Part shown: positions 1-64,000 of the stretch, in pieces
How positions within the stretch are numbered: position 1 is the stretch's first letter
Layout of the letters: each line of letters opens with the position of its first letter
IMG/VR virus record: IMGVR_UViG_3300032293_000679
DNA: 64,000 bases
From: an uncultured virus (IMG/VR IMGVR_UViG_3300032293_000679)
Lineage: Duplodnaviria; Heunggongvirae; Uroviricota; Caudoviricetes
Direction: 5' to 3' (one strand)
Program-made: the position numbers and the translations under genes
The notes under the pieces: model-generated
Databases searched by the model: none
What the model was told of the DNA's origin: nothing
The model's input: the letters and a program-made list of their open reading frames with translations, nothing else

Positions 1-278
1 AACTCAGCAACCTCTTGAACTACTAGATTAACATAATTCTCCTCACGCAATGCTTCTTTAATATCGGACTTAGTACTTCTAAAGTCCATTCGCATCCCCA
101 TGATGTCAAACAAATCTCCAATGATATTGATTTGATAACCCTTTTCTTTTGCTTCGTCAAATAGACGCTTAACCTTCTTTTTGTCTGTGTACTTAGAGTC
201 TAAGTGAAGGTCAGATAGCCAACGCTGTGTAAAAGTCTTATTAAACTTTTGCAGGTAGGCATCATTTTTTCTTATCAT
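1..278 (-). CDS. Calcineurin-like metallophosphoesterase, N-terminal part (runs off window start)
   Basis: Hand translation MIRKNDAYLQKFNKTFTQRWLSDLHLDSKY...NIIGDLFD shows the DxH and GDxxD motifs; frame stays open to base 1. Confidence 0.85.
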   Translation of the reverse strand, partial: MIRKNDAYLQKFNKTFTQRWLSDLHLDSKYTDKKKVKRLFDEAKEKGYQINIIGDLFDIMGMRMDFRSTKSDIKEALREENYVNLVVQEVAE

Positions 279-618
279 ATAGGTATTTTATTAGGGGGAA
301 CAATACACTAAAGAGTATGGAATAAAAGAAAAAGTATATTATTCCTTTCAAAGATAAAGATATTGACAAACAAAAGCAAATTACCCACAAAAGCTTGGAT
401 AAATGCCAAAAATCACAGAATGGTGCGGCTATATTCACCGCAATAAATGCGGCATATACTCTTGGTATATACTGAGAAAGCCAGTCTGCAAGCTTGTATT
501 TAATCTTCCAGCCCTCATTAGAAAACCATAGACCAAACCTACCGAATGTATTGTAAGCCATGATGTTATCCATGATGGCGTTAAATAGACAGGCTATTAC
601 TATAAGTATAACAGTCAT
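262..618 (-). CDS. Hypothetical multi-pass membrane protein
   Basis: 118-aa ORF with several hydrophobic segments and a DFWH motif; overlaps neighbouring genes operon-style. Confidence 0.7.
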   Translation of the reverse strand: MTVILIVIACLFNAIMDNIMAYNTFGRFGLWFSNEGWKIKYKLADWLSQYIPRVYAAFIAVNIAAPFCDFWHLSKLLWVICFCLSISLSLKGIIYFFFYSILFSVLFPLIKYLYDKKK

Positions 619-731
619 TTACTTTTCTTCTCCCTCTCTTTAATTCTTTTGATTTCCTCTTTAGCATCATATTCTAAATAGGATACAAGCAATGCTACGG
701 ATACGCTCAATATGATGACGAAGAAGTTCAT
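615..731 (-). CDS. Small single-TM protein in lysis cassette (38 aa)
   Basis: Hand translation MNFFVIILSVSVALLVSYLEYDAKEEIKRIKEREKKSK; ATGA overlaps with both neighbours. Confidence 0.6.
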   Translation of the reverse strand: MNFFVIILSVSVALLVSYLEYDAKEEIKRIKEREKKSK

Positions 732-1141
732 GCTATCTCAATAGTTATCTTCTCCTTTTTCTCAACCTTCTTTAATTCAGCCATAAAAGCACTGAATGTT
801 TTTGCTGACTCACCTATGAAGTCTTTCATCTTGATTTTACCTACAAGGATACAGCCTTCTGTATCTTCTGGCTTATTGCCTGTATGCATTCTGATGCCTG
901 CGAATTGAGGCACATTTAATATCTCAGGTAAATACTTTTGGAAACGATTGCTGAATGATAGCACAACATTGTAAGTGCCTCTTGGTATGGCGGTAATGCC
1001 AAACTCTTTCTTTCCTCCCTGCTCAACATATCTGTCCTTATCTTCTAGCGTATAGCAGAAGAACTTCCCATTAATATGTAGCTCACCTATAGTTGATTTA
1101 TTGGTGAATATTTTCCTGATTACTTTTAATTCCATTGCCAA
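728..1141 (-). CDS. DUF5675-family putative endolysin (L,D-transpeptidase-like His/Cys motif)
   Basis: Motifs YTLED, TAIPRGTYNV and IRMHTGNKPEDTEGCILVG; adjacent to holin-like genes. Confidence 0.8.
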   Translation of the reverse strand: MAMELKVIRKIFTNKSTIGELHINGKFFCYTLEDKDRYVEQGGKKEFGITAIPRGTYNVVLSFSNRFQKYLPEILNVPQFAGIRMHTGNKPEDTEGCILVGKIKMKDFIGESAKTFSAFMAELKKVEKKEKITIEIA

Positions 1142-1328
1142 AGAAGTTAGATAGAAACAAACCTATAATACCTACAATTCCAGTGTACATGGCAGCCTCT
1201 TGTTCGCTAAAGTAAACGAATGTACCAGCGGCTACAGAACAGGTTGAAAATAGAGCTAACCCAAACCTAGCAATATTTCTAGGTGTAGGTTTAAAGAATT
1301 CGCTTAATCCAAACTTGTACTTTGTCAT
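1098..1328 (-). CDS. Holin-like protein (2 TM)
   Basis: 76 aa with two hydrophobic helices, immediately upstream of the endolysin. Confidence 0.6.
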   Translation of the reverse strand: MTKYKFGLSEFFKPTPRNIARFGLALFSTCSVAAGTFVYFSEQEAAMYTGIVGIIGLFLSNFFGNGIKSNQENIHQ

Positions 1329-1519
1329 CTGAATAGTTTTTTAATAATGAAAATCAACTTGGGTAGATTGATTAAAATAGTTATAAAGGAACTTAGTATA
1401 GCTAGTAACACAGCCACTGCTTGAAACTCAGGCAATAGGTTAGCAACCTTGCTCAAGATTAAGAAGATCCAGCTAGTGATAGCAATTCCAAATTCAAATT
1501 TTACTTCTTGTGTTATCAT
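1325..1519 (-). CDS. Holin/antiholin-like small membrane protein
   Basis: 64 aa, two hydrophobic helices and a basic C-terminus, within the lysis cassette. Confidence 0.55.
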   Translation of the reverse strand: MITQEVKFEFGIAITSWIFLILSKVANLLPEFQAVAVLLAILSSFITILINLPKLIFIIKKLFR

Positions 1520-1524
1520 AGTCT

Positions 1525-1648
1525 TTATTTGCCTTGACCTCTGTATTGTTTTACAGACTCGTGTTTATTTCTCTTTTTCTTTTGAACGCCTTCCTTTTTC
1601 CTTCCAAAAGATACTTTTTTTTATTACTGAATTTTTAGATACTGCCAT
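1525..1648 (-). pseudogene. Small basic phage protein ending YRGQGK, interrupted by one extra base in an A8 run
   Basis: MAVSKNSVIKK followed, one base later, by VSFGRKKEGVQKKKRNKHESVKQYRGQGK*; span is 124 nt (41 codons +1). Confidence 0.55.
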
Positions 1649-2427
1649 TATAATGCGTTTAATGCTATTATGTAATCAGAAATTCTATTGTAAAAAGTTA
1701 TTGCAAAAGAAGCTAAATCACCTCCAATAAATGCAACTTTAATTTGAGAAGTTCCAAATGATGTGCTATCATTATATTTTAATAAGTTAAAGCTATTATT
1801 ATCAGCAACCCAAGTAACATTTGACCCAGATGTGCTTATACCATTTCTAAATGAAACTACAGCTCCACTTGTTTTATTTAAATGTAAAAAACTATTAGAA
1901 GTATAGTTTGGTGTTGTTACTGTAGCCCCAGAAATAATTGATGAGCCATTTCTAATTCTGTTATTAGCAAGACCAGCAGCTATCACTGGACTTGCTACGC
2001 CTGCTAAAGTTCCAACCCATACTCCAAAAGAACCGTTTGGATTTGCAAAGTTTGTTCCAGCAGTTGCATTGAAATTAAGATTCACAAATTGAGTTGAACC
2101 ATTTCCAGTAAAGCCAGACTTAGGTGATATAGAAGGAAGTGCAGTTGATGTGCCATAATTAGAGCTTGGATTTTTCCAGTTAATTAAAGCAAAGCCACCT
2201 GTAGCATCAGTTATATTGTTTGCACACATATAGAACGCATCAAGTCTAGCCCAAATTCCATCATCAATTAAGTTTTTAACTAAAGCGTTCTGAATAGTCT
2301 TCTCATTAGCACTAGGCTGTATAACACCTCTTGACGAAGCATTATTTAAAATAGCTTGATAAGTACTGTTATAAGGACTAACAGCTACCCCAGACTGAAT
2401 ATTTAAACCTAGACCTAAATTTGGCAT
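1648..2427 (-). CDS. Tail fibre / receptor-binding protein (beta-sandwich, lectin-like)
   Basis: S/T/N/G-rich; N-terminal MPNLGLGL; GIWARLD...LINWKNP pattern typical of Bacteroidota phage fibre modules; lies at end of tail block. Confidence 0.6.
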   Translation of the reverse strand: MPNLGLGLNIQSGVAVSPYNSTYQAILNNASSRGVIQPSANEKTIQNALVKNLIDDGIWARLDAFYMCANNITDATGGFALINWKNPSSNYGTSTALPSISPKSGFTGNGSTQFVNLNFNATAGTNFANPNGSFGVWVGTLAGVASPVIAAGLANNRIRNGSSIISGATVTTPNYTSNSFLHLNKTSGAVVSFRNGISTSGSNVTWVADNNSFNLLKYNDSTSFGTSQIKVAFIGGDLASFAITFYNRISDYIIALNAL

Positions 2428-2430
2428 GGA

Positions 2431-2724
2431 TTACAAGTTAGCGTTACTACCACCATACAATCTAACGATACCGTTAGTCAGTGTGATGCTAGTAATTTTA
2501 CCATAAATAATTACACCTTGGTTGATATCTGTACTTGCTAATGTAGTATCAGCAGCCCCATCAATAGTAATAGTAGCAATCCTTGCAGTTGCTGACAATA
2601 CTTGCACAGCAGTCCAACTACCTGTTGTAGCAGCAGTATTACTTACAAAGTTATTATTTCCGTTTTGACCGAAAGAAGTTTGCCATAAGGAAACTAATAT
2701 TCTTTTTAATATATCCCAATTCAT
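2431..2724 (-). CDS. Small virion/tail protein
   Basis: 97 aa, beta-rich (IYGKITSITLTNG); own TAnnTTTG promoter at 2741-2748. Confidence 0.6.
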   Translation of the reverse strand: MNWDILKRILVSLWQTSFGQNGNNNFVSNTAATTGSWTAVQVLSATARIATITIDGAADTTLASTDINQGVIIYGKITSITLTNGIVRLYGGSNANL

Positions 2725-2754
2725 AGTCTATTATTTTAAACAAATATAACAATT

Positions 2755-5700
2755 TTATTTGAATAATCCACGGAAGATACCCCTCCACTTAGTTACTGCA
2801 CCCATGATTTCTATGTACGCTGGAGTCTTAACTTCTATTATAGCAAACTGACCGATAGGTTGTTGACCTGATGCCTTGGCAAAAGCCACAAAGAAGTTGT
2901 CCCATCTTTTCTCGGCTAGCGTGCCTAGATGAGGGAAAGAAGCATCACTCACAACACTCATAGAAACTGTTGGGTCTGTGAATGAATATCCAGTACCAAC
3001 AGCTATGGCTGTGCTTAAAAACCTCTTATCATTTAGTACTCCCTTGTTAGCTACAAACTTGATATTGAACTCTTGTGAGCTACCAAAGAAGCTTAAAGTA
3101 GCCCCAGTAAACAATTCATACACAGAACTATTATAAGATGCCATAGATAAGTTATTAAACTGAAAGTATCTCAAAGGGTTTATCGTAACAAATGTAGAGA
3201 AGTTATTTACATTCTCATTATACATTAATGTGTACTTAGACGACTCATTTCTAAATGTCATAATCTGAGAGGCGTACTTTGGGTCGTACACCTGTATCAT
3301 ATCGTACTCCTTGGTTACACTATCTATACCCAAGAAGTAAGTTCTCATTGCTTGTTCATCACTAAGAATCCTGATACCATCAGCACCATACCTGCAATAC
3401 TTTTTAAATGCAGGAGAGAACCAATACATCTGAGAGTTACCATTATTATTCTGACCTACATACACACAGGTTTGGAAAGTACTGCCATAGGTTGAGATGA
3501 TGTTCTCCCTTTGATTGTATACGCCACCTGTACCTACTAAGATTTCTCCACCACCTTGAGTTCCTATTGCGACATCTGATAAGTAAGGCAATACGGACAC
3601 TGCTCTTGGTTGAACAGATACCATGTAGTTATTTACATCACGCAAAGCTACTATCTCTCCGTTCTTGGTATCTAAATCTCTAAAGTCAAGTGCATTAATC
3701 TTTCTATAAAAGTCCTGCACAGAATTAATAGGCTTTTGTTGAGAGTAATATATCCTTGACACAAACTTAGATTCAGAAGGTACGCTAGAATCGTATGCTT
3801 TTATAGGCAGAGGATACTGAGCTGAGTATGCTTCATCGTAGTTAAATTGTTCTTCAGCTACCTCATCTATTGTTTTAAATGGAAATAAATAACTTGATAT
3901 ACTTTGCCATCCTTGTAAGTTCCTTGTGGGAGCTACATCTTCACTCTGATTACAATAAAAAAGCTGAGTGTTTATTTTGTTTTGAGCGTAATACGAAATG
4001 AAAGAGGACTTCACAGTTCCATCTTTATAATCACTCCAATATCTAACTTTCAATATATTCTTTTGAGTATAGGTATCCCCACCAAAAACATTAATTCCAC
4101 TTAAAACATTAGGACTAAAATCATTTACAGATACATAAGTTCCAGTAGGAACAATGTCAATAGATTTAATATCATACTGTTCGCCTGTTATGACTCTTTT
4201 GTATTGAGCCATATAAACTCCATTATCAAGAAAATTAGTCTGACCACTTATATAATTATCAAAACCTAAAGACATATTTTCCATAGAACCAGATGCGCCT
4301 ATTGAAATATTAATGCTCGGTTGATAATACTCATCAGTAGGTAATCCACTAATCTTTGAACTTAATATCCTAGTACTATCTGGATTATAATCTCCAAGTG
4401 CTTCGTCAAAATTTACATATCTACCATCTGTTACATTTACATCTATTTGATCTGGAACTGAGGAGTAAACCTCTCCAAAATATTCTGCATAACTAGCCTG
4501 AAATGTTGACCCACTTTTATATTCGCTTATATTATTTAAAACAATAGAAGGAGAGAAGTATGTTACAACATCTCCTGCGCTTGGCTCTAATGTTACCACC
4601 CTAGTATCATGCGAAAAGAACATTCCAAATCTTCTTTGTATTGCTGTACTATTATATTTACTATTATAATCTCCAGAAAAAGTTGGAATACTAGCATAGT
4701 ACCCTGCCCTAAAAGCAGTTCCAGACATATCATCTGCTGTAAATAAAACCCCAGAACCTAAAACACTTGGATTACAAACGCCTCTCCATACCGAAATACC
4801 ATTTAATTGGCTTTTAATAGAAGAAATATCTAAATTGTTTATTACTGCGTAATATACAAGCGTGTTATATGTATTTTTATCTGTTCCACTTGTGTATATT
4901 CTAGCGTCATAAACCCCTCCTATTTGATTTTGAAAAAACTTGCGTTCTCCAACAAAGTAAGGGCTAGATATATATCCATTCTTATAATGAAAACGAACAA
5001 AGAATGCGTATGTTTCATTGAACATATAACCAACCTTGTTGGCACAGTTTTCTGGTAGTTGGTACTCTCCAACTTTAGTCCCTGTAAAATCTAAAGATTT
5101 AGAATCAATAGCTACTGCTTGAAAGTTTGTATCTGAACTCACATAAGCTTCAACTATATTTCTAAAAATAGACCTTATGGTAACACAAACTTGATCGCCT
5201 GCGGCTAGTTCTGCATTAACAGAAATTGATTGAATTGGAAGTTGAGCGCCTAGTGTATAGTAAACTTCTTTTGAGACTAATGTTTCAAATGTAGAGCTAG
5301 CGGCTTTTTTTCTTTTTATTTCCATTAAAAGTGGATTAGCCTCAAAAGAACCAACCACTAAAACTGAAAAATTAAAATACAAATTATAACTACCAGCTTG
5401 TAAAGAAGAGACAGTCCAAATTCCTGTTGTTGGGTTGTAATTTGGATTTGATACACTTTGATTTGAAAGCTTTAATGTGTAAGTAGTTGCTACAAAGGGA
5501 GGGGGCGTTGGATACCAAGGAGTGTCACCAACAAGCCCTGTAGCGCTATTATTTAAAACAGTATTATTAATACTTGATAAATACCCAACCCCTCCCATTG
5601 AGTAAGTACCCTGACTAATACTTGCTGCTGACGCTAAAGCTGCTGTAGTAGAATCGTCAGCGCCAAGATTTACATTGGCTATATTGAATCTATTCTTTTT

Positions 5701-7068
5701 AATCTCAAGAGTTTTAGCCTTTTTAATTACAGGTTCTGTTTGAGGAAATAGTCTGTAATCGTATGGGGTAGCACCTGTTTCATAGCCAGTGTGTGTTATC
5801 GTTATTTCAGAACCAGTAATAGGATACTTGCCTATAATCTTAGCATCCGTAGCCGCACCTGCATGATATATAGCAGCTAATTCAACGAAATTAAATACAT
5901 TAGGCATACAGTTTTGAACAAGCAATACATTTGATTTGGTTGTTTGTTCTCCTGATCTATCTCCCTGTATTCTTATGTATGCACTAGGAGCGCCAGTATT
6001 TGTTTTAAATACAGGAATTGAATTAGGGCTTAGTACGCTCCACTCTGTTGTATTGTCTGTTCCGTTAACTCCAAAGCGGACAGAATATCTGTAGCCACCA
6101 GAAGGCAGGTTTCCACCTGTCTGTAATTGACTACTAAATGTAACTATACCTGCATTGTTAATCAACTGCAAGTTAGTTTGCTCATCTGCATAGTTATAAA
6201 TCAAGTAGCCACTAGTTGCTATGTACCAGTTTGTATCAGTGTATTTTAATAAGCAATCAGTTGAATAACTCTTTTGAATGTAGAACACCTTTGGCTTATT
6301 GTAGTTGTCTGTAACATACATTGCCCATTGGTCGTTACTCACACTCTCCATTCTAATATCAATCGCCTCTGGATTGATTATAGGGAAGCTCCATCTCCAA
6401 GTTCTAAAGAGCCTTGTATAAGTCCAAACACCGCCTGCGCTAACTGTAGCCACACCTAATTCAATTACACTTTCATTTGATGTCTCAGACCAAACGAATA
6501 AATTGTCTTCAATAGTATAAGAAGCAATAGGTAGAAGACCTTGATTATCAAGATAAGCCTCTTGTAAAATTACCGTTTCCTTTTCGGTAGAACCTATACT
6601 CCAAGTGATGTTTGCTCTAAAAGCTTGAGGAGTAGATACAGTTTTAGCTATTGTGAACTTTACATAATCATAAGCAGGACTCGCAGAGTAGGTGGCTGCA
6701 TAGTATCCTAAACTGTTCAATTGAGCTGTTAATAAAGACTGAAAGCTAGTATATCTATCAGCAGGGTTTGCACCAGTAGTAGTAAAGCTACCGCTCTTTA
6801 ATGAAGTGCCATCATAAAAAGAAAATGAGTAAGCATAGTTTGCGCTAAAATCTACTTGAACTCTGGTTATCTGATACTGAGAACTTACAGATGGCACACT
6901 AAAAGCTAGTGTAGTTCCTTTAAGCGGACTGATTGATTTACGGCTATTTGAATCAACCGAATATATATCAACATTTGTTGCGTCAATATATCTGCTATCT
7001 TGCACACTTCTTAAATCAGAGTCACTATCCAAGCCCCCTGTGAATGTATTTATCTGAGTATCTTGCAT
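2755..7068 (-). CDS. Tail stabilization/muzzle (nozzle) protein, crAss-like
   Basis: 1437 aa; N-terminal NTFTGGLDSD...YIDATN, VFGGDTY, SRIYYS and YNE..NNFSTF motifs; follows three ring-protein genes. Confidence 0.75.
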   Translation of the reverse strand: MQDTQINTFTGGLDSDSDLRSVQDSRYIDATNVDIYSVDSNSRKSISPLKGTTLAFSVPSVSSQYQITRVQVDFSANYAYSFSFYDGTSLKSGSFTTTGANPADRYTSFQSLLTAQLNSLGYYAATYSASPAYDYVKFTIAKTVSTPQAFRANITWSIGSTEKETVILQEAYLDNQGLLPIASYTIEDNLFVWSETSNESVIELGVATVSAGGVWTYTRLFRTWRWSFPIINPEAIDIRMESVSNDQWAMYVTDNYNKPKVFYIQKSYSTDCLLKYTDTNWYIATSGYLIYNYADEQTNLQLINNAGIVTFSSQLQTGGNLPSGGYRYSVRFGVNGTDNTTEWSVLSPNSIPVFKTNTGAPSAYIRIQGDRSGEQTTKSNVLLVQNCMPNVFNFVELAAIYHAGAATDAKIIGKYPITGSEITITHTGYETGATPYDYRLFPQTEPVIKKAKTLEIKKNRFNIANVNLGADDSTTAALASAASISQGTYSMGGVGYLSSINNTVLNNSATGLVGDTPWYPTPPPFVATTYTLKLSNQSVSNPNYNPTTGIWTVSSLQAGSYNLYFNFSVLVVGSFEANPLLMEIKRKKAASSTFETLVSKEVYYTLGAQLPIQSISVNAELAAGDQVCVTIRSIFRNIVEAYVSSDTNFQAVAIDSKSLDFTGTKVGEYQLPENCANKVGYMFNETYAFFVRFHYKNGYISSPYFVGERKFFQNQIGGVYDARIYTSGTDKNTYNTLVYYAVINNLDISSIKSQLNGISVWRGVCNPSVLGSGVLFTADDMSGTAFRAGYYASIPTFSGDYNSKYNSTAIQRRFGMFFSHDTRVVTLEPSAGDVVTYFSPSIVLNNISEYKSGSTFQASYAEYFGEVYSSVPDQIDVNVTDGRYVNFDEALGDYNPDSTRILSSKISGLPTDEYYQPSINISIGASGSMENMSLGFDNYISGQTNFLDNGVYMAQYKRVITGEQYDIKSIDIVPTGTYVSVNDFSPNVLSGINVFGGDTYTQKNILKVRYWSDYKDGTVKSSFISYYAQNKINTQLFYCNQSEDVAPTRNLQGWQSISSYLFPFKTIDEVAEEQFNYDEAYSAQYPLPIKAYDSSVPSESKFVSRIYYSQQKPINSVQDFYRKINALDFRDLDTKNGEIVALRDVNNYMVSVQPRAVSVLPYLSDVAIGTQGGGEILVGTGGVYNQRENIISTYGSTFQTCVYVGQNNNGNSQMYWFSPAFKKYCRYGADGIRILSDEQAMRTYFLGIDSVTKEYDMIQVYDPKYASQIMTFRNESSKYTLMYNENVNNFSTFVTINPLRYFQFNNLSMASYNSSVYELFTGATLSFFGSSQEFNIKFVANKGVLNDKRFLSTAIAVGTGYSFTDPTVSMSVVSDASFPHLGTLAEKRWDNFFVAFAKASGQQPIGQFAIIEVKTPAYIEIMGAVTKWRGIFRGLFK

Positions 7069-7745
7069 TATTGGTTTGCTACTTTTATTCTTGCTCTACT
7101 TTCTGTATTGGTATCATTGTCTACATTGTCCTGTGCTTGGTTTAAAGTCAAGGCAACCTTAGCTTTAAATAAGTCCATAACAACGCTGAATATTTCCTCA
7201 GACATTGGGTAAATATCTGTCTCAGGATTAAAGGTAGGTATATCTAATGGGTTTTCAAAAATGCCTTGAACATACAAGCTCTTCAACATTTTGTTACCGT
7301 ATATGTAAATCATATTGTCAATAGGTTGATACATAATTATCTTCCCATTATTTAAGTACCCTCTTTGCTTTAGTACATCAACCTCTTGTCTTGTGAAGAC
7401 TTTCTTAAAAGCTTGAGTAGCATCTTTAGCCCCAACATAAATATCACCACCAACCTTAGGGCTGATATTTACAAATCTTGGACAGTCAAATACAAGATAG
7501 TCAAGACTTGCATTCTGGTCTTCCTTTACAATACTAACATTTAAAGATTGCACACACGCAGCGTCTATCTTCTTTGAAGCAGCATACTGTTGTGAGCCAT
7601 TATATTTAAGGATGATAGCATCTTGCCTGAGCATAGGTATCATAGCCTCAACAGCTTCAAGGTCAGAGTATTTACCTCCGACCTTTGACTCAAAGGCGTT
7701 AACCGATCTCACAAGCAAGTCTGCGTATTCTGCTAATAGTTTCAT
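7068..7745 (-). CDS. Tail ring/tubular protein
   Basis: 225 aa; VQGIFENP and YPM motifs resemble crAss-like ring proteins; position before muzzle. Confidence 0.6.
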   Translation of the reverse strand: MKLLAEYADLLVRSVNAFESKVGGKYSDLEAVEAMIPMLRQDAIILKYNGSQQYAASKKIDAACVQSLNVSIVKEDQNASLDYLVFDCPRFVNISPKVGGDIYVGAKDATQAFKKVFTRQEVDVLKQRGYLNNGKIIMYQPIDNMIYIYGNKMLKSLYVQGIFENPLDIPTFNPETDIYPMSEEIFSVVMDLFKAKVALTLNQAQDNVDNDTNTESRARIKVANQ

Positions 7746-8410
7746 ATATTGGTATTATCTAAGGTTTGAACTGCTGATTGCGTCTGGAAGAACTGAGCTT
7801 CCCTGTAAGCATTGCCAGCTAATTTAAGAGCTTCATCAAGCAACATCTGAATAGTTCTGTTACCATAAGGACAGGTAGCTGCGTCAAATCCACCGACACC
7901 AAACTCAAAAGGAATATAATCTCTGAAGTAACGAATAGTCTTAGAGGTTATATTAGTGGTTGGATATATCGTAATAACCGATTCGTTTCCAGTAAGACCT
8001 GATGTAGGCGTGGATGAATATCTATATCTTGGATACCTGTATGTACCTTGTGAATAAGGACTAATAACTTCAGCGTCATTTAATGGTTGTGCTACTTTGT
8101 TTGTATATACTTTTGAACCATCAACATAAGTGACAGTTACATTTATTAATTTCTCATAAGGGTTACTAGCAAGCAAGTCTTGATTCAAGTTGATTGTTGA
8201 TGTACTATTTGAGATGGTTGTTGACTTTAATAGTGGGGCTAACTCTGTTGTGTAGGAGTTATCCAAATCTAAATTGTTATACAGCTTCTTGAACACAGAC
8301 AGCGATGCTTTATTGAAGATACTATTTAAGTCTGGATCTTCAATAATTCCACTAGCATATGCATCCCATTGCTGGAAGAAAAGTTCTTTTATTTGTGTGT
8401 TGGTCATCAT
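7742..8410 (-). CDS. Tail ring/adaptor protein
   Basis: 222 aa in ring-protein cluster; helical ends flanking a beta core. Confidence 0.55.
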   Translation of the reverse strand: MMTNTQIKELFFQQWDAYASGIIEDPDLNSIFNKASLSVFKKLYNNLDLDNSYTTELAPLLKSTTISNSTSTINLNQDLLASNPYEKLINVTVTYVDGSKVYTNKVAQPLNDAEVISPYSQGTYRYPRYRYSSTPTSGLTGNESVITIYPTTNITSKTIRYFRDYIPFEFGVGGFDAATCPYGNRTIQMLLDEALKLAGNAYREAQFFQTQSAVQTLDNTNI

Positions 8411-9207
8411 ATCAGAGAGTTGATTCTGTGATTAATATATTGATAATCCTCGCTTTGTGGCATTGCTGCAATAGCCTTACAATGTGCCTTACCTCTTTTC
8501 CAAGCATCTTGATGCATCTGAATAACATAGGCAGGAAACTTATCTGCATTGTCCATCTTGTAGGTGAACAACACAAACTCTGTTAAAGCTTCTTCTGCAT
8601 AGGCAGGTATAAGCAAGTATCCATCCTCATCAATGTTGCCTGATAGGTAGCTGATTTTAGCGTAAGCAAAGTCACAGTTGCTACTGAAGTACATTATGTT
8701 GTTTACCACATTAACAGTGATTGCAGGAGAAGCAATGTCTATACCTTCAATAGCTATTCCACCTAAGCCATCATAGAAAGCTCCGTTTAAGAATACAGGT
8801 ATCGTGCCTGAGTTGACATTGCTGAATACGGTTTGGGTAGCCACACCTAATGTAGATGTACTTTGGTTTGAGTTATTAGGTAGCACCTCTTGTGTGCTGC
8901 TCTGAGTTACAAAAGCACTATTATCTACACCTAATTCATTTGCATTGAATAGTCTTATAGGGAAAGTCTTTGTAAATCTAATAAATCCATCAGGCAATAC
9001 AGCCTTGAAGTTCTCAATAGGAACATCTGCTTGTGCAGGAATCATAGTCCCTAGAGACCTCAATCTTTTAATACCTCTATTGATAATATCCAAAAGATAA
9101 ATGTCTTCAGTCGTGCTATCCTTTAACCCAAGCCTCATCTTAACTCCAGACAAAACAAAGTCTGAGCTAACAGTTTCATAAATACCTTGTCTAGCGAGTT
9201 GGTTCAT
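8407..9207 (-). CDS. Tail ring/gatekeeper protein (start revised to MNQLARQ)
   Basis: IENFKAVLPDGF and SYLSGNIDEDGYLLIP motifs; the longer track ORF overlaps a terminator and promoter, so ATG 9207 is preferred. Confidence 0.65.
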   Translation of the reverse strand: MNQLARQGIYETVSSDFVLSGVKMRLGLKDSTTEDIYLLDIINRGIKRLRSLGTMIPAQADVPIENFKAVLPDGFIRFTKTFPIRLFNANELGVDNSAFVTQSSTQEVLPNNSNQSTSTLGVATQTVFSNVNSGTIPVFLNGAFYDGLGGIAIEGIDIASPAITVNVVNNIMYFSSNCDFAYAKISYLSGNIDEDGYLLIPAYAEEALTEFVLFTYKMDNADKFPAYVIQMHQDAWKRGKAHCKAIAAMPQSEDYQYINHRINSLI

Positions 9208-9234
9208 AGGACAAATATACAAAAAATTTACAAC

Positions 9235-9267
9235 AAAAAAGCCCACCCATTTTACAGGGTGAGCCTT
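9235..9267 (-). terminator. Intrinsic terminator
   Basis: Minus strand AAGGCTCACCC-TGTAAAAT-GGGTGGGCTT followed by a T run. Confidence 0.75.
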
Positions 9268-9303
9268 TTCGCACACTTATTAATTACCTATGAAACAAAC
9301 GGT

Positions 9304-10344
9304 CTACTTGGCTGACAACTCAGCATACTTAGTTTCAATGTAAGTAGCTTCTTCTGGGTGTTCAGCTTTGAGCTTCTCAAGCTCTGCTTTCTTCTGCTCT
9401 TCATCTTTAAACTTTGTAACCTTAAAGATTTTAGCATTTATGGTTCTTTGCTTTGCAGCTTCAAACTCAAGAGGCTTCTTTACTTCGGTCTCTTTTGTTT
9501 CTTCTACTTCAGCTTTAGATGATGTTGTAGCATATCCAACCTTGCCATATAACAACTTACGAGGAGATTCGTTTGTATTGAAGTAAGCAATGCACTCTTC
9601 TTCTGTCTTTCCAATGGCTTCATTGTTGAAGTACATATACTCATTCTTGATTTCAATAATACCTTCTTCAAGAGCCTTACGCAATTTAGACAACAACTCA
9701 TAGTTACTATCCTTTAATGTTTGCTCCCAACTCATAGGGTTAAACTGAAGCTTAGTCATGGCTGTATTATAGATAGCCTCGTAGGTTTTACCCTTAACTT
9801 GAATATTGTATGCGTAACAGAAATCTAAGAATCTCTCTCTATTCTTCTCATACATTTCAGTCAAGATGCGAGTACCTTCAGCTAACTTCTTATTCTTTTC
9901 AACTTGATTGTTTTCAATTTGACTCTCTTCAATCAGCTCAAACAAAATGTTAGTACCAATATGCTCGTTAATATTATCCCCTTGTCCGTTTTTAACTAAC
10001 ACCTCTGGATGTTCTTTTAAGAATTGGTAAGCAATACGAGTAGTCTTATTAACTTCTTTTAATTCAGAGTCTACCATTCTTACTTCATCCTCTTCTAAGT
10101 AGAATGATTTTTCCAAGAAGCATCTTGTAGATTTTGGTTTGCCTTGAATGTTTTCTGATTGAACTAAAGCCCAAGACAAAGTATTTTTATGATCATTATC
10201 GTCAAGCTCGGCAGTCTCATACAACTTGCCTTTCTTATTGATGAAGTCATACATACCTGTCTTTCTGTTAAACTTAGAAAAGGTAATAACTCTGCCTAAT
10301 TGGTTCTCGTATATGTAAACGAGTTTAAATGTATATTTTTTCAT
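9304..10344 (-). CDS. Conserved head-associated/cargo protein (crAss-like, downstream of capsid genes)
   Basis: 346 aa charged helical protein; KALEEGII...YFNNEAIGKTEEECIAYF C-terminal motif. Confidence 0.5.
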   Translation of the reverse strand: MKKYTFKLVYIYENQLGRVITFSKFNRKTGMYDFINKKGKLYETAELDDNDHKNTLSWALVQSENIQGKPKSTRCFLEKSFYLEEDEVRMVDSELKEVNKTTRIAYQFLKEHPEVLVKNGQGDNINEHIGTNILFELIEESQIENNQVEKNKKLAEGTRILTEMYEKNRERFLDFCYAYNIQVKGKTYEAIYNTAMTKLQFNPMSWEQTLKDSNYELLSKLRKALEEGIIEIKNEYMYFNNEAIGKTEEECIAYFNTNESPRKLLYGKVGYATTSSKAEVEETKETEVKKPLEFEAAKQRTINAKIFKVTKFKDEEQKKAELEKLKAEHPEEATYIETKYAELSAK

Positions 10345-10395
10345 TTCTTCCTATATTAATGCAAATATAATTAATTTTTTATAATAAAATACAAA

Positions 10396-11613
10396 TTAAT
10401 ATGTGTATTCCCCAATGTGACCAATAGGGATAGAGCCATCGCACCATATCTCTTTACCCATTTCATTGAGTCTTTTGCAGAAATTAATATCCTCTCCAAT
10501 AAAAGTTCCATCAGGAAAGCGACCATAATCAAAAGGATGAACCATATATCTAATTGCTGCAAGTCTGATTAGCATAAATCCTGTAGGTATAGCAAACACT
10601 TTTTCTAGTCCCTTTGACATATCGTAGTCATAGATATTACCTTGTGCGTCTATATTCTTAACAGTGCCGTGTGCAGGTAATTGTCTTATATTGTAAGACC
10701 CACCTACGACATCTTTGTTGTGAGCTAGTAATTTTAGAATACCGTCTTCTGGAAACTTTAAATCTGCATCAACAAACATAAGATAGTCAGAGCCGTTATT
10801 AATTGCGCCATACACTATTTCATTTCTCATTTGATGCAAGTATGTTCCAATCTCAAAATCAAAATCCACATCATACCCATTCTGACTAGTCTTTACTATT
10901 GCGTTTATAATTGACCCTACAGTTTTTACATGGACATCACCCCTAGTTGGGACACCAATTGTTATCTTAGTTCTTTTAACTAAATAGTCTCTATCCTTTT
11001 CAAATAGGTTATAATAAAAATTCATATTAGCTCTTCCGTTACCATGAACCACAAACGGTCTGTAGCCTGTACTATTATTAAATAGATACCCATCCGCAAC
11101 CCTAAAGTCTGATGCAGGTATTCTAAATAAAGTTTGAAATGTAGTGCAGTTATAATCAACAGGAATGTTGTATTGCAATACCTTTTTAATTAACCATGCT
11201 TGGTCATCATCAGTTTCGGCAGGAGTATCTTCTTCAAACAAACGCATAAAGAAATCTGATTGCATATAGAATCCACCTGCGTTTGGATACTTAAATCTTT
11301 CTTGACTAGTAAAATTTAAAGCCATCTCTGGATCATTTTTACCTGTCCAGCAATTTACCTCGCCAGACACATAGTTATCTGCAATAGGAGTAAATTCACT
11401 ACTCTTACGAATCATTAATGTGTCAAAAGCATCTGTGAATAAAAAATCTTTTTCTTGTGGATTATGTTTAAGAAATGCATATATGCCATGCATCTTGCTT
11501 GAAGCTCCAATCCACTCGCCTTCAATAACCATGTAACGCCATCCGAATGTGTTTAAAGAGGCTTCTAACATGGCACACCTCTCTCTGTTGTCAGTAACTG
11601 TTAATACTATCAT
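10396..11613 (-). CDS. Two-domain glycosyltransferase (PLOD-type GT-A domain + GT2-like domain)
   Basis: N-domain FTDAFD, SGEVNCW, YPNAGGFY, DDDQ, FQTL, HGNG; C-domain MFVDAD, TGFMLI, GEDINFC, IGHIG. Confidence 0.8.
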   Translation of the reverse strand: MIVLTVTDNRERCAMLEASLNTFGWRYMVIEGEWIGASSKMHGIYAFLKHNPQEKDFLFTDAFDTLMIRKSSEFTPIADNYVSGEVNCWTGKNDPEMALNFTSQERFKYPNAGGFYMQSDFFMRLFEEDTPAETDDDQAWLIKKVLQYNIPVDYNCTTFQTLFRIPASDFRVADGYLFNNSTGYRPFVVHGNGRANMNFYYNLFEKDRDYLVKRTKITIGVPTRGDVHVKTVGSIINAIVKTSQNGYDVDFDFEIGTYLHQMRNEIVYGAINNGSDYLMFVDADLKFPEDGILKLLAHNKDVVGGSYNIRQLPAHGTVKNIDAQGNIYDYDMSKGLEKVFAIPTGFMLIRLAAIRYMVHPFDYGRFPDGTFIGEDINFCKRLNEMGKEIWCDGSIPIGHIGEYTY

Positions 11614-11651
11614 ACTTTCTTTTCTTTTTTGTTAAGCGCAAATATATGTAT

Positions 11652-11692
11652 AAAAAAACACAAAGCCCACCCTAAAAAGAGTGAGCCTTGTG
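11652..11692 (-). terminator. Intrinsic terminator after capsid operon
   Basis: Minus strand CACAAGGCTCACTCT-TTTT-AGGGTGGGCTTTGTG followed by T7. Confidence 0.75.
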
Positions 11693-11718
11693 CGGAAACA
11701 TATGAAAGAAAAGAAAGG

Positions 11719-12801
11719 TTACAAAGGAAGCGCTCTCCACTTGAACAAGTTCAAGTAGCTACCAGATGTTAAAGCAGTAGTGTTGCTTGACACATAAGTT
11801 GTGCTACTTAAAGTACCCAACACCTTACTAATAACAGGAGTAGAGATAGAAACTAAGTAGTCACCACCTACAACATCAACTGAACTTAAAGCTCCAGTTA
11901 CAGTTTGTACTTGAGTTGTGCTATTTAAAGCTCCAGCAGTAATTGCTGTAGTTAAAGCACTTCCAACTACTCTGTATCCAGATTGTAATCCAGTGATTGT
12001 ACCGTAAGTACCGAATAAATCAGAGTAATTAGTAATTGTTGAAGTAGAAGCAGCACCTGAACCTTGCGCTGAAGTTCCGAAAAGAACTAATACAACAGCT
12101 TGGTTAGTTGAAATCTCACCTCTGAATGCGCTAGAACCAGAGTATCCAGTTCCTAGGTAGTCAATAACTACTTCAGTGTAGTAAGAAGTTGGAGTCAAGT
12201 TAGCCAATTCGCTGTAGATAAGAGCATTACCAGCAGCTGAGTAAGCATACTTAGCCTGTAAAGCTGAACCTAAACCAGCAGAGATTTTACCTGCTGTTCC
12301 ATTAGCAGCACTAACATTTGTGAAAATATCAGTAGCACTAGTTCCACTCAAAGAAGTCATAGAAGCAAGTGAGCCACCAACTGTGAACAAAGGATAACCA
12401 GCAGCTGAGGTCAAAACCATTGTACCAGTACCTGTTGCACTTGATGTTACTGAGAAATCACCATCCAATGTAGCGGTAGCAAAAATAGCTTTTGCTTGGT
12501 CGCAAATTGTTGTAGCTGTAGCCGCACTAGAAGAAGTGAAAGATATACTTACTGTTCTAGGTATGCCAGTTGATTTAGCAAAACCACTGATGTAGAATGT
12601 ATATACTGTGCTATTAGCAGCTGTAGGGGTAATCGTAATTACACCAGCAACTTCTGCTACTGAAGTGTTAATTGCAACATTTCTCACATTATAAGCATCT
12701 GCAATTGCACCGCTAGCGATATTTAAGATTCCATCTGAACCTACTGAAACATCAGTACCTAATGTAGTTACTGTGTTTAAAACTTTTAATGTACTTATCA
12801 T
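11719..12801 (-). CDS. Auxiliary capsid/decoration protein
   Basis: 360 aa rich in S/T/A/G, co-transcribed directly after the major capsid gene and before a terminator. Confidence 0.55.
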   Translation of the reverse strand: MISTLKVLNTVTTLGTDVSVGSDGILNIASGAIADAYNVRNVAINTSVAEVAGVITITPTAANSTVYTFYISGFAKSTGIPRTVSISFTSSSAATATTICDQAKAIFATATLDGDFSVTSSATGTGTMVLTSAAGYPLFTVGGSLASMTSLSGTSATDIFTNVSAANGTAGKISAGLGSALQAKYAYSAAGNALIYSELANLTPTSYYTEVVIDYLGTGYSGSSAFRGEISTNQAVVLVLFGTSAQGSGAASTSTITNYSDLFGTYGTITGLQSGYRVVGSALTTAITAGALNSTTQVQTVTGALSSVDVVGGDYLVSISTPVISKVLGTLSSTTYVSSNTTALTSGSYLNLFKWRALPL

Positions 12802-12834
12802 TTTATTATTTATTATTTATTATTCGTTAAACAA

Positions 12835-14169
12835 TTAGTTACCATGATACATACAAGCCGCAGGATTCATTAACTGAGTTTGCTTATCCAAAGTGAAGTT
12901 GATTTGACATCCCTTCTTATCGGTAGCACCGTTAGTTACAGGATTTCCTTTGCTGTCCATAGAACCAGCAACTTCCCATCTTTGAACATCCGCAGTATTA
13001 CCAAAGTAGTAGTCACATACAAATGGTACGCTCATACCTTGTTCAGTCTTACAAGCATCAGTATTCATGAAGATAGCACTTCTACTTCTGTTTGAATAAC
13101 CAGTTGTTGTGTCAACTCCAAAGATTTGTTTGTTATCTAGGAATGCATCTTTGATGAACTTCAATTTCAATCCTTCAAAGCCATAAGTGTAGATATTTAA
13201 ACCTTCAACTTCTTGACCACCCAATACATTGTGCTTACCAGCAGTTACTACATACTGAGCTAAAGACTCTTGAATATCACCTAAGTATTGAGAACCGCAA
13301 AGAACTACGATTTCATCACCTGTAAAACCACCATTGGTAACATAGTCTCTGATAACACTCTTCAAAGTTGTTTCAGTTACTTGTCCAGAGATACCTCTTG
13401 AGAATCCACCCATAGTGTTGATTTGGTTAATCAAAGAAGCACCAACAGGCTTGTTAGCATCAGCAACAGCAGCAACATTTGAATACAAACGAGCATAGTA
13501 AGTTTGCATCATACGCTGTAAAGCTTGAGATTCTTTTTGCAAAGCATAGAAATCTGAACCATACTGATTCTTGATGTAAGTTTTGTTGTTAACATCTTCG
13601 TGAGAAATGTAAGCACCAGCATCATACTGAGCAATGTAGTTGCTGTATTCAGTAGGCAAAGTGAAAACTGTCTCAGGAGTTAAACGGTTGTTGATGTTAC
13701 CTAAAGCACCACGGTCTGAAACTAATTGACCAGCAGCAAAGTCAGCAGCAGCAAAAGCAGTTGTTCCAGTTCCAGTTGGTGAGTACACGCAACGAAGGGT
13801 CATAGCACCATCTGTCTTAGCTACAACTTCAGCTAAACATCCACTAGTTGAGTAAACTGCGTTACCTACAGGGATTGAGCTAAAAGTGTTGTCTGACAAA
13901 GTTAAAGGTAATAATGCACCCACTAAAGAACCTCTTACAGAGATAGTAGCAGCAGGAAAATCATTTGGTTGACGATTGATGTTGAATTTACGGTTGGTTG
14001 CTTTTTTCAAAACAGCACCGTCTAACACATCAATTAATTTTGACAAAGCAGGTCTTGCGAACTGTGGGTTCATAATAGGAACTAACTGTTCAACAAAACG
14101 AGGTGTCAAATTGCGTTGGTCAAAAATTGACACTAACGCTTCTTGATTTGAAATAAATGGACTTGACAT
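12835..14169 (-). CDS. Major capsid protein
   Basis: 444 aa after portal and scaffold; HK97-like C-terminal pattern (IVVLCGSQYLGDI, IYTYGFEGLKLKFIKDAFLD, QLMNPAACMY). Confidence 0.75.
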   Translation of the reverse strand: MSSPFISNQEALVSIFDQRNLTPRFVEQLVPIMNPQFARPALSKLIDVLDGAVLKKATNRKFNINRQPNDFPAATISVRGSLVGALLPLTLSDNTFSSIPVGNAVYSTSGCLAEVVAKTDGAMTLRCVYSPTGTGTTAFAAADFAAGQLVSDRGALGNINNRLTPETVFTLPTEYSNYIAQYDAGAYISHEDVNNKTYIKNQYGSDFYALQKESQALQRMMQTYYARLYSNVAAVADANKPVGASLINQINTMGGFSRGISGQVTETTLKSVIRDYVTNGGFTGDEIVVLCGSQYLGDIQESLAQYVVTAGKHNVLGGQEVEGLNIYTYGFEGLKLKFIKDAFLDNKQIFGVDTTTGYSNRSRSAIFMNTDACKTEQGMSVPFVCDYYFGNTADVQRWEVAGSMDSKGNPVTNGATDKKGCQINFTLDKQTQLMNPAACMYHGN

Positions 14170-14196
14170 TTTGTTTTATTTTTTGGGTTTTAAATT

Positions 14197-15240
14197 TTAA
14201 TCTATATTAATCACTTTTTGATTCATGTTCATGCCTAAGCCTTTGAAGTTTTCTTTAAAGGCATCTGGCTTTTGAGATTCTGGAGAAGAGCCTCTAGATG
14301 ATTTGTCTGGGTTTGCAAAGTTTTTAAGCGTACCCTTCTTTCCCATCTCAAATGCATTCTCAGCAATCTTCTGCCAGTTTTCTAGGATGAACTTGTCAAC
14401 CATAAATTTCTGTGCATCTAAATTACCTTTTGCATCTACATAAGGAGCTATCTCGTTCATGTTGTAATTCTGCTTTACTTTCTCCACATACTCCTTAGTA
14501 AGTTTCACGCCATACAAGTCACCATCAACTAACTTTGCACTTGCGCTTTCTATCTGTGCCAAGTCTTGTTCCTTGATTGCCTTTTCATTTTCAGCAATCT
14601 TTTCTGGAGTTAATTGGTTAGCTTTAACTTGGGCTTCATACTCAAGTAGTTCCCTCATAATGTCATCTCCACTATTTGTTCTGCTAAATTCCTCTCTGAG
14701 ATCCCTGTGGATTCTTGCCAACTCAAGTCTTGATTTACCTTCCAAGCTTTGCATTTCTTCTGCAATAGCCTCTTCAAGTTCTTCTCCTTCTAGGGCAAAC
14801 TCATTTTTAATCTTAGCTTCAATTAGCTTCTCAATTGGCAATTGACCAACATCATTACCTACAATCTTCTTTGCTACCTCCTTAAGGTCTTTACCAAGTT
14901 CTAGGGCTTTAACCAAAGGGTTATTCTTAATAGTCTCAAGCTGTTGGCGATACGCCTCTAACTCATCTAACTTCTTTTGAACATCCTCGCTTAAAGCTTT
15001 TGTCTCTGGTTCAGACTTAGGTTCTTCCTTAATCTTTTCAAAGAGCGAATTAATTCTTTCTTCAGATTCCTCTGTTTTAACAAGCTCTTCTTTTACAGGC
15101 TCTTGCTTTACAGGTTCTTCTGTTTGTTTTTCTTCTGTAGTCTCTTCAGTTTTTGCTGGAGTTTCTTCAGTCTTGTTTTCTGCCTGAGCTTTAAACCATT
15201 GGTCTAAAGTTCCAGATTTTACCATTTCTTCGTCTTGCAT
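14197..15240 (-). CDS. Capsid scaffolding protein
   Basis: Acidic E/K-rich coiled-coil protein between portal and major capsid gene. Confidence 0.7.
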   Translation of the reverse strand: MQDEEMVKSGTLDQWFKAQAENKTEETPAKTEETTEEKQTEEPVKQEPVKEELVKTEESEERINSLFEKIKEEPKSEPETKALSEDVQKKLDELEAYRQQLETIKNNPLVKALELGKDLKEVAKKIVGNDVGQLPIEKLIEAKIKNEFALEGEELEEAIAEEMQSLEGKSRLELARIHRDLREEFSRTNSGDDIMRELLEYEAQVKANQLTPEKIAENEKAIKEQDLAQIESASAKLVDGDLYGVKLTKEYVEKVKQNYNMNEIAPYVDAKGNLDAQKFMVDKFILENWQKIAENAFEMGKKGTLKNFANPDKSSRGSSPESQKPDAFKENFKGLGMNMNQKVINID

Positions 15241-15267
15241 AACTTTTTATTTATATTTTTCCAAGAA

Positions 15268-15334
15268 CAAAGATATGGTACTTGTATATTTTATTGGACA
15301 TTATTATATTTGTATGGTACTAACAAAGTACTCA
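15268..15334. promoter_or_regulatory. Divergent Bacteroidota promoters (scaffold/capsid leftward, RHH gene rightward) with GTACT boxes
   Basis: TATCTTTG on minus at 15268-15275; TATATTTG on plus at 15305-15312; GTACT boxes at 15278, 15317 and 15328. Confidence 0.65.
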
Positions 15335-15339
15335 CATCT

Positions 15340-15501
15340 ATGAAGGACAAAGACAAAATCATAAAAGACCACATAAAAATGTATGTGCTTCCGCACAGAA
15401 AACAAAAAATCCAAGAAACCGCTAAGTCGCTTGGATTTTCTGATAGTCAATTTTTATTGCAGTGCTACAACTTTTGGTCACAGCACAATAACAAGAGTTA
15501 A
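15340..15501 (+). CDS. Small ribbon-helix-helix-like DNA-binding protein (53 aa), antisense to the structural block
   Basis: MKDKDKIIKDHIKMYVLPHRKQKIQETAKSLGFSDSQFLLQCY fits the beta-helix-G-x-S-x-S-helix pattern; has its own promoter. Confidence 0.6.
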   Translation: MKDKDKIIKDHIKMYVLPHRKQKIQETAKSLGFSDSQFLLQCYNFWSQHNNKS

Positions 15502-17561
15502 ATCATCCCCTGTTTCATAGCCTCTTTATCAAGACCTGCCTGAGCTTGTATGTCAGCTTGTTCTAGTTGAGTCTGTTGAGCCATCTGCGCTTGAGCCATT
15601 TGTTGCTCCATCTGAGCCTGTTGCTGTTGTTGTGCAATAATCTCCTTACGCTTTTCAACTGCTGTGAAGAAGTTATACATCTGACTCTTATTGTTAATCT
15701 GTAACAACTTAATATATTCACTAATGGTCATTGCTCCATTCTGTGCAAGACCTAGAGCAAACTGTTTCAAGCCTTCTTTCTCTTGTTCGCTGATAACATC
15801 TGAAGGATTGATGTCAAGCAAGAAGTCTTCAAACTGCATCTTTCTTACATCCTCTTCTTTCAATACCTCAACCATAGCATCACCAATAACAAGAGGTAAG
15901 TTACCTTCTTCTTTCTCAGGCAATACCAACTTAGCCAAGTCTGAGCTATATTCTAATGCGTTCTTAATCCACAACATGATGTTGTCATAGTACCAAGCCA
16001 ATCCATTTGAAGATTGAGCAAGGTTAGATGTAACCTGCATTGCACTCTGGTAGTTTGCTTGGAATCCACGCACTTGGTTTGGTAGATTGATAATATCAGC
16101 CAACACATTGTCGTAATACTGAACCATTTCTAAGTAGTATCTGATATTAGGGTCTAATGTCCAATCAAGAGCTTCAACAAGATTCTGTCTCTTACCATCT
16201 GGTGTCTCATCTATATCAGCACCTTCAAGCACAATCATGTTAGCTTGCTTCAACTGAGAGATAACATCTGGTGCAGTTAATCCTTCTGGCAACTTGCTTG
16301 CGTTAACCACAAATGACTTACCGATAGCACGGCTACCAAGTTCAACCATCTTAGTTGCAAAGGCATCCTTAATATCTTGGTATCTCTTTAACATACCAAC
16401 GATACCTAAATTAGTACCAAGTATAGTATTCGGAGTAACAACTCTGAATTTTAATCTCTTTCTACTCTTATCGTATTTGTTCCATACCTGACCTTCAGAA
16501 ACCTTGCAGTCTCTCATGTACTTGTTACCAATCAATACGCCTTCTCTCAACACCTCAACCCACTCTCCATCAATCTTTTCAAGAGACCTCCACTGACCTT
16601 CTACAACCATGACCTTTGGAACACCGTTGTTCATCTGCCACCACATAAGACCATTAACACCTACATAAGTATTATACTGCGCCCACATAGTGCTAGACTT
16701 AGCCATTGTCTGTAAGTCTTCAATCTCTGCGTCAGTCCATTTGTATCTGTCAATTAAGTCAGGTACACTCATACTAACAATGCGACCACCGTAATCATCA
16801 TCTTCGTGTTGGTCATCATTCTTACTCATATCAATGATAGCACTCTCTGGCGGAACAATCTGCCATTTGATTTGACCACCATGTTCATATACCATAATGC
16901 AACCTACTCCACCTATTGAGATGTAGTCAGCTACCTTTGGAATGATTTGTTTAAACTTGTTTACGATTAAGATGTGCTTGGCAATATTTTGGTAAGCAAT
17001 CTCCATTGACTCTTGAAAGTCTTCAAGATACTTATCCAACTCCTCTTGAGATTCAAAGTTTCTGTCAATAGGCTTGAAACCTACGCCTGTTTGCATTTCA
17101 ATCAAATCAAAGAAGACTTGGTTCTGTGCCTTTAACTTAATAAAGTCCATTATCTCCTTCTTTGCAGACACAGCATCTTTAGAATACGCTGTTACATTGA
17201 TTGTCTTTGGTAGGTTCTCAATCATCTTTCTTACCACGCCATTGATGTGTAAAACAATTTTAGTCACATCCATGCCACGCACCATAGGGAACTTGGTTGA
17301 CTGACCTAGTTCGTCTTGAACAAAGAAGCCGAAGTCTGATGGCTTTTGTCTGCCAAAAAAGTATTGTGCTTGTTGAAGATATGAAGTAACATATCTTGAG
17401 TCATCAGAAGATGACGCTGCTGATGTACTGTCTACGCCAACATTAAACAACCTTCTATTCCACTGTGCGGAAATAAAGCGAAGGTTTTTCATGTATTCTT
17501 CTTCTGTAAATTCAACCGCTTGATTTGGCTGAACTCCAGTTGCCCCATATAAGCTACTCAT
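15498..17561 (-). CDS. Portal protein
   Basis: 687 aa after terminase; Q-rich coiled-coil C-terminus typical of podoviral portals. Confidence 0.85.
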   Translation of the reverse strand: MSSLYGATGVQPNQAVEFTEEEYMKNLRFISAQWNRRLFNVGVDSTSAASSSDDSRYVTSYLQQAQYFFGRQKPSDFGFFVQDELGQSTKFPMVRGMDVTKIVLHINGVVRKMIENLPKTINVTAYSKDAVSAKKEIMDFIKLKAQNQVFFDLIEMQTGVGFKPIDRNFESQEELDKYLEDFQESMEIAYQNIAKHILIVNKFKQIIPKVADYISIGGVGCIMVYEHGGQIKWQIVPPESAIIDMSKNDDQHEDDDYGGRIVSMSVPDLIDRYKWTDAEIEDLQTMAKSSTMWAQYNTYVGVNGLMWWQMNNGVPKVMVVEGQWRSLEKIDGEWVEVLREGVLIGNKYMRDCKVSEGQVWNKYDKSRKRLKFRVVTPNTILGTNLGIVGMLKRYQDIKDAFATKMVELGSRAIGKSFVVNASKLPEGLTAPDVISQLKQANMIVLEGADIDETPDGKRQNLVEALDWTLDPNIRYYLEMVQYYDNVLADIINLPNQVRGFQANYQSAMQVTSNLAQSSNGLAWYYDNIMLWIKNALEYSSDLAKLVLPEKEEGNLPLVIGDAMVEVLKEEDVRKMQFEDFLLDINPSDVISEQEKEGLKQFALGLAQNGAMTISEYIKLLQINNKSQMYNFFTAVEKRKEIIAQQQQQAQMEQQMAQAQMAQQTQLEQADIQAQAGLDKEAMKQGMI

Positions 17562-17637
17562 TCTTAATTATTTTAATTCAAAAATAAGCGAAAATATGAT
17601 AACTTTCAAGATATTCGCTTAGAGCAAATATACGGAA

Positions 17638-19473
17638 TTATGTTCTAATTTCCTTATCATACCACTCTGGGGTCATTTTACCATCTACCATGACATACTT
17701 AACCATCTTGATTTTCCTTACCTCTCTCTTCTTAATGTTGTGAGAAAGAATGTCTCCGCTACCCCATCCGTACAGGGCAGCTAAGAATGCGTCAAGAATA
17801 TCCGTATTGTCATTCTCCCCTTTGGTAGCATCTATGAGTAGGTCTTTAAAGAAGACAAGGTGTGCATACTTCTTAAAGTAGATGTTGCCTGCTTCTATCT
17901 GCCATCTCAATATCTGGTCAGCACGATAGAACCATGGCTTAGACTTGTCAACCCAACCACTCTTACTCAAATCCTTTCTGAGCATAATGCACTTTGATAA
18001 ACCTTCATTGATGATCATCTGTAGTAGATTCTCAGCACCTGCGTTTAACTCGCACATTATCTTTGCCCTGCCATAGGTGTTGTATAGCTTCAATAGGTTG
18101 ATAACCTGTATGTTTGCGTGTTCAATTGACTTGGGTCTTTCCATGTATGTTGCAACAGGACAGAACTGTAAGTCAGCTTGTGGGTCTATCCCTTTAGTAA
18201 CAATAGCTGCATACTTAGAGTTTGTCTTAGCAGAACTGGTTAGGTCTGAGGTCATAATAGTATCCCCACCAATAATATAGTCAACTCCTTGCTTTGGTTG
18301 CTCTAAGATTAGGATTGGACTTGTAGTTGTTGGTGTTGATATAGCTGCGTCCTTTGATATTAATATCTTATGCGGTACAGGCAAATCCTTTACCTTTGGC
18401 AACTCTCTTATCTGTGCATTAACCTTTTCTACTGTGTACTCATCAAATAAACCACCAGCACTAAACTCAAAGATTTCTTCTACAGACAATGGATTGTTCT
18501 TGATGTATGCAGTCAACTGACTCTTATCTTCAAGCTTGGCTAACTCATCCCTCCTCTTTAAAATCTCTTCTCTTGCCTTGTCATGGTTAGAGTGACCATT
18601 GGTCATGTGCTTACCATAGGTTGCAGGTATGAATAAAGGTTTGATTCTTAGAGCCTCTGAGTTAGTCCATATCTCTTGTATCCTCTTAACATCTTCTGGC
18701 TGAATGGTAGCCTCACAAGTTCCTCCAAGCAATAAGTATCCAATCATCTTGTTAATTGAATGGTCAAAGAAACACTCTCTTGCAGAAGGGAAGAAGGTCA
18801 TTAATCTTGGCATGAGTGGTGCTTCATCAGCAAACCCAAACATAGCTCCAAATCCAGAGAAGTTTGTTGCAGCCTTATCTGACTCTTGCGTGTCACGACA
18901 TACAAACTCCGACTCTCCATACTTCTCCTCACCATCGTCATTGATATACTTCATACCTATCTTTAGGTACGATTCATTTGCTGTTTGGTTCTTATTGATA
19001 AGGTCTGGCTTAATCCTTGCATTCATCTCCTCGTAAGCTACCATTGTCTTATCATTGAATAGAGCAGACATTGTCTTCTTATCCTTTGATGTTGCAATAC
19101 TCTTGCTATTAGGATATACTCTTGAGAAGTAGAAGGGCAGGTTGAAGCCCCATGATGATAAACCGATACCACGACCCTTTAATAAGAAGGTAGCATAGCC
19201 ATCGTCTGCTGACTGTTGTAGTGCCTTTGAGATAATGACATCTGCATCCCTAACTGTTGGATAAAATAAAGTACCTCTAACCCTGTCCTTTAACTTAACC
19301 TCTTGGGCATAGAAATACAGAAGACCATTGATGTCCTCATTGTAACCTTCTATCCAATACTTCTTTTGTTTAGCCCAATACTTCTGCTCTTCTAAAGCTG
19401 TCTTAAATACTGTTGGGTGTGGGATTCTTGTAAAGAAAGGTGCTGGGTCTTTTATGTTATCTATAATTGTCAT
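17638..19473 (-). CDS. terL: Terminase large subunit
   Basis: Walker A-like LLKGRGIGLS, Walker B FADEAP, motif III GGT, nuclease IGGD, ELN and DILDA; crAss-like YW...EGY N-terminus. Confidence 0.9.
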   Translation of the reverse strand: MTIIDNIKDPAPFFTRIPHPTVFKTALEEQKYWAKQKKYWIEGYNEDINGLLYFYAQEVKLKDRVRGTLFYPTVRDADVIISKALQQSADDGYATFLLKGRGIGLSSWGFNLPFYFSRVYPNSKSIATSKDKKTMSALFNDKTMVAYEEMNARIKPDLINKNQTANESYLKIGMKYINDDGEEKYGESEFVCRDTQESDKAATNFSGFGAMFGFADEAPLMPRLMTFFPSARECFFDHSINKMIGYLLLGGTCEATIQPEDVKRIQEIWTNSEALRIKPLFIPATYGKHMTNGHSNHDKAREEILKRRDELAKLEDKSQLTAYIKNNPLSVEEIFEFSAGGLFDEYTVEKVNAQIRELPKVKDLPVPHKILISKDAAISTPTTTSPILILEQPKQGVDYIIGGDTIMTSDLTSSAKTNSKYAAIVTKGIDPQADLQFCPVATYMERPKSIEHANIQVINLLKLYNTYGRAKIMCELNAGAENLLQMIINEGLSKCIMLRKDLSKSGWVDKSKPWFYRADQILRWQIEAGNIYFKKYAHLVFFKDLLIDATKGENDNTDILDAFLAALYGWGSGDILSHNIKKREVRKIKMVKYVMVDGKMTPEWYDKEIRT

Positions 19474-19772
19474 ATAGCAACCGTATTGCTCTTCTCAACT
19501 TTCTTGCTTGATGCCTTGTCTTGCACTATGAAGAATGATGCACCCTTCTCTAAAGATGACATAATCTTGTCACTTTCCTTTGCTAGCTGGAATACATTCT
19601 TAGCAAACGGATCGTTCTCAAAGTCAAGAGTCTTATTCTTGATTTCTTTTGTAATGTGAGCTACACCTTGCAATAATGCGGTGAAGAACTCTGCATGAGG
19701 CATATCCTCATACTTCTGAATTTTTTCCTTTAGCTCCTTGTTTTCTTTCTTTAGTTTCTCTAGTTCTGTCAT
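19470..19772 (-). CDS. Putative terminase small subunit
   Basis: 100-aa helical protein overlapping the terL start; positional inference only. Confidence 0.4.
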   Translation of the reverse strand: MTELEKLKKENKELKEKIQKYEDMPHAEFFTALLQGVAHITKEIKNKTLDFENDPFAKNVFQLAKESDKIMSSLEKGASFFIVQDKASSKKVEKSNTVAI

Positions 19773-20020
19773 TTCCTTGCTCTGTTTTTACTTGGTGATT
19801 CAATCTTGTACCCATCCTTCAGAGTGCCACCTTTCATTTTGGCTTTCTTGTGAGATACATCTCCGCCACCATTTCCATACATATCAAGCTCCCTTCTCTT
19901 TTGATTAAGCTCTGCTCTGTATTTCTTTTGAGATGGCTTCTTATTTATTTTCCTTTGCGCTTCCCTTCTCTTCTCAGCACTCTCAGGATTTTTCTTATAG
20001 AATTCGCTGGTTCTGCTCAT
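19769..20020 (-). CDS. Small basic HNH-like protein near terminase
   Basis: GGDVSHKK...ESPSKNRARK resembles a degenerate phage HNH (DVxH...NR). Confidence 0.5.
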   Translation of the reverse strand: MSRTSEFYKKNPESAEKRREAQRKINKKPSQKKYRAELNQKRRELDMYGNGGGDVSHKKAKMKGGTLKDGYKIESPSKNRARK

Positions 20021-20463
20021 TAGTTATAAACTTTAATAGTTAGTGGAGTCTTGTATAGTAAAGCATCAGACACAATGCCATTTGGAACATTTGTATTTAC
20101 AAGAAATGTTTCCAATTTTATTTGAGTTGTAGATAGATAAGATATCTTCATACTCACTTTGTTATATGGAGATGAAGTTACATCATAAGTACCATTATTA
20201 GTAACTGAAAAGCTTGTTTTATTTTCAACAAATATAGCTGTTGGACTTGTAATGTAATAAACTCCAGTTGAACTTCTGCTCAATACGAGGTTGCCATCAA
20301 AATCATCAACTAAAGAATTTACTGTAGGAGCTGATGTGCTTGCCTGAGTTATTAACACAGAATATTCCTTGTATGTTTTTTGAGGAAACAAGGTAGAGAA
20401 GTATGCGGTTAAATCGCTAATCTGTGTGCTATTAAATGCCTTTTTAAAAATTCCTAAGCTCAT
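20020..20463 (-). CDS. Virion/tail fibre-associated protein
   Basis: YKEYSVLITQ..APT, RSSTGVYYIT and IKVYN fibre-tip-like motifs. Confidence 0.55.
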   Translation of the reverse strand: MSLGIFKKAFNSTQISDLTAYFSTLFPQKTYKEYSVLITQASTSAPTVNSLVDDFDGNLVLSRSSTGVYYITSPTAIFVENKTSFSVTNNGTYDVTSSPYNKVSMKISYLSTTQIKLETFLVNTNVPNGIVSDALLYKTPLTIKVYN

Positions 20464-20464
20464 A

Positions 20465-20692
20465 TTAATTTACTATTACAATGTCTAATGCTGCATCCAT
20501 AGCAGCGTAATCTTCGTTATCTATTATTATTGCATACTGCTCGTAATCAAGCAATATAGCGTCAAAGCCATCAAGCTCTTTAGTAGGTATTCCCAACTCA
20601 AGCTGTTGACCTTTTATAGAAGCATTGTTTATATACTTCTTAGTCTGTGCGTTTGTTACAGACAACCTTATTGATTTATTCCTTATTGCCAC
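20465..20692 (-). CDS. Hypothetical virion protein
   Basis: 75-aa ORF in structural operon. Confidence 0.55.
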   Translation of the reverse strand: MAIRNKSIRLSVTNAQTKKYINNASIKGQQLELGIPTKELDGFDAILLDYEQYAIIIDNEDYAAMDAALDIVIVN

Positions 20693-21534
20693 GGCAGTTC
20701 AGCATAATATTCTTGTATCTCATCTAATAAGTTCTGCATATACTGCAAGTCAAAACCATACTGCTGTGCTGCTGTAAAGTCAACGACATTGTAGTTTGCT
20801 ATCACCTTCAACAAATTACTCTTCACCTCTTGTGGGGCATTCATATTATTTGCTACAGCTTTGATATAAGACTGAAGCACTTCAAATGCTTGACCAGTTG
20901 TGCAGAAGTATATGGTAGTGTCGGTATCTTTTAAAACAGCAGCAGCACCTTCGTTTGAAGTTATAACATCTCCAGCCGTTCCATTAAAAACTTCTCCTGC
21001 GTAGTATATCTCGTTATTATTTATCTCAATAAAAGTTCCGATATCACCTGTAACTATATAAGTTCCTGTAATCAATGTTGAACCTTCTAAATAAACAGTA
21101 GTGTACAACTCATACTTCATTGTAAATACATTGTCCGTAAAAACTAAAGATGTTGTATTGTAACACTGAGATGGAGTAAAGAATGTGTATGTAGCGTTTG
21201 AAGGAAGCCAAGAACTTCTTTCACCATAGAATCCTGTTTCTGTAACAGTATCCGAACCACTTAGAGTGTAGTCTTCTGCAAGGTAGATAGTATCTCCTGT
21301 TGCGTATGATACATCGTTAATAGTTAGAGCTTGGTCTGCTGTGTATTCAGTCCAAGCCTTAATAGTCCCTACACTGCCTGCTGAGTTAACACTATTAACT
21401 GTAGCAAACATTATTCTTACTGCATTCACATCAGAAATAATCGTTGGTGATGTGTAAGTAGATGCGTCATACACCTCTATCGTAGAAAGTGCATCCTCAT
21501 CAAAAGATATTATGGCGTTAGCTGTTATACTCAT
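20683..21534 (-). CDS. Tail hub/collar-like structural protein (start MSITANA), paralog of 23192-24061
   Basis: Shares RxxFxTxN, ETxG(F/Y)Y, YExY and YxxGEVF motifs with 23192-24061. Confidence 0.6.
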   Translation of the reverse strand: MSITANAIISFDEDALSTIEVYDASTYTSPTIISDVNAVRIMFATVNSVNSAGSVGTIKAWTEYTADQALTINDVSYATGDTIYLAEDYTLSGSDTVTETGFYGERSSWLPSNATYTFFTPSQCYNTTSLVFTDNVFTMKYELYTTVYLEGSTLITGTYIVTGDIGTFIEINNNEIYYAGEVFNGTAGDVITSNEGAAAVLKDTDTTIYFCTTGQAFEVLQSYIKAVANNMNAPQEVKSNLLKVIANYNVVDFTAAQQYGFDLQYMQNLLDEIQEYYAELPWQ

Positions 21535-22883
21535 TATGAATAAGTTATTGCTCCAGTTGTTGATAAAACATACCAAGTAGTAGTGCTAGTAGCTTGAATC
21601 ATAATTCCACCCTCCCCAGAAGCTCCATGTCCTAGTACTATAGTTCCATGACCATCTATGGTATTAGAAGAGTAGTTAGTAATAGTTACATTGCCTGCTG
21701 TGTTAACATTTTTTATAAAAATAATTTTACCTATATCGCCAGATGTTATTTGTGGCGTTGTAGCACTAGCACTTGTATACCATATATCATAAGCAAAAGT
21801 CAGAGACCCTCCAGCTACTGTACTAAAGCTACCTCCAATTTTATTGTTGAATGTAGTCCAATCTGTACTTGATAAATATCCACTCTGAGATGTGGTAGCT
21901 AGCTTAACTTGAATTGTAGTGCCAGAACCTATAACGGCACTTGAACCGCCTGTAATAGTTAATACACTACTTGTAGCTTCAGTTAAGTTTCCTTTTGTTA
22001 CGGCAGGTTCTTTAGCATTAAATGTAGACCAATCAGCAGAAGTTAATAAACCTCTATTAGCCGCACTTGAACTAGGTATGTTTAAAATAACATTCGGAGA
22101 AGATGCGCTAACAGTAAAGTCAGTTCCGCTTGAGCCTGTTGTAATACTTACAGCACCTGTCAATCCATTTAAAGAAGGAAGACCTGTATTTGCAATGGTA
22201 ATAGAACCACTTCCGTTTGTTACAGATATACCGCTACCAGCAGTTATTGTTGCTAATGTAAAGCCAGAGCCATTACCAATAAGTAACCTTCCGTTAGCTG
22301 CGCTTGATGCGTTATATCCAGTCCCTCCATTTGCTACAGGCAATACTCCTGACACCTCTGATGTTAAGCTTATGGTAGATGAACTTGTACTTGTCAAAGC
22401 ACTTCCTGTAGTCTTTAGAAATCCTGCTGACAATGAGCCGATACCATCTAAGAATCCTAACTCTGTAGTTGTAATATTTGCACTTTCAATGATAGCTCCA
22501 CTAGATGAAACCATAACCTTGTTATTATCAAGTGCCGCAGTGCTATTAGTACCCCCTTTTGCAATAGAAACAGTAGGTAAATCTGCATTTACCAAAAGCC
22601 TAAAACTAGGAACTCCAGCAACAGCGCCAGAGTTTGGGCCTGCTAGTATTGTGTTCGGGTTTTTTGATGCAAGAGATAATGTTATATTGCCACTACCTGT
22701 TATAGGGCTATTACCAACAACTAAGATACTGGTACTATCAGTAATACCTACAGAGGTGACACTTCCAGTTCCACTACCAAGAGTGGCTATGACTGTTTCT
22801 AATGAAGTCCAGTTAGCATCCACCTGAGCTGTACTCAGTGGAGAACTCTGTGAGCTTCTTTTATTTAATGTTATAACTGGCAT
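21534..22883 (-). CDS. Tail fibre protein
   Basis: S/T/G-rich; GSVTSV, LPVANGGTG and two G.L.S.DW.TFN.K repeats. Confidence 0.8.
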   Translation of the reverse strand: MPVITLNKRSSQSSPLSTAQVDANWTSLETVIATLGSGTGSVTSVGITDSTSILVVGNSPITGSGNITLSLASKNPNTILAGPNSGAVAGVPSFRLLVNADLPTVSIAKGGTNSTAALDNNKVMVSSSGAIIESANITTTELGFLDGIGSLSAGFLKTTGSALTSTSSSTISLTSEVSGVLPVANGGTGYNASSAANGRLLIGNGSGFTLATITAGSGISVTNGSGSITIANTGLPSLNGLTGAVSITTGSSGTDFTVSASSPNVILNIPSSSAANRGLLTSADWSTFNAKEPAVTKGNLTEATSSVLTITGGSSAVIGSGTTIQVKLATTSQSGYLSSTDWTTFNNKIGGSFSTVAGGSLTFAYDIWYTSASATTPQITSGDIGKIIFIKNVNTAGNVTITNYSSNTIDGHGTIVLGHGASGEGGIMIQATSTTTWYVLSTTGAITYS

Positions 22884-22901
22884 ACTACAAATTTATCATT
22901 T

Positions 22902-23192
22902 TTATTGACAATATCCAACAACCCAGTATCCGATAACATCGTAACCATCCTGTATGGCAATGTCTAAATTTTCCTTTCCTGCCTTATTTGCTGCTGCGTT
23001 CTTTTGTGCAACAGATGCGTTTCCATCAAGCATATAGTTTAACACAGAACATAGCACCAATGTATCCTTAATTTCATTGTTCATAGGCAGACCAATATTC
23101 ATTATATCTGCCTGTTCTTGCAATGTCAAGTATGTGTTAGCCTTAACATTGTCTGCTATTATAGCTAATTGTTCTGGACTTCTTTGATACAT
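22902..23192 (-). CDS. Small structural protein (start MYQRSPEQ)
   Basis: TAATG coupling to upstream gene; C-terminal GYDVIGYWVVGY motif. Confidence 0.55.
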   Translation of the reverse strand: MYQRSPEQLAIIADNVKANTYLTLQEQADIMNIGLPMNNEIKDTLVLCSVLNYMLDGNASVAQKNAAANKAGKENLDIAIQDGYDVIGYWVVGYCQ

Positions 23193-24061
23193 TATTCTAA
23201 GAATGTTACTTGGTCTGTAATATACAATAGCAAGTCGTAAGCTTGACTGATGCTGACATTGTTGGTCAAGCATATAGCCTGAATAGCTTCTAACTGACTC
23301 TTAACAAATACAATCTTGTTCTGCTCAGATACACTAATCCTTTCAAGCATATCAAATATCACTTGATACAATCTATTCTCAACACTCCAAGTTGTAGCAA
23401 AGTACTGAGAAACAGTTGCATACAACGCATTTACCCTTGGAGAGCCAGATGCTGCTGTAATTGAACTAGCGTTGTAGGCTGTAAAAACTTCACCTACTCT
23501 ATAAACACTTCCACCATATCCAACTGTACCTGTTCCACTAACAATATATGTAGTACCAGATGTACTTGTTATTGAGGGTGTTGACTGAGGATAGTAGACC
23601 TCATATTCAACAAGCCTGATATTATCCACGATAGTATCACCTGTTTCTCCAAGTTGAGTAGAAGTTATATCTAAGGCTACTTGAGATGATGTGGGAAGGT
23701 AGTTAAGGGGATAAACATAGTATCCAGTAGTCTCCCAAGTTGAATTAGCAGGTACTGAGATTCCAGTAATTTGAGGAACAAATGTTTCGCCTACAGATAT
23801 AACTTTACTATCAACTGTTTTACTTGCACTTCCAGCATTGATATACTCTTTGTATTGAGTAAAAGTACCAGAGGTTAATGTCTCAATATTGTTGAGAGTA
23901 TTGTATGTCCCAAACTTGAAGCGTGTAGCCGTAACCTGAGAGTAACTGATATTACTATCCTGAGTATAGGCATATGTGCCTGTAGTGCCTGTAATATCCT
24001 TAAAGGCTAAGTACTCGCCTGTAGATGTGGGTTTTAATTCTATTTTTAACTCAAGTGACAT
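23192..24061 (-). CDS. Tail hub/collar-like structural protein
   Basis: 289 aa, T/S/Y-rich, FKDITG N-terminal motif; paralog of 20683-21534. Confidence 0.6.
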   Translation of the reverse strand: MSLELKIELKPTSTGEYLAFKDITGTTGTYAYTQDSNISYSQVTATRFKFGTYNTLNNIETLTSGTFTQYKEYINAGSASKTVDSKVISVGETFVPQITGISVPANSTWETTGYYVYPLNYLPTSSQVALDITSTQLGETGDTIVDNIRLVEYEVYYPQSTPSITSTSGTTYIVSGTGTVGYGGSVYRVGEVFTAYNASSITAASGSPRVNALYATVSQYFATTWSVENRLYQVIFDMLERISVSEQNKIVFVKSQLEAIQAICLTNNVSISQAYDLLLYITDQVTFLE

Positions 24062-24082
24062 AATACAAATATACTACTTTTT

Positions 24083-27000
24083 CTACTTTATACCTACTAT
24101 CTTATACTTATCAGAAGCGTACTTCTCTTGACCTGCATCAATATACTTTTTCAAGTTATTTATAGCCGTTTCTCTAACTTTTTGAATGATAGCATTTCTA
24201 GTTATAGTCCTGTTATTGAAGTTAGATACTAAGAAGTTTCTATCTGTTTCGTTTAGGTTTTTGTTGTTTTTAAGGAAGTTAGCTAACTCAACTTTATTTA
24301 ATTGCTTAAAACCTGCTGAGTTCATAATAGTATCAAGATACTTGCTGTCTGTGCCAAACAAGTATTTTCTAGTATCTGCTAGTAATTGCTCGTAAGCCTC
24401 TTTCTTTAATATCCTTAACTCGCCATTATAAACCATCATCCTTGCTCTTATATCTTGATATTGTGAGCCTGATAATTCTTTTACGATAGCCGCCCTGTCT
24501 TCATCTGAAACTTGATATTTGTAGTCTGATAAGTCAGCGTTTAACTCTTTGTCAATAAGCGTACTAACATTAGCCTCTCTCTCTATACCTTTTGATACAA
24601 CCCTAAATGCATCATAAATCTCCTTACTACCTGTGAGACCCATAGTAGCAAAGCCCATTATTTTTGTTGCAGCAGATTTCTTTTCAATATCAAAGCCGCT
24701 TGAATTTGAGTAATCAAAAAATAATTTTGTAAATAAGTTTACAAAAGCTACCTCCCAACCACCAGCTTTAACTTCTCCAATAACAGGTCTTTGTAGTTTT
24801 TTTCTATTTGAATCCTCAACACTCTCTCCTTCTCTTTGAGCAATAATTGCACTAGATGTAGCGTACCACAGACCATTTACAAGTAAAGCCCATACAGCAG
24901 TACCGACAAAGCCTGATGACCCAAGAAGTATATCTGAAGCCAATGAAGCGGCAAGCTCAAAACCAACCTTGGTAACCTCTTCATCATCGTCATCTTTCTT
25001 GCCTTTTATAAAATGCTTGATTAAGCTAGCTATACTCCAGTTTGCAATAGACATTGATATAAGCCTGAACATAACCTGCTGCATTATAAATGCATCTCTT
25101 GTAGCTTTCCATGTCTCTTCTTCGGTGCTATCCATTGAAGCTCTCAATTTTTTGTCTCTAAGCTTTCTAATAGCTTGACTAAAAGATTGATGAGTTGTTA
25201 AAGAAAAGCCTTTCATGTAAAGGAAGAACGATTCTTTTTTAAGTCTTTCAGACATATTTGTCCTCTTAGACTCGGAGTTCAAATCTGCCTGCCACTTTTC
25301 TGCTGCTCTTAAACCTGATTGGTCTATCTTGTTTTTAGAAAGGTCTAATATAATTTCTTGAAAAGTTTTACCAGCTTTTTGTTGATGGTCAATGTATGCG
25401 GTAAGGATATTAATCTTAGATACATAAGCATCACCAGCCTCTAAGAATGAATCGTACTTGCTTTTTATAGCTAAATTAACAAGAGAGAATAATGGGTCTG
25501 AAGCAAACTTTTGAAAAGACTCTGTAGCCTTTAAAGCGGCAAACCTCTTACCTTCAGACTTGCTGAACGCATCTCCAACCAAAGCATCAAAATACTCTAC
25601 AGGGAATCCGAGGTCAGATGGGTTTAACTCGTAAACATTTAATCTGTATTTTATGGTTGAGTTTTCAATTAAATTTTCTACAGCGTACCTAAAATCAGGA
25701 TTAGCAATTAATCTAACAGCTAGAGTTGCAGCCTTTGGTTTTAATTTAAAGTTTACATCTAAAGCTGGAATAGGCTGTTTAAATATCTGTGATGCACTTT
25801 TCAATAAAACACCAGCAGCTATGTTTGAGCCTAGCCTTTTTGTCTCTACCCTAAGAGCAGTTTCTGCATCACCGTAAATATTACCTCCGTTTTTCTCTGC
25901 TAATACCTTTTCTTTTATTGCGTTTTCAAGTATGCCAATAGATGTTTCATCAAGATTATATTCTGATAATCTTTGCAATCCAAAATTTCTGTTGTTTAAA
26001 AGATTTGCCATGTCAAGCATTTCGCTTGAACCCAAATCTACCATTAACGCTTCCCAGTATCCTTTTGAGAAGTTTTCAATAAAGCCAGTTCTGTACGAGT
26101 CTGCAAGATTCTTGGTTCTGCCTTTTGCTCTTCCGTTATCTTTAGCCATTCTGCTGAAAGATGCTTGCAAATCTTCAATAGTAGCTTCGTCCTTATCAAT
26201 ATCTTTTTTAGCAAATGTTGGAAAGTAGTTCTCAATCTCATCATAATTACTATTGTAATTGATTGACATTGCGTTTCTAAAGTTTGATAAAGACTTAAAT
26301 TTATTAATAACAAGATTGTACAATTCCTGTTCTTTTGAATCAAGCTTATTGGCAAGTGATGCTGTTGTGATATCACTAGCTAAATCATAAGTCAAGGTTT
26401 TTAAATCCAAGTTCTTAATAACACCAAAGCTTTCAAGAGCCTTTAATCCTTCTATTGCCTTTTTCTTATCTAATATTGCATTTGGATTTTTGTTGTTGCT
26501 ATTGAATCTTTTCAAAAAAGCGATATGCTGGTTAACCATCGTTTTAACCCTGTCGGCTACATGACGATTTTGTTGGGCTTCAGTATCACTCTTAACCCAT
26601 TGGTTTATAAATGCGTATGTATCTATTCTTGCCCAATGCGCAAAAGCATTCTTACCAAACAAAGCCAATGACTTATCTTTAAACTCTTTAAATCCCTTGT
26701 TATACTCGTCTTGCACTTTGCTAACCATAGCCTCCCAGTTGCCAAGAATAAAGTTCATTGCATTTAGGGTTGAAGCACCCCCACGAGTAAGCTCTGCTAT
26801 TATTTGAGACGGAGTTTGAGCGTAAGCTATCTTTTTAGACAATGGTGATAACTCATTACTAATATCATTAAAAGCTTTTGTTACAACCCTCTTCATCTTT
26901 TCAAACTTGTCGTTAAGTCTACCTAAAGAAGCAAACTCTCCTATGCCTGTAGCATCGTTATAGAAGATTATATTTTCAATCTCATTGGCAAGTTTTACCA

Positions 27001-30000
27001 ATTGATTGTAAGACAGGTTATCAATGTTTTTAAATATCTGATCGTAATCTAATGGGGTTGAGGTATTTTCATACTCTTTGAAAGAGTCAATAATATCCTC
27101 CTTGTTAGTCTCCATCAAATTCCTAACACTATCCTTTAAAGACTTTAAAGCCTTAGCCTTTTCATTAGCCTTAGCTTCAATCTTCTCCATGGCTTCTTTG
27201 TCTTTTGTAGAAGCATCTTCACCCTTGCTGCTTATTCTTTCCTTTAAACCAAGCCAATCTTCTTCAGTTTCAATATCAGTACCTGCAAAAGCGCCATCCT
27301 CCTTTAGCTCTGCATATTCCTGTTTCCATTTAAGAGCATTGTTTACAGCCTTGATTTTTTCCATCATATCCTTATACTCTTGAATATAATCAAGTTCTTG
27401 CTCTAAGAAATTGTCAAGGGCTAGCTTTGTATCTGTACCAATTAACTCTTTTTTACTTAGGTTCTTTTCAAGGTCACTTAAAACCTTTGCATAACCCTCT
27501 AAATTGAATACTTGGTATGGAGATGGAAACTCTATTGAGTTGATGTAGTCTATGTCTGATGAAGATAGTTTAGACTTGTTCTTTCTTAGTTTTTTAACTT
27601 TTTTAACCAAGTCTTTTATGTTGTCAATCTGCGCCAAACGAACACCAGCATTGTCTAATTCAAAAATCTTAGGCAACATCTTCGCAAATGACATTTCATC
27701 CTTGATTTTAGATATAGCCTTTTCTATTGCAAGTGTAACAGGAATTTTATTCTCCTCCAATATTTTTCTTACCTCTTTTTGGTATGCAACTTTTGCCTTC
27801 TCAATAGCAGCAGCAGCTTTTTTACCTGCTACATATCCTTGTGATTCAGCTTTGTACAGCTCTCTAGACAACTTGCTAACGCTAATAAGTATTTTGTCTT
27901 TTACGGCAATTAAATTCTTTACAGCCTGCTTTATTACCTTTGGATTGCTAGTAGCTTGAGATGTTGCTTCAGCTTGTGCTAGAGCATAAATCTCAGAACC
28001 TTTTAACATAGAGCCAGCAACAAGATTAGTGTAATCATTAAGAGTCATTTTACTTAAAGCTTCTGCTGATACAGACAACTTCATTGAACCCTTAACAAGT
28101 GTCCACATTTCTTTTAACCAACTCAAGAATTTGTTTTGGTCTTTCTTTGCAATATACTGACCTCTGTCTCCAATTGCTTGAGCAAGTGCTTCTTCGTACA
28201 ACTCTTCCTCTCTACCTTTTTCAGCTAAGTGAGGATAGTTCTTCTTTACTCTTTCTATGTATGCACCACCATCTTGTTTGATAAGTGATATACCTTTTTT
28301 GTAGAATGCTTTGTGGTTTTCTTTTACATAAGCGTTCCATATATGACCAAACTCATGTATAGGAGTTGTAGGAGATGCTGTTCTAGGGTCTATATATACT
28401 TTACCTTCATAAACAAACCCAAGCACTTTGCCTTTAGCGTCACGCATAAACAATGGCTGACCCTCTTCTACTTGTGCTTTTAGTTCAGGTGTTATGTCTA
28501 TGGAGTATTGGGTAGATTTTAAAGCTAAAATATCTTTTTCGTATTGTTCAAATTCCTCCCCTAATTTCTTATATTCCTTTACATACTTATCAATTAAATC
28601 TTGTTCCGTTTTATTTTTTGCCCTTTTTTGTGGCATTTCTTTATTTATCTGTTCCCTTCTCGCACCAATTATCTCTCTTTTTTTCTCAATAGCATCAATT
28701 TTATCTTGTGTCGTTTTATCATTAGCATTTATATCAACCGTTTTCGGAGTTTGCTTAAATAAGCTCTTAGCTACACTACCTATAATACCTAAACTGCCTT
28801 CTGTAGGTGAGCCGTAGAAACTCTTCATACCTTTGCCACCTACTTTGAGTCCCTCACCTTGCAACCTTAAATCGCCAGCTTTATCTGCTTTTACTTTCTC
28901 TGCTATATCTTTACCAAACATATTTTCTATCTCTTGCAATGATGTAGTCCCATTATCATCATATGCAACTCTTTTCCCATCTAATCCTAATGCCTCGAAT
29001 TTATATCTGTTTTCACCTATTCTTATAAAATCAACACGCTTAATAGATTTACTCAAATCATACCTATTGTTCTGCTGTTCGCCTGTTGTCCAAGCAATCT
29101 TATCCGCACCTTGTCTTACTGCTTCTTTAAGAGCAACCTTTAAACCTAATTCAACCCAAGCGTTTGTATCTGTTACGAATGGAGCTGCTGGAGTGGCTTC
29201 TTTTTCTTTTGCATCAGAAATCTTTTCATTTATTTCTTCTATTTTATTCAATATAGATGCAAGTCTGTAGCTGACTCCGTACCCTTGCACTTCTATGCTA
29301 TTACCCCTTAACTCTTCGTTGTATACATCATAAAAATTAGATAATTCTTCTTGAGCCATTTTAGGCACAGCATAATCACTACCCTCCCAATAAGACAATG
29401 TTTTCCCAATGTCGTCTAAGAATCTTTTTTTTCTTGATTCATCCGTACTATATGGATTGTCAATCATATTTGTTGCTACCTGCTGAATAGCATTAAACAC
29501 CTCAATAGATAAATCGCCCTCTGTCTTTTCGTTTAATAACTGATATGATTTAGAACTATTTAAAACATCTTGTTTTTCTTTTTCTAATTGATTTATTAAA
29601 GTAATATCAGTAGGCTTGCTAAAGCCTCTCCTCTTTCCTTCCTGCCCCCAATCACTTTGAACCTCTTCTAAGAACAATACTTTATTACCTTCTGAATCAA
29701 TACGAGTATTCATTCTTAAATGAACAAGTATATTGGGTTCGTCAAAGTGGGATGATTTAAAGTTATTTTTTGAGAAAAAATAACCATTATTCATAAAACC
29801 TTTGTCGCCTATTTTTTCTTTTAATTTTGATAATTTATTTTTAAATTCTTGATGCTTTTTTCTTTGAGAATCAGTAACACCTCCGCTACCCACTTCTTTT
29901 ACAAATGAATCCATTTCATCTTTTACAGAATTATATTCTTTAATTGAGTTTTCTGCTTTCGGCAACAGAACCAATACCTCTTTGTAGTTTTCTTTTTCTC

Positions 30001-30778
30001 CTTCTAATTGGTATGAAGAAAATTTAGCACCTCTTCTATTTTTTTCTTCTTCGGTAGGAAGTATTTCAATTATAAAATTATCAAATTCATCAAATTTGTC
30101 ATCTATAACCAACCCCTCTCCCTCCTTATTAATACCAATAATTCTAACATTATTATTTTTACTATATATTTCAACTTCTTTAACGCTTGTTGTATTTATT
30201 TGTTTTTTTTCAATATTCTTCTTTACCACTTCAACAACTTCAATCCTATTATCTTTTAGGTATTGTTGTATGTCGTTTTTAGAAATAGACTTAGACCCAT
30301 TTTCTTTTAGGAAGCTCTCCAATCCTGTCCAAGTCATTTCTGTTTTCTTAGCACCCCTTGAAAGCAATTGTGTAGCCCATTGGTTGCCAGTCATTTTCTC
30401 TTGCTTAACCTGACTTAAAGCTTTCTCTGTGTTTGAGTAGAATCCATTTACAACCTCAACACCCATAGGCTTAACGGTAATTTCCTTACCATCAATCTGC
30501 ATCTTAATATTCTTGCGGTCTCCTGCAAGAACTTTGTCTATTTCTTTAGTGTCAGTTATAACCTCAACATTCTTTCCAAACAACAATTGGAATGACTTCT
30601 GTATATTAGCTGCAAGTTTTCTTATAGCAGAGAACTTAACCTCTTCTGCCTTCTTATCAATATAAACTATAGAGCCTGTCTTTTTAAACTTCTCTAAATC
30701 AATATTGTCCATAGCCCAAGCATAGAACTGCGCTTCAGACATTTCAGTGCCATCCTTAAATTTAATAGTACAAGCCAT
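24083..30778 (-). CDS. Giant virion ejection / polyvalent protein with zincin-like metallopeptidase motif
   Basis: 2231 aa; TPIHEFGHIW...EEALAQAIG (HExxH + E); N-terminal module with EEVQSDW; hydrophobic helices near the C-terminus. Confidence 0.75.
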   Translation of the reverse strand: MACTIKFKDGTEMSEAQFYAWAMDNIDLEKFKKTGSIVYIDKKAEEVKFSAIRKLAANIQKSFQLLFGKNVEVITDTKEIDKVLAGDRKNIKMQIDGKEITVKPMGVEVVNGFYSNTEKALSQVKQEKMTGNQWATQLLSRGAKKTEMTWTGLESFLKENGSKSISKNDIQQYLKDNRIEVVEVVKKNIEKKQINTTSVKEVEIYSKNNNVRIIGINKEGEGLVIDDKFDEFDNFIIEILPTEEEKNRRGAKFSSYQLEGEKENYKEVLVLLPKAENSIKEYNSVKDEMDSFVKEVGSGGVTDSQRKKHQEFKNKLSKLKEKIGDKGFMNNGYFFSKNNFKSSHFDEPNILVHLRMNTRIDSEGNKVLFLEEVQSDWGQEGKRRGFSKPTDITLINQLEKEKQDVLNSSKSYQLLNEKTEGDLSIEVFNAIQQVATNMIDNPYSTDESRKKRFLDDIGKTLSYWEGSDYAVPKMAQEELSNFYDVYNEELRGNSIEVQGYGVSYRLASILNKIEEINEKISDAKEKEATPAAPFVTDTNAWVELGLKVALKEAVRQGADKIAWTTGEQQNNRYDLSKSIKRVDFIRIGENRYKFEALGLDGKRVAYDDNGTTSLQEIENMFGKDIAEKVKADKAGDLRLQGEGLKVGGKGMKSFYGSPTEGSLGIIGSVAKSLFKQTPKTVDINANDKTTQDKIDAIEKKREIIGARREQINKEMPQKRAKNKTEQDLIDKYVKEYKKLGEEFEQYEKDILALKSTQYSIDITPELKAQVEEGQPLFMRDAKGKVLGFVYEGKVYIDPRTASPTTPIHEFGHIWNAYVKENHKAFYKKGISLIKQDGGAYIERVKKNYPHLAEKGREEELYEEALAQAIGDRGQYIAKKDQNKFLSWLKEMWTLVKGSMKLSVSAEALSKMTLNDYTNLVAGSMLKGSEIYALAQAEATSQATSNPKVIKQAVKNLIAVKDKILISVSKLSRELYKAESQGYVAGKKAAAAIEKAKVAYQKEVRKILEENKIPVTLAIEKAISKIKDEMSFAKMLPKIFELDNAGVRLAQIDNIKDLVKKVKKLRKNKSKLSSSDIDYINSIEFPSPYQVFNLEGYAKVLSDLEKNLSKKELIGTDTKLALDNFLEQELDYIQEYKDMMEKIKAVNNALKWKQEYAELKEDGAFAGTDIETEEDWLGLKERISSKGEDASTKDKEAMEKIEAKANEKAKALKSLKDSVRNLMETNKEDIIDSFKEYENTSTPLDYDQIFKNIDNLSYNQLVKLANEIENIIFYNDATGIGEFASLGRLNDKFEKMKRVVTKAFNDISNELSPLSKKIAYAQTPSQIIAELTRGGASTLNAMNFILGNWEAMVSKVQDEYNKGFKEFKDKSLALFGKNAFAHWARIDTYAFINQWVKSDTEAQQNRHVADRVKTMVNQHIAFLKRFNSNNKNPNAILDKKKAIEGLKALESFGVIKNLDLKTLTYDLASDITTASLANKLDSKEQELYNLVINKFKSLSNFRNAMSINYNSNYDEIENYFPTFAKKDIDKDEATIEDLQASFSRMAKDNGRAKGRTKNLADSYRTGFIENFSKGYWEALMVDLGSSEMLDMANLLNNRNFGLQRLSEYNLDETSIGILENAIKEKVLAEKNGGNIYGDAETALRVETKRLGSNIAAGVLLKSASQIFKQPIPALDVNFKLKPKAATLAVRLIANPDFRYAVENLIENSTIKYRLNVYELNPSDLGFPVEYFDALVGDAFSKSEGKRFAALKATESFQKFASDPLFSLVNLAIKSKYDSFLEAGDAYVSKINILTAYIDHQQKAGKTFQEIILDLSKNKIDQSGLRAAEKWQADLNSESKRTNMSERLKKESFFLYMKGFSLTTHQSFSQAIRKLRDKKLRASMDSTEEETWKATRDAFIMQQVMFRLISMSIANWSIASLIKHFIKGKKDDDDEEVTKVGFELAASLASDILLGSSGFVGTAVWALLVNGLWYATSSAIIAQREGESVEDSNRKKLQRPVIGEVKAGGWEVAFVNLFTKLFFDYSNSSGFDIEKKSAATKIMGFATMGLTGSKEIYDAFRVVSKGIEREANVSTLIDKELNADLSDYKYQVSDEDRAAIVKELSGSQYQDIRARMMVYNGELRILKKEAYEQLLADTRKYLFGTDSKYLDTIMNSAGFKQLNKVELANFLKNNKNLNETDRNFLVSNFNNRTITRNAIIQKVRETAINNLKKYIDAGQEKYASDKYKIVGIK

Positions 30779-30790
30779 CGCTGTTTATTA

Positions 30791-31282
30791 TTAGATTTTA
30801 AATACAGATTTCTCAGCAACCAATTCTCCACCTTTGTCAAGGTCTCTCAATACAGAACAAGCATCAATATAGAATTTCATTGCATCTTGTTGTATTTTAA
30901 GGAACTGTAACAAATGGTTGTAACTCATTTGGCATACTGGGAACATCTCAGCAGCAGCAGATTGGTACATAGAACTAACCTCTGCTTCCATCTTTAACGC
31001 AACCTCTGTAATATCGTACAATGTAGTACCCTCTTCTGAAGGCTCTTCAATCTTAGGCATTTGGAAATCAGATCCACGACCAACGATATAATCATAATGA
31101 ATCATTGCGTGTTCACGCTCTTCTTTTGACTCATTTAAGAAATAGTCTTCAGCTTTTAAGAAACCAGCTCTGTTAGCCAAATTAGCTAACTGAACATATA
31201 CAGACGATTGGAACAATTCTATCCTAACCAAAGGTTCTAGAATCTCCATTGCTTTTGGGCTTAGTTTATAATCTTGATGCAT
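30791..31282 (-). CDS. Ferritin
   Basis: 163 aa; EL..S..Y, EEREHA, E..V and Q ferroxidase-type motifs; own promoter at 31288-31295. Confidence 0.85.
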   Translation of the reverse strand: MHQDYKLSPKAMEILEPLVRIELFQSSVYVQLANLANRAGFLKAEDYFLNESKEEREHAMIHYDYIVGRGSDFQMPKIEEPSEEGTTLYDITEVALKMEAEVSSMYQSAAAEMFPVCQMSYNHLLQFLKIQQDAMKFYIDACSVLRDLDKGGELVAEKSVFKI

Positions 31283-31299
31283 AATTACAAATATAATGT

Positions 31300-34200
31300 T
31301 TATTTACCCCATTTACAATCTATGGTCTTTATGTCGCCAGTTTTAAGCAATGCTTTTTGAAGGTCTGGCAATAACTCCATAAAGTCATCAACTTTCTTAA
31401 CTTCTTTGGCATCTTGCTCTTTTAGCTTGTCCAGCTTCTTCTGTTCTGTCTTCGCCTCTAACTTGGTAAGTTCCTGCTGCTTCAGTTTAGCTTCAATAGC
31501 TTTTTGTCTGATAGCATTCTTAGATTTCTCTCTATTGGCTTTAGCTTTCTCGTAGTCTTCTTCTGTTATTTCAGAAATATCCTTAGTCTTATCTCCGTAC
31601 TTATTGTACACATTCTGCACCTTGTTAGCAGGCTCTCCGACTTTCTCTGCAATCTCAGTTACATTAGCAGGCATCTCTTTTGCTGGCTTAGCCTCTACAG
31701 GGGCTTGCTCTTTAGTGCCGAGCAAATCTTCTACAGCCTTCTCGTTGAAGTTTTCATCTATAAACCTAATAGCGTCTCTATGTAAGCCAGATTCTTTTAA
31801 ACTATTTAAAACATCTTCTTTTGATTTTGCACCGTTTTTAATAGCTAGTTCAACATACTCTTTACCTTTGTTTATTTTATCATCAAATGAAATATCCCTT
31901 TCAATAAACACAGGTATTAACTTTTCTCCTCTTTCTATTGCTATTGTTGCTCTATTTCTTCCCTCTTGACTGTGAGCCTTGCCATTTTCATCTATAGACA
32001 GATAAGGCATATTTATTTTGTCACCCCTATCTATACCTTCGTTTATTCTTTCTTTTTTCTCGTTATATATCCCTTCATCTCTATTGGTTTTGGTTATGTC
32101 CTGCCTTACCTTTTTAAGATATTCTTCTGGAGACATCATTACAATCTCCCCACTAACTCCTTTATAAAAATAATTATAGCCATCATCTTTAAGTAGTTCG
32201 TCAAGCTTGGGTATTCCTGTTGTTTTCACACTAAAAATACCATTATAATTTTCTATTTTATTACTTTTAACTTCAGCTTTTGGAGCTTCAACTTGCTCAG
32301 CCTCTACAGGAGCTACCTGTTCAGCTTCTGCGCCCTCCAATAAAGGAGTAATAAGCTTATCATACCTACCGTATATTTCTTTGTATGCTTTTAAATCTGC
32401 TGGGTCAGTAATTAAACTTTCATCTACCTTCCCATCTACTTTATATTCTTCTATATTTGGAATAGCCTCTGCAAGTTCTGCTTGTTCTTGCGCCCTTAAC
32501 TCTTCAACCTTTAACTCGTTTTCTGTTTTTTGACCTTCTACAGCAGGAGCTTCTACAGCAGGAGCTTCTTCTACGGCAACTTCTTCTTGCGGTCTGTTCA
32601 GCTTTTCTAACGCAGCAGTTACCTCGTCTAATTTTGCTTGAGTATTTTGGTCGTTATGAATTTCAACATCAAACTCATTCAAGTATTCTGGTCTTTTCAA
32701 CATCTGCTCTACCTGCTCTTTTGTTGAAACAACAGGAATATCAGAGCCTTTAGGAAACAATAAGTAGACTGGTTCTGTGCCTTTTAATATATTTTTAATC
32801 TCTTTCTCTTTCTCTTGCACTAGCTCTTTTGCAGCTTGTGTTGCAAGACTATTGTCATCATCATTAGCTAATGCTCTAGCTTTAAATAAGCCTACATACT
32901 TATTTACAAGAGACGCTCTTATACTGTCACTAACTGGGAAGCTTTCTGTTTGAGCTATACCTTCTAAAGTGTAATCTATTAAGTTGTTATACTCATTAAG
33001 CTCTGCCTCAGAGATAGCTCCATTCTTTGCCATAATTTCAAGCATCTTTCTTGCTTGAGACTCTCCTCCAACAGACAATGAACTCATGATACCATTAATC
33101 TGCAAGTCTATGTCTGGGGTATTATTTAATGAAGCCAATGTCATGGTCTGACCAACAGCAGCACCAATAGTACCCTCTTGAAGTGCTTCCTTAGAAAAGA
33201 AGTAATCACCAAAAGAATTGACCGCTTCTCCAAATCCACGCTGTTCAACTCCTTCTGCTAAATTCTTAGCTCTTTGACCTGCCCATCCTTGTTGAACTTC
33301 TTCTAAATATCCAGAAGCCCCTTCAATAAACGCTGACTTAGCGAACTTAAAACCTTTACTAAAGAAAGGTAGCATTTGTAAGATGTTCATTGGAAGAGTT
33401 GACAACTGCAAGTCCATTGAATCCTTTGCTATTCTAGCAGCTTCTTCTCTACTTGCACCTCTATCTACAGCTCCTTTATATTCGCCACCTGCTTCAAGCA
33501 TTGCTTCAGCTTCCCATCCTATAAGACCGCCTCCAACTACAGAAGATAGTACCTGCGCTCTCTTTGTCGCATTAAAAGCACCTGCCAGAGTTCCAGCAAG
33601 TCTGCCTGCGCCTAATCCTATAGGCATCGTAAAGACTGTGAACGGCATAGACCTAACTCCGTTTGTTATCCACCAATCAACATCAGTAAATGCATCCATT
33701 ACATCTTTATCGCTCCAAGCACTTGAAGGAACACCTGTAAGTTGCTCTGCTTTTAAAGCCAACTCATTAATACCACTAGCATCAAAACCAGTCATATTAA
33801 TAGCACCACCTACTGTTGAAAGCACATCTGTAAGACCTGCCTCCCAAGCCTTGCCTACCTTCATTCCAATAGAAAGATTTCTAAAGTCAGCCATATCTTT
33901 ATTTGCTTCCTCTTTAAATAAGAAGCCATAAGCTTTTTTAGAAGATTCAGCAACAGCCTTTTTGTATTCTGGCGAAACATTATCAGCTTCCCCTATGGCA
34001 GCATCTATTCTCTTTTGGTATATATCTAATTGAGCCTTGTACTTTTCTTGGAACTTTCTATTGTACTTAGTTTGTATTTCTATATCCTTATCTTTTGCAG
34101 CTTTATTTAACTGCTCATACATAGGAGTAAATTTTGAGGCTGTGTCTTGCTTAACTTTTTCTTCTACCTGTGCAGCAGCAGCTTTAAATTCAGCATTAGC

Positions 34201-35292
34201 TTGGTCAGGAAGCATTTGCCTTGTATCAACAAGTTCTTGATAATAAGACCTTATTGGATCTATCTGTTGCTTGTATAAATTTTCAATGTAAGCTTCAGAC
34301 TCCTTGTCTAGATTAGCAATATTAGCTTTATAATCAGCCTTTAAAATATCAGTCTCAGTAGTAGCCTCTTTTAATACTTCTTTGTCTGGATTCTTTCTTG
34401 CTTTTTCTACAAAGTTGTTTCTCTCTTCAACTAAAGACTTTACTTTCTTTACTTTGTCTTGAGCCTCTATATTTAATTGATTAAGAGTTGGTAGGTTCTG
34501 CTTTTTTAAATCAATGTCTATTAATGCAGCAGCCTTAAATCTTTTCTCTCCTGTTTTTATCTGGTCAACCAAATTAACAGCTATAGCTTGCCTCGCTTCT
34601 TTATCAAGTCTTTCCCCTGTTTTTTCAAAATACTTATCATCATAAGCATCTAAAGCCTTATAGATAGCATCAGTATTAACAGTCCCTGCTGGCACTATTT
34701 GCGTTCCGTACATTGCTGGCTTGTCTTTTTGAGATACAAACAAGTCAATATTTGGCTCAATTACGGTTGAGTATATGTTAGCAGATGTCTCTCCTAAAAA
34801 CTTCTTTCTCCTATCTCCTTCAAGCTTAACTTCTTCTGCTGCCATTGCAGGTGCAACACCAAAGTCTTCACTAGCTTTTGCTTGCTGCCTAAGACTCTTT
34901 GCAAGACCAGTATTTACATCAATTGGCTTTCCTATTCCTATAGATTCTGATAGAGATGTACTTTTCGGTTTTTTTAATGGAGATCGGGAAACGGTACTTA
35001 AAGTAGGCTCTCCAGTACTCGGAGTAGCCACGAACTGCTGTGCGAAAGAAAGTTCCGATTGAACTTTTTTTTTATCAGTTTGAAACTCTGGGAACTTACT
35101 GTTTATGACATCCCAATCACTGTTGTATTCTGGGTTGTTTGCAGTCTCAACATAGACCTTTAATAAGTCTTTGTCTACATTCTTAAACTCTGGAAACTTG
35201 CTATTAATAATCTTCCAGTCGCTATTGTACTTTGGATTATTAGCGGTTTCAACATATATTTTTAATAACTCTGGGTCTATAGTTTCTTTCAT
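31300..35292 (-). CDS. Large virion ejection protein with N-terminal tandem repeat and ParB-like module
   Basis: 1330 aa; two ~33-aa N-terminal repeats; Gly/Ala-rich membrane-like segment; MSPEEYL...MPYL...QEGRNRA...IPV ParB-like motif. Confidence 0.7.
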   Translation of the reverse strand: MKETIDPELLKIYVETANNPKYNSDWKIINSKFPEFKNVDKDLLKVYVETANNPEYNSDWDVINSKFPEFQTDKKKVQSELSFAQQFVATPSTGEPTLSTVSRSPLKKPKSTSLSESIGIGKPIDVNTGLAKSLRQQAKASEDFGVAPAMAAEEVKLEGDRRKKFLGETSANIYSTVIEPNIDLFVSQKDKPAMYGTQIVPAGTVNTDAIYKALDAYDDKYFEKTGERLDKEARQAIAVNLVDQIKTGEKRFKAAALIDIDLKKQNLPTLNQLNIEAQDKVKKVKSLVEERNNFVEKARKNPDKEVLKEATTETDILKADYKANIANLDKESEAYIENLYKQQIDPIRSYYQELVDTRQMLPDQANAEFKAAAAQVEEKVKQDTASKFTPMYEQLNKAAKDKDIEIQTKYNRKFQEKYKAQLDIYQKRIDAAIGEADNVSPEYKKAVAESSKKAYGFLFKEEANKDMADFRNLSIGMKVGKAWEAGLTDVLSTVGGAINMTGFDASGINELALKAEQLTGVPSSAWSDKDVMDAFTDVDWWITNGVRSMPFTVFTMPIGLGAGRLAGTLAGAFNATKRAQVLSSVVGGGLIGWEAEAMLEAGGEYKGAVDRGASREEAARIAKDSMDLQLSTLPMNILQMLPFFSKGFKFAKSAFIEGASGYLEEVQQGWAGQRAKNLAEGVEQRGFGEAVNSFGDYFFSKEALQEGTIGAAVGQTMTLASLNNTPDIDLQINGIMSSLSVGGESQARKMLEIMAKNGAISEAELNEYNNLIDYTLEGIAQTESFPVSDSIRASLVNKYVGLFKARALANDDDNSLATQAAKELVQEKEKEIKNILKGTEPVYLLFPKGSDIPVVSTKEQVEQMLKRPEYLNEFDVEIHNDQNTQAKLDEVTAALEKLNRPQEEVAVEEAPAVEAPAVEGQKTENELKVEELRAQEQAELAEAIPNIEEYKVDGKVDESLITDPADLKAYKEIYGRYDKLITPLLEGAEAEQVAPVEAEQVEAPKAEVKSNKIENYNGIFSVKTTGIPKLDELLKDDGYNYFYKGVSGEIVMMSPEEYLKKVRQDITKTNRDEGIYNEKKERINEGIDRGDKINMPYLSIDENGKAHSQEGRNRATIAIERGEKLIPVFIERDISFDDKINKGKEYVELAIKNGAKSKEDVLNSLKESGLHRDAIRFIDENFNEKAVEDLLGTKEQAPVEAKPAKEMPANVTEIAEKVGEPANKVQNVYNKYGDKTKDISEITEEDYEKAKANREKSKNAIRQKAIEAKLKQQELTKLEAKTEQKKLDKLKEQDAKEVKKVDDFMELLPDLQKALLKTGDIKTIDCKWGK
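35080..35277 (-). repeat. Two tandem ~99-bp (33-aa) coding repeats
   Basis: DPELLKIYVETANNPKYNSDWKIINSKFPEFKNV versus DKDLLKVYVETANNPEYNSDWDVINSKFPEFQ. Confidence 0.9.
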
Positions 35293-35294
35293 AA

Positions 35295-36749
35295 TTATCT
35301 ACTTTTAGCTCCTGTATTAGCCTTATTCCCCTTACTTGTTGTCGCTGTTGGTTTTGGCTTTTTACCAGTAACAGTTGGACTATTCCTTTCAAATCCTTTA
35401 TTCAAATCTATACCTAAACTACCTACAGCTTCAGCTATATCAGCAGCATCATCTTTATAATAAAAACTCTTTAATGAGTTTAACATTTTTGTTGTGGCTG
35501 GCGTAATGTGTCTAGTATAGTTTTGGTCATTACCATCTCCATATATTAAGTATATTTGACCAGATTGCGTTTTAACTAAATCTAAAGGTTTTACATTTCT
35601 AAGAGAAGGATTTTTTCTTTCCTTATCTTCTATTGTTAAAGAGAAAGGAGCGTCTTGAGGTAATTCAACTTTTGTTACAAACGATCCAAGCTTATCACTT
35701 AGGTCTAAAAAATATTTTGTTTTCTGAGTCTTTTGACCTAGAACATCTGCATCTCCAAAATTTATCTTTTCATTTTCTATCAGACCCCTAAATCCTTCTA
35801 TTGGAAGGTCTTGTCTAAAAAAGTCATACTTACTTGTTGAAGCTCCAAGTCCATTATTAAACATAAAAAATCCGCCCCTACCTCTTTCTCTTGATGTGAT
35901 TTTTGTGTCGTTATAATCAACAAGCCTCTCCCTAGTGTATGTATCTATAGCTCTATCTAAAGAAACAGGGTCTTTCAGTTTTTCTGGGTCGCCTTTTGAG
36001 TAATTTGTTTCATAATATTTTCTAAAGTCTTTATTGTGTAGTATGTATGGAATGTAGTTAGGGTCATCATACAACTGTCTTGTTGCATCTTTTATTTCTT
36101 TAGCTGTTAACTTTCTAGTTGAAGTCGTTATTTTACCACTAGTATTTAAAACTAAATCATCGCCTAAAAATCTTTTAATAACTCCACTATATGTGTTATC
36201 TAGGTCTATTTTTTTAGGTATTCTAACAGAAAAATCACCTTCAACAGATGGTTGTATTATTCTTTGTTCAACTGGAAGCCAAGATGGTTCTGCACTTATA
36301 GCAGATTCTAACCCCCCTTGGTTGTAAGCTTTATACACATCCGTTACAGTCTCTACTCCATCCTTATTAACATAAGGATTCATAGAGTGAAGCTTTTCAT
36401 CTTCTTGTAATACATATGGAACAGATGTATCATATTTAATATCAGCTTCTTTTGATGCTTGAATATCTCCAGATTCTGCTGCTGCCTCTTTTGCTAAAAA
36501 GGCTTGCATAGCCAGCTCGTTTGCCTTTTTCTGTGTGTATGGTTCTTTCAGTCTATCAACTTTTGTTGTATACCGCATCATCCTGTCCAGTTTAGCCTGC
36601 TTCTTGGCTTCTCTTGCTGCTTCTAATTTAGCCTTAGCCAAAGCAGAGCTTTCAGCCATCTTTAAGCCTTGTAGTATTCCAAAATCTTGTGGTCTTGCCC
36701 TAGTTATGAGGGCTGCCGCATTACCTATGCCTGCTGTTTCTTCTGCCAT
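35295..36749 (-). CDS. Internal virion/ejection protein
   Basis: 484 aa with N-terminal coiled coil, between pilot protein and giant ejection genes. Confidence 0.55.
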   Translation of the reverse strand: MAEETAGIGNAAALITRARPQDFGILQGLKMAESSALAKAKLEAAREAKKQAKLDRMMRYTTKVDRLKEPYTQKKANELAMQAFLAKEAAAESGDIQASKEADIKYDTSVPYVLQEDEKLHSMNPYVNKDGVETVTDVYKAYNQGGLESAISAEPSWLPVEQRIIQPSVEGDFSVRIPKKIDLDNTYSGVIKRFLGDDLVLNTSGKITTSTRKLTAKEIKDATRQLYDDPNYIPYILHNKDFRKYYETNYSKGDPEKLKDPVSLDRAIDTYTRERLVDYNDTKITSRERGRGGFFMFNNGLGASTSKYDFFRQDLPIEGFRGLIENEKINFGDADVLGQKTQKTKYFLDLSDKLGSFVTKVELPQDAPFSLTIEDKERKNPSLRNVKPLDLVKTQSGQIYLIYGDGNDQNYTRHITPATTKMLNSLKSFYYKDDAADIAEAVGSLGIDLNKGFERNSPTVTGKKPKPTATTSKGNKANTGAKSR

Positions 36750-36751
36750 GA

Positions 36752-37492
36752 TTATACTATTCCTTCTGTTTCGTTATAAATTGGGCTTCTTCTTCTGTAT
36801 GGGGAGTCAAAACTTCTTTTAAAGAAGGCAGAGCCTGTATTATTTGTTTTATCATCTCCACCTTTACCATAACCAAGAGCATTATACATACCGAATGTAC
36901 CAAGTTCGCTGCCAAGCTGATTTAACATATTTCTTCTGTAATCTCTATTAGATGTAATTGCTTGACCTAATAATTCCTCTTGTCTGAGCCTTCTATTAAC
37001 ATCAAGACTTGTATTTTGATTTTGAATCCCCTGCATTGTATTAGCAGCACCTAACATTCTTGAATATGCGGCATTCTGATACTGTCTTGCCAATTGAGCG
37101 TCTTGACCTGCCATTTGATTGTATGCATTTAATCTATTACCAGCCAATGAACCAGATATAGCCCTACTTAAAGAACCTCCACCCATTGACCTAGCGTTAT
37201 TATATTGAGCATTTAAACCTTGAGCTATATCTTGATTGAATGCAGCTCTCTGACCACCTGTAAAACCTTGTGGTTGAGCAACTCCCCTCATAGCACCTCC
37301 ATATATTCTAGATACAGCTGGATTGACAGAGTATCTTGGAAGAGGCTGTTTATTTAAGGCATCTAATTGTCTCTGTGCATCTCTTTGATTAAAATAAGAA
37401 AACAAAGCACCAACGCCTTGCGCAGCAGCTCCAACACCCATTGCTGTTAGCCCGCCATCAGGAGACATCATAAAATTAGAAAACTTACTCAT
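36752..37492 (-). CDS. DNA pilot/ejection protein
   Basis: Gly/Ala hydrophobic N-terminus followed by Q/N/A-rich coiled coils; first gene of the ejection operon (promoter 37512-37519). Confidence 0.65.
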   Translation of the reverse strand: MSKFSNFMMSPDGGLTAMGVGAAAQGVGALFSYFNQRDAQRQLDALNKQPLPRYSVNPAVSRIYGGAMRGVAQPQGFTGGQRAAFNQDIAQGLNAQYNNARSMGGGSLSRAISGSLAGNRLNAYNQMAGQDAQLARQYQNAAYSRMLGAANTMQGIQNQNTSLDVNRRLRQEELLGQAITSNRDYRRNMLNQLGSELGTFGMYNALGYGKGGDDKTNNTGSAFFKRSFDSPYRRRSPIYNETEGIV

Positions 37493-37577
37493 AATGATTT
37501 TTATTACAACACAAATATAGTTCTTTTTTAAAAGAAAAAAAATATTAGAAAGTGCTTGACAAATTAAAAATATGTAT

Positions 37578-37717
37578 TACATTTGTATTGTTGTTAGAGC
37601 CACCTCCTCATAAACAAACATAGAAGATATTTCCTATTCGTACATTGCGGTAGGTGAAGCTCTGGTAGAGGTGGTGGCTCTATCGGGGCTTTTTTTTGTC
37701 TATACCCGAACGAATAG
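37578..37717 (+). promoter_or_regulatory. Promoter followed by terminator/antiterminator RNA switch
   Basis: TACATTTG at 37578; 14-bp stem 37657-37670/37678-37691 plus U tract; competing 37595-37609 pairs with 37668-37682. Confidence 0.6.
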
Positions 37718-37789
37718 CAACTGTATCACCGACCAAACTTTACGCCACTCGTATTGGATCAGGTAAATGCCCTTTTTGGGCAGGATAAA

Positions 37790-37886
37790 TTCTATTTTTA
37801 TTTTTTTACGAAGTTTTTTCTTTTTCTCTTTTTTCTTCTTTTTTTTTATTTATTTTTTTTTCTTCTTTTTTCTCTCTTTTCTTTTA
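37790..37886. repeat. Polypyrimidine (T/C) tract, candidate origin/unwinding element
   Basis: About 95 nt almost entirely T/C on plus strand, at the strand switch upstream of the primase-helicase. Confidence 0.55.
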
Positions 37887-38031
37887 ATTATACAAATTGT
37901 ACCATTCGCCTGTAGTACACTATCGCAAGACTAATTTGACTGGCGAAAGCAACAAAAAACAAAAAAAAATAAAAAATAATTGTAGAGTGTATTTTTTTCT
38001 ATACACACATACAACATAACTTTGTCCGCAT

Positions 38032-39873
38032 ATGAAAACAGATATATTATCAACTAAGGTTTCAGTTTACAAAGACATTAGAGATGTCTCAAGCAAACAC
38101 ACTGCAATGATTGGTACATTGCTTGAAAGAATTAAAAACGGTGGTAAGAATGAATCTACCAAGCAATTAATTGAGCAAATCAGAAAGGAAAAGGATGATG
38201 AGGTAAGAAGTGTTTTAAAATCAAAGTTGACATCTGTTACTTTCTCTGGTCATTTTAATGCAAGATATGATGATGAATTAAAAGAACATAGCGGTTTGAT
38301 ATGCTTGGATTTTGATAAGGTAAATATTCCCGAGTTCTTAATAGATGAATTTAAGAAAGACAAGTATTGTTTTGCTGCTTGGATTTCTCCTTCAGGCAAT
38401 GGAGTAAAAGTGCTTGTTAAAATTGCAGAGGGTATGAAGCACAGAGAACACTTTGCTGCTTTAAAGAAAAGATACCCAGATGCAGACAAGAGCGGCGTAA
38501 ACCCATCTCGTGTATGTTATGAGTCTTATGACCCAAAAATTTACATAAACACAGAATCAGAAGTATTCTCAGAATATATTGTTGATGAGTTCTTTACCTT
38601 GTCTGAGACCATTGGTTCTGAAGATGAGATATTTGACAGACTATTAAAATGGCTTGAATCAAGAGATGATGCATTTGTTAAAGGGGAGAGAAACCATTTC
38701 ATCTTTAAACTTGCATCTGCTTGTTGTCGTTTTGGTATTGTAATGGAAAGAGCTATAGACCTTATCTCACAAGAGTTCCTTACAAGAGATGGAGAGTTTA
38801 CAAAGAAAGAAGCTCTACAGACAATCAGAAGTGCGTACAGAACAAATAATAGAAAGTTCAATACTGCGACATTTGAGAATGATAAGATGATAGAAAGGGA
38901 GAGTTTGTATACTATCTCAACATCTATTCTTGAAGAGGGTTATAAGTTGCCTGATGTAATCTATGCAGAAGATATTTATGATGGTATCATGAATGTGTAT
39001 GACAATGGATTTGAAGCAGCAGAAACCACGCACATACCAGAAATTGATGAACACTTCAAATGGAAGAAAGGTCAATTGAATCTATGGTCAGGAATAGGTA
39101 ATGCAGGTAAGAGTACAATGCTTGAGTATCTTGTAATGACAAAAGCAATTAAGGCAGGTTGGAAAGTAGCTCTATTCTCTCCAGAAAACTATCCTTCAAA
39201 TGAGTTCTTCTTTCAATTGACAGAAATATACCTTGGAGCAGATTGTACGCCAGACAATAGATTTAGACCTAAGAGAGAAGAATTTATCAAGGCATACGAG
39301 TTCATAAACAAGCACTTCTTCTATATATACCCTGAGAAGCTTTCTCCAACACCAGAATACATCAAGACTAAATTCTTTGAATTGATTATCAAAGAGCAAG
39401 TGGACATCTGTATCCTTGACCCATTCAATCAGTTGACCAATGACTACACTAAATTTGCAGGTAGAGATGATAGATACCTAGAAACTGTGCTTGGTGACTT
39501 TGGTAAATTTGCAAGAGAGAATAATGTATCCTTCAATATTGTAGCACACCCACACAAATTACAGAAAACACCTGATGGTAATTATCCTTGCCCTGATGTA
39601 TTTGAGCTGTCTCAAGGTGCTATGTGGAACAATAAGATGGACAACATCATGATATACCACAGACCTTTCAATGTGACCGATCCAATGAATCCTGCTGCTG
39701 AGTTGCACACCAAGAAAGCTAAGAAGGCAAGATTATTCAAGAAAGGGATGATTAATCTAAACTACGATATTAGAAAGAAGAGGTTCACATTCAATGGGAT
39801 AGACTACTTATACAGAGAGCCAGAGCCTATTGCACCAATGTTTCCAGAGTACCCTGACCCACTTTTAAAATAA
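38032..39873 (+). CDS. Primase-helicase (VirE-N/BT4734-like AEP domain, PriCT, SF4 DnaB/Twinkle-like helicase)
   Basis: HSGLICLDFD, ISPSGNGVK, SYDP; GERNHFIFKLA; WSGIGNAGKST, ILDPFNQL, VAHPHK and GAMWNNKMD. Confidence 0.9.
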   Translation: MKTDILSTKVSVYKDIRDVSSKHTAMIGTLLERIKNGGKNESTKQLIEQIRKEKDDEVRSVLKSKLTSVTFSGHFNARYDDELKEHSGLICLDFDKVNIPEFLIDEFKKDKYCFAAWISPSGNGVKVLVKIAEGMKHREHFAALKKRYPDADKSGVNPSRVCYESYDPKIYINTESEVFSEYIVDEFFTLSETIGSEDEIFDRLLKWLESRDDAFVKGERNHFIFKLASACCRFGIVMERAIDLISQEFLTRDGEFTKKEALQTIRSAYRTNNRKFNTATFENDKMIERESLYTISTSILEEGYKLPDVIYAEDIYDGIMNVYDNGFEAAETTHIPEIDEHFKWKKGQLNLWSGIGNAGKSTMLEYLVMTKAIKAGWKVALFSPENYPSNEFFFQLTEIYLGADCTPDNRFRPKREEFIKAYEFINKHFFYIYPEKLSPTPEYIKTKFFELIIKEQVDICILDPFNQLTNDYTKFAGRDDRYLETVLGDFGKFARENNVSFNIVAHPHKLQKTPDGNYPCPDVFELSQGAMWNNKMDNIMIYHRPFNVTDPMNPAAELHTKKAKKARLFKKGMINLNYDIRKKRFTFNGIDYLYREPEPIAPMFPEYPDPLLK

Positions 39874-39938
39874 TTCTTGTATATGTTAGTACTATGTTGT
39901 AAATTTGTATCGTTAAACAAAATAAATAGAAAATAAAA

Positions 39939-40259
39939 ATGGAAGCTTTTTTCAGTAAAAAACTAGGTGAAAGAGAAGGAACTACTAAAGATGGTAAGCC
40001 TTGGAAAGTTGTTCAGTTCTTAATTCAGACAAAAGGTAAGTATCCTAAGATGGTATCTTTAGACGCTTGGAATGCAAGTGCTGATATTGTTAACTCAATG
40101 CGTGATGGAGATATGATTGAAGTTACATACGAAGCAGAAGCTAGAGAGTATAATGGTAAGTGGTACAACACTTTGAAAGTTGTAAATATTGAGTCTCTTG
40201 AAACAGAAGCAAGACCAATTGTAGCAGAAGAAGAGTCTGACGATATGCTCCCCTTCTAA
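39939..40259 (+). CDS. Single-stranded DNA-binding protein (DUF3127 family)
   Basis: GKPWK, KYPK, REYNGKWYN motifs and acidic DDMLPF tail. Confidence 0.85.
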   Translation: MEAFFSKKLGEREGTTKDGKPWKVVQFLIQTKGKYPKMVSLDAWNASADIVNSMRDGDMIEVTYEAEAREYNGKWYNTLKVVNIESLETEARPIVAEEESDDMLPF

Positions 40260-40261
40260 TT

Positions 40262-40474
40262 ATGAGTGAGTCAAGACGATTGAAAAGAAAAGGAGAGCGG
40301 TACATTATAAAGCGTGCCGTTCTCCAAATAAAGAAAGAAATAGCCTTGGGCGGAGACAGAGAAGAAACAATAGCTAAATTCTATAGAAAGGCACTTGATG
40401 AATTAAAAGCTACAATGACAGAAGAAGAATTAAAGACAGATGACACCAATACAGAAGCTGATAAAGAAGTATGA
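40262..40474 (+). CDS. Hypothetical protein
   Basis: 70-aa ORF in operon with SSB. Confidence 0.55.
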   Translation: MSESRRLKRKGERYIIKRAVLQIKKEIALGGDREETIAKFYRKALDELKATMTEEELKTDDTNTEADKEV

Positions 40475-40679
40475 TGAGAAGATGAAGTTCTTCCAACACG
40501 ATTTCATTGCTATAGGTATTCTAGCAGATTGCAAGAGAATGGCTATGCAGTTGCTTGATGAGGAGATGGAAAGAGTTATTGATGACTACAGAAATGGTTG
40601 GGAGGATAGAGAGAATTATGGAATTACATACGAAGATTATAACCCAGAACAATATTACAAAACAAAATATGGAAGGTAG
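40440..40679 (+). CDS. Hypothetical phage protein (similar to 46140-46370)
   Basis: EMERVIDDYRNG...EQYYKTKYG motif shared with 46140-46370. Confidence 0.6.
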   Translation: MTPIQKLIKKYDEKMKFFQHDFIAIGILADCKRMAMQLLDEEMERVIDDYRNGWEDRENYGITYEDYNPEQYYKTKYGR

Positions 40680-40974
40680 AAAGATTTACTTGTTTGACGA
40701 AAAGGAAATGGATATGGATTATGCCTATTCATTGTACATTGAAGATGATGGCGATAAGATTCATCACTTATGGACTACCGATAGTGATAATTGGAATAGT
40801 GATTGGAGAAATAAGTTGTTGCTTACCATAAGAGAAGATGGCAATGGCTTGTGCCTACCTAAGATGGGTGGCTATACAAACTATGGTGACTCATACTACT
40901 TTATGTTGTTGACCTGTCTTGCTTTAGGTTATGTACCAAAAGGACTTAGACCTATGGTTGACTACATTATGTAG
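40669..40974 (+). CDS. Hypothetical protein (start MEGRKIY)
   Basis: ATG overlaps previous gene end; acidic/aromatic 101 aa. Confidence 0.55.
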   Translation: MEGRKIYLFDEKEMDMDYAYSLYIEDDGDKIHHLWTTDSDNWNSDWRNKLLLTIREDGNGLCLPKMGGYTNYGDSYYFMLLTCLALGYVPKGLRPMVDYIM

Positions 40975-41321
40975 AAAGGCACACCTGTCTTTCTTGATAT
41001 ATCTTGAATCATATTCATGATGATAAGGTTGTACTCTCTGTACCCACCTTTCATCTTCATAGCCCAAACTCTATGTTTATGCTTGTTATAACCACAGCTA
41101 CGCAATAAGTGGTAGACAGTAGTGTTGTACTTATTGGCACACTCTTCTAGCCAAGAATAGACTTGAAGCCTCCAGTCTCTTGTATCATACCAATCAGGCA
41201 TCATCTCAAGCATGGGGATCAAGTCTTTTGTGTATCTAGGAACTAAAGTACCATCTGGTCTAACCTTCCTAACATACTTTCTCTTTGGCTTTATAAAATT
41301 TATCTCTTCCTTTTCTATCAT
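40962..41321 (-). CDS. Hypothetical protein, possibly DNA-binding
   Basis: 119 aa, basic N-terminus KPKRKYVRK. Confidence 0.55.
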   Translation of the reverse strand: MIEKEEINFIKPKRKYVRKVRPDGTLVPRYTKDLIPMLEMMPDWYDTRDWRLQVYSWLEECANKYNTTVYHLLRSCGYNKHKHRVWAMKMKGGYREYNLIIMNMIQDISRKTGVPFYIM

Positions 41322-41324
41322 ATA

Positions 41325-41591
41325 TTAGCACTTCCATCTTTTGAGTGCAGCACCCTTACGAGTTAACTCGCCATCTTTAGATGTAGCACCTTTCATGCCG
41401 CTCATTCTAGCACAGAAACTTTTGCGTCTAGCAGCGTCTTTCTCTGTTTTAGGATTCGGGGCTGGAGCTTTTAAATTTGAGCCTGTTGCCCTGTTGTATT
41501 TTGCACGACCCTTAGCAGTTAAACCTGCACCTTTAGATATAGGGAGCTTTTCTCCTCTGCCTACTGATAGGCTAACTTTACTTTTTGCCAT
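41325..41591 (-). CDS. DUF6321-like small basic phage protein
   Basis: GLTAKGRAKYNRATGSNLKAP...RRKSFCARMSG...ALKRWKC; start revised to MAKSKV. Confidence 0.7.
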   Translation of the reverse strand: MAKSKVSLSVGRGEKLPISKGAGLTAKGRAKYNRATGSNLKAPAPNPKTEKDAARRKSFCARMSGMKGATSKDGELTRKGAALKRWKC

Positions 41592-41595
41592 AATT

Positions 41596-41865
41596 TTATC
41601 TGTGTCTTTTAGTCTTTTGTTTGATACTCTTAGGTTGAGATACAAACTGTTTACCCTTTCTATTTCCTTCTGCCTTAGCCTTGTTTGTAGCGGCTTTCTC
41701 TCCAGCAGATAATGAAGCCCAAGCAGATTCTGGTAGATACCTCTTAGAACCTTTTGACTCAACCTCTTTAGAAGAGCCTTTCTTCTTATTAGCATAAGTG
41801 CCAGAGGTCATCCACTTTTGATCACCCCAGTCCTTTAAACTTTTTTGAGATTTTGCAAGTGCCAT
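41596..41865 (-). CDS. DUF5872-like basic protein (C-terminal half)
   Basis: QKSLKDWGDQKW, RYLPESAWASLS, TNKAK and KQFV motifs. Confidence 0.7.
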   Translation of the reverse strand: MALAKSQKSLKDWGDQKWMTSGTYANKKKGSSKEVESKGSKRYLPESAWASLSAGEKAATNKAKAEGNRKGKQFVSQPKSIKQKTKRHR

Positions 41866-42038
41866 TATTTGTAGCTACCTCCCTTAGCTTTGTAAGCCTT
41901 GGCGAGCATCTGTGCTTTGCGTCCGCTCCACTGCCCAGAGTTTCCTCCTTTATCGCTAGCCTTTATCTTTTCAAACAAAGCCTTTCTCATAGTTGGCTTG
42001 GTGTAATTACCAGCTTGATTAACTTTACTTTTTGCCAT
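41865..42038 (-). CDS. DUF5872-like basic protein (N-terminal half, 57 aa; missing from ORF track)
   Basis: Hand translation MAKSKVNQAGNYTKPTMRKALFEKIKASDKGGNSGQWSGRKAQMLAKAYKAKGGSYK; TAATG coupling. Confidence 0.75.
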   Translation of the reverse strand: MAKSKVNQAGNYTKPTMRKALFEKIKASDKGGNSGQWSGRKAQMLAKAYKAKGGSYK

Positions 42039-42228
42039 TGTTAAAATTTATTGTTTCGTTGATACACAAAGATATGTCATTTGAGTCGTAATGTCTAATA
42101 CGCCCATCCTGTTGGTTGGCAATTACCCACACGGTATTCTGATGTATGCCGTAGTCTATTACGCCTATAGCTATCCCAATACCGTGTGGTGTATTAAACC
42201 AAAGAGAATTTTTTAACTCAGAGAACAC
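42025..42228 (-). CDS. Hypothetical conserved phage protein
   Basis: TPHGIG.A..IDYG...N..WV motif. Confidence 0.65.
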   Translation of the reverse strand: MFSELKNSLWFNTPHGIGIAIGVIDYGIHQNTVWVIANQQDGRIRHYDSNDISLCINETINFNNGKK

Positions 42229-42231
42229 TAA

Positions 42232-42894
42232 TTAGTATTTTTGAAAAGATTTTTTACTTTTCTTAACAACATACTCTGGAGATGGCTTCATGTTATCAAA
42301 AGAGTCTTTCATATTCTTTTCTGTTTTCTTAGGTAAACCAAGAACCTTTTTAGAAGTCTCCATATTGCCTGTCCAATTATTATAATCCCATCCTGATATA
42401 TTTTTTCTTTTCATGTCTGGACTATTGTACTTTGTTACCTCTGTTTTCATAGAAGAATCCTTATCCATTTTATCAACTCCTCTTAAAAGTTTAGTTGGCT
42501 TTCTGAATGATTTGTTGTCAAGTTTATAGACAGTATATTCAGTAGATGATGAATCTTTGGGATTTGGGTATTTTTTAGAAGTAAAAGAACTTAAACTTGA
42601 TTTTGATTTTTGACCTTCTTTAGACTTGTTTTTAGCTGTTAAAGAAGAGTATTTTTGATGTTCTCCTTCATCGTTACTTTTATATTTTTGAATATACTTT
42701 TCTTCTTTAACCATCTTACCACCACCAAGAATACTCGCAGGTGCTGTTACCTTCTTTTTATTATAATTAATTACACTGCTATCAGGAGCGACAGAATCTG
42801 TAACACTTGATTTTTCTTTGGTTCTGCTGAACCAGTTTACCAAAGGCTTCTTTGGTTTTGCACTTTGTTGAGTGCTTTTAGTTTGTTTTGCCAT
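42232..42894 (-). CDS. Lys/Ser-rich basic protein (paralog A)
   Basis: KPLVNWFSRTK...KKVTAP.S.L motif shared with next gene. Confidence 0.75.
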   Translation of the reverse strand: MAKQTKSTQQSAKPKKPLVNWFSRTKEKSSVTDSVAPDSSVINYNKKKVTAPASILGGGKMVKEEKYIQKYKSNDEGEHQKYSSLTAKNKSKEGQKSKSSLSSFTSKKYPNPKDSSSTEYTVYKLDNKSFRKPTKLLRGVDKMDKDSSMKTEVTKYNSPDMKRKNISGWDYNNWTGNMETSKKVLGLPKKTEKNMKDSFDNMKPSPEYVVKKSKKSFQKY

Positions 42895-42896
42895 GA

Positions 42897-43742
42897 TTAT
42901 TTAATTCTTTTTTTAGTTTTAGTTTTAGCTAAAGTTTTAGGGATTTTACTTCTAACCATGTCTGCAGCAATAAGACCTCCACCAATAGCTTGAGCAGTAT
43001 TTTGTGCTGCCCAGTCAGGAATAGCCATACTAGATGCAGCTGTACCCATTCCAGCTACCGTTAAAAGACCCATATTCCTATCTTTAGTCTTCTTTACCTT
43101 ACTCTTCTCAAAGCCACTGCTTAAACTTGATTTTGGGGTAGAAACCTTTTTTGTTGTAATTGTAATCGTATTGTTTCTATCCGACTTTCCGTTTGGATAT
43201 TCTTTTGTTATCTCTTTAGTTCTGTTTGACCAATTTGTTAGAGGGGTTTTACCAGAATTTGATAGTTTTGGAACTCTAGTTTTTTTGTTGTAATCAGCAA
43301 TAGTACTGTCACCGCCTTCGTTTTTAGTAATATTGTATTTTACTTTTGATACTCCGCTCATGCCTTGCGATGGCTTTCTAGTTCTTTCTTCGTAACTTTT
43401 TGAAAAGGTAGAGTCTTTACCATTGCCGTATACAGATGAACTTTTACTATAGCTTACCTTTTTACCCCCACCACCTTTTGCGTTAGGCATTTTTTCTTTT
43501 ACTCTTGAGCTTTCGTATTTTCTATAACTAGTGCTGTCATTTACATCTCCAAACTGAGCTTTATAGCTTTTTTCTTTTTTAAAACCTCTTGATAAGACGC
43601 TTTCTGGAGCTGTAACTTTCTTTGAAGAACTAAAGGTTGAATCGCTATTTGTCTTTGACTTATCTTTAGTCCTGCTAAACCAGTTTACTAATGGTTTTCT
43701 TGTTGATGTACTGTCGCTAGTACTTTTTGCTTTTTTTGCCAT
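42897..43742 (-). CDS. Lys/Ser-rich basic protein (paralog B) with C-terminal hydrophobic segment
   Basis: Two copies of the PL.NW..RTK..KKV..P.S.L motif; Gly/Ala hydrophobic hairpin near C-terminus. Confidence 0.75.
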   Translation of the reverse strand: MAKKAKSTSDSTSTRKPLVNWFSRTKDKSKTNSDSTFSSSKKVTAPESVLSRGFKKEKSYKAQFGDVNDSTSYRKYESSRVKEKMPNAKGGGGKKVSYSKSSSVYGNGKDSTFSKSYEERTRKPSQGMSGVSKVKYNITKNEGGDSTIADYNKKTRVPKLSNSGKTPLTNWSNRTKEITKEYPNGKSDRNNTITITTKKVSTPKSSLSSGFEKSKVKKTKDRNMGLLTVAGMGTAASSMAIPDWAAQNTAQAIGGGLIAADMVRSKIPKTLAKTKTKKRIK

Positions 43743-43769
43743 GATTTATTATTGTTTTTTTATTTATTA

Positions 43770-44843
43770 TTAAAATCCACCTTGTCCAGAGCCTGCTCTC
43801 TTCATACCTGCTGGGTCTCCCCTTTCGTCTCGCTTGTCTCTACCTAAAAAAGCAGCAAGCCAAGCTGCCCCAGTCAAGCTACCTGCTACTGCTGGGTACG
43901 CTGCTATTAAGCCACCAGTTCCAGCAATTGCAGCTCCAATTCCAACTCCTTTTGCTATTGGTTTTACATTATCCATTATTTTTTTTAATCTAGCCTTCCT
44001 TTCGTAGACAGGTTTTAACTTTTCCTGCATTGCCTTGAACTCATTGAATCTATCTACATCCTCATAATTAGTATTACCACCATAATACATGGTTCTGTCA
44101 CCTCCATTTTGCTTTGCAGGATCAAAGTACGCACTTGCATAGTATGGCTTGTATTGAGGGTCTAGAGCTATTAGGTTAAGATTGCCCTCTTTGTAGGCTT
44201 GCATCTCTTCCTCTGTAGGCATTCTGCCAGAATAAGCAGGAGGTTCAGCTAGGTTGTATACATTAGCTAAGTCTGCACCTCTTCTATAACGAGCTGTATT
44301 ATACTTGGCATCTGGATATATTGTTCTGCCTTTACCGTATTCCTTATCAGAATCTCTAAATACGGTTTCATCATCAAATAAGGTGTAAGTGCCATCATCA
44401 TTTTTCTCAACTCTAGCACCTTTGCCTTTAGCAGCTTCAATAAGGTCTTTGCCTGACCTTATTCCCATCCCCTTAAACTTAGGGTCAATAGCGTATCCAC
44501 TTTTATTTAAGTGACCAAGAAATTCTGAAACATCAGACCTGCGCTTCATTTCGTCTGTCTTACCTTGATAGTCTTGATAAGCTTTAATTTGACTTTCTAA
44601 TATAGGAGGCTTGTAGTCTGCGCTTTTTTTAAGGCGCACCCAATTTTCTGGGTTTGTATCGGCTAAGCTTAAAGCAGCAGGGGAGTGTTTCTTAAAGAAT
44701 CTGTAGATTTCACCTGCATCGGTTAGACCCAAGTCTTTAACAGCTTGCATAGCAGAGGATACACTCATTAATGTAGTGTAGTCACTCTTGCTCTTCTTCT
44801 TGCCTTGTCCACCTTCAGGTGGATTCTTATCAAATGGAGGCAT
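43770..44843 (-). CDS. Hypothetical protein with C-terminal glycine-zipper-like membrane segment
   Basis: 357 aa; GVGIGAAIAGTGGLIAAYPAVAGSLTGAAWLAAFLG. Confidence 0.7.
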   Translation of the reverse strand: MPPFDKNPPEGGQGKKKSKSDYTTLMSVSSAMQAVKDLGLTDAGEIYRFFKKHSPAALSLADTNPENWVRLKKSADYKPPILESQIKAYQDYQGKTDEMKRRSDVSEFLGHLNKSGYAIDPKFKGMGIRSGKDLIEAAKGKGARVEKNDDGTYTLFDDETVFRDSDKEYGKGRTIYPDAKYNTARYRRGADLANVYNLAEPPAYSGRMPTEEEMQAYKEGNLNLIALDPQYKPYYASAYFDPAKQNGGDRTMYYGGNTNYEDVDRFNEFKAMQEKLKPVYERKARLKKIMDNVKPIAKGVGIGAAIAGTGGLIAAYPAVAGSLTGAAWLAAFLGRDKRDERGDPAGMKRAGSGQGGF

Positions 44844-44851
44844 GGCTTTTA

Positions 44852-45055
44852 TTATTTTTTCATTTTACCTTTAGATGCCATCTTAGCCATCTTTTCTTTG
44901 CCGTACTTTTTCATACCGACTTTAGCAGCGACAGCAGCACCAACCTTAGCGGCTTTTGCAGGAGACATACCTTTTTTCTCGTAGCTTTTTTCTACCTTTT
45001 CTTCAAGAGCAGCAAATCTTTTGCCACTACCTAATGGAGCTTTTTTCATCATCAT
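44852..45055 (-). CDS. Small Lys/Ala-rich basic protein
   Basis: LGSGKRFAAL...AAKVGMKKYGKEKMAKMA. Confidence 0.7.
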   Translation of the reverse strand: MMMKKAPLGSGKRFAALEEKVEKSYEKKGMSPAKAAKVGAAVAAKVGMKKYGKEKMAKMASKGKMKK

Positions 45056-45062
45056 GGTTATC

Positions 45063-45395
45063 TTATCTTATTTTTTTATACTGCTTGTCGTAGTTTTTGT
45101 ATATTTTATCTCTAGTTTTTGTAAATGTAGAGTCACCAGCTCTTCTTGCCTCAATTGCGCTAATAGAGTCGTTTGCAGAGCTATACCTCTTATTCATGAT
45201 TTCCCTATCTGCTGGAGTCATTTTTTTATAAAAGTTATGAGCAGCAGTTTCAGAAGGGAAAGAAGAGTACTTCTTAATGTTGCTCAATTGCTTCTTATAA
45301 GCATTAGCTAGGTTGGTAGAATCTGAAGTCCAGAACTGATCACGCATTTGCTTGGCAGCGTTTGCAGGCGGTGCAACTGGTTTTTTAGGTTTCAT
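45063..45395 (-). CDS. Basic hypothetical protein, first gene of basic-protein operon
   Basis: 110 aa; TATATTTG promoter at 45427-45434 (minus). Confidence 0.65.
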   Translation of the reverse strand: MKPKKPVAPPANAAKQMRDQFWTSDSTNLANAYKKQLSNIKKYSSFPSETAAHNFYKKMTPADREIMNKRYSSANDSISAIEARRAGDSTFTKTRDKIYKNYDKQYKKIR

Positions 45396-45443
45396 GGTTA
45401 TTTTTATTAATTTTAATATTAAAACACAAATATATGAAAAATA

Positions 45444-45638
45444 CTATGCTTCTCCAACAGGGTTAAATTTGAAGGGTTGCCTTTTCTTTTTAAAGTAGTT
45501 GTAGACCGTTTCTACCATCATCTCAATATCTTTCTCATCTCCGTTAAAGATACTTCTGACAGTATTGTCTTTCATGTAGATTGTTATCAAGGAAGGACTG
45601 TCATTTACATCCTTCATTACTTCTTCTTCGTTAACCAT
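45444..45638 (-). CDS. Hypothetical protein
   Basis: 64-aa ORF with A-rich upstream region. Confidence 0.55.
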   Translation of the reverse strand: MVNEEEVMKDVNDSPSLITIYMKDNTVRSIFNGDEKDIEMMVETVYNYFKKKRQPFKFNPVGEA

Positions 45639-45648
45639 ATTTGTATTT

Positions 45649-45816
45649 TTATGAGAATTGGGCTAAACCTATTAAAAATTCCTTGCACTCTTCACGAGCC
45701 TTTTCAACACCTCCTATAGCCTTTATAGTCTCTGGGCTGACATAGAATGTAATTGGTACTACTTTCTGATTGTTAGGTATTGCTTTCCTACCTCTTGTTT
45801 CCTTTTTCTTTTTCAT
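45649..45816 (-). CDS. Small DNA-binding protein (RGRK hook + RHH-like)
   Basis: MKKKKETRGRKAIP...VPITFYVSPETI. Confidence 0.55.
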   Translation of the reverse strand: MKKKKETRGRKAIPNNQKVVPITFYVSPETIKAIGGVEKAREECKEFLIGLAQFS

Positions 45817-45818
45817 TG

Positions 45819-46001
45819 CTATAATGATTTTAATAATACTCCGTACAAAACAGCGATTACTGCCACGCATAATGTTAGCACTGTGACACCTAATCCGAAT
45901 GTTCCTATAATACCCTCTTCAAACTTGTGAGAGGTTAACTTTTCTGTGGCATACCCAACAAGGTATATCATCAAGCAAAATACTACTGTGTAAGCTATCA
46001 T
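45819..46001 (-). CDS. Small 2-TM membrane protein
   Basis: Two hydrophobic helices in 60 aa. Confidence 0.55.
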   Translation of the reverse strand: MIAYTVVFCLMIYLVGYATEKLTSHKFEEGIIGTFGLGVTVLTLCVAVIAVLYGVLLKSL

Positions 46002-46139
46002 AATTTTATTCTATAATTCCAAAATTTAAAAGGGTACTTAGCAAAGTACAGGTCTCCATACTTATCCTTATACCTGTAAATGTATGCATTATCTACATAG
46101 TCTATAAATCCAAAGCTGTGTGGCTTCATGGTGAGCCTG

Positions 46140-46370
46140 CTAATTATCCTTTTCATCTACTCCTCCATGGATTTCATTGTAGTATTCGTGCATACCTTTA
46201 TATTGATTTTGTTTTGAATCGTATGCCCCATCGTTATAAGCACCTTCAATTTGGAATCTTTCCATTTTAATAGCTTCCTTAATTAGGTCTGGTCTTATAA
46301 ATGCCGAGTTCAAGCAATCTGAATTTACTTGTTCAACTAGCCACTCTACTGCTGTTTTTCTTTTGCTCAT
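46140..46370 (-). CDS. Hypothetical phage protein (TAVEWL family)
   Basis: KTAVEWLVEQ...AIKMERFQIEGAY...EYYNE. Confidence 0.65.
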   Translation of the reverse strand: MSKRKTAVEWLVEQVNSDCLNSAFIRPDLIKEAIKMERFQIEGAYNDGAYDSKQNQYKGMHEYYNEIHGGVDEKDN

Positions 46371-46633
46371 TTATTTGATTTTAATAATGATTCTGACAAT
46401 CTCTTATACAGCTCTTCTGCGCTATTAACTATTTCCTTAGCTACCAATTCTAAGTATGGTTGACACATATTTTCTCTGAGTTTAACCGTAAAGTTTTCAG
46501 ACTCATCGTTTTCAAATTGAATCTTACCCTCGTAACGATCAACAGTATTATCAAAGCTGTACCCCCTTTTAAATTCAAACTCAAGCTTTCTTAATCTCCA
46601 GCTTGATTTTTGTTGTTGTTTATTGTTTTCCAT
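46367..46633 (-). CDS. Hypothetical protein
   Basis: 88 aa, coupled to neighbours. Confidence 0.6.
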   Translation of the reverse strand: MENNKQQQKSSWRLRKLEFEFKRGYSFDNTVDRYEGKIQFENDESENFTVKLRENMCQPYLELVAKEIVNSAEELYKRLSESLLKSNK

Positions 46634-46635
46634 GT

Positions 46636-47097
46636 CTACATTCTATTTCCGTTGTACATAATATTAATATTGATATAGTATCCATTCTTTACCCTTCGGT
46701 AGATGATATTGTTTTCAAGCAGATTGACTATGCCGCTATAGATATTTGCTCTGCTCTTGTAGCCAGTGTATTCCATGCAATCTTCCATGTGAATATCTAT
46801 GTCATCCTTCTTAACCGCAAGGTTAGCAAGTATGTAGCAGAGTATCTTTAGTCCAGCAGAGTTTAGGTTGCTGACAGTAGGGAGTCCATCAACAAATAGT
46901 TTTCTGAACTCCTTCTTATCTACAACAAATCTATTAGACTTGTCCATCTCTTGCATAACAATCTCCTCACCAGTATCGGTATCAACCAATTGTCTGACAT
47001 CACCTTTCTTAACAGAGGTTACATTACGCATATCCTCATCAAGCATCTTGGAGGGGTTTACACTATAAGATTCAAAATCCTTAATCGTTAATTTCAT
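46636..47097 (-). CDS. RepL-like winged-helix replication/maintenance protein
   Basis: LVDTDTGE, FRKLF, helix-turn-helix SRANIYSGIVNLLENNII and C-terminal YYININIMYNGNR. Confidence 0.7.
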   Translation of the reverse strand: MKLTIKDFESYSVNPSKMLDEDMRNVTSVKKGDVRQLVDTDTGEEIVMQEMDKSNRFVVDKKEFRKLFVDGLPTVSNLNSAGLKILCYILANLAVKKDDIDIHMEDCMEYTGYKSRANIYSGIVNLLENNIIYRRVKNGYYININIMYNGNRM

Positions 47098-47186
47098 TTT
47101 TTTATTTTAAACAAACTTTTATCAAAAGTTGTATTTTTTGCAAGTTTTGCTATTCATGGGGACAATATGTCCCTATTGAATTTTGT

Positions 47187-47807
47187 TTATACTTGTTTTA
47201 TTATGTCGTAATAGAAAGAGTTTGTATCTTCTACTATCCATTTGTCTGATTGATTTTCTACAGATGCAAGCTCAGTGTCTACTTTAAATTGCTTTAAATT
47301 TTCTGGCAATTCTTTTGTTACAAAGTTAGAGTCTTTCCATAGTATCCTATTATTAGGCATACACAATAAGTATCCATCATCTGATTTTAAGATATGTCCA
47401 CACTTGTAGTCTGAAGGTTCTTCGCTATATGGATTATTGTACCAGTCAATAGTAAACATATAGGTAGCCCATACTTTAGTACTATCTCTTAAAATAACCT
47501 GTGCCTTGTGGTATGCTAGAAAGTCATAGTTAACAACAGCTACATTCTCACTGAAGCAATCCCATAGTTGCTTATAGTTAAAGGGTACATCTTTTGTTGG
47601 TACTTTAGTATATATTTCAGATATAGGCACTCTACTTCTTAGCATACCAGAATCTGTCATAACATGAAAGGTAAGTATCTTTCCTGCACATGACTGAATA
47701 CCAAAAACATAAACATTATAATACTCAGAACTATCTTCTTCGTTTTTAGTAAAATGAGATTTTTTTACAAGAGCCTTAAAACTTGGTATATTTGAATTTA
47801 ACTCCAT
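47187..47807 (-). CDS. Conserved phage protein of unknown function
   Basis: LNSNIP, QLWDCFS, YMFTIDW, KCGH and PNNRILW motifs recur in aquatic phages. Confidence 0.7.
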   Translation of the reverse strand: MELNSNIPSFKALVKKSHFTKNEEDSSEYYNVYVFGIQSCAGKILTFHVMTDSGMLRSRVPISEIYTKVPTKDVPFNYKQLWDCFSENVAVVNYDFLAYHKAQVILRDSTKVWATYMFTIDWYNNPYSEEPSDYKCGHILKSDDGYLLCMPNNRILWKDSNFVTKELPENLKQFKVDTELASVENQSDKWIVEDTNSFYYDIIKQV

Positions 47808-48253
47808 TATTGTTCCTTATGAAATGAACCGTTAACGGTCTTACCTTTTCTATCTTTGATTTCATTGTATGCAGATTCCAAGCACTCAACAAGATCCAAA
47901 CCGTATCTAGCTGCTGCATCATGCAAGAAGTTCATTGCAGATGGATTACAGAAATCTGGACTCACCCTTCTAACTACATCATACAATTCTATTTCAATTA
48001 TAGTATGCGTACATGAAAGGGTGTACCTATGCTTTAGCTGCGACCCAAGGATAATCATGGTAACAGCTATATCGCCAAAGCCATCAATCATTTGTAGCTT
48101 ATCCCTTTTAATGATAGCTCTAGCGGTTTCACCGACTTCTTCTAGGAACTTGAGATACTGCTTACCAGCATTCCCATCGTGAATTAAATCTCTTTCTTTA
48201 GCCCATGCAATCACTTGTTCGCAGAGCTGTTTGTATCTTTCTTCTTTATTCAT
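47807..48253 (-). CDS. MazG-like NTP pyrophosphohydrolase
   Basis: QYLKFLEEVGETA, DGFGDIAVT and CLESAYNEIKDRKG. Confidence 0.8.
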   Translation of the reverse strand: MNKEERYKQLCEQVIAWAKERDLIHDGNAGKQYLKFLEEVGETARAIIKRDKLQMIDGFGDIAVTMIILGSQLKHRYTLSCTHTIIEIELYDVVRRVSPDFCNPSAMNFLHDAAARYGLDLVECLESAYNEIKDRKGKTVNGSFHKEQ

Positions 48254-48256
48254 TTG

Positions 48257-48481
48257 TTATTTTTTATAAAATTTTAAAAGTTCTTGTTCAACCTCAGACC
48301 AAAGAGCAAGCTCACTATCTGAAGCCTTATATCCAAGTACCTCAGAGCAACACTTCAATGCAAAGCGATTGGCTAGCAGATCGCACACCTTAACATCATG
48401 CGTAGCTGCTTCAAGCAGAATTATTTTAAAGCTGTTGAATAAGTCTTTTGCTTTTTCTGTAGGTGTTATTGTTATTTCCAT
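48257..48481 (-). CDS. Hypothetical phage protein
   Basis: TPTEKAKDL...W.EV.QEL family pattern. Confidence 0.6.
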   Translation of the reverse strand: MEITITPTEKAKDLFNSFKIILLEAATHDVKVCDLLANRFALKCCSEVLGYKASDSELALWSEVEQELLKFYKK

Positions 48482-48496
48482 GCTATTTATATTTTG

Positions 48497-48564
48497 CGGT
48501 TAGAGCCAGACTTATTCCTGTTTTTATGAAGTCGCAAATTGCGACCTCGTTCCGCCATCTAACC
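48497..48564 (-). ncRNA. Degenerate tRNA-like RNA (acceptor stem + internal hairpin)
   Basis: GGTTAGA/TCTAACC 7-bp acceptor stem, TGGCGGAA D-arm start, GAGGTCGCA-ATT-TGCGACTTC hairpin, eroded T-arm. Confidence 0.45.
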
Positions 48565-48569
48565 ATTTG

Positions 48570-48693
48570 TGGAGAAGACAAGATTTGAACTTGTATATAC
48601 TTCAGATACTATCTGCTGGATTGTATTAATAAGGTAAAGTATATTATATCCAGTTACATACCCTATTAGCGTCTACCATTCCGCCACTTCTCC
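48570..48693 (-). ncRNA. tRNA-like RNA (Leu-type D-arm, intact T-arm) with anticodon/variable arms replaced by a ~70-nt insert
   Basis: GGAGAAG/CTTCTCC-A acceptor, TGGCGGAATGGTAGACGC D-arm, ACAAG-TTCAAAT-CTTGT T-arm; 124 nt, no canonical anticodon loop. Confidence 0.7.
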
Positions 48694-48934
48694 ATTTGCA
48701 ACTTTTATAATACCCCTAGAGTTGCCAACTATGCTAACCTGACGATTTAGCCGATTGCTTTGAGCATTGTCAAGAGGCTTATCGGGTCTTCGATCCATAT
48801 TCCTCGAGAAATAGAGGGCTAATATGTTAAATATTTTAAACAGATATAACGTTTTTGTCTAATATATTAAACATTATAACTTGTCATTTAAAGAACAATT
48901 GCACTATATTTTGTGCAATTTAAGGGATGTTAAT

Positions 48935-49201
48935 CTAGAATTTCAAGCCCTGAGCTGTTGGCTCAATAACCGTTCCTGTGTTTGGATCTTTACTACTCGG
49001 ATAAGGATTTGCTTCTCCTAATCTTTTCAAGTCCATACCAAGCCACATGACAGCTTCTTGTAATTTGGTAATTGATAATGATCTTTCTCTTGATGATGGC
49101 AAGGCTTTTAATTCTTGAATTAATTCATCAATGTTTTTTCTTAGTTTTTTGTTTGCTACTACTTCTGCTTCGTAAGCAAGACTTGTTTCTGATTTTTCCA
49201 T
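48935..49201 (-). CDS. Acb2/Tad1-like hairpin protein (candidate cyclic-nucleotide sponge)
   Basis: SRERSLSITKLQEAVMWL matches the R(E)xSLAITKL(E/Q)EAxMW helix motif of the Acb2/Tad1 family. Confidence 0.65.
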   Translation of the reverse strand: MEKSETSLAYEAEVVANKKLRKNIDELIQELKALPSSRERSLSITKLQEAVMWLGMDLKRLGEANPYPSSKDPNTGTVIEPTAQGLKF

Positions 49202-49206
49202 TTTGT

Positions 49207-49425
49207 TTAATCTAGAATCTTACGCCATTCTTGTTGTAATTCCCAAGGATTCTTAGTGTACTCAATAAGGGTAGTCATTGCTCTTTCTGTATCTTCAAAG
49301 GCAATTGCTTTACAGCCTACCCTTATGATACAACCTCTGTCTAGAAATTCAATTCTGATGTCATGGTATTTAAGAGCTTCTTTGTCTGAAGGTCTACACT
49401 CTTCTGGTCTTTCTTGATCTTGCAT
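49207..49425 (-). CDS. Hypothetical protein (start MQDQERP)
   Basis: IRIEFLDRGCIIRVGCK motif; promoter at 49453-49460. Confidence 0.6.
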   Translation of the reverse strand: MQDQERPEECRPSDKEALKYHDIRIEFLDRGCIIRVGCKAIAFEDTERAMTTLIEYTKNPWELQQEWRKILD

Positions 49426-49464
49426 ATTATTTTCTTTTTTAATGTTATGGTACAAATATACAAT

Positions 49465-49616
49465 GTACTCAAATCAAGTACAAGTACTCATTTCATATAC
49501 TTGTACTCATTTTATATACAAGTACTCATATTAAGTACATTTACACTATTCAATATTTGTACTCATTTTACATACTTGTACTCATTTCAAGTACTTTTTG
49601 TACTCATTTTGAGTAC
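49465..49616. repeat. Array of GTACTCA boxes with ~19-bp period
   Basis: Direct copies at 49465, 49484, 49503, 49522, 49559, 49578 and 49600; inverted copy at 49610-49616. Confidence 0.85.
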
Positions 49617-50104
49617 AGACCCCCCTCTAGAATCAGGCATCTCCAGCCATTCCTTCTTAATATTATTAAGCCAGCAGTAATATCGGTAGATATAAACAGG
49701 TTGTTGATAGATATGTAAGGGTATAAACTTACTTCACGCAATGCTGCGCAAGTGTATAGGCTGACTATAGAGAAGGATGTCTGGTTAAAAAACCATACTG
49801 CGTATAGAAATAGGGGTATTATGCATTATAGGGGTGGGCGTGAAATAAAAGTTAGAGGTATTGTACTAGAGAGGGGTAATACCACCAATAAAATAATAAT
49901 TTTATACAATAAAAAAACATCCCTGCCCATCTCTTACCCTACCCCTATCAAGGTTAAAGGCTGTTTATGTATATACTCTACTTATTTAGATTTAGTCTAA
50001 TTATAAACTTGAATTGAATTTAACCTAACAAGTGTTAGTTAGGTAGCTAGCAAAGTTATCCCCTATCTTATCCCCTAAACAATTTTAATACCTTATTTGA
50101 TAGC

Positions 50105-50284
50105 TTGTTTAGAATCATTCTAAATAATTTGCTTGTCTATTTTTTTAGACAAGCTGTCTAATTTTATAGACTCTGATTATCAGCACTTTACATAAATTTG
50201 TCTAATTTTATGGAATTATTACTCATTACAAATACTATGCCAAAGTATTTTTATACTTGTATTGCTTTGATTATCAGCACTTTG
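50105..50284. promoter_or_regulatory. Cluster of palindromes and IHF-like sites in the strand-switch region
   Basis: Palindrome 50105-50127; inverted repeat GCTTGTCTA-T6-TAGACAAGC 50131-50154; 16-bp direct repeat TGATTATCAGCACTTT at 50174 and 50268. Confidence 0.6.
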
Positions 50285-50346
50285 CACTTTTTTATGGTTT
50301 TTTGGCATACCAATTGTACTATGTATACCAAACAAACACAAACAAT

Positions 50347-50796
50347 ATGAACACTAACAAAACAGCTGAAAGATTACAAGGTAACAAATCAGCATCAAAC
50401 AAAAAAGCTAATTTATTGAATGAAGTTTTAATTAACAAAGTTACATCTAAAGTAATTAGTAAGCCCTTAAAAGTTGAAACCAAAGACGGAGTAACATACG
50501 TAGCTGAAAAGACAAGCGGTAAGCAATTGCAAGCCCTAAAAATTGAAGCTAACAGAAACCACAAAACAGAGTTACAAAGTCTTTCTTTTTGTATTTCGCA
50601 GCTAAACAAACACGGACAAGAATACTTAAAAGGCTTAAAATTAACTATTGAGCAAGTGACACCAAAAAACATTTGCCCCTTCTTGACTGAGAGCGAAAAG
50701 AAAAGACAAGCCAAGAATGGCAATAAGTTCAGCCTATGGCTTGTAGAAAATTTAGCCAAGCGATATGCTGAGAGCCTTAAAAAGGCTAAAAAATAG
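50347..50796 (+). CDS. First early gene, basic hypothetical protein (149 aa, start MNTNKT)
   Basis: A-rich leader ACAAACAATATG; Lys-rich; directly upstream of the large structured RNA. Confidence 0.75.
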   Translation: MNTNKTAERLQGNKSASNKKANLLNEVLINKVTSKVISKPLKVETKDGVTYVAEKTSGKQLQALKIEANRNHKTELQSLSFCISQLNKHGQEYLKGLKLTIEQVTPKNICPFLTESEKKRQAKNGNKFSLWLVENLAKRYAESLKKAKK

Positions 50797-51460
50797 GCTA
50801 TAAATAGCCAATAAATAGGGCTTAAAGGCTTGAAAACTAGAGCCTTGCAAATATCGGATATTTGCCCTATTTCAAAAGCAATCAAAATAAAAGTACTTTT
50901 TTGTATCAATTACGAAATGTAGTTAGTTTCCAAGCGAAACGCGATACACTAAAAAAAAGTATTCAATAAAATTGAGCGCTCAGTTCCTTGAAATTTAGTT
51001 CCGTCCCTTGTCTTCATTGTATGCTTTATACAATGTTTGAACGAATACAAAAAAGACAATATAAACGAGCCTATTTTGTAGGCTTGAAAATAGGCAATAA
51101 AAATAAATTAGCAACTTGTTTTATTGTCAATCCACTTCATGGGTGAAGTGAGCCGTTATGTGCAACATTGCAAACTGGACTTATTCGTTATGAATGTTGT
51201 AACTCGCAAAAGTAAACTACGAAAGTAGAGAACGGCTACCGAGTACAATTTAGACAGTCTAAATGTGTACAAGGTAAAGTGCAATTCACAATCATCTTAT
51301 GTCTTCTTGTGTACCCTCAACACGCTATCAAAAAGCGTGTGTACAATCTTATGAAAGAGTGTTTGCTTACTATGTGTACGAGATGCAAACTGAAAAAGAC
51401 AGGCACAAATAAGGGAAAAGGAAAGGTATTCAGGCAGGTTCAATTCCTGCCATCCCTTCA
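50796..51460 (+). ncRNA. Large, densely structured non-coding RNA ending in a tRNA-like T-arm domain
   Basis: About 20 helices in nested multi-way junctions, GAAA-capped hairpins, no credible ORF; 3' GGCAGG-TTCAATT-CCTGCC closed by AAGGGA/TCCCTT. Confidence 0.7.
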
Positions 51461-51484
51461 AACAAACCAACAAATATAAAACAT

Positions 51485-51649
51485 ATGAAAAGAGTATTAA
51501 ATGTAGTGCTAGCCTCACTTATTGCGCTAGCTTTTATGTCAGCCGTGACAATTTTAACAGGTGAAAACTCAGCACAGCAAATGTTCAGCTTTGCAATCTG
51601 CTTCACCTCAACAGCGTTATTCTATATCCTAGTGCCTAAAACCAAGTAA
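51485..51649 (+). CDS. Small 2-TM membrane protein (54 aa)
   Basis: Hand translation MKRVLNVVLASLIALAFMSAVTILTGENSAQQMFSFAICFTSTALFYILVPKTK; AAAACATATG start context. Confidence 0.65.
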   Translation: MKRVLNVVLASLIALAFMSAVTILTGENSAQQMFSFAICFTSTALFYILVPKTK

Positions 51650-51733
51650 AAACATATGGAAAACACAGACGAAATCTATTCAAACCTTGTAGGCGAGGTT
51701 GAAATTCCAAAGCAAACTAAAAAGTAAAAACAC

Positions 51734-51862
51734 ATGAAAAAAGAAGAAAGAATATTGTTGCTAGTGCTATGCGCTTGCATCATTGGTTTATACCTGCACA
51801 TATGGTTGTGCCTGCCCTTATTGTTAGGTGCAATATCAATATACATATTTTCTAAAATATAA
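51734..51862 (+). CDS. Small membrane protein (42 aa)
   Basis: MKKEERILLLVLCACIIGLYLHIWLCLPLLLGAISIYIFSKI; AAAAACACATG start context. Confidence 0.55.
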   Translation: MKKEERILLLVLCACIIGLYLHIWLCLPLLLGAISIYIFSKI

Positions 51863-51877
51863 AAACCAATAAACATC

Positions 51878-53167
51878 ATGGAAACAAAAGAGATGCTAGA
51901 AAAATTTACTTTCAGCAAAATTAGAAAGGTTATCTTGCTATCAAGAGACAGAAAGTTTGACTACAAAGCATTGCTTGAAAAGATTGTTGATGATAACCTA
52001 GACATTGACAATGTAATTGTAAGTATTGGCGACCACTATTGTACTGCTGATGAAATTATCAGTGACGATGTATTTTGTCATGAAGGGTACTACTACAGTA
52101 ATGATGACTATGTTATTACAGATGATACAGCCAATGCCATACACATAGATGATGCGCACTTCTGTCAGAGAACAGAAACATACAGAGAGAACGAGACTGT
52201 TGTTGTGCATATTGGTAGGCATACAGAACAGTGGAATGAGGATGATGCGGAGTTAAACTTGCATAGGTTTGAAGGCGAATACTATGACCACGATGCACTT
52301 GACCGCAATAACCTAGTAGTCATGTATAACGGTGTAGTTGAATATCATGATGATGTGTACTATTGGGAGTCAGATGGCGAGTACCACTATGACTCAGAAG
52401 AAGATGATGAAGAAGAGTATGTAAGAGATTATCACTACAGTGGGTACTCAGATTCAAACCCTTCTGTATATTTCACAGACAACCCGACAAGATTCATTGG
52501 CTTTGAGATTGAGAAGGAAGACAGAGGTGTTAAGGAGAGTATGTTTATAAGTGACTTTGAATACGCTTGTCCTAAGTGGAAGAAAGAAAGAGATGGCAGT
52601 CTTGATGGTAGCACTGGCTTTGAATTGATAAGCCCTAAGTTTGAACTCATACCAAGCGAGATTAAAAATCATATTGAAAGCAATGCCACACTATTGCACC
52701 ATGTGAATGCTAGTAAGTCCAACGCTTGTGGTGGTCATATCAATGTCAGTGAGTTTGGTATGAGTGGCGAAGAATTGTTTGACAGTATCAAGGGGTACAC
52801 ACCTCTATTCTATGCCCTATACTACAAGCGAGTTGACAAGAACTATTGCAAGGGTAAAAAGAATGATGACCTCAAGGGGGATAACGAAAAGTATCAAGCA
52901 ATACGCATCCACTCAAACAGAATAGAGTTCCGTATCGTAAGTGCAGTACCTAACTTGTCAACTTTAGTATGGCGTTCAAGACTTATTGAATACATACTCA
53001 ACAATAAGACAGACAATATAAGAGATGCTTTCTTCAATGTCAATACAAGCCCTCTCAAAGACTTATTGCTTGAGATGTACCCTAACAACTTCAACGAACT
53101 TGTTGACAGACTAGCAGAGTTCTCTCTAAAATTTGAAAACATTGACTTAAACAATAACAACAACTAA
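51878..53167 (+). CDS. Amidoligase (COOH-NH2 ligase, glutamine-synthetase-like fold) with acidic N-terminal region
   Basis: IGFEIE, ERDGSL, GFELISP, CGGHINVS, KYQAI and IEFRI motifs. Confidence 0.85.
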   Translation: METKEMLEKFTFSKIRKVILLSRDRKFDYKALLEKIVDDNLDIDNVIVSIGDHYCTADEIISDDVFCHEGYYYSNDDYVITDDTANAIHIDDAHFCQRTETYRENETVVVHIGRHTEQWNEDDAELNLHRFEGEYYDHDALDRNNLVVMYNGVVEYHDDVYYWESDGEYHYDSEEDDEEEYVRDYHYSGYSDSNPSVYFTDNPTRFIGFEIEKEDRGVKESMFISDFEYACPKWKKERDGSLDGSTGFELISPKFELIPSEIKNHIESNATLLHHVNASKSNACGGHINVSEFGMSGEELFDSIKGYTPLFYALYYKRVDKNYCKGKKNDDLKGDNEKYQAIRIHSNRIEFRIVSAVPNLSTLVWRSRLIEYILNNKTDNIRDAFFNVNTSPLKDLLLEMYPNNFNELVDRLAEFSLKFENIDLNNNNN

Positions 53168-53191
53168 CAATATTAAAACAACAGCAAAACT

Positions 53192-54088
53192 ATGTGTATC
53201 GCAATCTTAAACTCAACAACAACTCTATCAAAAGAGCATTTAGAAAATTCATGGGACAACAACAATCAAGGTGCAGGCTTATTGTATAACATCAATGGTA
53301 AGCTAACCGTATTCAAAACATACGACAAGAAACAGTTTATCAATGAGTACTACAAGATTCGTGCAGCTATCAAGGGTAAGATTGTATTGCACTTTCGTAT
53401 TGCAACATCAGGCTTTGAGAAGTACACAAACTTACATCCTTTCTTAGTCAACCAAGACTTAGGCTTCGTGCATAACGGTATCATATCGGGCTTAGGTAAT
53501 CAGCAACATAGCGACACATACCACTTCAATGAGATGCTCAAAGGTTTCAAGCACGACTTTATTAACTGCGATATGACAAAGTTATTTATTGCAGATTATA
53601 TTGGCTCAAGCAAGTTGGTCTTTCTTGATAGCAATGACAATGCTACTATCATCAACGAAGACAAGGGTCATTGGGATGGCGACAATTGGTTCAGTAATGA
53701 CAGCTACAAATCATACTCTGAGTATCTGTACTATGGTAATCAGAAGGTAAGCAGAGGTAAGAGTAGCTTTACAAAAGATTGGTCAACAGATTTTGAAGAC
53801 TTATTCCCTGAGCCAGAATGGAAGGAAGAGTACGATATGGGTGGAAGTTTTACTGAGATTCTTGATGAAGATGAGTTCAACCAGTATATCAGTAACTTTA
53901 GAAATGTGACCGAAAATACTGTATCAAATCTTGAAATCATAATCGGTTGCAGTAGGTATTCATCAGAGTTTTACGAAGAGATTGAAAACGCAGCGTTTGA
54001 GGCAGACACTCTTGACCTCAACAAAATATACAGTCACATATCAAAGGTCATTGCAGTTAGCTACAAATCAAAACCAGCATACAATTAA
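53192..54088 (+). CDS. Class II (Ntn) glutamine amidotransferase
   Basis: N-terminal MC, HFRIATSG, HPF, HNGII and SDT motifs. Confidence 0.9.
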   Translation: MCIAILNSTTTLSKEHLENSWDNNNQGAGLLYNINGKLTVFKTYDKKQFINEYYKIRAAIKGKIVLHFRIATSGFEKYTNLHPFLVNQDLGFVHNGIISGLGNQQHSDTYHFNEMLKGFKHDFINCDMTKLFIADYIGSSKLVFLDSNDNATIINEDKGHWDGDNWFSNDSYKSYSEYLYYGNQKVSRGKSSFTKDWSTDFEDLFPEPEWKEEYDMGGSFTEILDEDEFNQYISNFRNVTENTVSNLEIIIGCSRYSSEFYEEIENAAFEADTLDLNKIYSHISKVIAVSYKSKPAYN

Positions 54089-54099
54089 TCAAAAACACT

Positions 54100-54375
54100 A
54101 TGTATAAATGTGAATGTGGCAGTCTATTTGACAAGCCAAAAACAATCTATTGGGAAGATGAGCAATGGGATGAATGCCCACAATGTAAAGCAACTAACTA
54201 CAGCGAGGTTGTTGTTATGAAAGTAAATATATCAAATGCATCTGCTGAGGATATATCATACAACCAAATGATGGAAGAGGTTACAAATGTTTGGACTACA
54301 GAGTATGTAGTCAACACAATCAAGGAAGGACACGCAATTTTTACAAAAGATTATTTATATAAAATAGCACCATGA
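54100..54375 (+). CDS. Zinc-ribbon protein
   Basis: CECG...CPQC. Confidence 0.65.
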   Translation: MYKCECGSLFDKPKTIYWEDEQWDECPQCKATNYSEVVVMKVNISNASAEDISYNQMMEEVTNVWTTEYVVNTIKEGHAIFTKDYLYKIAP

Positions 54376-54590
54376 AAAACAAAATGAATTTAGAAAGTGT
54401 AGAAAAGTACACGAAAGCCATTGTAACAATTGAGTACAATGAAGAAAGCTACGAGGTTTGCATACAAGAAAACTTCAACGGAAACCATGACATTGAGGTA
54501 TTAAACCTTGAAACAAATGACTGCGTAGATGATGATGTTTTTGAGCAGCAGCTTATTGACTTTGCATATGAATGTATTAATAATAAATAA
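54372..54590 (+). CDS. Hypothetical acidic protein
   Basis: 72 aa; ATGA overlap. Confidence 0.6.
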   Translation: MKNKMNLESVEKYTKAIVTIEYNEESYEVCIQENFNGNHDIEVLNLETNDCVDDDVFEQQLIDFAYECINNK

Positions 54591-54608
54591 AACACAAACA
54601 ATAAAACT

Positions 54609-55145
54609 ATGATTACCAACAACCAAAAATTAATCATTGATCAAATCATTAGCGAGTTTGAGAAAATGAACAAACAATCAAAGACAAGTGGTAACAAGTA
54701 CTTTGATTTCATCAAGCAAGAAACCGATGCATTCAACAAGCAATTGGAGGAGAGAAGAATCAGCACTTATGCCTACAACCAAGCCAATATTGAATTGATG
54801 GAGCAATTTGTAGATAAAGTTGAGACAATTGTTGAATTGCTTGGTGGTGAATGGGCATTAAAAGTTATGATGAATCATCACAAAGGTTATACAGATTTTT
54901 GTGAGGTTACAATTGAATCTCCTTATGCAGACAATTGCAGAGCATATGGCAATCAAGATGTATCTTTAAAAATGGAGGTATTTCAAGGTAGGAGTTCAAA
55001 TTCAGAGTATTACCTAACTAAAAGTGGTATAAGTTATTACAAAGGCACTGACTATTCTAGCAAAAATCCTATTGCCAATCAAGAAGAGGCATTGCAATAT
55101 ATATCCGAAGAGATTGTAAGATTAATCAAAATAAATACTAAATAA
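54609..55145 (+). CDS. Hypothetical protein
   Basis: 178-aa ORF with A-rich start context. Confidence 0.7.
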   Translation: MITNNQKLIIDQIISEFEKMNKQSKTSGNKYFDFIKQETDAFNKQLEERRISTYAYNQANIELMEQFVDKVETIVELLGGEWALKVMMNHHKGYTDFCEVTIESPYADNCRAYGNQDVSLKMEVFQGRSSNSEYYLTKSGISYYKGTDYSSKNPIANQEEALQYISEEIVRLIKINTK

Positions 55146-55153
55146 TAAAACGC

Positions 55154-55381
55154 ATGAAAAAACAATTAGAACATCTGAACTCCCAAACATGGGTAAGACC
55201 AGAAGACTTCTATTCAATGAGAATTGAAGCAGATTCAATTACATTACAAGGAGCGTATGTAACATACAATTTAGTACACTACAAGCTAATGCTTCAAATT
55301 GATTTTAAGGTAGACGATGCTGGCTTCACAGTAGGTATCGCATGGGTAGATGGATTTAAATACAGAATAGTATTCTCATAA
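55154..55381 (+). CDS. Hypothetical protein
   Basis: 75 aa in early operon. Confidence 0.6.
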   Translation: MKKQLEHLNSQTWVRPEDFYSMRIEADSITLQGAYVTYNLVHYKLMLQIDFKVDDAGFTVGIAWVDGFKYRIVFS

Positions 55382-55393
55382 ACAATAAAACAC

Positions 55394-55864
55394 ATGAAAA
55401 CAACACACTATGTAATGATTGCCCACGAGTTAAGTGGTGACAGCGAACTCTTCTTCTATCATACAGAAGAGGAAGCAGAAAACAAGCTGAAAGAATTTCT
55501 ATCAGGCATCAAAGATTTGTTTGACCTTGAAGTTGATGTAGAAGAAGAAAAGCTTTACAAGAGTATGTACATCAACGATGTGCCAGAGTATGACTATTGC
55601 AGTGTGTATGTAGAGGTAGGCGTAATCGTTGCCGAAGATACACATGACTACTACTTTGCAAACTTTGCACCAAGTATCTACGAGTCAAGTGTCAAGACAG
55701 ATACAAAGGAGAATGTACTTGCAGAGGTCAAGAGATGGGAAGAAGACTACGACCAATTTGAGAAGGAGGTAACAGAGTCAGAGAATGTAATACAAATACA
55801 CTTTGACCTCAGATTCATGAATGCAATAGATACAATCAGAGCAGGTAAAATAATAACAATATAA
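55394..55864 (+). CDS. Highly acidic hypothetical protein
   Basis: 156 aa, D/E-rich. Confidence 0.7.
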   Translation: MKTTHYVMIAHELSGDSELFFYHTEEEAENKLKEFLSGIKDLFDLEVDVEEEKLYKSMYINDVPEYDYCSVYVEVGVIVAEDTHDYYFANFAPSIYESSVKTDTKENVLAEVKRWEEDYDQFEKEVTESENVIQIHFDLRFMNAIDTIRAGKIITI

Positions 55865-55884
55865 CAATTAAAAACAATAAACAC

Positions 55885-56760
55885 ATGAAAACATTTCAAG
55901 AAAAAACATTTGACTTATTAGAAAGCACAGGTCTTAATTGGTCAGTAAGAAAAGATTCTTTAGTATCTTTAGACGGTCACGCAACTGAGTCATTCGGTAT
56001 ATTCCGTAACGACTCAAACAAATGGCTAGGCACAGTAGGTAATCGCTACGAGCCTATGCAGAACTCAACACTTGCCGAGACAATCATTCAAGCTACAGAC
56101 CATATCAACCTTGATACACAGAAGGGTGGTATGTTTGATGGTGGTAAGAAAGTATATCTCCAAGCAATGTTGCCTGATGAGTACATAGGTAACTCTGGTG
56201 TACAGCGTTGCATCACAGCAGTCAACAGCCATGATGGTTCAACATCAATAGGCTTCGGCTCATCGTCAACCGTTATCGTATGCAAGAATACATTCTACAA
56301 AGCTTTCAAGACTCTTGACAAGTTCAGACATACAGCATCAGCAGAGGAAAGGCTAAGGGTTGCAATGCTTGAATTAAAAGAAGCACTCAAGCTTGATCAA
56401 GACCTTATGGACAACTTCAAGCGTATGGCTGATGCACCACTAAAAGAAGATATGATAGAGGGCGTCATTCGTAAGATGTTTGCAATAGATGTAAAGAATG
56501 ACAAGACAAGCACACGCAAGGCTAACCAAGTGACTGCCTTTGCTGATAGCCTTAGAACTGAGGTTACTACACACGGCTCTACACTATGGGCATTGTTCAA
56601 TGGCGTGACAAGGTATACCAACCATATCGCTGCACCAAGAGATAAGAAAGAAGAATATGTAACCGTAGGCACAGGGTATAAGACTAACCTTATGGCTTAC
56701 GATGAATGTATGAAGTGGCTTGAAAGTAATACTGCAAGCTTCCACTTTATAAATAGATAG
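55885..56760 (+). CDS. DUF932/DUF945-family phage/plasmid protein
   Basis: GLNWSV, LGTVGNRYEPMQN, NSHDGS, IVCKNT, RHT and TLWALFNGVTRY motifs. Confidence 0.85.
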   Translation: MKTFQEKTFDLLESTGLNWSVRKDSLVSLDGHATESFGIFRNDSNKWLGTVGNRYEPMQNSTLAETIIQATDHINLDTQKGGMFDGGKKVYLQAMLPDEYIGNSGVQRCITAVNSHDGSTSIGFGSSSTVIVCKNTFYKAFKTLDKFRHTASAEERLRVAMLELKEALKLDQDLMDNFKRMADAPLKEDMIEGVIRKMFAIDVKNDKTSTRKANQVTAFADSLRTEVTTHGSTLWALFNGVTRYTNHIAAPRDKKEEYVTVGTGYKTNLMAYDECMKWLESNTASFHFINR

Positions 56761-56786
56761 TTTGTTCGTTTGTTTGTTACCTATAT

Positions 56787-56812
56787 GTAGCAGGGGGTTG
56801 TTTCCCTGCTAC
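56787..56812 (+). terminator. GC-rich hairpin ending the early operon
   Basis: GTAGCAGGG-GGTTGTTT-CCCTGCTAC perfect 9-bp stem; U tract is weak. Confidence 0.55.
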
Positions 56813-56910
56813 CTCTGTAGGTTGTTCACAATCATCTCTTTCTTTCTGCAAATCAATCACTTACAATTTAAATTTGCTTTTTAATTTTAAATAATATTAT
56901 TTTTGTCAAC

Positions 56911-57144
56911 ATGAACGCACTTAGACGCACCAAAAAATATTTAGTCCTAAAAATAGATAACTACAACCATGTAGTTAGAGACAGAGAGTCAGGCAAGTTG
57001 TCTCCAATCTTCTCAAAAGATACTGAGCTATACAAGTTCATCAGATACTATTCAAAGTCATCAGCCAAAGAAGTAAACGCAATATGCGATGTGATGTTTA
57101 TGACTAACGAAACCGATTTACAAACCATCAAACAATTATTATAA
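56911..57144 (+). CDS. Hypothetical protein
   Basis: 77 aa; TATTTTTG promoter 5 nt upstream of ATG. Confidence 0.6.
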   Translation: MNALRRTKKYLVLKIDNYNHVVRDRESGKLSPIFSKDTELYKFIRYYSKSSAKEVNAICDVMFMTNETDLQTIKQLL

Positions 57145-57145
57145 C

Positions 57146-57331
57146 ATGATCAAATCTAAAATCACCTTCTGCGAACATTTACATCAAAAAGTAGGAGACC
57201 CTATTTGGGTGTTCGTTGCCGTTGAGGACTTACAAAACATCCCAATGGAGAGACAAGCTGAAATCTCAAATCTTGTAGCTCAGTTTGAAAAAGACATTAA
57301 ACAAATTGTAAACCCAGAATCAAATGACTGA
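57146..57331 (+). CDS. Hypothetical protein
   Basis: 61 aa in operon. Confidence 0.55.
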   Translation: MIKSKITFCEHLHQKVGDPIWVFVAVEDLQNIPMERQAEISNLVAQFEKDIKQIVNPESND

Positions 57332-57494
57332 TAAAGAAACAATCTTACAGCTACAGAACAAGGTTCATGAGCTTAACGAACATAATCAATCTCTTATGCA
57401 CTCAGTGTCTGTATATCAGAAGCAGATTGATTCGCTAAAGGCTGACTTACAATACTACCAAGAAATAACATCTAAAATGATAGGAGGCAAATAA
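57324..57494 (+). CDS. Small coiled-coil protein (56 aa)
   Basis: Hand translation MTDKETILQLQNKVHELNEHNQSL...; fills gap between overlapping genes. Confidence 0.55.
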   Translation: MTDKETILQLQNKVHELNEHNQSLMHSVSVYQKQIDSLKADLQYYQEITSKMIGGK

Positions 57495-57495
57495 T

Positions 57496-57675
57496 ATGAA
57501 AGACACAGACATCAGATTCCTTGACAAGCTAATCTCAGACAGATTTTACGGTCAACAAAACCAAGAGTTAGAAGATGAAAGCTTAGTAAGAATTGCACTA
57601 CACCTATCATTGCCATCTGCCGATGATATGCTAGTTTCATTCGCATTCACATACAAAAGAAACCCAGAGTTATAA
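57496..57675 (+). CDS. Hypothetical protein (59 aa)
   Basis: MKDTDIRFLDKLISDRF...; TAATG coupling to next gene. Confidence 0.55.
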   Translation: MKDTDIRFLDKLISDRFYGQQNQELEDESLVRIALHLSLPSADDMLVSFAFTYKRNPEL

Positions 57676-58007
57676 TGAAAACACTAGAAGAGATTGACAA
57701 TCAAATCGTAGAAGTCTTATCAAGCACTAAGCCTGATGAGACAGCTAAGAACAGGGCAAGAAAGAACTTAGAGTTCCTCAGAACCTGCAAGAAGTATCTT
57801 GAGACAAACCCTTCAGAAGAGTTCATCATAAAAGAGCTTGACTCATTAAACAAAAAGCATGAGTACTTAGACGATGCTTACGAAGATTATGTAAGGAACA
57901 ATGCTGACTACATAAATAGTCCTAACCCTCTTGAGAAGTACAAGAAAGAAATGAATTTCTCACAACTAATGTTACAAATCAAAACACTTAATTTCTTATT
58001 ATCATGA
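57675..58007 (+). CDS. Hypothetical protein
   Basis: 110 aa; KKYLETNPSEEFI...QIKTL.FLL. Confidence 0.65.
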   Translation: MKTLEEIDNQIVEVLSSTKPDETAKNRARKNLEFLRTCKKYLETNPSEEFIIKELDSLNKKHEYLDDAYEDYVRNNADYINSPNPLEKYKKEMNFSQLMLQIKTLNFLLS

Positions 58008-58477
58008 AAACACCAACAGAGTATTTGCGTGACTTCGTATCATGCACCCCGACATCAAGAGCAGCGTTTGCAGATGATGTAATCAGTCAAGTTAACGATG
58101 GTCATACCGATCCAATCGTTGTTCTGTCAGCTATCAGAAATCTAAAGGACATCTTGGAGATGATAGATGCAGGTATCAAGGATACTGTATTGTCTGAACT
58201 TGATAAGCATAGCGGTAAGCTTGAAGCCTACGGCATGAAGGTTGAAAGAAAAGAGGTAGGCACTAAGTATTTCTACGACAGAACCAATGACTCAATCTAC
58301 AGCGGTCTTAGTAACAGGCTCAAGCAGATGGAGACTGACTTAAAAGACAGAGAGAAGTGGTTAAAGTCTATACCTGCAACAGGTATTGATATTGTTACAG
58401 AAGATGGAGAGGTAATTAAAGTAATGCCACCACTCAAAACATCTACAACTTCATTCGCAGTAACCCTTAATAAATAA
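58004..58477 (+). CDS. Conserved hypothetical protein in recombination region
   Basis: 157 aa; KEVGTKY.Y, coiled coil and DGEVI..PP.K.S motif. Confidence 0.65.
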   Translation: MKTPTEYLRDFVSCTPTSRAAFADDVISQVNDGHTDPIVVLSAIRNLKDILEMIDAGIKDTVLSELDKHSGKLEAYGMKVERKEVGTKYFYDRTNDSIYSGLSNRLKQMETDLKDREKWLKSIPATGIDIVTEDGEVIKVMPPLKTSTTSFAVTLNK

Positions 58478-58481
58478 AACA

Positions 58482-58868
58482 ATGAGTAACTTTAAGATAG
58501 ACTTCTGGGAGCTTTGCTTTCTAGCTGAAGCTTGTATCCCACCAAGACCTATAGCAAGAACTATGTTTTGGCAGAATTTAACTAACCTGTACTACCACAA
58601 TATGACTGAAAACGAGAGGACTAAGCTGTTTGAATTTATGAATAGGAACTCTAAATACGAAGAGAGCTTAGAAGAACAGGGAGATACCCAAATATTTCAC
58701 GCAAGGTTTGACCCCGACAATCAGTACAGAGTAACAACTAACTTCCAAGATAAAGAAGAAGTTTACGAAGCTTTTCTTCGGAATGACAAGTACTGTACTA
58801 GTAGTAATTTTTGGATTTCATCAGATTATATCATTAAAGTAGAAAAGATAACTCCTAAGATTAATTAG
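58482..58868 (+). CDS. Hypothetical protein
   Basis: 128 aa; LAEACIPPRPIAR.MFW motif. Confidence 0.65.
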   Translation: MSNFKIDFWELCFLAEACIPPRPIARTMFWQNLTNLYYHNMTENERTKLFEFMNRNSKYEESLEEQGDTQIFHARFDPDNQYRVTTNFQDKEEVYEAFLRNDKYCTSSNFWISSDYIIKVEKITPKIN

Positions 58869-58896
58869 GAGTTATCAACAATAATCACTATATTTG
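58847..58896 (+). promoter_or_regulatory. Perfect 12-bp inverted repeat followed by TAnnTTTG promoter of the ERF operon
   Basis: GATAACTCCTAA-GATTAA-TTAGGAGTTATC at 58847-58876; TATATTTG at 58889-58896. Confidence 0.6.
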
Positions 58897-58916
58897 CATA
58901 CAAAGAAAGGAAACAT

Positions 58917-59534
58917 ATGAACAATTTAATTAAGGCAGTATTGTCTGTAATGGAGGATGTCAAAGGTATTGACAAAACCATGAATGTAGGAACTGGTAGC
59001 TCATCTTATAAGGGCGTATCAGACAAAGAAGTTAAAAAGATTATCGGGTCATCAATGAAGAAGCATGGCTTGGTATTATTTCCAACCGAGATTAACCCAA
59101 AGACTACTATTGAAAGATGGGAAGAGGTAGGTCAGTACGGTGCTAAGATGAAACAATCTGTCTTTACTGAGGTTACTACTAAGTATCTATTATGCCACGA
59201 GTCAGGAGAGTGTATTGAGCTATCAGGATACGGGAATGGCGTTGATAATCAGGACAAAAGTGCTGGGAAAGCGACCACATATGCCCTCAAATATGCGCTT
59301 TTATACACATTCTTAGTACCAACTGGCACAATTGATGATGCTGACAATACTCACTCTGATGAGGCAGCCGTACCAAGAAAGACTACAAAGGCATTGCCTG
59401 AGTTGACTGAAGAGTCTTATCAGAAAATGGTTGAGGCTATCAAGGGTGGACAAAAGTCTATTGTTGTTAGTGCCATGTCAAAGTACAAAATACCACAAAA
59501 CTATTTAGATGAATTAAACAAGCTACTTGCATGA
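58917..59534 (+). CDS. erf: ERF-family ssDNA annealing protein
   Basis: HESGE, DKSAGKATTYALKYALL...DDAD signature. Confidence 0.85.
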   Translation: MNNLIKAVLSVMEDVKGIDKTMNVGTGSSSYKGVSDKEVKKIIGSSMKKHGLVLFPTEINPKTTIERWEEVGQYGAKMKQSVFTEVTTKYLLCHESGECIELSGYGNGVDNQDKSAGKATTYALKYALLYTFLVPTGTIDDADNTHSDEAAVPRKTTKALPELTEESYQKMVEAIKGGQKSIVVSAMSKYKIPQNYLDELNKLLA

Positions 59535-59688
59535 GGTATAATTTATTCTACGAACTAAATGGCAAGAAGCATCATAAGGTAATAACAATAGAAAAGAAAG
59601 AAACGCAAAAAATAAAAAAGGATATTGCCAAGCTTGGCGGTATAAACATTAAATTAAAACCATTAACAAACGGAACGGAAGGAAACTT

Positions 59689-60102
59689 ATGACAGATTTC
59701 ATACCATCATTTTCATTTATAAACTTCTTAGCAAAGAAGTACAACTTCTCAGCAGCTGAGGAGTACATCTTATTCAAAGTTGAATACAAAGAGCCAGATG
59801 TAATTGCCAAGAAAGAGTTCTCTATTCTTGCGGCGGAGATGGCTGACACATTGAGAATCAACATTGATGACCTCTTTGTTAGGTGCAAGAAAAAAGAGCT
59901 TGTATATCCAAGACACCTGCTCAGGCATATAGCTTACGAGAATAGGGTAGGCTCACTACAACAGATAGCAAGGCTAACCAATTGCAGGGGTCACGATACT
60001 GTTATCCATTCAATTAAAATATCAAAGACTTTAATTGAAATAAATGACAGGGAGTACATGAGATATTATCAACCCTTAGCCCACTTGTTAGATGGAAAAT
60101 AA
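59689..60102 (+). CDS. DnaA C-terminal (domain IV)-like HTH protein
   Basis: RCKKKELVYPRHL...SLQQIARL...HDTVIHSIK. Confidence 0.75.
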   Translation: MTDFIPSFSFINFLAKKYNFSAAEEYILFKVEYKEPDVIAKKEFSILAAEMADTLRINIDDLFVRCKKKELVYPRHLLRHIAYENRVGSLQQIARLTNCRGHDTVIHSIKISKTLIEINDREYMRYYQPLAHLLDGK

Positions 60103-60460
60103 ACTATTATTACCTGCTGCTCTGATAAACTTCAGACCAAAGGTTGATGGCTCTTACTCATTGAACTTCGGTACATACATCTTGTCTGAAGAACAGAAGA
60201 TACAGATTATGCGTATGCATAACCACTCTGGTGTGCTACTATTCTCAGACAAAGAGACTCACTCTGCTGCCGACATAAACATGATAGATGCAATTGATGT
60301 TGATATGGGTAATACAAAGACCCCATCACAAAGATTAAGAAGCGTTATCTATCTGTACTACGAACAACAGAACAGTAAGGATGCTGTAACATTTAAAGAG
60401 TTTTACATCAATCAGATGGAGAGAATGATTAATTATTATAAAGATAAATTGGAGGATTAA
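60092..60460 (+). CDS. Conserved hypothetical protein
   Basis: KTPSQRLRSVIY...FY...ME motif. Confidence 0.7.
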   Translation: MENKLLLPAALINFRPKVDGSYSLNFGTYILSEEQKIQIMRMHNHSGVLLFSDKETHSAADINMIDAIDVDMGNTKTPSQRLRSVIYLYYEQQNSKDAVTFKEFYINQMERMINYYKDKLED

Positions 60461-60464
60461 ACAA

Positions 60465-60671
60465 ATGAAAGAAGGAAAATTAAAAATCAAAATCAAATCA
60501 AGAGACATTGAGTCTTCTGTAACTATTCACGAAGATGCTAACATCCATGAGCTGATGTCTGCAATTCACTCGCTAATCCTAGCTCAGGGATACACAGAGA
60601 AGACTATCCAAGCTGGGTATGAAACTATGTTAGACACAATGTATCCTAGCTATGTCAAGCCAGCATTCTAA
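60465..60671 (+). CDS. Hypothetical protein
   Basis: 68 aa in operon. Confidence 0.55.
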   Translation: MKEGKLKIKIKSRDIESSVTIHEDANIHELMSAIHSLILAQGYTEKTIQAGYETMLDTMYPSYVKPAF

Positions 60672-61002
60672 AGAGGTTAAGCTTAACATCAAACCTCTGT
60701 CAATCAATCAAGCGTATCAAGGTAGGAGGTTCAAAACTCCTGCCTACAACGCTTACACCAAGAAGGTGTTACTGATGTTGCCTAAGATTAAGATGCCAGA
60801 ACCACCATACGAAGTGTACTATGAGTTTGGCTTTAGCAGTAAGGCTTCCGATTGGGACAATCCAATTAAGCCTATACAAGACCTGCTCAGTACAAAGTAT
60901 AAGTTCAACGACAAGTTAATCTTCTGTGCCAATGTCAGAAAGATTATAGTTCCAAAAGGTAAAGAGTATATCAAATTTAAAATTAGTCACTATGAACAAT
61001 AA
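60652..61002 (+). CDS. RusA-like Holliday junction resolvase
   Basis: KPLSIN..Y, DWDNPIKPIQD and FND catalytic-type motifs. Confidence 0.8.
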   Translation: MSSQHSKEVKLNIKPLSINQAYQGRRFKTPAYNAYTKKVLLMLPKIKMPEPPYEVYYEFGFSSKASDWDNPIKPIQDLLSTKYKFNDKLIFCANVRKIIVPKGKEYIKFKISHYEQ

Positions 61003-61092
61003 AGAACACCACAACCATTGCGATGGCAAGAGCATGATAGTCTGTTTCTTTGCAGCTTTGATTTATTTATTCTTAACAACATGGGCAAGCAT

Positions 61093-61638
61093 ATGATTTA
61101 CACATACGATAAGAAAACATTAGAGCCTAAGAGTGCTGTCAGAAAGATAGCAATTCTAATCCTCAGCCTAACACTTGTTAGTTCCCTCCTGTTCTACAGA
61201 GAGGGCTACAAGAACGGCAAGAATGTATTGACCACTCTGACTCCAGAAGATAGAATCATCATACTTAACAACTATGATAAGTTTACTCCAGAAAAGTTTA
61301 AGGCTTATCTTGAAGAGTTAAATGTACCACACGCAGATATAGTCTATGCACAAGCATTGCTTGAGACTGGCAACTTCACTTCTCACATCTTTAAAACAAA
61401 CAATAACTTATTCGGTATGAAGGTTGCAACAATCAGACCTACCACCAACATAGGAGAAGAGAATGGTCATGCAGTGTTTAAACATTGGAGACAATCTGTT
61501 GTAGACTACGCCTTATATTCTTCTTGCTACCTAACTAAGATGACAAGACCTGAGTACTTTTCTTATCTCGGTAGTAGATATGCAGAGAATCCTAATTACA
61601 TTAACCTAATTAAAAAGATATTAAATGAAAAACAATAA
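61093..61638 (+). CDS. Membrane-anchored glucosaminidase (GH73-like) peptidoglycan hydrolase
   Basis: AQALLETG.F.S, NNLFGMK and YAENPNY motifs; N-terminal TM helix; start revised to MIYTYDKK by ATGA coupling. Confidence 0.8.
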   Translation: MIYTYDKKTLEPKSAVRKIAILILSLTLVSSLLFYREGYKNGKNVLTTLTPEDRIIILNNYDKFTPEKFKAYLEELNVPHADIVYAQALLETGNFTSHIFKTNNNLFGMKVATIRPTTNIGEENGHAVFKHWRQSVVDYALYSSCYLTKMTRPEYFSYLGSRYAENPNYINLIKKILNEKQ

Positions 61639-61703
61639 GGTCAAGGTTGTTATAATCTTGGTTATTATTATTTATTACGCAATACAATTTTATAAAATCA
61701 CAC

Positions 61704-62027
61704 ATGAATAAAGTATTAGAAATGAAAAACTGCAAAGAGACAGTTAAGACTTTGCTTGAGAAGTTCCCTAACCTTAGGGACAATGATGAGAAGCTATGTG
61801 CTAACTATTGGTACATTGAAGCTAACCTGCACTTCGTCACGCTGGATGCTAATGAGTTTCTGCGTATGTATGCAGATGGCAGAATTACTCACTCAGACAG
61901 CATTACAAGAATGAGAAGGAAGCTACAAGAGAAGCACCCAGAACTCAGAGGTAAGCTATGGGAAGAAAGGCATAAGAATGAAGAACCTGTTAAAAAGTTT
62001 TTGAAAGATGAGATGTCACAAGTGTAG
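61704..62027 (+). CDS. Conserved hypothetical protein
   Basis: LRDNDEKL..YW...SITRMRRKLQE.HP.LRG. Confidence 0.7.
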   Translation: MNKVLEMKNCKETVKTLLEKFPNLRDNDEKLCANYWYIEANLHFVTLDANEFLRMYADGRITHSDSITRMRRKLQEKHPELRGKLWEERHKNEEPVKKFLKDEMSQV

Positions 62028-62223
62028 AAGAAATCTTCCCTTATTTCTGTTTGCAAAGGACAACATGAAGTATAAGGTAGCCTTTTGGAGAGGCAGGATG
62101 TGCGTATGCAGGGTATGTTCATTTAAACAGTCTAAGCATAAAGTTGTTAGGCACATCAATGGTAAATTTGTTATTGTACAATTAAGTTTAACAGAACGAT
62201 TAAAAGAATTTTTCAGAAGATGA
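62008..62223 (+). CDS. Small zinc-finger protein
   Basis: CHKC...CRVC. Confidence 0.6.
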   Translation: MRCHKCRRNLPLFLFAKDNMKYKVAFWRGRMCVCRVCSFKQSKHKVVRHINGKFVIVQLSLTERLKEFFRR

Positions 62224-62368
62224 CAGAGATATTAGAGAAGCGTAAAGCTAAATTAAAAAGACTACGGTCTTATGCTATTGAGGACAATAACCTCACCAAG
62301 AAGTATCAGGCGGACAGGTTGATTGAAGAGCTATCAAAGAAACTTTATAAATTAGAAAGCTTTAAGAT

Positions 62369-62602
62369 ATGAACTCAAGAGACGCAGAAAAACAATTAAT
62401 CTACGACAGATACAAAGAAGAGAGCGATAAGCTGCTTCAATGTGTTGATGATTACAACAAGGCAAGAGCAAGACTCAATGAGCCAAATGCTACTCAAGGT
62501 GATTATGTTATCTACGGCTTAGCTAAAGACAGATGGGATAAACAATCTATCCTAATTGATGAGATTGGTAATGAGCTTGCTAAATACAAGCGAGATGTTT
62601 AA
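62369..62602 (+). CDS. Hypothetical helical protein
   Basis: 77 aa. Confidence 0.55.
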   Translation: MNSRDAEKQLIYDRYKEESDKLLQCVDDYNKARARLNEPNATQGDYVIYGLAKDRWDKQSILIDEIGNELAKYKRDV

Positions 62603-62612
62603 ATTTGCCTAT

Positions 62613-63062
62613 ATGAGAATGTTAATCGCACTTTTGTTTCTTGCATCTTGCAGTCCTGCTGCTAGGTTTGATAGACTTATCAAGAAGCACCCAGAACTAA
62701 TTAAGAGAATAGACACATCCGTCAAGGTAAATGTAACCGTGTATAGAGTTGATACCTTCTATGTAAAAGGAGATACCATAATCCAAGGGGTAAACCTTGA
62801 CTCTCTTACAGGAGTTTTTAGAGAGTTATACTCTGACTCACTCTACTCTATTTCAATGTCTATAGACTCATTAAAAAAGGTCAAGGCTAAAGTAGTGTTC
62901 AAGCCACGCATCTTAACCAAGTCTGATACAATCTATGTAGAAAAGACTGTAGTAGTTCCTGCAAAGATTGTTGAGGTTGAGAACAAGAAATGGCAGTACG
63001 CATTTTACATCACATGGATCGTCATTGCCTGTACAATTGCATTAAAGAAATTATGGAATTAA
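62613..63062 (+). CDS. Unimolecular spanin-like lipoprotein
   Basis: Lipoprotein signal MRMLIALLFLASC, beta-rich periplasmic part, C-terminal TM WQYAFYITWIVIACTIAL. Confidence 0.7.
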   Translation: MRMLIALLFLASCSPAARFDRLIKKHPELIKRIDTSVKVNVTVYRVDTFYVKGDTIIQGVNLDSLTGVFRELYSDSLYSISMSIDSLKKVKAKVVFKPRILTKSDTIYVEKTVVVPAKIVEVENKKWQYAFYITWIVIACTIALKKLWN

Positions 63063-63325
63063 TATTAACAACAGAAGAATGGAATGTTGTCTTGTTAGGA
63101 CTACAAGAACTTCCAGCAAAGCAAAGCTATGGTCTTATAGAAAAGATTATTAAAGAATATGAGCGTTCACAATCATCCTCCTTATCCCAAGCTTCCTCCG
63201 ATGACGGAAGAACAGAGGGAGGCTGTTAAGCAGCACAACAAAAGAAGGCTGGAGCTTGTAGCCGAAGTTCTCAAAGACTGGGAACGAAAGAAAGCTGAAA
63301 CAAAGGTTAGTAAGACTAAGAGGCG

Positions 63326-63547
63326 TTAATCCTCTTGGTCTTCAAAGACCTCATCATGAATCTGATTGATATAGAAATCAATCACCCTTAGACTCTTATT
63401 TAAGATTCTCCTTTTTCTTTCTTGCCCACTCTTAGTCATTGGGTCAAGCATCTCTACTGCTGCTATAGCGTTATAGCATTGAATAATTACATCAGACCTT
63501 GTGTCTGCCTCTTCATATTCAATTTCAAACTCTTCAGTTTCACTCAT
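63326..63547 (-). CDS. Hypothetical acidic helical protein
   Basis: 73 aa downstream of metallophosphoesterase. Confidence 0.6.
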   Translation of the reverse strand: MSETEEFEIEYEEADTRSDVIIQCYNAIAAVEMLDPMTKSGQERKRRILNKSLRVIDFYINQIHDEVFEDQED

Positions 63548-63551
63548 AAGA

Positions 63552-64000
63552 TTAAAGTTTAACTCTTTGTTCTATGTATTCCATTTTTAAGGCATCTCTA
63601 CCTTGTTCAAATGTCCTGTTCAAGCTAAAGGTAATATCGTAAAAAGATGTAGATGCTGGATCAAAACCTTTTCTAGCACTGAAATAATCAACGCCCTTAG
63701 ATTCTTTAGCCGTACCAAGTTGAATGTGTAATTGCTCCTTTACATTTATAATACCAGCAGGTGAGCAGTAAACTCTGTTAAGCGGAGCTAATAAGTTTCT
63801 GTGGATGTGACCAGAGATGAATATATCTGCATCAATTGTAGCTGCATTCCTTTTAACATTCAAAGCACCCAAACTCATTGCTGCATTTGAATCCTTACCA
63901 TGATTAAAGAATATAGTACAACTTGCACTTGAGTTGTTATCCTCAGTTCTTTTGCCTATCATAATAATATATCCTGCATACTCATTTGAGATTAAGACTT
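63552..64000 (-). CDS. Calcineurin-like metallophosphoesterase, C-terminal part (runs off window end)
   Basis: Frame open to base 64000; FNHG and ADIFISGHIH motifs complete the enzyme begun at 1-278. Confidence 0.85.
   Translation of the reverse strand, partial: VLISNEYAGYIIMIGKRTEDNNSSASCTIFFNHGKDSNAAMSLGALNVKRNAATIDADIFISGHIHRNLLAPLNRVYCSPAGIINVKEQLHIQLGTAKESKGVDYFSARKGFDPASTSFYDITFSLNRTFEQGRDALKMEYIEQRVKL

Follow-up and report, generated by a model that had tools for sequence, protein, structure and literature searches.

A conserved, structured non-coding RNA with a tRNA-like 3' module in a divergent freshwater crAss-like phage

The stretch of DNA analysed here (IMG/VR record IMGVR_UViG_3300032293_000679), hereafter referred to as the window, is 64,000 nucleotides long and comes from a phage, a divergent freshwater member of the crAss-like group. 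Membership of this group is indicated by a 1437-amino acid protein with a match to the muzzle protein of Crassvirus (Pfam crAss_MUZ, E 5e-44). Other products of the window include a portal, a terminase-like protein and a primase of the BT4734 type. Comparison to GenBank phages returned no DNA similarity (blastn), no match for the terminase-like protein (tblastn) and a single remote match for a 429-amino acid protein (tblastn), and by these comparisons the phage appears remote from every GenBank phage. Genes are oriented leftward left of position ∼48250, while small genes run rightward from 50347 on. The interval between these divergent blocks holds small leftward ORFs, an iteron-like array and a pair of 22-nt motifs; the latter immediately precede the first rightward gene and, as judged from position only, may serve as promoters or operators of the rightward, presumably early, transcription unit. 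Directly after this first gene lies a stretch devoid of ORFs, which is the subject of this report, and its description in an earlier note on this DNA as second in an early operon therefore fits the map as far as position is concerned, early expression being presumed. The features of the region are as follows.

49459-49617: iteron-like array, in the control region that separates leftward from rightward genes
50171-50192 and 50265-50286, + strand: 22-nt motif present twice (91% identity between copies, direct repeat family D7)
50347..50796, + strand: ORF for a 149-amino acid protein, the first rightward gene, directly 5' of the RNA
50796..51410, + strand: RNA body, a row of local multi-helix domains
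51411..51458, + strand: tRNA-like 3' domain, 48 nt
51485..51649, + strand: ORF for a 54-amino acid hydrophobic protein, with its start 27 nt past the tRNA-like domain
51878..53167, + strand: conserved gene for the 429-amino acid protein, used as the anchor for retrieving related loci

The stretch had been proposed to be free of ORFs, and this was borne out, with no usable frame on the + strand of 50796-51458 under the standard code or any stop reassignment. Open runs on this strand do not exceed 87 codons under the standard code, or 112 codons when any single stop is reassigned. Some crAss-like phages reassign stop codons, and a protein-coding region under a changed genetic code, or a decayed gene, has to be weighed for this reason. 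However, no frame opens, and all three stop codons are used to end genes (23 TAA, 4 TAG and 3 TGA in 30 window ORFs); a changed genetic code was rejected on these grounds. In addition, in a close relative described below, the insertions and deletions are not in threes and the substitutions are paired across stems. I therefore consider a coding origin of the stretch to be extremely improbable.

I compared the folding energy of the stretch to that of dinucleotide-shuffled controls, and found it to be clearly more stable, as the earlier note had expected: the + strand has a minimum free energy of -176.4 kcal/mol, versus -137.0 +/- 5.6 kcal/mol for 20 shuffled sequences (z -6.98). The opposite strand has a z-score of -4.29, and five coding windows of 665 nt from the same phage, with 12 shuffles each, gave z-scores of +0.48, -0.09, -0.94, -3.56 and -0.93. 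The helices listed in that note are present in the places given for them, except that the arms ATTTAGAC/GTCTAAAT allow a shorter stem only, since they lie one base apart. The body of the RNA, all on the + strand, is arranged as follows.

50796-50809: hairpin
50813-50872: three-way junction
50892-50963: multi-helix domain
50983-50994: unpaired 12-nt motif GTTCCTTGAAAT
51008-51059: multi-helix domain
51067-51085, 51093-51128 and 51133-51150: three hairpins
51151-51237: multi-helix domain
51243-51270: hairpin
51300-51401: multi-helix domain

All supported helices are local, spanning ∼100 nt or less, and no long-range pairing, pseudoknot or tertiary pairing was found in the window RNA. It follows that the stretch may consist of several RNAs or domains, a point to which I return below. 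The unpaired motif GTTCCTTGAAAT occurs once in the 64-kb window, and is common to two of the retrieved loci (L004 and L006). A role as a repeated promoter was considered for it and rejected, as it is unique in the window and its eight other matches are at chance level. Among the public sequencing runs containing the stretch, none of those listed is an RNA run.

The 3' end of the stretch contains the T-arm proposed in the earlier note, GGCAGG/UUCAAUU/CCUGCC (51433-51451), and this arm is stacked on the stem AAGGGA/UCCCUU (51411-16/51453-58). This domain consists of a 6-bp acceptor-like stem, a 6-bp T stem (51433-38/51446-51) and a 7-nt T-loop, UUCAAUU, with a 16-nt linker containing GGAA joining the acceptor-like strand to the T stem, and with one bulged A (51452). 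It possesses neither an anticodon arm nor an encoded CCA. The stack of acceptor and T-arm is the part of a tRNA recognised by RNase P, RNase Z and the CCA-adding enzyme. ARAGORN identified no tRNA or tmRNA genes in the 64-kb window, the Rfam tRNA model (RF00005) had no match in it, and a search of IMG/VR with the pattern of the domain returned no match.

The possibility of a new RNA class had also been raised, and the Rfam search proposed to address it left GOLLD, ROOL, OLE, raiA and all other Rfam 15 families unmatched. Specifically, no match was obtained at the gathering score for the entire 64-kb window, and at E <= 10 the region 50000-52000 gave only chance-level matches and a fragment of the T-arm. 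This fragment is a match of the tmRNA model RF00023 to the T-arm only, over 17 nt (model positions 347-363, 9.9 bits, E 0.27); the tmRNA_permuted model scored 12.8 bits (E 8) in 50000-52000. For the related RNA regions described below, Rfam 15 likewise returned nothing, in 14 loci at the gathering score and in 4 loci at E <= 1. I found no description of the window RNA in the literature searched. A catalogue of 10,006 candidate viral RNAs has been built on IMG/VR (PMC10690425), and fragments of the relatives' RNA might be included in it. The window RNA is thus new relative to Rfam 15 and to the literature searched.

In order to retrieve related loci, I used the 429-amino acid protein, which has no match in Pfam or PHROG, as a query, and obtained 163 loci from IMG/VR and JGI metagenomes. 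With the exception of one metagenome contig, L007, none of these shows any resemblance to the window RNA by blastn or nhmmer. L007 is a close relative, whose downstream 429-amino acid gene is 92% identical, and it possesses the same RNA (nhmmer E 7e-61). The two RNAs are ∼79-80% identical over their first 110 nt and final 300 nt, and almost identical over the last 170 nt; the middle has diverged, with its middle third aligning poorly, and L007 has one hairpin where the window RNA has two.

When the window RNA and that of L007 were compared with RNAalifold, both partners differed in 24 pairs, whereas 30 column shuffles gave 9.6 such pairs on average and never more than 14. Counting only helices aligned with no register shift, since register-shifted helices give inflated values, compensatory pairs were found in the stems 50825-31/50840-46 (three), 51133-39/51144-50 (five), 51151-57/51231-37 (one) and 51243-47/51266-70 (two). 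Natural variants, from contigs of four other public DNA runs, point in the same direction: a linked variant, G50827A with C50844T, is found in two of the public runs, and the stem CACTTCA/TGAAGTG is swapped for CATACC/GGTATG in such runs. The pairing of the window RNA is under selection, as shown by the compensatory changes in L007 together with the linked variants. The tRNA-like domain is strongly conserved, being the same in L007 and with no listed variant in the four public runs, and this invariance leaves the acceptor-like stem of the window RNA with no covariation to back it.

More distant relatives, in which the anchor protein is 44-47% identical and an ORF-free gap is found at the equivalent place, are hereafter referred to as clade B. 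Iterative nhmmer searches link 35 of the 163 loci, corresponding to 25 distinct sequences. The same layout, consisting of a small, strongly basic protein gene followed by an ORF-free gap and a tRNA-like domain, is found in 19 of 21 distinct contigs with a recognisable tRNA-like domain, and in these the distance from the upstream stop codon to the end of the tRNA-like domain is 562-736 nt; the two left out are a cut contig (L034) and one with a doubtful overlapping ORF call (L093). In the 19 loci, the next ORF begins soon after the tRNA-like domain.

Nothing else in the corresponding gaps of related phages is as well conserved as this tRNA-like 3' end. It is 47-49 nt long, or up to 63 nt with an inserted hairpin, and comprises a 6-7 bp acceptor stem, followed by a small hairpin with a UGGA loop, ∼4 bases, and then a 5-bp T stem with the loop UUCGAUU. 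Across 21 sequences, 94.4% of cells are paired, and 9 of the 12 pairs are changed on both sides; the first acceptor pair is open in 14 of the sequences. The covariation value is 0.49, versus 0.18 in shuffled alignments (reached in none of 500), and slid controls give 1-5 pairs. The T-loop is AGCGAAA or AGCGATA, devoid of the two T-loop U's, in L002 and L021. A common 3' trailer (CTAAC...) follows both the true tRNAs and the tRNA-like domains of these phages, with no encoded CCA. In 5 of 19 gaps, a second tRNA-like minihelix is found 8-21 nt past the upstream stop codon, so that the RNA body is bracketed by two tRNA-like elements.

For the body itself, I used RNAalifold to obtain a core structure from 10 full-length sequences of one sub-clade, over 223 positions. 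It consists of 41 pairs, with 95.1% of cells paired, and 22 of these pairs are changed on both sides, against 9.8 in shuffled alignments (none of 500 reaching this number) and 4-6 in slid controls, although these values are biased towards the structure, which was obtained from the very alignment on which it is scored. The order of the conserved blocks is constant across the 10 sequences, and continues on into the 3' domain.

The core also bears on the nature of the element, as a replication origin, a packaging site or an array of protein-binding sites could in principle be maintained at the DNA level, and an iteron-like array is located ∼1.2 kb away, in the control region where the two gene blocks diverge. 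In the core cells there are 40 G.U but 4 A.C combinations, and the pairing of 95.1% on the + strand drops to 86.2% on the opposite strand; this G.U excess favours an RNA of the genes' strand over a DNA element. The window likewise folds better on its + strand, and the stretch possesses no internal direct repeats. A DNA-level function is therefore very unlikely. Taken together, I conclude that this is a genuine non-coding RNA locus, conserved and structured, with a 3' module that resembles a tRNA.

I then asked whether the window RNA can be joined to that of clade B. A covariance model built from the clade B tRNA-like domains (R1) has its best match at 51390-51464, with the right architecture, at 13.2 bits (E 0.017 over 1.6 kb, filters off), which is within the chance range, since chance matches of R1 reach up to 15 bits on 9 kb of the crAss-like phage phi14:2. 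With default filters, R1 did not find the domain in the whole window. On 126 further loci, this model gave two strong and three weak matches only, and the domain it describes is therefore confined to one clade. A model of the clade B core (R2) scored 7.2 bits (E 0.15) on the window, and among 94 loci it found its own 10 seeds only, and not the other sub-clades. The clade B RNA thus appears to be fast-evolving, and common descent of the two RNAs is not firmly established by the covariance models. The features common to both lineages are the position after a basic ORF, the length, the 48-nt anticodon-less tRNA-like end with its 16-nt linker, and the GTTCCTTGAAAT motif, which recurs in L004 and L006. 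A further locus, L008, has a homolog of the basic protein upstream of a 786-nt gap with a folding z-score of -3.37, which is not alignable and contains no recognisable tRNA-like domain.

These observations also bear on whether the stretch is one molecule. It may instead be a row of small RNAs or of cis-acting hairpin domains, one of them a degenerate tRNA gene, an organisation suggested by the local nature of all supported helices, by the single hairpin that replaces two in L007 together with its poorly alignable middle third, by the failure of the core model of one sub-clade to find the others, and by the extra tRNA-like minihelices found within, or at the start of, related gaps. A mosaic of independent elements is however less easily reconciled with the length, which stays within 562-736 nt in 19 distinct loci, or with the order of conserved blocks, kept across the 10 core sequences into the 3' domain. 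Nor are there promoter-like or terminator-like sites above chance that would divide the stretch (18 promoter-like sites, versus 19.1 expected). I consider such an array unlikely, and a single RNA is the reading retained here.

The protein encoded directly upstream was suggested to be a partner of this RNA. It is strongly basic, with a pI of 10.0 and 30 lysine and arginine residues versus 13 aspartate and glutamate residues. It has no match in Pfam or PHROG, and no relatives were found in IMG/VR with either the single sequence or an alignment; ten relatives, 61-81% identical, were found in a large protein collection. Homologs precede the gap in both L007 and L008. The AlphaFold model of the protein is helical from residue 58, with an overall pLDDT of 71. 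Models of two upstream families (pLDDT 71 and 91) show small helical proteins, and neither has a PDB match at E <= 0.001.

The basic character extends to all 22 credible upstream ORFs (19 from clade B, and those of the window, L007 and L008), with pI values of 9.6-10.2. By comparison, 128 downstream ORFs of 70-160 amino acids from the same loci have a median pI of 5.0, and 16% of them reach 9.6. The upstream ORFs belong to at least three families without detectable similarity, as profile comparisons between them gave probabilities of 4.4%, 0.3% and 0.2%. A basic protein gene is always found directly before the RNA, which constitutes circumstantial support for a partnership, but these proteins may also owe their charge to some function in which the RNA has no part.

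An early long non-coding RNA in a crAss-like phage is of a kind with precedent. In the Cellulophaga phage phi14:2, the early gene region is reported to begin with genes separated by two long intergenic regions that are transcribed above most genes, and the resulting long non-coding RNAs are described as present from the earliest time point, persistent, and of undetermined function (Drobysheva et al., 10.1101/2020.03.07.982082). The two cases are alike in that each is a crAss-like phage whose first rightward, early or presumably early, genes are interrupted by long intergenic sequence. They differ in that there is no sequence (blastn) or model similarity between them, the R1 matches being at chance level. 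I equated the phi14:2 gaps with the published RNAs by gene order only, and the gap at 2905-3589 shows no excess structure (z -0.32). A tRNA-like T-arm was also observed in phi14:2, at 1826-1849.

In another gap, the GenBank record of phi14:2 (KC821624) contains an unannotated tmRNA gene (4031-4502), identified by both ARAGORN and Rfam. It matches the full model with 46.0 bits (gathering score 47, E 7e-16), and possesses the G3.U70 pair and a tag, GSSVQKLAMVA.

Phage RNAs of comparable size are also known outside of this group. GOLLD and ROOL are phage RNAs of 550-800 nt, located near or fused to tRNAs, whose function is given as unknown (Kretsch et al., 2025, PMC12286853). The window RNA resembles these in being phage-encoded, in its size and dense structure, and in its association with a tRNA element; it differs in that it adjoins a truncated tRNA look-alike and not a tRNA. 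The likeness in size and density of structure drawn in the earlier note stands, while the long-range architecture that would justify calling the window RNA ornate was not found.

The domain at its 3' end can also be compared to elements that direct RNA cleavage. In the MALAT1-mascRNA arrangement, a tRNA-like fold within a longer transcript is reportedly cut by RNase P and RNase Z. In plant mitochondria, t-elements have been proposed as RNase P/Z signals (Forner et al., 2007, PMC1920247). The window domain has the architecture of a t-element, with an acceptor-like stem on a T-arm, 27 nt before the next start codon, and it shares with both systems the position of a tRNA-like fold at the border of two transcript parts. 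This architecture recurs, with covariation, in the 21 distinct related loci. In contrast, the t-elements and MALAT1-mascRNA are found in eukaryotic organelles and nuclei, and the window domain has no anticodon arm at all.

The likeness to tmRNA is of another kind, as an anticodon-less tRNA-like domain joined to a structured RNA of several hundred nucleotides, for which there are also phage examples; mycobacteriophage DS6A is described as carrying a tmRNA remnant that has kept the "tRNA-like domain only" (Hudson et al., 2014, PMC4131195). In the window, however, the acceptor stem is not closed by the RNA ends but locally, by a strand 37 nt upstream (51411-16), and its pairs are A-U, A-U and G-C, with no G.U at position 3. 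This local acceptor pairing covaries in the relatives. A tmRNA reading was rejected, on account of the local acceptor, the lack of a G3.U70 pair, the lack of any demonstrated tag frame and the lack of a model or ARAGORN call.

It may nonetheless be that the tRNA-like domain alone is functional, as a decoy that mimics a tRNA top half or the corresponding part of tmRNA, titrating a host factor such as SmpB, the CCA-adding enzyme or a tRNA-directed defence nuclease, in which case the upstream 600 nt would be a leader. This would agree with the domain being the best conserved part in both lineages, with the resemblance of its anticodon-less module of acceptor, D-like part and T-arm to the tRNA-like domain of tmRNA, and with the presence of a full tmRNA gene in the phi14:2 early region. 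DS6A also carries little beyond such a domain, and such a molecule is reported to inhibit tmRNA, perhaps by titrating SmpB (PMC4131195). However, the RNA body is itself under selection for structure, the domain possesses neither G3.U70 nor terminal acceptor pairing, the tmRNA searches yielded the T-arm match only, and the T-loop consensus is lost in two lineages. I regard a decoy formed by the tRNA-like domain alone as improbable.

The explanation that I favour, and hold to be fairly probable, is that the + strand encodes a non-coding RNA of ∼660 nt, part of an early operon transcript, which is cut at its tRNA-like end and whose body acts in trans. The RNA would be made within the rightward, presumably early, transcript, directly after the basic protein gene. 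Its tRNA-like end would serve as a "t-element", cut by host RNase P and RNase Z; this part of the proposal follows from the resemblance of the arrangement to the plant-mitochondrial t-elements. Cutting would free a stable RNA body from the downstream mRNA, with both molecules gaining defined ends. Once released, the body would function in trans as the phage takes over its host, probably bound by the upstream basic protein, its most likely role being that of a scaffold or decoy ribonucleoprotein.

A more far-reaching proposal is that the locus represents a new class of phage ribonucleoprotein, in which a structured RNA of ∼600 nt, excised from the first early transcript by host tRNA-processing enzymes at flanking anticodon-less tRNA look-alikes, and coated or folded by the fast-evolving basic protein, would target the host translation or tRNA machinery during takeover. 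It would form a crAss-like counterpart of GOLLD and ROOL, to be equated with the early RNAs of phi14:2. I put this forward tentatively, with a modest chance of being correct.

Large, highly structured RNAs of obscure role are rare, and each new class, as with GOLLD, ROOL and OLE, has been informative. Few known phages are as abundant as the crAss-like group, and its one well-studied marine member produces very abundant early non-coding RNAs that are unexplained. In the locus described here, a covarying RNA is clearly delimited, carries a tRNA-like handle and lies beside the gene of a candidate protein partner, and some two dozen related contigs are at hand for comparison. It therefore makes testable whether tRNA look-alikes punctuate phage transcripts, whether the RNA and the basic protein form a particle, and what its target in the host may be.

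Besides the tRNA-like end of the large RNA, a second and shorter kind of anticodon-less tRNA look-alike was identified in related phages, as minihelices of 42–43 nt on five contigs:

L004 2728–2769, minihelix
L092 2446–2487, minihelix
L052 1455–1497, minihelix
L157 5410–5452, minihelix
L161 5315–5356, minihelix

All five possess a 7-bp acceptor stem, a linker of 11–12 nt with (A/T)TGG first, and a T-arm with the loop TTCGAYT, and some of them are located far from the large RNA. A third tRNA-like type is found in related loci at the 5' edge of the ORF-free gap equivalent to the large RNA:

L001 1924–1980, third tRNA-like type
L108 1533–1589, third tRNA-like type
L106 1648–1702, third tRNA-like type
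L103 about 880–940, third tRNA-like type

Here, a 7-bp acceptor stem is combined with a single long hairpin and a T-like arm, the loop of which reads ATCGAAT or ATCGAAC.

The window itself encodes, at 48570–48693 on the minus strand, a gene of ∼124 nt shaped like a tRNA, with a long insert in place of the anticodon and variable arms. It was detected neither by ARAGORN nor by Rfam, and its tRNA-like elements are as follows:

minus strand, acceptor pair GGAGAAG/CTTCTCC
minus strand, D-arm, class II-like
minus strand, T-arm ACAAG-TTCAAAT-CTTGT

In the region separating the divergent gene blocks, positions 49459–49617 hold at least five direct repeats of 19–20 nt each, similar to TTGTACTCATTTTATATAC and for the most part spaced by 19 bp. 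The array resembles origin iterons or, alternatively, binding sites for a regulator.

The conserved 429-aa protein (window 51878–53167 and relatives, alignment A2) has no match in Pfam or PHROG. Its invariant motifs, EIEKE, GGHIH and R-x-E-F-R, hint at a possible resemblance to glutamine-synthetase-type amidoligases. In the related phage contig L024, positions 4227–4259 score 45.8 bits with the Rfam model of the DUF805b RNA motif, whose gathering score is 35.6.

In the RNA core alignment of the clade-B relatives (A7), a frame (A)N[IV]S[AT]K L[TN][LF] was read by eye at columns about 176–208 (for example L024 about 1285–1315), spanning the conserved stretch and hairpin loop. It terminates with a UAG or UAA in the identical column in the seven sequences inspected; in L004 the base pair is lost, yet the stop is kept. 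This is reminiscent of the tag frame of tmRNA. It could be a chance occurrence within a conserved RNA.

A tmRNA gene lacking annotation was identified in Cellulophaga phage phi14:2 (KC821624), at 4031–4502, where two tiny annotated minus-strand ORFs overlie it. ARAGORN predicts a tmRNA with the tag GSSVQKLAMVA, the Rfam tmRNA model is covered in full with 46.0 bits (gathering score 47, E 7e-16), and the G3.U70 pair is present. No mention of this gene was found in the accessible part of the preprint on the abundant early long non-coding RNAs of phi14:2 (Drobysheva et al., 10.1101/2020.03.07.982082); to judge by the order of the genes, these published RNAs may include it.
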